From Octopus bimaculoides (Eukaryota), in the NCBI RefSeq assembly GCF_001194135.2, contig NC_068989.1, positions 73,034,904 through 73,069,162 on the forward strand: 34,259 nt of DNA, written 5' to 3'. Of the stretch, positions 1 through 34,259 are shown piece after piece; the first letter of the stretch is position 1, and each line of letters begins with the position of its first letter. Both the position numbers and the translations under genes were made by a program. The notes under the pieces were generated by a model that saw only the letters and a list, made by a program, of their open reading frames with translations, was not told the origin of the DNA and did no database searches.

Positions 1-11258: not shown

Positions 11259-11621
11259 CAAAAAGTCACAAAAGCAAAGTTTGAAGGAGATAGTACTCAC
11301 TAACACTTACTGACCAGAAACAAATAAATAAATAAAATTTGTTACACAGTGTAATGAACCAATCCAGCACTGAGAGACTGACACTCGCTGTTTTGTTTCT
11401 GTCTGTCTGAGACCTGAGGAGAGATAGACTCTTCAAGGGTCTAAAGATGTTCAAGTCATGTCGTTTGTGACGACGGCACCGCTGCACCTCGATCGGAGTA
11501 ACCGTGAAAAAATTTATATATATATACATACACACATATATTTATGTACATACATATATATATGTACATATATATGTGTACACACACACATACACACACA
11601 CACACACAAATATATAAATAA

Positions 11622-11670
<49 letters not shown>

Positions 11671-11674
<4 letters not shown>

Positions 11675-12511
11675 CTGACGTACCCGGTAATTTCCGGGAA
11701 AGCGGGGCTTATCCCTTGGGTCCGTTCTCATAATTGCTTCGCTAATCCAGTGACAACAATACAAAGTATGTAGCCCTTAAAACGGTTTTTGTGCATTTAT
11801 TGAGAATACCAGAGTGCCTTCACAGGATCTTGTTTTTAGGAATTCCCAATAAGTTATGAATACCCAAATTGTGAAGTCAGTTATGTAATTACAGGAAATT
11901 AGTCACCCGATAGTAAGAATTCAAATAAAGTAGCCCCGAAAAAGGCTTTAATGGGTTCCCAGAGCATATAAAACTTAGGAGGAAATACTAATAAGGTATG
12001 TATACTAAAATCGTGAAGCATGTTACGTAATAACAGGCTAATCATATATGAGATAATAACAGTTCAAAGTAAATAACTCTGAAAAGAGCTTTTGTGTGTT
12101 CCTTAGACAACATTACCCTCAGCGGCGCTAGTGTTGATATAAATCACTAACTGAAATAAGTGGATCTATTGTTTAGGAAAATACTATTTATTTTTTTAAG
12201 GGTAGTACTGGATAAATTGCGAAAATAACTCTAACAATTCAAATACTAAGAAATAACCATACTCAATTTGATTTATACCAAATGATTTAGGAAAATGGCT
12301 ATTAAAATGAACTGTATTAGGTATATTTATTAGGATCCCTTCCAAGTGCCGTATTATCGATTTTTCAACAATATGAGTATGCCATAAGATTTCCAGACAT
12401 GATTTCTACTCACGTGTCAAGTTTCATCAAAATCGAAAAAACAATGTAGGAGGAGTTAGCTAACAACTTCACAAACACACACACAGACGAATTTCCCACA
12501 TATGTAGTAGA
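11671..12511 (-). mobile_element. Complete non-autonomous Helitron (841 bp)
   Basis: On the minus strand: 5' TC start, 3' CTAA (CTRR) end, hairpin CCCGG-AAATTA-CCGGG (11683-11698) ending 12 nt from the 3' end, insertion between A and T with no TSD, short (TG) tract near the 5' end. Confidence 0.85.
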
Positions 12512-12534
12512 TATATCTATATATATACACACTT

Positions 12535-12622
<88 letters not shown>

Positions 12623-12654
12623 ACATATATATATATATATATATGTACATATAT

Positions 12655-12963
12655 GTGCTTTAGTGGTTAGGGCATTCGGCTCGTAAACGTAAGGTCGTGA
12701 GCTCAATTCCCGGTGACGCGTTGTGTCCTTGAGCAAGACTCTTTATTTCACGTTGCTCTAGTCCACTCAGCTGGCAAAAATGAGTAGTACCTGTATCTGA
12801 AAGGGCCAGCCTTGTCACACTCTGTGTTACGCTGAATCTTCTTAAGAACTACGTTAAGGGTACACGTGTCTGTGCTCATCCACATTTACGTTAATTCCAC
12901 GAGCAACTTGTTCCGTTGATCGCATCAGCTGGGACCCTCGTTGTCGTAACCGACGACGTGCTC
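12655..12963 (+). mobile_element. Family-B2 tRNA-headed CORE-like SINE
   Basis: tagtggttagggcattcgg head; tgtgtccttgagcaagact CORE-like block; 3' block ttaagggtacacgtgtc shared with B1. Confidence 0.88.
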
Positions 12964-13064
12964 CTATCTATATGTACATGTGTGTGTGGGGGGGTCTGTC
13001 TGTGTGTGTGTGTGGGGGGTCTGTCTGTGTGTGTGTGTGTGTGTGTGTGTAAGCAAATATAAAT

Positions 13065-13283
13065 ATCAGCAAAGTCATGCAGCGAATAGGCGGAAGAAAA
13101 CTAATCACTTTCCTTGAGGAAAATTACTTTCTGACTGACACCCAACATAATTTCCGACCAGGAAGAAGCTGCCTGACTCAGCACTTGCAACACTACGACT
13201 GGATGCTGAAACAGCTGCTCAACCACTGAAATGTGGATGGGATGTATCTCGACTTTGCAAAAGCGTTCGATAAAATGGAATGA
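13065..13283 (+). mobile_element. CR1/L2-type LINE reverse-transcriptase fragment (dead)
   Basis: Own translation: ISKVMQRIGGRKLITFLEENYFLTDTQHNFRPGRSCLTQHLQHYDWMLKQLLNH*NVDGMYLDFAKAFDKME*, matching the QHGFR.GRSC and YLDF.KAFD RT motifs; in-frame stop at 13227. Confidence 0.88.
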
Positions 13284-13329
13284 TATATCACCAGCATTCA
13301 AAGGATTACAATAATTCTTTCTGCTAAAA

Positions 13330-13455
13330 GCTAGTCGATTACATTGACCCCACTGCTCAACAGTACATATTTTATCAATCTCGGACTCAGAACGTGAAGA
13401 CAGACGAAATGCCGCAAAGCATTTTGTCGGGCGTGCTAACGATTCTGCCAGTCTT
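13330..13455 (-). mobile_element. Internally deleted family-A SINE
   Basis: gtcgattacattgacccc, ctcagaacg, gcgtgctaacgattctgccag. Confidence 0.8.
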
Positions 13456-13891
13456 TCAGAACATTATAATAATAAGAAACAAATGACATTAAAAGAACTA
13501 ATAATCTAAAGATATTTGTATTTCCTCTGGTTTGTGTCTCATTCCACAGCAATAGTCAAAACACCAGTGCATATGTTGGCTCCCTTTTTGTGTTTTACAA
13601 AAACTCACAGCTGTGTTCTTCCTGTACGTAAGCGAGTATCTCTTGATCATATAATTGTTTTTGGCATTTTTCATTGGTACACTGCAGAGTCAGTAACATG
13701 TGAAACAGATGCGAGAGCATGTTTGAACTTCGTCTACCTGTAGTCTTGTATTTATTTATGTTTACAGAGAGAGAGAGAGAGAGGTGGGGGGAGGTTAGAG
13801 AGAAAGAGAGAGAGGGTATGGAATGTTCAGAATTATGTAGTCATACTATATATATGTATTTATACATCAATCGTTCTTGCCTCTCTTTCTG

Positions 13892-13923
<32 letters not shown>

Positions 13924-13997
13924 CACACACACACATCGTTTTTTTTTTTTTTTTACGGTAGAATTGTACATAGATAAAGCTATGAATAATTCTTATT

Positions 13998-14207
13998 AAT
14001 TTTGGCCCAAGGTCAAAAATTTTGATGGGGAGAGGACAATCCGATTACAGTGATCCCTCAGCTAAAATGGCACTTAATTTATCGACCCCGAAAGTGGGAT
14101 TAAAGGCAAAGCCGACCTCGGTGACATTTGAGTTCAGAACGCAAAGCATTGCTGCTTTGCATTTTGTCCGATGTACTAGCGATCCTTCCAGCTCGATGCC
14201 TTAGATA
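13998..14207 (-). mobile_element. Diverged family-A SINE (A-double-prime tail)
   Basis: aattttggcccaaggtc tail; aatttatcgaccccgaaag; aaggcaaagccgacctcgg; ttccagctcg head. Confidence 0.8.
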
Positions 14208-14383
14208 AGGCTATAAATAATAACATGTGGAATATTGGGAGGCCTTCGACATTTTACATCCAAGGGTTTTTATAATCCCAAAATTCCATTGGCTGTTATT
14301 TATAGCTTTATCTACATCGAGTTCCACCGTTAAGAAAAAAACAAACGATTTCATATCTAAGTTTCTAAATTCTCATATAGATG

Positions 14384-14438
<55 letters not shown>

Positions 14439-14624
14439 TTATATACATGTGTGTTATGTATGGATAGACATACATACATACATACTCTCTCTCTCTCTTT
14501 CTTCCTCTCTTCCTTATCGATAGTGTTGTCATTGATTTTCGAGGAAACGTAAACTCAGTGTTCCAATTGTAACCATTCCTTGTTTTTCGTTGTACCAAGA
14601 AAAATGTTCTGGTGGGATTTGAGG

Positions 14625-14765
14625 GAAGGTGCGTAGCCTTAGGGTTACGACGCACGGTTCATAACCGCAAAATTGTGGGTTCAACACCCGGACCGGGTGG
14701 CACATTATGTCCTTGAGCAAGGTACTTCATTTCATGTTGCTCCAGTCTACTCATCAGTAAATATA
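14625..14765 (+). mobile_element. 5' half of a family-B2 CORE-like SINE
   Basis: gggttcaacaccc B-box-like; ttatgtccttgagcaaggtacttcatttcatgttgctccagtctactca. Confidence 0.75.
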
Positions 14766-14825
14766 TTCTAATCGGTTATTGGTGCATCTCTGTCTGTCTC
14801 TTCCTGTCTCTTCTCCCCCACCCCG

Positions 14826-14861
<36 letters not shown>

Positions 14862-14944
14862 ATCAGCTGACATCCTGTATGTTGTTCCTCTTAAGCGGAG
14901 GATCAGAGAGACTAAAAAGTGCCTTTGTCTGAGCTCGCATACAC

Positions 14945-15148
14945 ATTCTTTTCTACTATAGGCACAAGGCCCGAAACTTTTGGAGAGGGGGTTGCCAGTC
15001 GATTAGATCGACCCCAGTACACAAATGGTAGTTAATTTATTGACCCCGGAAAGATGAAAGGCAAAGTTGACCTCGGCGGAATTTGAACTCAGAACTTTAA
15101 GATAGTCGAAATACCCGCTGAGCGTTTCGCCCGGCGTGCTAACGTTTC
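14945..15148 (-). mobile_element. Family-A SINE whose head is cut at the target site by an A-prime insertion
   Basis: Tail ttctactataggcacaaggcc; body; the head ends at gcgtgctaacgtttc (15134-15148) instead of continuing tgccagctc. Confidence 0.9.
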
Positions 15149-15309
15149 TTATTTCTTTATTGCCCACAAGGGGCTAAACATAGAGGGGACAAACAAGGAC
15201 AGACAAAGGGATTAAGTTGATTACATTGACCCCAGTGCGTAACTGGTACTTAATTTATCGTCCCCGAAAGGATGAAAGGTAAAGTCGACCTCGGCGAAAT
15301 TTGAAGATA
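15149..15309 (-). mobile_element. Family A-prime SINE (SINE-A body + Tx1/L1-like 3' tail), 5' part missing
   Basis: Sense 3' end ...cccctctatgtttagccccttgtgggcaataaagaaataa joined to gaaacgttagcacgc; body gtcgactttacctttcatcctttcgggg. Confidence 0.88.
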
Positions 15310-16016
15310 GTGCTCCAGCATGACNNNNNNNNNNNNNNNNNNNNNNNNNNNNNNNNNNNNNNNNNNNNNNNNNNNNNNNNNNNNNNNNNNNNNNNNNNNN
15401 NNNNNNNNNNNNNNNNNNNNNNNNNNNNNNNNNNNNNNNNNNNNNNNNNNNNNNNNNNNNNNNNNNNNNNNNNNNNNNNNNNNNNNNNNNNNNNNNNNNN
15501 NNNNNNNNNNNNNNNNNNNNNNNNNNNNNNNNNNNNNNNNNNNNNNNNNNNNNNNNNNNNNNNNNNNNNNNNNNNNNNNNNNNNNNNNNNNNNNNNNNNN
15601 NNNNNNNNNNNNNNNNNNNNNNNNNNNNNNNNNNNNNNNNNNNNNNNNNNNNNNNNNNNNNNNNNNNNNNNNNNNNNNNNNNNNNNNNNNNNNNNNNNNN
15701 NNNNNNNNNNNNNNNNNNNNNNNNNNNNNNNNNNNNNNNNNNNNNNNNNNNNNNNNNNNNNNNNNNNNNNNNNNNNNNNNNNNNNNNNNNNNNNNNNNNN
15801 NNNNNNNNNNNNNNNNNNNNNNNNNNNNNNNNNNNNNNNNNNNNNNNNNNNNNNNNNNNNNNNNNNNNNNNNNNNNNNNNNNNNNNNNNNNNNNNNNNNN
15901 NNNNNNNNNNNNNNNNNNNNNNNNNNNNNNNNNNNNNNNNNNNNNNNNNNNNNNNNNNNNNNNNNNNNNNNNNNNNNNNNNNNNNNNNNNNNNNNNNNNN
16001 NNNNNNATATATATAT

Positions 16017-16179
16017 GACGGGCTTCTATCAGTTTCCATCCATCAAATCCACTCACAAGGCTTTGGTCGACCCAAGGCTATAGTAGAAAACACATGCCCA
16101 AGGTGCCACGCGGGGGTGGGACTGAACCCGGAAGCATGTGGTTGAGAAGCAAGCTTCTTATCACACAGCCACGCCAGCG
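16017..16179 (-). mobile_element. Family-C tRNA-headed CORE-like SINE, 5' part
   Basis: gacgggcttctatcagtttcc...tagtagaaaacacatgcccaaggtgccac...gactgaacccgg...cacacagccacgcc; the reverse complement has A/B-box-like and GGCACCTTGGGCA CORE-like motifs. Confidence 0.85.
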
Positions 16180-16749
16180 TTTTTTGAAAATTTTATTTAG
16201 AAATATTCATTTTTCAGATAGCAACCGATTCTCGCTTGCGAGTGACGGGTGGGTGTATTTATAGCACTTGAAGGAGATTTGGCTGGGATATCTAGCACGT
16301 TAAGCGATCACTAAGAGACATGCCGAGTAGTTCGTCACTGTTGTCATTATTTCTGCTGCAGTTTTTGTTCTTCCTTCTAAAAATACAGTCTTCTTTACAG
16401 AAACACTCTTCTACCATGTTATGTCATGCCTGTATTCATTTGAATGACGTTCGAAAGTCGAACATCTTCTCCATTACTAAAGAAACAGGAAAAAAAAATT
16501 GTATAAGACATGACGGCAAGAGATTAGGTTTAACAAAAAGTGTATATATATAATGAGATTGTATAAATCGTTCGCTACTTACTACTTCAATCTAATTTTT
16601 TCTTTTGCCATTTATTTATTTATCTATTTATTTTCTAAGCAATTAAACTTAGTCTGTCGCATTCATTTAGTTCTAAAATCGGTTTTCATTCACCAAAACA
16701 GCTAGCTGCTGGATTGTATTAAAAAAAGGAGAATGGTGGATTATAAACA

Positions 16750-16784
<35 letters not shown>

Positions 16785-17389
16785 AAACAGTATTCTCGTC
16801 ATTTACACACACACACACACATATATTAAATAATAATAATAGTTTCAAATTTTAACACAAAACCAGTAATTTCATCCTTTCGGGGAACCATATAGTTGGG
16901 AAGCAAGCTTCTTACCACGTAGCCATACTTGAACTTTTTATCAGTAAAATGATGACAAATTTATAAAGACAAAAGTTATGAATTTACAAGTTAATGATTT
17001 CCTTGTGATTGATCAGATCTCTTTTTATTTTAATAGCCATTATTAGTTTTATCATGTATAATATAATTACTACCTTATGTTATCACACTGCTCCCCTCAT
17101 CACCTCCTAAAGCCTAGTGCCCTCTTCGACATGCCCAGCGCCCCTTTGCGGGAGGTAACGCCCCCGTTGAGAACTTCTGATGTTGAGGCATCTCACGTAG
17201 AGTATTCATCGATACTGTGTTTGTTATGTTATGTAATAAAAGTAAAGAAAAAAATATTTCCAAGCCTAAAACAGAATAACTCTTGTCAATGTACTCTCTC
17301 CTGTAGACAGTAACAAGAATATCAAAGTTGCAAATTGCCAGAAAACCTACTTTCGTCTTCTAAAACCAAACTGGTAGGCGCACGCGCGC

Positions 17390-17432
<43 letters not shown>

Positions 17433-17599
17433 TGTTATATATACATGTGTGTGTGTGTGTGTATAAAGAAATAACATTTTGTTATTTAGGTATGAAAATG
17501 TTACACAAATCGAGTGGAAAAGATACAATGCGATGCCAACAGCAACAGAATTCAATCAGAACATCGGAAAAAAAATCCTTTCCTGAGTTTGTTCCGGCT

Positions 17600-17665
17600 C
17601 TATAAGTTCTGGTTTCAAATCCCGCTGAGGTAAACTTTACCATTCATTCTTTCCTGGTCGATAGA
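17600..17665 (+). mobile_element. Family-A SINE fragment next to gap
   Basis: ttctggtttcaaatcccgctgaggtaaactttaccattcattctttcctggtcgata. Confidence 0.65.
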
Positions 17666-18749
17666 TTAGCGTCNNNNNNNNNNNNNNNNNNNNNNNNNNN
17701 NNNNNNNNNNNNNNNNNNNNNNNNNNNNNNNNNNNNNNNNNNNNNNNNNNNNNNNNNNNNNNNNNNNNNNNNNNNNNNNNNNNNNNNNNNNNNNNNNNNN
17801 NNNNNNNNNNNNNNNNNNNNNNNNNNNNNNNNNNNNNNNNNNNNNNNNNNNNNNNNNNNNNNNNNNNNNNNNNNNNNNNNNNNNNNNNNNNNNNNNNNNN
17901 NNNNNNNNNNNNNNNNNNNNNNNNNNNNNNNNNNNNNNNNNNNNNNNNNNNNNNNNNNNNNNNNNNNNNNNNNNNNNNNNNNNNNNNNNNNNNNNNNNNN
18001 NNNNNNNNNNNNNNNNNNNNNNNNNNNNNNNNNNNNNNNNNNNNNNNNNNNNNNNNNNNNNNNNNNNNNNNNNNNNNNNNNNNNNNNNNNNNNNNNNNNN
18101 NNNNNNNNNNNNNNNNNNNNNNNNNNNNNNNNNNNNNNNNNNNNNNNNNNNNNNNNNNNNNNNNNNNNNNNNNNNNNNNNNNNNNNNNNNNNNNNNNNNN
18201 NNNNNNNNNNNNNNNNNNNNNNNNNNNNNNNNNNNNNNNNNNNNNNNNNNNNNNNNNNNNNNNNNNNNNNNNNNNNNNNNNNNNNNNNNNNNNNNNNNNN
18301 NNNNNNNNNNNNNNNNNNNNNNNNNNNNNNNNNNNNNNNNNNNNNNNNNNNNNNNNNNNNNNNNNNNNNNNNNNNNNNNNNNNNNNNNNNNNNNNNNNNN
18401 NNNNNNNNNNNNNNNNNNNNNNNNNNNNNNNNNNNNNNNNNNNNNNNNNNNNNNNNNNNNNNNNNNNNNNNNNNNNNNNNNNNNNNNNNNNNNNNNNNNN
18501 NNNNNNNNNNNNNNNNNNNNNNNNNNNNNNNNNNNNNNNNNNNNNNNNNNCAGAAACCGTTACTAATTATCATATTCATCTCTGTCTCCTCCACAATCAC
18601 CTCCATCCATTCAGGGCGGTATTTGGACTCAGAATGTTCATAGTCAAGAGAAATAACGCAAAATGTTTTTTTTCCAACACTGGCAGTTTTGTCCGGTCTT
18701 TGAATTAGGCAGGGATATGACGAGTACATCAACCCTAGTACCACAACTA

Positions 18750-18925
18750 ATACTCCTTTCTATTGTAGGCACATGGCCTCAAACTTTGTGGGAGGGAGCT
18801 AGTGCATTACATTGACTTCAATGCTCAACTGGTACTTACTTCATTGATCCTGAAAGGACGAAAGGCGAAGTCAACCTCAGCGGAATTTGAATTTAGAACA
18901 TAAAGACTGACGGAATATCGCTTAC
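18750..18925 (-). mobile_element. Family-A SINE lacking its head, adjacent to a B1 SINE
   Basis: cctttctattgtaggcacatggcc tail; aactggtactta; gaaaggcgaagtcaacctcagcggaatttgaa. Confidence 0.85.
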
Positions 18926-18941
18926 AACTCACAGTCTATGT

Positions 18942-19266
18942 TGGCACTCCGTCGCTTACGACGTCGAGGATTCCAATTGATCCGATCAACGGAACAGCCT
19001 GCTCGTGAAATTAACGTGCAAGTGGCAGAGCACTCCACAGACACGTGTACCCATAACGTAGTTCTCGGGGATATTCAGCGTGACACAGTGTGACAAGGCT
19101 GACCCTTTGAATTACAGGCACAACAGAAACAGGAAGTAAGAGTGAGAGAAAGCTGTGGTGAAAGAGTACAGCAGGGTTCACCACCATCCCTTGCCGGAGC
19201 CTCGTGGAGCTTTAGTTGTTTTCGCTCAATAAACACTCACAACGCCCGGTCTGGGAATCGAAACCG
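18942..19266 (-). mobile_element. Family-B1 SINE (head hidden in gap 19267-19557)
   Basis: Near-exact reverse complement of 29810-30138. Confidence 0.92.
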
Positions 19267-19557
19267 NNNNNNNNNNNNNNNNNNNNNNNNNNNNNNNNNN
19301 NNNNNNNNNNNNNNNNNNNNNNNNNNNNNNNNNNNNNNNNNNNNNNNNNNNNNNNNNNNNNNNNNNNNNNNNNNNNNNNNNNNNNNNNNNNNNNNNNNNN
19401 NNNNNNNNNNNNNNNNNNNNNNNNNNNNNNNNNNNNNNNNNNNNNNNNNNNNNNNNNNNNNNNNNNNNNNNNNNNNNNNNNNNNNNNNNNNNNNNNNNNN
19501 NNNNNNNNNNNNNNNNNNNNNNNNNNNNNNNNNNNNNNNNNNNNNNNNNNNNNNNNN

Positions 19558-19760
19558 GGGGCTAAACATAGAGGGGACAAACAAGGACAGACAAAGGGAT
19601 TACATCGAACCCCAGTGCGTAACTGGTACTTAATTTATCGACCCTGAAAGGATGAAAGGTAAAGTTGACCTCAGCGGAATTTGAACTCAGAACGTAACGA
19701 CAGACGAAATACCGCTAAGTATTTCGTCCAGCGTGCTAACGATTCCGCCAGCTCGTCGCC
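19558..19760 (-). mobile_element. Family A-prime SINE with intact SINE-A head and Tx1/L1-like tail (3' junction hidden by gap)
   Basis: 45 nt of tail (19558-19602) identical to 15170-15214; head gcgtgctaacgattccgccagctcgtcgcc. Confidence 0.9.
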
Positions 19761-21456
19761 TTCGTATCACCACTCATAATAACAGTGTCTTTAATTTTCT
19801 TGTATTTTTTTTTTTTTTTAATAATAATAGAGATATTGGATTTTACGGACAAAGCTGTTAAAAACAAAGTCAGATGGAAGTGAATTATTATAAAGAAAAT
19901 TAGGAAAAAAATGGGTATTAACTCAGATCTATACATCAGGGAATAAATAATGAAATATATTTTGTCGTAATAATGATAGATGGTGCTTTTGATCTTTGTC
20001 TTAAACCGGTTTCTAACGATAATAAAATAGCTATTTTAAACCATTCTCAATTACAAATAATGTTACTATGGTGATAAGAAAATATAATTGAAAAAAAAAA
20101 ATTAAGGAAAAAAAAGTAAGTGTACACGTTACAAAACAACTGGATTTAACTCTTCTATTGAGAGTAATGAAAGAAAGAAAAGGATAGGAAAATGAGCATT
20201 AACTCTGTTTTGCGCAGTTGTGTGTGTGTGTGCGCGCGCGCGTGTGTGTGTAACTTTTCCATCTTGGATTCTGTTTATAACGTGTATAATTTAATTTAAT
20301 GCTTATATTAGAAAGTCTTAACCGTTCTACTTTATCATAGGCAAATAACATTATTACGGTGTTGATCTTTTCCAAATTATAGCAATATTGTGAACTTCAA
20401 ACGTGGAAGCTAAATTAAATAATGAATACGTAAATATTCTTATATGTATGTATGTATGTATGTATGCATATATATAACGACACTTTAGAGACTGAATACT
20501 ATAAATTCATTTATTGATTCTTGAAGGAATTGAACACACATATTGTATCTTACGTTGGACATATGGTATTGTTCCTGTGATTTTCCACCCTTATGTATCC
20601 ATTTTTACTATAAGATATATATATATATATATATATGTATAAAAGAAGTTTGAAAATGCCAATATATAAAAAATGAATTTTAATTTATAATTTTGTCAGA
20701 GATATTTAACATGTTTCGGTTCTTGAAAAAACGAACCTTATCAAAAATACATATTTAAAAAAATGTGTAATTAAAAGAAAAGTTCATAATTGTTCCTTAC
20801 TGGTGTCAACATAGTCCACGTTTTTTGTATGGGTACATTACGGCTGTCTAGTGCGTTGACTTGAATCGTTGGTTGTAGTAGTAGTAGTGACCCTGTTGGT
20901 AATGGTAAATATATATATATGCATATGTATATATATTTATATATGAGAGAGAAATGGATAGGTGGAAAGATTGGTTGATAGATAGGTAGATTGATAGAAA
21001 ATTGATGCATAAGCATAAAAAAATACATCCACGTTAATCAAGAGCTCGATTTGTAACACATCATTTAACTCCAATATGTTATTACAATGCAGTAAATATA
21101 AATAGAACCAAGTTGCATATATACGCATGATTGACTTGAAGTGAAATTTTAGAGCAACATTAAAAATATAAAGCAGAAAAGCAGATTTCACATAAAGACT
21201 ATTTGTGCTCGACAGTTGTTTCACTAGCAATAAACATCATTAATTCCGTGATTCCGTAATACTCCCGATGAGTTAATAATTCCACAACGCTCTCAATGAT
21301 TTTGGTAAACATTGCTTTTAAATCAATTTACTGTGATTTAATTAATTGCATATCATAATTAAATAATTATGAAACTAGGTTTATGAAATTATGTTTATTG
21401 CTAATGAAACAGCTGTTCAGCACAATTAAATTGAAACTTACGCTTCTCAGTTTTGT

Positions 21457-21458
<2 letters not shown>

Positions 21459-21547
<89 letters not shown>

Positions 21548-21625
21548 AGTACGTATGTGTGTGTGTATGTATGTATATATGTATGTATGTAGAGATAGAT
21601 AGATAGATAGATAGATAGATATAGA
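21459..21625. repeat. (TG)n and (GATA)n microsatellites
   Basis: Direct reading. Confidence 0.95.
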
Positions 21626-21799
21626 TAAATTGCTGTTTGTACCGGTACTGAAATGTACCAGTAAGTTCCAATTGATTTGCGTTTTCAGAATATAACTTTG
21701 TTGTTGTATCGTGGGAGGGTCATTTTGTCAAAAAAAAAAAAAAAAAAAAAAAAAATCACCCGCCGAGTTCCTATTTAATTTCTTCTTCATCGTCGTCGA

Positions 21800-21895
21800 T
21801 AAATTAAGTACCAGTGAAACACTGGGGTCAATGTAATCGATTAGTCCCCTCACCCAAAATTTCAGGCCTTGTGCCTATAGTAGAAAGGATCATTG
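21800..21895 (+). mobile_element. 3' half of a family-A SINE with (ATT)n tail
   Basis: gtcgataaattaagtaccagtgaaacactggggtcaatgtaatcg...ggccttgtgcctatagtagaaagg. Confidence 0.85.
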
Positions 21896-21899
21896 TTAT

Positions 21900-22356
21900 T
21901 ATTATTATTGTGAGAGAGAGAGAGCAGTGCATGCCATCAAAGTAACACTGGGGTAAAATATACAAAGCCCAGTATACCCATCATGGATACTTGCCTGATA
22001 AGGGTACACCAAGCACATACATCACAACCATATGTGCGTGACAAGGTGATCTCATATCAAGATAAACAGTGCATGACCTTGCGGGTGGGGCCCAGTTAGA
22101 ATTTTCTTCAGGTTGAGTATCTCATCCCGCTCAAAAGGTCCCTGAGTAAGGGTTGTTTAAGGATGTTGAATGAAACACACATGTTTCCAGAGGTGTATTA
22201 TCCAAACTCCAGAGAATTCCTCTCAACGCATGTCTATGATGCTCCCCTACTATTTCTACTTGTGATCAGAGATGCACATATCATCAGCCACTAAGGGACG
22301 TGCTCAATTGGTTACGGTCAAACGACTGACAAGCAGATCTGTAGTATTGAGTAGAA

Positions 22357-22357
<1 letters not shown>
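21900..22357 (-). mobile_element. Interspersed repeat family D (probably a LINE 3' UTR or a SINE), ending in (CT)n-(AAT)n on its sense strand
   Basis: Homologous segments at 11209-11258 and 32845-32921; simple-repeat tail; no ORF or clear tRNA head, so class is uncertain. Confidence 0.65.
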
Positions 22358-22425
<68 letters not shown>

Positions 22426-22525
22426 ATAGGCACCAGTTGGGTACTAAGATTAATGTAATCGCCTAGAACCCTCCCAAAATTTTCAGGCATTGAGCCTATA
22501 TTAGAAAGGATTATTATTATTATTA

Positions 22526-22583
<58 letters not shown>

Positions 22584-22590
22584 TATTATT
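22358..22590 (+). repeat. (TTA)n arrays enclosing a short family-A SINE 3' fragment (22429-22510)
   Basis: Direct reading; ccaaaattttcaggcattgagcctatattagaaagg tail. Confidence 0.85.
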
Positions 22591-22921
22591 AATCAGCTAA
22601 TTGAGCAATTAACCAATTAACTAACAGATTGCATAGTTAATCTTTCAACTATTCAATCAGTTGGTTTGTCTGAATCCTTTAGTCGCTATTCGCAACCTCA
22701 TTCATAACATACTCTGATTACTCTACATTTGTCTTGTTATTTCCAAGCTTCTGTTAGAATATTTCTCCGTTTTTGGGTGGTGGAACGTGTGTGTGTCAAT
22801 GCGTGCGTGAGTGTATGTGAATGTGAGTGTTTGGTAGTGTGTGAGAGACGAATATGTAGTTGTTTTAGTTCGTTATAAATATAAATTTATCTATGTATGT
22901 ATCTGTCTGTCTATATGAGTG

Positions 22922-22977
<56 letters not shown>

Positions 22978-23152
22978 TATACGTACATACATGAATATAT
23001 ATATATATTCTCATTAGTGAGTGTATGTGTGCGCATATATGTGTGCGTTTGTATGTAGATATATGTGTACGTACACACACACGCGCGCAATCATATATAC
23101 ACATACAAGTATATGTTTGTGCATGAGTGAGTGTATGTGTGTGCGTGTATAT

Positions 23153-23192
<40 letters not shown>

Positions 23193-23974
23193 ACGCGTGC
23201 GCGCGTTTGTGTGCATGAGTGCGTCTGTGTCCGTGCATGCGTAATTTCGCTCGTAAGAACAAAGCTTACATAGTCAGTATAAAGTATCCAATTCTTCATG
23301 AAGTAGAGCCTGTTATATATCATATTTGCTGCATAAGAGGCACTCATATTTTACAAGTACAGTTTGTAGAGAAAACCAACAAATTTACTACGTTTTATCA
23401 TATACTTATTGAAAGATATTTTAAAGTGGTTTCATGGAGGAAAATGTCTGACTGTGCTTATGAATACAATACTGGAAGAAATTATGAAATCATAAATTTA
23501 TCATAAATATGCTAAATTGTACGAGTGCCATATTTAAGCTTTATCCTAGTACAGCTGTTTATATTTTAGTCTAGGAAATTGCAAAACAGAATGTAAAACT
23601 CATATTTTTCGCTGCAACATTTTGTGTTACTGCGATCGGCAGTCAAGGTGACTCGCTACTGCTATGGTTTTGTTGTCATCCACCTTTTCAAAAGAAGTGA
23701 TAAGCGGATGAAAGTTTAACATGCTTTTAATTTTTCTAGCAGAATTTTCATCTAGATAATTTTTCAAATGCTTCTTAAAGGGAATACAGTCATTAAAAAA
23801 TAATACATGATGCATGTCAGATGTGGGTTATATATGCTGGCAAAGGTGGAATAATTAGATGATGTGACCTCTCCACAATACCACCGGCGTGCCATAAGCA
23901 ATTTGTGTTGACAGACTGTGATACTTTGGCATGTTTTCAATACTTTTTTGCTAGTAACAATTAGCCTACAGCGT

Positions 23975-24288
23975 GAAGGCACGTGGCTAAGTGATTAGGG
24001 GTATTCGGTTCGCGATCATGAGTTCGATTCCCAGCGGTACATTGTGTCCTTGAACAAGACACTTTACTTCACGTTGCACAAGTCCTTTCAGCTGGCAAAA
24101 ATGAGTTGTACCTGTAATTCAAAATGTCGCATTTTGTGTTACACTGAATCTCCCTGAGAACTATGTTAAAGGTACGCGAATCTGAGGAGTGCTCAGCCAC
24201 TTGCACGTTAGCTTCACGAGTAGGCTGTTCTGTTGATCTGATGGACTGGAGTCTTTGTCATCGTAACCGCGTAACTGACGGAGTGCCA
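23975..24288 (+). mobile_element. Family-B2 CORE-like SINE
   Basis: Colinear with 12655-12963: gagttcgattccc, ttgtgtccttgaacaagacacttt, cagctggcaaaaatgag, tgacggagtgcca. Confidence 0.88.
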
Positions 24289-26871
24289 CTGCCAGAGTCA
24301 GACGACAACATTTATTAGAGTAGCGCAAATTTTTGATACATTTAAAAATTAAAAAAAAGAGCGCCCTATTCACCGGAAAATACAGTACCTTATTTGCGAC
24401 AAGTTTCCAGTTAAAAATCGGTTCTATAGATTCACTCAAAAGGGAAACAGGGTTAACTTTGTACACTAGTCACCAAATAAGGTATATATGTATTTGTGTG
24501 TGTGTGTGTAATATGTGTGTATGTGTGTGTGTGTGTGTAATATATGTGTATGTGTGTGTGTGCATGATAAATAACATATGTCTGCGTGTTCTTTTTTTGT
24601 GCGTGTATGGGTGTGTGTAATATACGTGTGTGCATGTGTGCGTGTAATATATAACGTATATGTGAGAGTGTCTGTGTGTGCGTGTGCGCGCACATATCTA
24701 ATAGAGTTACAGATATTACTCGTATGTTAAATAAACATGCTTCTAGTTATGCTGTGAAAACAGAGACCGTGCTTAAACCAGGCTAACCAGCAACCAGGAA
24801 AACAAATTGTATCGACTAGTTTAGTTTCCGCTTCTGTAAAATCTTCTTCAGGACTCCAGCACTTTTATTTACTTACTGACAAAACGCACCGGACTAGACC
24901 CGGTCTAAATTCCATAATTCAGCAATACAGCTACGCACATTGATTAACAAGAGTATCCAACACCGTAATTTTGCGATTAAAATTACAAATTTAATCCATG
25001 ATCTTTATCTTTTGTTAATGAGAGACCTGTAGTTTAACAGCGTTGCCTATTTTTGTATCAAGGCCATATGTTCATTAAACATATGGATATAAGTATGCTA
25101 TTCAACGTTATTTTAGGTGAATGTAGGTTATGAAGCTAAATAGGTGAGTGAACACCGTACATGATTAACAATCCCTGAGTAGAACAATTTCGTTATGATT
25201 TCTAGGCAAGATTCTATTTTTTAGTACGTCTACTAAGTTTCCAGCTCTTGAACTGTCGCATATATTTAACCGATTTACTGGCAAAGAAATTCATGGAAAA
25301 TATAAACTATTAGAGGACACCTCGTGAAGACGTCTACTGAGTCTATTTCTTTCATTAAGCGTGGAATGCACAACTATGTGCGTGTGCGTGTGCTTGTTTG
25401 TATATATATATATATATATATATATNNNNNNNNNNNNNNNNNNNNNNNNNNNNNNNNNNNNNNNNNNNNNNNNNNNNNNNNNNNNNNNNNNNNNNNNNNN
25501 NNNNNNNNNNNNNNNNNNNNNNNNNNNNNNNNNNNNNNNNNNNNNNNNNNNNNNNNNNNNNNNNNNNNNNNNNNNNNNNNNNNNNNNNNNNNNNNNNNNN
25601 NNNNNNNNNNNNNNNNNNNNNNNNNNNNNNNNNNNNNNNNNNNNNNNNNNNNNNNNNNNNNNNNNNNNNNNNNNNNNNNNNNNNNNNNNNNNNNNNNNNN
25701 NNNNNNNNNNNNNNNNNNNNNNNNNNNNNNNNNNNNNNNNNNNNNNNNNNNNNNNNNNNNNNNNNNNNNNNNNNNNNNNNNNNNNNNNNNNNNNNNNNNN
25801 NNNNNNNNNNNNNNNNNNNNNNNNNNNNNNNNNNNNNNNNNNNNNNNNNNNNNNNNNNNNATATATACATATATATATATAGGCGTTGCTCTAACATGGC
25901 TGCAGTCCAGTGATCGAAACAAATAAAAGAAAAGTAAACGGCATGTAGCTATGCACATGCGCGCGCGCGCGTGTTTGGACGGGTGTATATTTGTATATTC
26001 TCGTAAATAAAGATTCAGCAGAATCTTTAGAAAAGATTACAATCACACCCAGTCTGAACGAACGAGAAACAGATGTTGCTAAATATATTCGATTTTCATC
26101 AACAGCTCCTTTTCACTCTCTTGGTTTTTCGCTCTCGAAACATTTTTTCGCTAATAGTACACTGACTGTCTGAATATCCTCCAATGACAAAAGGAAAGAA
26201 GTTCAGGTACGCGATACATTTGATCCGGTGTTAAGTTTTTCGTTACTTCTAATTGTCCAAATTCATCTATGAATTTTGTTGCAGCTTCTATGACTGCACT
26301 AGGCTTTTAGCCGTACACCGTGTTATGAAATTTCATTTCTACCTTTAAACTTGTAAAACCATCCTTGCAACTATCAAGTATCATAGTGTAGCTTCAGTTC
26401 TCTATGACAAATTTTGGTCTGCTCACTAAGCATCTCACCAGAAATGCTTACACCTTTATTACGTCAGAACTTAAATAACGCCACATTAGAAACCTATACC
26501 GACTAATTAAACACTTCTGTTTCCTTTCAAAATTTAATATTTCGTGTAAGTGTTCTAGTTTCCATTTTCATTAAAGAAATCATTAAAATACGGATCAAAC
26601 TTAAAAGTAAGTGCTACAGTTGCAATGTGTTAGATAACTTATAAGGAACTGAATAAAACTTTCGGGCGTTAATTCTATATTATTTTCACTTGCTCAACTA
26701 TATGTGTCTTAGAACTGGTTGACCAATTAATTTTATAAATGAAAGATCTATAACAAACAGTAATGGGATCAAGACAACTGCCTGATCTACTGCGTTCTTA
26801 AATTTTGGCTGTTTTGAAAGAATACCGTTTCTTGCAACGATTTGATTTCTCAACCTTAAAATGTCTTGCAG

Positions 26872-27635
26872 TCAGTACCGCGTCAAGGCTTGGGCATACA
26901 AGGCAGTTTCCTGCGGGCCATATGAGTCTACGGGTTCCAGATTTGATCAACGTAAGCTGTAGTTTATTGTTTATAAATAAATTCTATAAAGCCCACTGCA
27001 TTGATTTGCCCAGGACAGTCAACTACGACGTCCCAGCTTAGAATTATTTTCTTCGTTCTCTAGTTTCGCTGAAATAACACAATTTGAGGTATTTAACTGA
27101 GCTGCCGTTTTGTCATCTAGTTGTAATGCGCAACATCTGTGGCTGACAGGTTCTTACCAGGTCGTAAACCCGGATGAACATTACTTAGTAAGTCTTTATT
27201 CTCTATTAATGTAATACAGGGGTGCAGTAATAAAAAAAAAACACTTCTACATTTTACAGGTTTACAAATGTTTCAACGGCAGGGGAAACCTTGATAGAAA
27301 ATAAAAAGAGGAAACATTAGCTGCATCAAGACACTATTACTACCTCTCTAACTCCACTTGCTAATATGCAGTAAAACAAGAGTTGGAGGGTTTTCTGCCG
27401 CACTCTGTATTTCTTAGCAAGCCATTATTTACTGCTTATGTAATTAGTTTTCTCCGATAATTTATTCAGTGACGTTTCATATGGAACTGTAATTTTTAGC
27501 ATTATATCTTGATTCTTTGTGTATTGATAGGACCTATTTTGCCCACTTTTAGGAATTTGGAAAGCTCACTACATCCAGGACAGTTCTATAGACAAATTTG
27601 GTGCTTTTCGAGCAGACCCGTCTTTATATCTTTAG
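26872..27635 (+). CDS. Tentative three-exon fragment of unknown product (26872-26951, 27150/27161-27187, 27531-27635)
   Basis: AG acceptors, GTAAGC/GTAAGT donors and phase-compatible open frames; no recognisable homology. Confidence 0.2.
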
Positions 27636-28654
27636 AAGAACACTTGAGAAGCCATCAGAGCATGTTGCCAAGTCCACATGTATTTACCCACATCAAATGT
27701 TGTTTGGTTTTATAGGATTTAATTTATAGTTCCTTATTTCCTTTACAGACTTGAAGTGCTGAAGAGCTATTCTGACTCATTCTATTTTATACTGTGGCTA
27801 TGCGTGTAGCTAGTTGGTTATGCGCGAGAGGCTGCGAATAATTGAGACAAAAACATCATTCCAGCATTGAATATAATTTTATTTACGCCGCAACAAGTCA
27901 TACTGAGGTTGGTCACGAATTGCAACAATCTTCATAAAGAGCCAACACGACTGTGAGAAAATATTGCAACATATTTGGTTAGCTGGATATAAAAGCTTAG
28001 CACTGACGCTGGATTAAACACAGGAATGTACATACGCAACTCTTCATATCTGCAATCATATAATACATATCAGGGTGAGCATGTTGTCGTTAACACAACT
28101 ATGTAAACAGTAAAGGAGTATATGTATCGGACCGAACCACAACTTAGCACACACAGGAGCATGGCGAAAGTGAAGACGACATTCCGCCGGACATCTACAA
28201 CGCTCTGCAAATTGGCGCTTAACACAGAGTTTATTTATAGGCTTATTACTGAGAACAATCTAGAATGGTCTGGAAAAAAAAAGGAACCTATCATGTGAAG
28301 ATTGACCGCCGACTGGCTGATAACTTGGCCTCAAACGTGAACAGGGTTGAGTGATGTCGTGGCTTGAAATCCGTAATATGGCTACTCGGGTTCAAGTCTC
28401 ACTACAATACCATAAAAGTAATGATGGCACTGTTAATTACACTTCATATATAAAATGCATCGTTAATCACTGAAATCAAGATTAAAGTTAGGAGTTCATA
28501 AAATACTTAATATGGTGTTAGGTTACAAAGTTTTTCTCTAACCCGTTTTTATATCAACAATAAAAAATGCAGAAATATGGTAAAGCTTTATTATTTTTTT
28601 TAAATATTTCTTTTATCATATAACAATATACAAATATTTTATATAAAATGAGAT

Positions 28655-28800
28655 AATTCTTTCAAATTTTGGCAATAGGTCAGTAATTTTACATCGAGTT
28701 CAATATTTGTTTGGTACTTATTTTATCGGCCCCGAAAGGATGAAAACTCAAGATGACCTCAGAGGAATTTGAGCTCAGCACGTAAAGAGACAAATTCTGT
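28655..28800 (-). mobile_element. Degenerate family-A SINE (A-double-prime tail)
   Basis: tctttcaaattttggca tail; ttggtacttattttatcggccccgaaaggatgaaa; ggaatttgagctcagcacg. Confidence 0.72.
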
Positions 28801-28857
28801 CAGTTCTCCGGCTTAAGAAAAATGTAATAATAAACTAATATATATTAAATTACAGTA

Positions 28858-29050
28858 GAGCAGCGAGTTGGCAGAAACGTTAGCATGCATTTTGTCCATC
28901 TTTATGTTCTAGGTTCAAATTCCGCCGAGAGTAACTTTGTCTTTCATTTTATTTGGGTCGATAAAAAAAAAAACAATCAAGAACTGGTGTTGATGTAATC
29001 GACTTACCCCATCTCCCAAAATTACTGTCCTTTTGCCAAAACGTGAAACT
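28858..29050 (+). mobile_element. Family-A SINE (A-double-prime tail)
   Basis: gagttggcagaaacgttagcatgc head; ggttcaaattccgccgag; gatgtaatcgactta; ttttgccaaaacgtgaaa tail. Confidence 0.8.
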
Positions 29051-29142
29051 AGTGTATTAGATTGCAGTTGATTTTCTTCTCTTGTTGCAAGTATACAACA
29101 CATATACGGTTTAATAAGGGTTTTAATATATTTTGGATTCAA

Positions 29143-29353
29143 GTCGGCGATCTGGCAGAAACGGTAACACACCGAACGAACTGCTTAGCGGTATTTCGTG
29201 TCTTTACGTTCTGAGTTCAAATTCCGCCGTGGTCAGCTTTGCCTTTCATCCTTTCGGAGTCGATAAATTAAGTACCAGTTGTGTACTGCGGTCGATCTAA
29301 TCAACTGCTCCTCTTCCCTCAAAATTTCGGACGTTGTTCCTAGAGTAGAAAAG
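29143..29353 (+). mobile_element. Full-length family-A SINE with an 18-bp TSD (1 mismatch)
   Basis: aatatattttggattcaa (29125-29142) and aatatattttggactcaa (29354-29371) flank a complete SINE-A. Confidence 0.9.
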
Positions 29354-29761
29354 AATATATTTTGGACTCAAAATCGAGAGGCGTATTATACTTGATCTTT
29401 TTTACTATTCATCTAGCTTCTTTTTCTTTTCTTTTTTTTCAGTGAGGCGAGGGGCTTCAGTCAGTGAATTTCTTCCTTCAATCAATGGCCCTATTTTATA
29501 AATATACTAAATGTTTCTTTGGTAAATATGAAGAAAACTTTTAGTTACAGTTTCTTTCAACTCCGGTTTCCATTGCTGCTCTCTTATTTGGGTTAGCGCA
29601 TTTAATTTTCCGTTTGTTTTTTAAAGAGACATTCTGCTTTCTCTCTCTCTTTCTCTCTCTCCCCTCTCTTTTCTCCCTCTCTTTTCTCTCTCTCTTTCCT
29701 CGTTCGTTCTATCAATGGCTATTGCCCATTCAATTTTCTATCCATAATGCATCATAAGTGT

Positions 29762-30146
29762 GGAGGCGCAATGGCCCAATGGTTAGGGCAGCGGACTCGC
29801 GGTCATAGGATCGCGGTTTCGATTCCTAGACCGGGCGCTGTGAGTGTTTATTGAGCGAAAACACCTAAAGCTCTACGAGGCTCCGCCAGAGGATGGTGGC
29901 GAACCCTGCTGTACTCTTTCACCACAGCTTTCTCTCACTCTTACTTCCTGTTTCTGTTGTGTCTGTAATTCAAAGGGTCAGCCTTGTCACACTGTGTCAC
30001 GCTGAATATCCCCGAGAACTACATTAAGGGTACACGTGTCTGTGGAGTGCTCAGCCACTTGCCCGTTAATTTCACGAGCAGGCTGTTCCGTTGATCGGAT
30101 CAACTGGAACCCTCGATGTCGTAAGCGACGGAGTGCCAACAACAAC
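29762..30146 (+). mobile_element. Full-length family-B1 tRNA-derived SINE with (AAC)n tail
   Basis: tRNA-like head ggaggcgcaatggcccaatggttagggcagcggactcgcggtc...gtttcgattcc (Arg-like, tentative); 3' end gacggagtgccaacaacaac. May correspond to the described octopus OR-type SINEs (unverified). Confidence 0.92.
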
Positions 30147-30189
30147 AGCATCATAAGTATAATATAGAACCATTCCAAATACTTGACCT

Positions 30190-30320
30190 GTGTATTTTAA
30201 TCGACCTTTAAGATAATGAAAAGCAAAGTAGACCCAGTGAGATTTGAACGAATAAGGTAAAGAACCTTAATTAAATATTACAGACATTTTGTCCTAGGCT
30301 TAACCGCTTCTGGTAAATCA
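30190..30320 (-). mobile_element. Highly degenerate family-A SINE
   Basis: ttttaatcgacc...gaaaagcaaagtagacccagtgagatttgaac; cattttgtcc. Confidence 0.55.
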
Positions 30321-30943
30321 ACCGTTTGAATCTTTTGTTTTTCGTCTCATATCACTTATTCTGTCTTTAGAATAATAATATTTCTGTGAATTTAAGTATA
30401 ATTAATGCAAATAATTTGCATTCATTAACACACATAGCATCAATTTCATGTCATCGATTTGCATAAGGAGAAGCTTGGGGCAATTTAACTTGCAGATCGC
30501 TTTTTTTATTGATTTATAATCAGTCGTATGGAGATCCAGATCCAGATCCCATAGAGCTGGAAATGCTTTTTTATGAGACGCCGAATTCCAGTTTTCTTTC
30601 TTTCTTTCTTCCTTCCTTCCTTCCTTCCTTCCTTCCTTTATTTATTTATTTATTTATTTATTCATTTATTCTTTTACTCTTTTACTCGTTTCAGCCATGC
30701 ATCTGTGGTCATTCTTTTCTTTCATTATTTCTTTCTTTATCTTGCCTTGTATTGATCATTCTACGATGTTATGGCCAGGGAAGATTGTAAATATCGTGGT
30801 AGGCGATTTTTTATTGCATACGTACTAACTTATGTATGTAGACTCACACACACACACACACACACATACAGAGTCAGAGGCACACACATACATACAAATA
30901 CATACACACATATGTATATACATATGTATTTACGTGTTGAAAT

Positions 30944-30990
<47 letters not shown>

Positions 30991-31423
30991 NNNNNNNNNN
31001 GAGAGACAGACAGACAGACAGACAGAGACAGACAGACAGACAGAGACAGAGAGAGAGAAATAGATAGATAGAGATCTAAGTGAATTACACGTTTACGTCA
31101 TCAGATACATATACATATACACGCACATGTGTGTGAGCGTGTGTGTGCATGTGTTTTTGCATGTATGTATATATATCAGATGATATAAAACACTGACGCT
31201 CTCATGGTCATTTTCTGGCTGTAAATCTGTAAAAACATAAACCACCCACTAAACATAGGGCAGTTCAAAAACCAACACTAACACACATCTTGAAGATAGG
31301 GCTGAGATAGCTTGGAAACAATAATAGAAATGTTTTAGAAAATCTATAGAAACGCACATATATATATATATATACATGTGTGAAAGAGAGAGAGAGAGAG
31401 AGAGACAAACAGACAGACAGAGA

Positions 31424-31578
31424 GAGCTTCCACACAGTTTCCCTCTACTAAATTCACAAGACATTGCTCGGTCCGATGATATAGTAGAAGACACCTGCTC
31501 AAGGTGTCATGCTGCAATACTGAACCTGAAACAACTTGTTTGCGAAGCAATCTTTTTAAGCACACAACCATGCCTGCG
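31424..31578 (-). mobile_element. Degenerate family-C SINE
   Basis: tatagtagaagacacctgctcaaggtgtcatgc...ctgaacctg...cacacaaccatgcctgcg. Confidence 0.78.
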
Positions 31579-31585
31579 TCTATAG

Positions 31586-31587
<2 letters not shown>

Positions 31588-31667
<80 letters not shown>
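31588..31667. repeat. (CA)n microsatellite
   Basis: Direct reading. Confidence 0.97.
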
Positions 31668-31669
<2 letters not shown>

Positions 31670-32328
31670 TATGTGTATGTATTATTACTTTTCCAGTACT
31701 TCAAATTTCATGCTAAATAAAGTATTTATCAGGTGGGTATGATTCAAGCGGAGGTTTTTCTCTCTAACGACGGTTTCCTTTGAAGTTGTCGTTATCTGTG
31801 ACAGTAAGCTGTTGATTTTCGTTGAGGCATAAACATAGTTAAATGTTGGTAGAGAAAGATGTCGAATAGCAGGCTATTGTGCTTACACACTGGTATATGC
31901 ACACATGTACTACACACGTACATCTGTACATCCAAATTCAGGCAGACATCTACATTTAAACGTAAAAACACACAATTATACTTACATACAACTATCGGTG
32001 CTATTTTGGTATGCGATCGAACCGGTTAATCGAAAGAACATCCGCTAGAAAAGTAAAAAGTAGATAATTAAAATTTTTAAACATTTTATACATTTTATTA
32101 TTAAAAAGAAATTAGAATGAAGCAAATTTGAAACAAGTTTACTCATTTTATCGTTAATACATTTATCGTTAATGCCAAAGTAGCACCTATCTATCTATCT
32201 ACCTATCTATCTGCCTGCATGTTTGTCTNNNNNNNNNNNNNNNNNNNNNNNNNNNNNNNNNNNNNNNNNNNNNNNNNNNNNNNNNNNNNNNNNNNNNNNN
32301 NNNNNNNNNNNNNNNNNNNNNNNNNNNN

Positions 32329-32372
32329 TGGTTGGTAAGCAAGCTACTTACCACATAGCCACTCCTGCGCCT
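32329..32372 (-). mobile_element. Head of a family-C SINE emerging from gap
   Basis: tggttggtaagcaagctacttaccacatagccactcctgcgcc, homologous to 16139-16179. Confidence 0.8.
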
Positions 32373-32844
32373 GTATATTATGTATAATAAAGTTAACTTA
32401 ACTATTGCTTTTTCATGGAAAAGGCACCCCTTTGTAATTGACCTTAAATATGCTAAAATTTCACGCCGACTCATGTACAATAGTGTTCATTTATTTATAG
32501 ATTGTCTCGTGGCTAATTCAGTGAAATCAAAGTTTCGCTGAGAAGGTTTATTAGGGTTAAAACATGTCTGGGTTATTTTTTCTTTATTTTCCCACTGATA
32601 AACATGATATATTCATTGAGCAAATGTCATTTTTCCTTGTCACATAAGTATTTCTAATTAGAATTTCGAAACTCACAATGTTAAATATGTTAACACTATA
32701 ACTGGACTATTGTTTTACATGAGAATGGCGTCTCTAAGCAGTTCATTCTCCTGTTGATGAAAACTAAGCAATGACTAGGCATGCATGATTGTGTGTACGC
32801 TCTACCTTGTCAGCTTAATCAGTACTTAGCCGTTGTTGGTGTTT

Positions 32845-32921
32845 CGTTCAACATCCTTAAACAAACCTTATTCAGGGACCTTTTGAGCAGGATGGGCTAC
32901 TCGACCAGAAGAAAATTCTAA
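32845..32921 (+). mobile_element. Family-D fragment ending at the Tigger-like element
   Basis: ttcaacatccttaaacaaaccttattcagggaccttttgagc...gaagaaaattcta is the reverse complement of about 22095-22172. Confidence 0.78.
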
Positions 32922-32924
32922 ATA

Positions 32925-33659
32925 CAGTAATATCTTACTTTACGAGGGTCCGCTTTGTGAGACCCCGGGTTTACGAGTTTTATTTTTCAAGTACAAGATC
33001 CAAATTTTGAACGAAGTGCAAATGTTTCTATTACCATAACAAATGCTTTTGCGTGTTATCGAGAAATTTATGGAGAGCGGAAAAAAGCTTCTTCGAAGCA
33101 AACAACTCTAGACTTGTTTCTTAAAACGAAATCTACTTGTCCGTCTACGAGTGCTTGTGAATCGGCGACGCGTCTGCAAATGATGGTTTGCGTACATTTA
33201 GTGCGAGTGAAAGTGATTCAGAAAGTGATAATAATATTTATTATTATAAATGATCTTTCCGTTCTTTTTACTTTATCTAAAATATATATTTACATTCTAC
33301 TGTTGCTTTATTGCCATTTATTTACGAGTATTATAAATTTTATAGGTAAAATATTTTTCTGGGAACGAATTACGATTTATAACATTGCTACTATAGGAAA
33401 TTATTTTTCCGTTTTACGAGTTTTCACTTTAGGCACAAGGCCCGAAATTTTGGTGAGGGGCTCAGTCGATTAGATCGACCCCAGTACGCAACTGGTGCTT
33501 AATTTATCGACCCCGAAAGGATAAAAGGCAAAGTCGACATCGGCGGAATTTGCACTCAGAACATAAAGACAGACGAAATACCGTTAAGCATTTCGCCCGG
33601 CGTGCTAACGTTTCTGCCAGCTCACCGCCTTAATTAACTCGTATATCGAGGCATTACTG
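32925..33659 (+). mobile_element. Internally deleted Tigger/pogo-like DNA transposon with imperfect 22-bp TIRs and TA TSD
   Basis: TA-cagtaatatcttactttacgag ... ctcgtatatcgaggcattactg-TA (16/22 match); residual transposase C-terminus QDPNFERSANVSITITNAFACYREIYGERKKASSKQTTLDLFLK (32994-33125). Confidence 0.85.
33420..33629 (-). mobile_element. Full-length family-A SINE nested in the Tigger-like element, empty target site
   Basis: aggcacaaggcccgaaatttt tail to gcgtgctaacgtttctgccagctcaccgcc head. Confidence 0.92.
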
Positions 33660-33933
33660 TATACATATATGTATGTATAAGTGTAACTATATACAAAAGG
33701 TACGTAAGCTAGATATATGCGTTTCTGTGTTTCTACATGCGTCTATGAATATAATTATCCTGCTCAGTGTTCTGGTAAAATATGCGTCGGTATATCATAG
33801 TCCTTTGAAGTGTATCCTGTCTGTCGGTTTTTCTGTTGATTTATTTCCCTCTAATATTGCTTTCTTCTGGTAATTAACAGATATATTACCTGTACAGATG
33901 GGCATGATATATTTCGTTTAACCTTTTAATCGT

Positions 33934-34259
33934 GGAGGCGCAATGGCCCAGTGGTTAGGGCAGCGGACTCACGGTCATTGGATCGCGGTTTCGATTCCCA
34001 GACCGGGCGTTGTGAGTGTTTATTGAGCGAAAACACCTAAAGCTGTACGAGGCTCCGGCAGGGGATGGTGGCGAACCCTGCTGTACTCTTCCACCACAAC
34101 GTTTTCTCACTCTTACTTCCTGTTTCTGTTGTGCCTGTAATTCAAAGGGTCAGCTGTGTCACGCTGAATCTCCCCGAGAACTACGTTAAGGGTACACGTG
34201 TGTGTGGAGTGCTCAGCCACTTGCACGTTAATTTCACGAGCAGGCTGTTCCGTTGATCG
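33934..34259 (+). mobile_element. Family-B1 SINE, truncated by window end
   Basis: Colinear with 29762-30138. Confidence 0.92.

What the first reader, a model, noticed from the sequence alone, without database searches (positions are those of the whole stretch)
15134..15214. Partner SINE (A-prime) carries the LINE's 3' tail and abuts the identical target position
Seen: the sense 3' end of A-prime (ttgtcccctctatgtttagccccttgtgggcaataaagaaataa|gaaacgttagcacgc) aligns with the element's 3' end at 2266-2310 (ttgttccctctatattcgccccgtagtgggtaataaaaagatta|gaatcgttagcacgc) at 35 of 46 columns by my manual alignment. Both keep a GCCC...GGG(C/T) stem-loop directly before AATAAA, and both join the same base of the SINE-A head. 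A second A-prime copy (19558-19760) has 45 nt of identical tail and its own intact SINE-A head. Established: many SINEs borrow the 3' tail or stem-loop of their partner LINE for retrotransposition. Inference: A-prime is a chimera of SINE-A and the tail of the LINE that attacks SINE-A. It would be mobilised site-specifically into its own parent family and carry a new target site in every copy, a self-propagating three-member system.
Basis: partly seen in the sequence, partly recalled or inferred. Interest (0 to 1): 0.85.

Follow-up and report, generated by a model that had tools for sequence, protein, structure and literature searches.

The report
SINE variant sharing a site-specific retroelement's tail
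In this octopus scaffold, a variant of a common short repeat (SINE) carries the 3' tail of a LINE-derived element, and both sit at exactly the same base in the head of the parent SINE, which suggests a site-specific LINE/SINE pair that uses another repeat as its landing pad; only two junctions can be seen here.

Summary
The A-prime tail aligns to the 3' end of the 1077-2310 element at 35 of 47 columns (z about 10 against shuffles). MAFFT extends this to 47 of 66 aligned bases with one 17-nt indel. Both tails are followed at once by GAAWCGTTAGCACGC, the same base of the SINE-A head.

The 1234-bp element is a clean insertion into a SINE-A copy. It has a perfect 15-bp target-site duplication, and joining its flanks restores a continuous SINE-A. 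It carries a decayed ORF1 with a CCHC knuckle, whose relatives are Octopus bimaculoides and O. sinensis proteins. It has no reverse transcriptase, so it is a LINE derivative, not the autonomous LINE.

A-prime is a real subfamily: two copies share the breakpoint, 45 identical tail bases and diagnostic body changes.

Limits:
- Only three tails lie in the window and only two 3' junctions are visible. The 5' end of copy 1 and the 3' end of copy 2 fall in N gaps.
- The proposed stem-loop is three invariant C-G pairs with no covariation.
- No octopus DNA could be reached for a genome-wide census.

The closest precedent is Tx1-Mar plus SINEU-3 inserting into Mariner-N4_AMi. Verdict: a plausible new variant of a known kind, of moderate interest.

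The parts
15149..15324 (-). A-prime copy 1, visible part. The body starts from about the B-box-like GTTCAAATT region. The LINE-like tail is 15149-15214 and ends ...GGGCAATAAAGAAATAA. The 5' end is lost in the 15325-16006 gap.
15134..15148 (-). GAAACGTTAGCACGC: the first bases of the downstream SINE-A and the target 15-mer, one mismatch from the duplicated target of the 1234-bp element.
14944..15148 (-). SINE-A copy lacking its first 15-17 nt (AAGGCGGTGAGCTGGCA), with its own different tail ...TTTCGGGCCTTGTGCCTATAGTAGAAAAGAAT. It abuts the A-prime tail head-to-tail.
19558..19762 (-). A-prime copy 2. It has a full head with an exact GAATCGTTAGCACGC at 19731-19745. Its 45 visible tail bases are identical to copy 1. 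The 3' end and junction are hidden in the 19267-19557 gap.
1077..2310 (+). 1234-bp non-LTR retroelement derivative: about 175 nt of 5' UTR, a decayed ORF1 (stops and frameshifts) and a 3' UTR. It has no RT or EN. The 3' tail homologous to A-prime is about 2236-2310.
1392..1586 (+). ORF1 fragment with a CCHC zinc knuckle. Its relatives, at 50-65% identity, are Octopus bimaculoides and O. sinensis proteins.
1062..1076 (+). 5' copy of the 15-bp target-site duplication GAATCGTTAGCACGC.
2311..2325 (+). 3' copy of the 15-bp target-site duplication GAATCGTTAGCACGC.
1045..1076 (+). Head fragment of the SINE-A copy that was split by the 1234-bp insertion.
2311..2469 (+). The rest of the split SINE-A copy. 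Its own tail is missing; it abuts a minus-strand RT fragment of another LINE.

Best explanation
A-prime is a subfamily of the abundant octopus SINE-A. Its last 45 or so bases were replaced by a tail of about 65 nt homologous to the 3' end of an ORF1-bearing non-LTR retroelement family.

That family integrates by target-primed reverse transcription at one defined site in the SINE-A head. The first nick is on the antisense strand, just 5' of GAAWCGTTAGCACGC, about 15-17 nt into the SINE. The second nick is 15 bp downstream on the sense strand, which gives a 15-bp duplication.

Because A-prime RNA presents the same 3' tail, the same machinery copies it into the same site. That machinery is an autonomous LINE not present in this window. 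The result is a head-to-tail array of A-prime followed by a SINE-A that lacks its first 15-17 nt.

Shown: the insertion and duplication for the 1234-bp element; the tail homology; the identical 3' junction; that A-prime is a subfamily.

Inferred: that one enzyme made both junctions; that it is sequence-specific rather than merely biased; that A-prime copies generally land there.
For: - A perfect 15/15 duplication flanks 1077-2310. Joining the flanks restores one continuous SINE-A.
- The tail homology is far above shuffles and extends to 47 of 66 bases.
- The A-prime 3' junction lies at the same base, with a chance of about 1e-4 from 8 sites in about 60,000 positions.
- Only three such tails exist in the window, and both visible junctions are at this site.
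- An ordinary SINE-A (29141-29354) sits at a non-SINE site with its own 17-bp duplication, so the head site is not a general SINE-A habit.
- The two A-prime copies share the breakpoint, 45 identical tail bases and body changes.
- ORF1 relatives exist in two Octopus species.
- Precedent: Tx1-Mar LINEs and SINEU-3 share one site in Mariner-N4_AMi with a 16-bp duplication and tandem insertions (PMC4494074).
Against: - Only one A-prime junction is visible. Its 5' side and any duplication are in a gap.
- A-prime copy 2 is preceded by ordinary flank, not by a 30-nt SINE-A head stub. If it used this site, its 5' end must have fused with the target head by homology.
- No RT or endonuclease gene with this tail was found, in the window or outside it.
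- Tail identity is only about 71-75%.
- The hairpin has no covariation and weak z-scores.
- The scaffold is a gappy short-read assembly in which repeats may be mis-joined.
Confidence: 0.62

Rival explanations
1. One founding event, then hitch-hiking. A single A-prime insertion into a SINE-A head created a dimer (A-prime plus a SINE-A lacking 15 nt). That dimer then spread as a unit using the SINE-A tail, or by segmental duplication. Under this reading the junction here is inherited and says little about A-prime's own target choice.
For: The downstream SINE-A keeps a complete SINE-A-type tail that could drive retroposition of the whole dimer. No T-run terminator lies between the two units. Kojima had to exclude this same hitch-hiking possibility for SINEU-3.
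Against: The founding event would still be at the exact site used by the 1234-bp element. A-prime copy 2 shows that the A-prime unit exists with its own head and an independent flank. With one dimer in view, this rival cannot be separated from the main explanation.
Confidence: 0.15
2. Template switching or recombination, not targeting. Reverse transcriptase copying a SINE-A RNA stopped at a fixed point in the head, for example at a processed or modified 5' end, and jumped to the 3' end of an A-prime RNA. Alternatively, unequal recombination joined the two units.
For: Template jumps and 5' additions are documented for Tx1-mobilised SINEs. Tandem SINE arrays formed by recombination are reported in bivalves (PMC11481361).
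Against: This cannot explain the 1234-bp element, which has the 30-nt upstream head stub and a perfect 15-bp duplication. It would need an unrelated process to hit the same base, with a chance of about 1e-4.
Confidence: 0.08
3. The tail similarity is real, but neither element is the other's partner. Both the 1234-bp element and A-prime are non-autonomous passengers that independently captured the tail of an unseen LINE, or the ORF1 element took its tail from the SINE. The shared site reflects that unseen LINE only.
For: The 1234-bp copy has no RT or EN. The tails differ at about 25-29% of positions and by a 17-nt indel.
Against: This refines the main explanation rather than contradicting it. 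The targeting and the shared machinery remain.
Confidence: 0.1
4. Assembly artefact: a short-read contig switched paths inside repeats, so the A-prime/SINE-A join does not exist at this locus.
For: There are 11 N gaps in 34 kb, one of them 176 nt from the junction.
Against: The junction sequence must exist in reads somewhere for an assembler to produce it. It lies inside a contiguous stretch, 10594-15324. The 1234-bp element and both of its duplications lie in one contig.
Confidence: 0.05

Closest known systems
Tx1-Mar LINEs with SINEU-3 (and SINEU-1/2) targeting the DNA transposon Mariner-N4_AMi in crocodilians (Kojima 2015, PMC4494074)
   Same: A target-specific non-LTR element and a SINE share one insertion site inside another abundant repeat. 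The duplication has a fixed length of about 15-16 bp (AGGTTCCCATCAGCAT there, GAATCGTTAGCACGC here). Insertions can be head-to-tail. The shared target is the argument for trans-mobilisation.
   Different: There the target is a DNA transposon and the SINE heads come from U1/U2 snRNA. Here the target is the head of a SINE, and the partner SINE is derived from that same SINE, so each new copy brings a fresh target. There the RT phylogeny places the LINE in Tx1. Here no ORF2 is available. The crocodilian case rests on hundreds of copies; this one rests on two junctions.
Tx1L inserting into Tx1D (piggyBac-type) in Xenopus, and other Tx1-clade target-specific families: Keno/U2, Mutsu/5S, Kibi (TC)n, Koshi (TTC)n
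   Same: APE-type non-LTR elements that choose one sequence in a multicopy, dispensable target. ORF1 of the RRM plus CCHC type is reported for L1/Tx1 elements of non-mammalian animals.
   Different: No SINE target has been reported for these families in the papers I could read. Clade membership is untested here. The single CCHC ORF1 is not diagnostic, since Jockey-superfamily elements show every ORF1 type.
Classical SINE/LINE tail sharing (Ohshima and Okada; Kajikawa and Okada 2002)
   Same: The SINE 3' tail is homologous to the 3' end of a LINE-type element and is presumably what the reverse transcriptase recognises.
   Different: Classical pairs insert more or less at random. Here the shared tail comes with a shared exact target.
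Tandem SINE arrays in bivalves, of the form TSD-(SINE-TSD)n (PMC11481361)
   Same: Head-to-tail SINE units in a mollusc genome.
   Different: Those arrays are same-family units separated by the same duplication and are ascribed to unequal recombination. Here the two units have different tails, and the join is at a site also used by a LINE-derived element.

Membership tests
SINE with a LINE-derived 3' tail (SINE2-type retroposon) | Short, non-coding, dispersed in multiple copies | tested here: met
   There are two A-prime copies of about 250 nt, 88% identical, at separate loci. About 17 SINE-A-like copies lie in 30 kb.
SINE with a LINE-derived 3' tail (SINE2-type retroposon) | Head derived from a small RNA gene, with an internal Pol III promoter (A and B boxes) | tested here: inconclusive
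   Box-like motifs are visible by eye: TGGCAGAAWCG and GAGTTCAAATTCC. However, ARAGORN finds no tRNA, and Rfam gives no tRNA match at the gathering score or at E<=1 on a good copy.
SINE with a LINE-derived 3' tail (SINE2-type retroposon) | 3' tail homologous to the 3' end of a LINE | tested here: met
   35 of 47 columns, z about 10, and 47 of 66 bases when extended. The comparison is with an RT-less LINE derivative, not with an autonomous LINE.
SINE with a LINE-derived 3' tail (SINE2-type retroposon) | Flanked by target-site duplications | not testable with these tools
   The 5' end of copy 1 and the 3' end of copy 2 lie in N gaps.
Target-specific non-LTR retrotransposon (Tx1-like) | Encodes a reverse transcriptase and an endonuclease | tested here: not met
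   The 1077-2310 copy has only a decayed ORF1 with zf-CCHC; no frame holds an RT or EN. The nearby RT fragment at about 2470-3400 is on the other strand and belongs to another element. The family's autonomous member was not found.
Target-specific non-LTR retrotransposon (Tx1-like) | Independent copies at the same target sequence, in the same orientation | tested here: inconclusive
   Two of the two visible junctions of tail-bearing elements are at the same base. This is too few for a rate.
Target-specific non-LTR retrotransposon (Tx1-like) | Fixed-length target-site duplication made of target sequence | tested here: met
   A 15-bp perfect duplication of SINE-A head sequence; the empty site is restored by joining the flanks. 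This is one case only.
Target-specific non-LTR retrotransposon (Tx1-like) | RT phylogeny inside the Tx1/L1 clade | not testable with these tools
   No ORF2 sequence is available. The ORF1 type (CCHC, relatives with an upstream domain) is compatible with Tx1/L1 but not diagnostic.
SINEU (Kojima 2015) | Head derived from U1 or U2 snRNA | tested here: not met
   The A-prime head is the SINE-A head, and Rfam finds no snRNA match. The system may work like SINEU/Tx1-Mar, but A-prime is not a member.

The most novel reading that the evidence does not exclude
A-prime is a self-targeting SINE. By taking the tail of a LINE whose endonuclease recognises the A-box region of SINE-A, it inserts into heads of its own family. 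Each insertion cuts the downstream copy off from the first half of its promoter and supplies a new intact head with a new target. Arrays could then grow, and one SINE subfamily would displace its parent: a parasite of a parasite that also makes its own landing pads.
Probability: 0.35. Interest if true: 0.7.

Novelty: new variant of a known kind. Interest (0 to 1): 0.55.

Why it matters
Target-specific LINEs are the natural models for programmable, safe-harbour RNA-templated insertion, and each new specificity is a new enzyme-target pair to study. A LINE/SINE pair whose target lies inside the head of an abundant SINE, with a partner SINE built from that same SINE, would show three things. It would show how a non-autonomous element can inherit both the recognition tail and the landing site. 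It would give a mechanism for head-to-tail SINE arrays that needs no recombination. And it would help explain how SINEs, a major fraction of octopus genomes, are structured and turned over. It would also give a simple 15-nt target and a tail of about 65 nt for biochemical tests. If the census fails, the finding reduces to an ordinary SINE subfamily with a LINE-like tail.

Tried and rejected
1. Finding the autonomous LINE or other copies by protein search. The putative C-terminal piece and the ORF1 gave no word-index hits. The third and last search, with the minus-strand RT fragment, returned only distant non-cephalopod RTs.

2. The exhaustive HMMER search with the 65-aa ORF1 fragment did find single-stretch relatives, named as O. 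bimaculoides and O. sinensis proteins. These ids did not come from the search for homologous proteins. The contig look-up tool says such proteins are not accepted, so I did not hand them in and did not seek the loci by another route.

3. Six exact look-ups of window ORFs found nothing on record. They comprised the ORF spanning the junction, the RT fragment, two ORFs of the 1234-bp element and two ORFs of the young SINE-C family.

4. Pattern scans. The tail 19-mer in metagenomes gave four bacterial chance hits, L001-L004, which are irrelevant. The SINE-A core found nothing in the prokaryote genomes or in viral contigs.

5. A full-text search for the sequences themselves found no paper. The Albertin 2015 genome paper is not held.

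6. The stem-loop. Single-sequence folds are only weakly better than shuffles, and the two tails fold differently. The consensus is three invariant C-G pairs. I rejected it as evidence.

7. tRNA origin of the head. ARAGORN and Rfam are negative, so it stays an inference from motifs.

8. I considered that the 3' part of 1077-2310 is an ORF2 C-terminus. There is no Pfam or homologue support, and weak resemblance to the ends of the octopus ORF1-type proteins suggests it is ORF1 or UTR.

Full report
**What the window is.** The window is 34,259 bases at 37% G+C with 11 runs of N. It is dense in microsatellites and short interspersed repeats. No tRNA gene and no Rfam family reaches threshold. The only protein-like sequences are retroelement remnants. 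Relatives of one of them are named by their sources as Octopus bimaculoides (UniRef A0A0L8G4Z0, A0A0L8GVD2) and Octopus sinensis (XP_036368115.1) proteins. The scaffold is therefore from an octopus.

**The repeat called SINE-A.** A sensitive self-BLAST finds about 17 copies or fragments of one SINE of about 220 nt. Good copies lie at 6137-6357 (+), 29141-29354 (+) and 33422-33640 (-).
- They begin AAGGCGGTGAGCTGGCAGAAWCGTTAGCACGCCGGGCG.
- They contain GAGTTCAAATTCCGCCGAGGTCGAC and end ...TTTCGGGCCTTGTGCCTATAGTAGAAAGGA.
- The copy at 29141-29354 sits in non-repeat DNA between a 17-bp duplication, ATATATTTTGGAYTCAA. So ordinary SINE-A does not target other SINEs.
- A tRNA origin of the head is only my reading of box-like motifs. 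ARAGORN and Rfam do not support it.

GAATCGTTAGCACGC occurs perfectly at 1062-1076 and again at 2311-2325.
- The sequence before the first copy is the start of a SINE-A head. The sequence after the second copy continues that SINE-A.
- Joining 1040-1076 to 2326-2475 gives one uninterrupted SINE-A in a multiple alignment.
- So 1077-2310 (1234 bp) is a simple insertion with a 15-bp target-site duplication. The base before each copy differs (G versus A), so the duplication is exactly 15 bp.
- Inside is a decayed ORF1 with stops and frameshifts and one CCHC knuckle (Pfam zf-CCHC, E = 9e-5).
- It is 50-65% identical over about 60-108 residues to octopus proteins of 97-386 aa that have the same knuckle.
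- No frame holds a reverse transcriptase or an endonuclease. It is therefore a LINE-derived, RT-less copy, not an autonomous LINE.
- The RT fragment just downstream (about 2470-3400) is on the opposite strand, is only 41% identical to its best relatives (a lancelet protein and unnamed assembly proteins), and belongs to a different element.

**A-prime.** Two copies exist, at 15149-15324 (-) and 19558-19762 (-).
- Their heads and bodies are 83-88% identical to SINE-A.
- After ...GATGTAATC(AACT)TAATCCCT they diverge from SINE-A into TTTGTCTGTCCTTGTTTGTCCCCTCTATGTTTAGCCCCTTGTGGGCAATAAAGAAATAA.
- The two copies share the breakpoint, 45 identical tail bases up to the gap, and body substitutions absent from SINE-A (CTTTACC, CAGTTACGCAC). 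A-prime is thus a real subfamily.

**The tail comparison.**
- The local score is 38, against 16.2 +/- 2.2 for shuffles with a maximum of 26.
- MAFFT extends the homology to a shared TAAT about 85 nt from the end of the 1234-bp element: 47 of 66 aligned bases and one 17-nt indel.
- Searches with degenerate tail motifs find only these three tails in the window.

**The junctions.** The 1234-bp element ends ...AAAAAGATTA|GAATCGTTAGCACGC. A-prime copy 1 ends ...AAAGAAATAA|GAAACGTTAGCACGC. The latter is followed by a complete SINE-A body and SINE-A tail, so that SINE-A lacks only its first 15-17 nt.
- There are eight matches to the 15-mer in about 60,000 strand positions. By my estimate, an unrelated junction would land there with probability of about 1e-4.
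- The other heads are unoccupied: 6154, 13431, 19731, 28874 and 33600, plus the more diverged head of the 29141 copy.

**What cannot be seen.**
- The 5' end of A-prime copy 1 is in the 682-N gap (15325-16006). The far side of that gap is a different SINE and (AT)n.
- The 3' end of copy 2 is in the 291-N gap (19267-19557). The far side is a third SINE family whose own head is also in the gap.
- Copy 2 is preceded by ordinary flank, not by a 30-nt head stub. If it used the same site, its cDNA must have joined the target head by homology, which would leave a single fused head. That is plausible for target-primed insertion, but it is an inference.

**The stem-loop.** GCCC...GGG(C/T) is present in both tails.
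- The best fold of the 1234-bp element's tail pairs GGG with a different upstream CCC.
- The z-scores are -2.2 and -1.4.
- The consensus of the two tails is three invariant C-G pairs at -3.1 kcal/mol with no covariation.
- The only difference is G-C to G-U on one side. This is conserved sequence, not demonstrated structure.

**Mechanism.** The simplest account is target-primed reverse transcription by an endonuclease that nicks the antisense strand just 5' of GAAWCG and the sense strand 15 nt downstream.
- RNAs ending in the shared tail would be used as templates.
- The cut site (5'-CGATTC|TGCC on the primed strand) does not resemble the T-rich L1 consensus, as I recall it. That points to real sequence specificity rather than AT bias.
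- Read-through A-prime transcripts would carry downstream target sequence, which might help priming as in other site-specific LINEs. This too is from my own knowledge and is untested.
- The site overlaps the A-box-like motif. An insertion therefore separates the downstream copy from the first half of that motif, while A-prime brings a complete head.

**What is known.** The closest published system is in crocodilians (PMC4494074).
- Tx1-Mar LINEs and SINEU-3 both insert at one place in the DNA transposon Mariner-N4_AMi, with a 16-bp duplication.
- 90% of the 347 nearly full-length SINEU-3 copies examined are flanked by that transposon, and tandem insertions sandwich a duplication.
- Other Tx1 families there target LTR elements, Harbinger transposons and microsatellites.
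- ORF1 proteins with an RRM and a CCHC knuckle are described for L1/Tx1 elements of non-mammalian animals, but the type is not diagnostic (PMC5203782).
- In octopus, the open literature I could search reports full-length RTE and Dong LINEs (PMC9115989) and the OR1/OR2 CORE-SINEs. It reports no SINE-targeting LINE and none of these sequences. Repbase entries could not be checked.

**Verdict.** If a census confirms it, this is a new variant of a known kind: a target-specific LINE/SINE pair whose target is a SINE head and whose SINE derives from that same SINE. Confidence in the main explanation is 0.62. Interest is 0.55.

Noticed in passing
window 6137-6357, 21760-21890, 22421-22512: Several SINE-A copies sit inside or directly beside long (ATT)n microsatellites; the copy at 6137 has (ATT)n on both sides. 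Either the SINE-A tail seeds (ATT)n, or its own LINE partner prefers such repeats. A Dong-type LINE, known for TAA-repeat targets, is reported as full-length in O. bimaculoides (PMC9115989).
   Followed up: partly
window 29760-30141 (+), 18939-19266 (-), 33986-34177, 24135-24269: A third SINE-like family of about 370 nt, starting GTGGAGGCGCAATGGCCCAATGGTTAGGGC. Two of its copies are 95% identical, so it is much younger than SINE-A.
   Followed up: partly
window 16040-16170 (-): Another SINE type, with a segment (CACCTTGGGCATGTGTTTTCTACTATAGCC) that resembles the CORE domain reported for the octopus OR1/OR2 SINEs. This resemblance is from memory and was not tested.
   Followed up: no
window about 2470-3400 (-): A decayed reverse-transcriptase fragment (Pfam RVT_1, E = 3e-10) of an unrelated LINE. 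It abuts the 3'-truncated end of the split SINE-A. Its best relatives are only 41-42% identical: a Branchiostoma belcheri protein and an unnamed protein from a public read assembly.
   Followed up: partly
window 893-1037 (+): An old, diverged SINE-A-like copy lies about 10-20 nt upstream of the head that received the 1234-bp insertion, so SINE-A copies cluster head-to-tail here even without the site-specific element.
   Followed up: no
protein P0134 (UniRef A0A0L8GVD2, O. bimaculoides), not in the window: An 809-aa gene model starts with the C-terminal part of this ORF1 family, including the CCHC knuckle, and continues into a GRF zinc finger and an SNF2 helicase domain. It is either a chimeric annotation or an exonised retroelement fragment.
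   Followed up: no
window 9623-9819 (-): A diverged SINE-A copy begins CAGAATCGTTAG, within two bases of the target position. The sequence upstream does not look like the shared tail. It is either a 5' truncation by chance or an old, eroded insertion at the same site.
   Followed up: no
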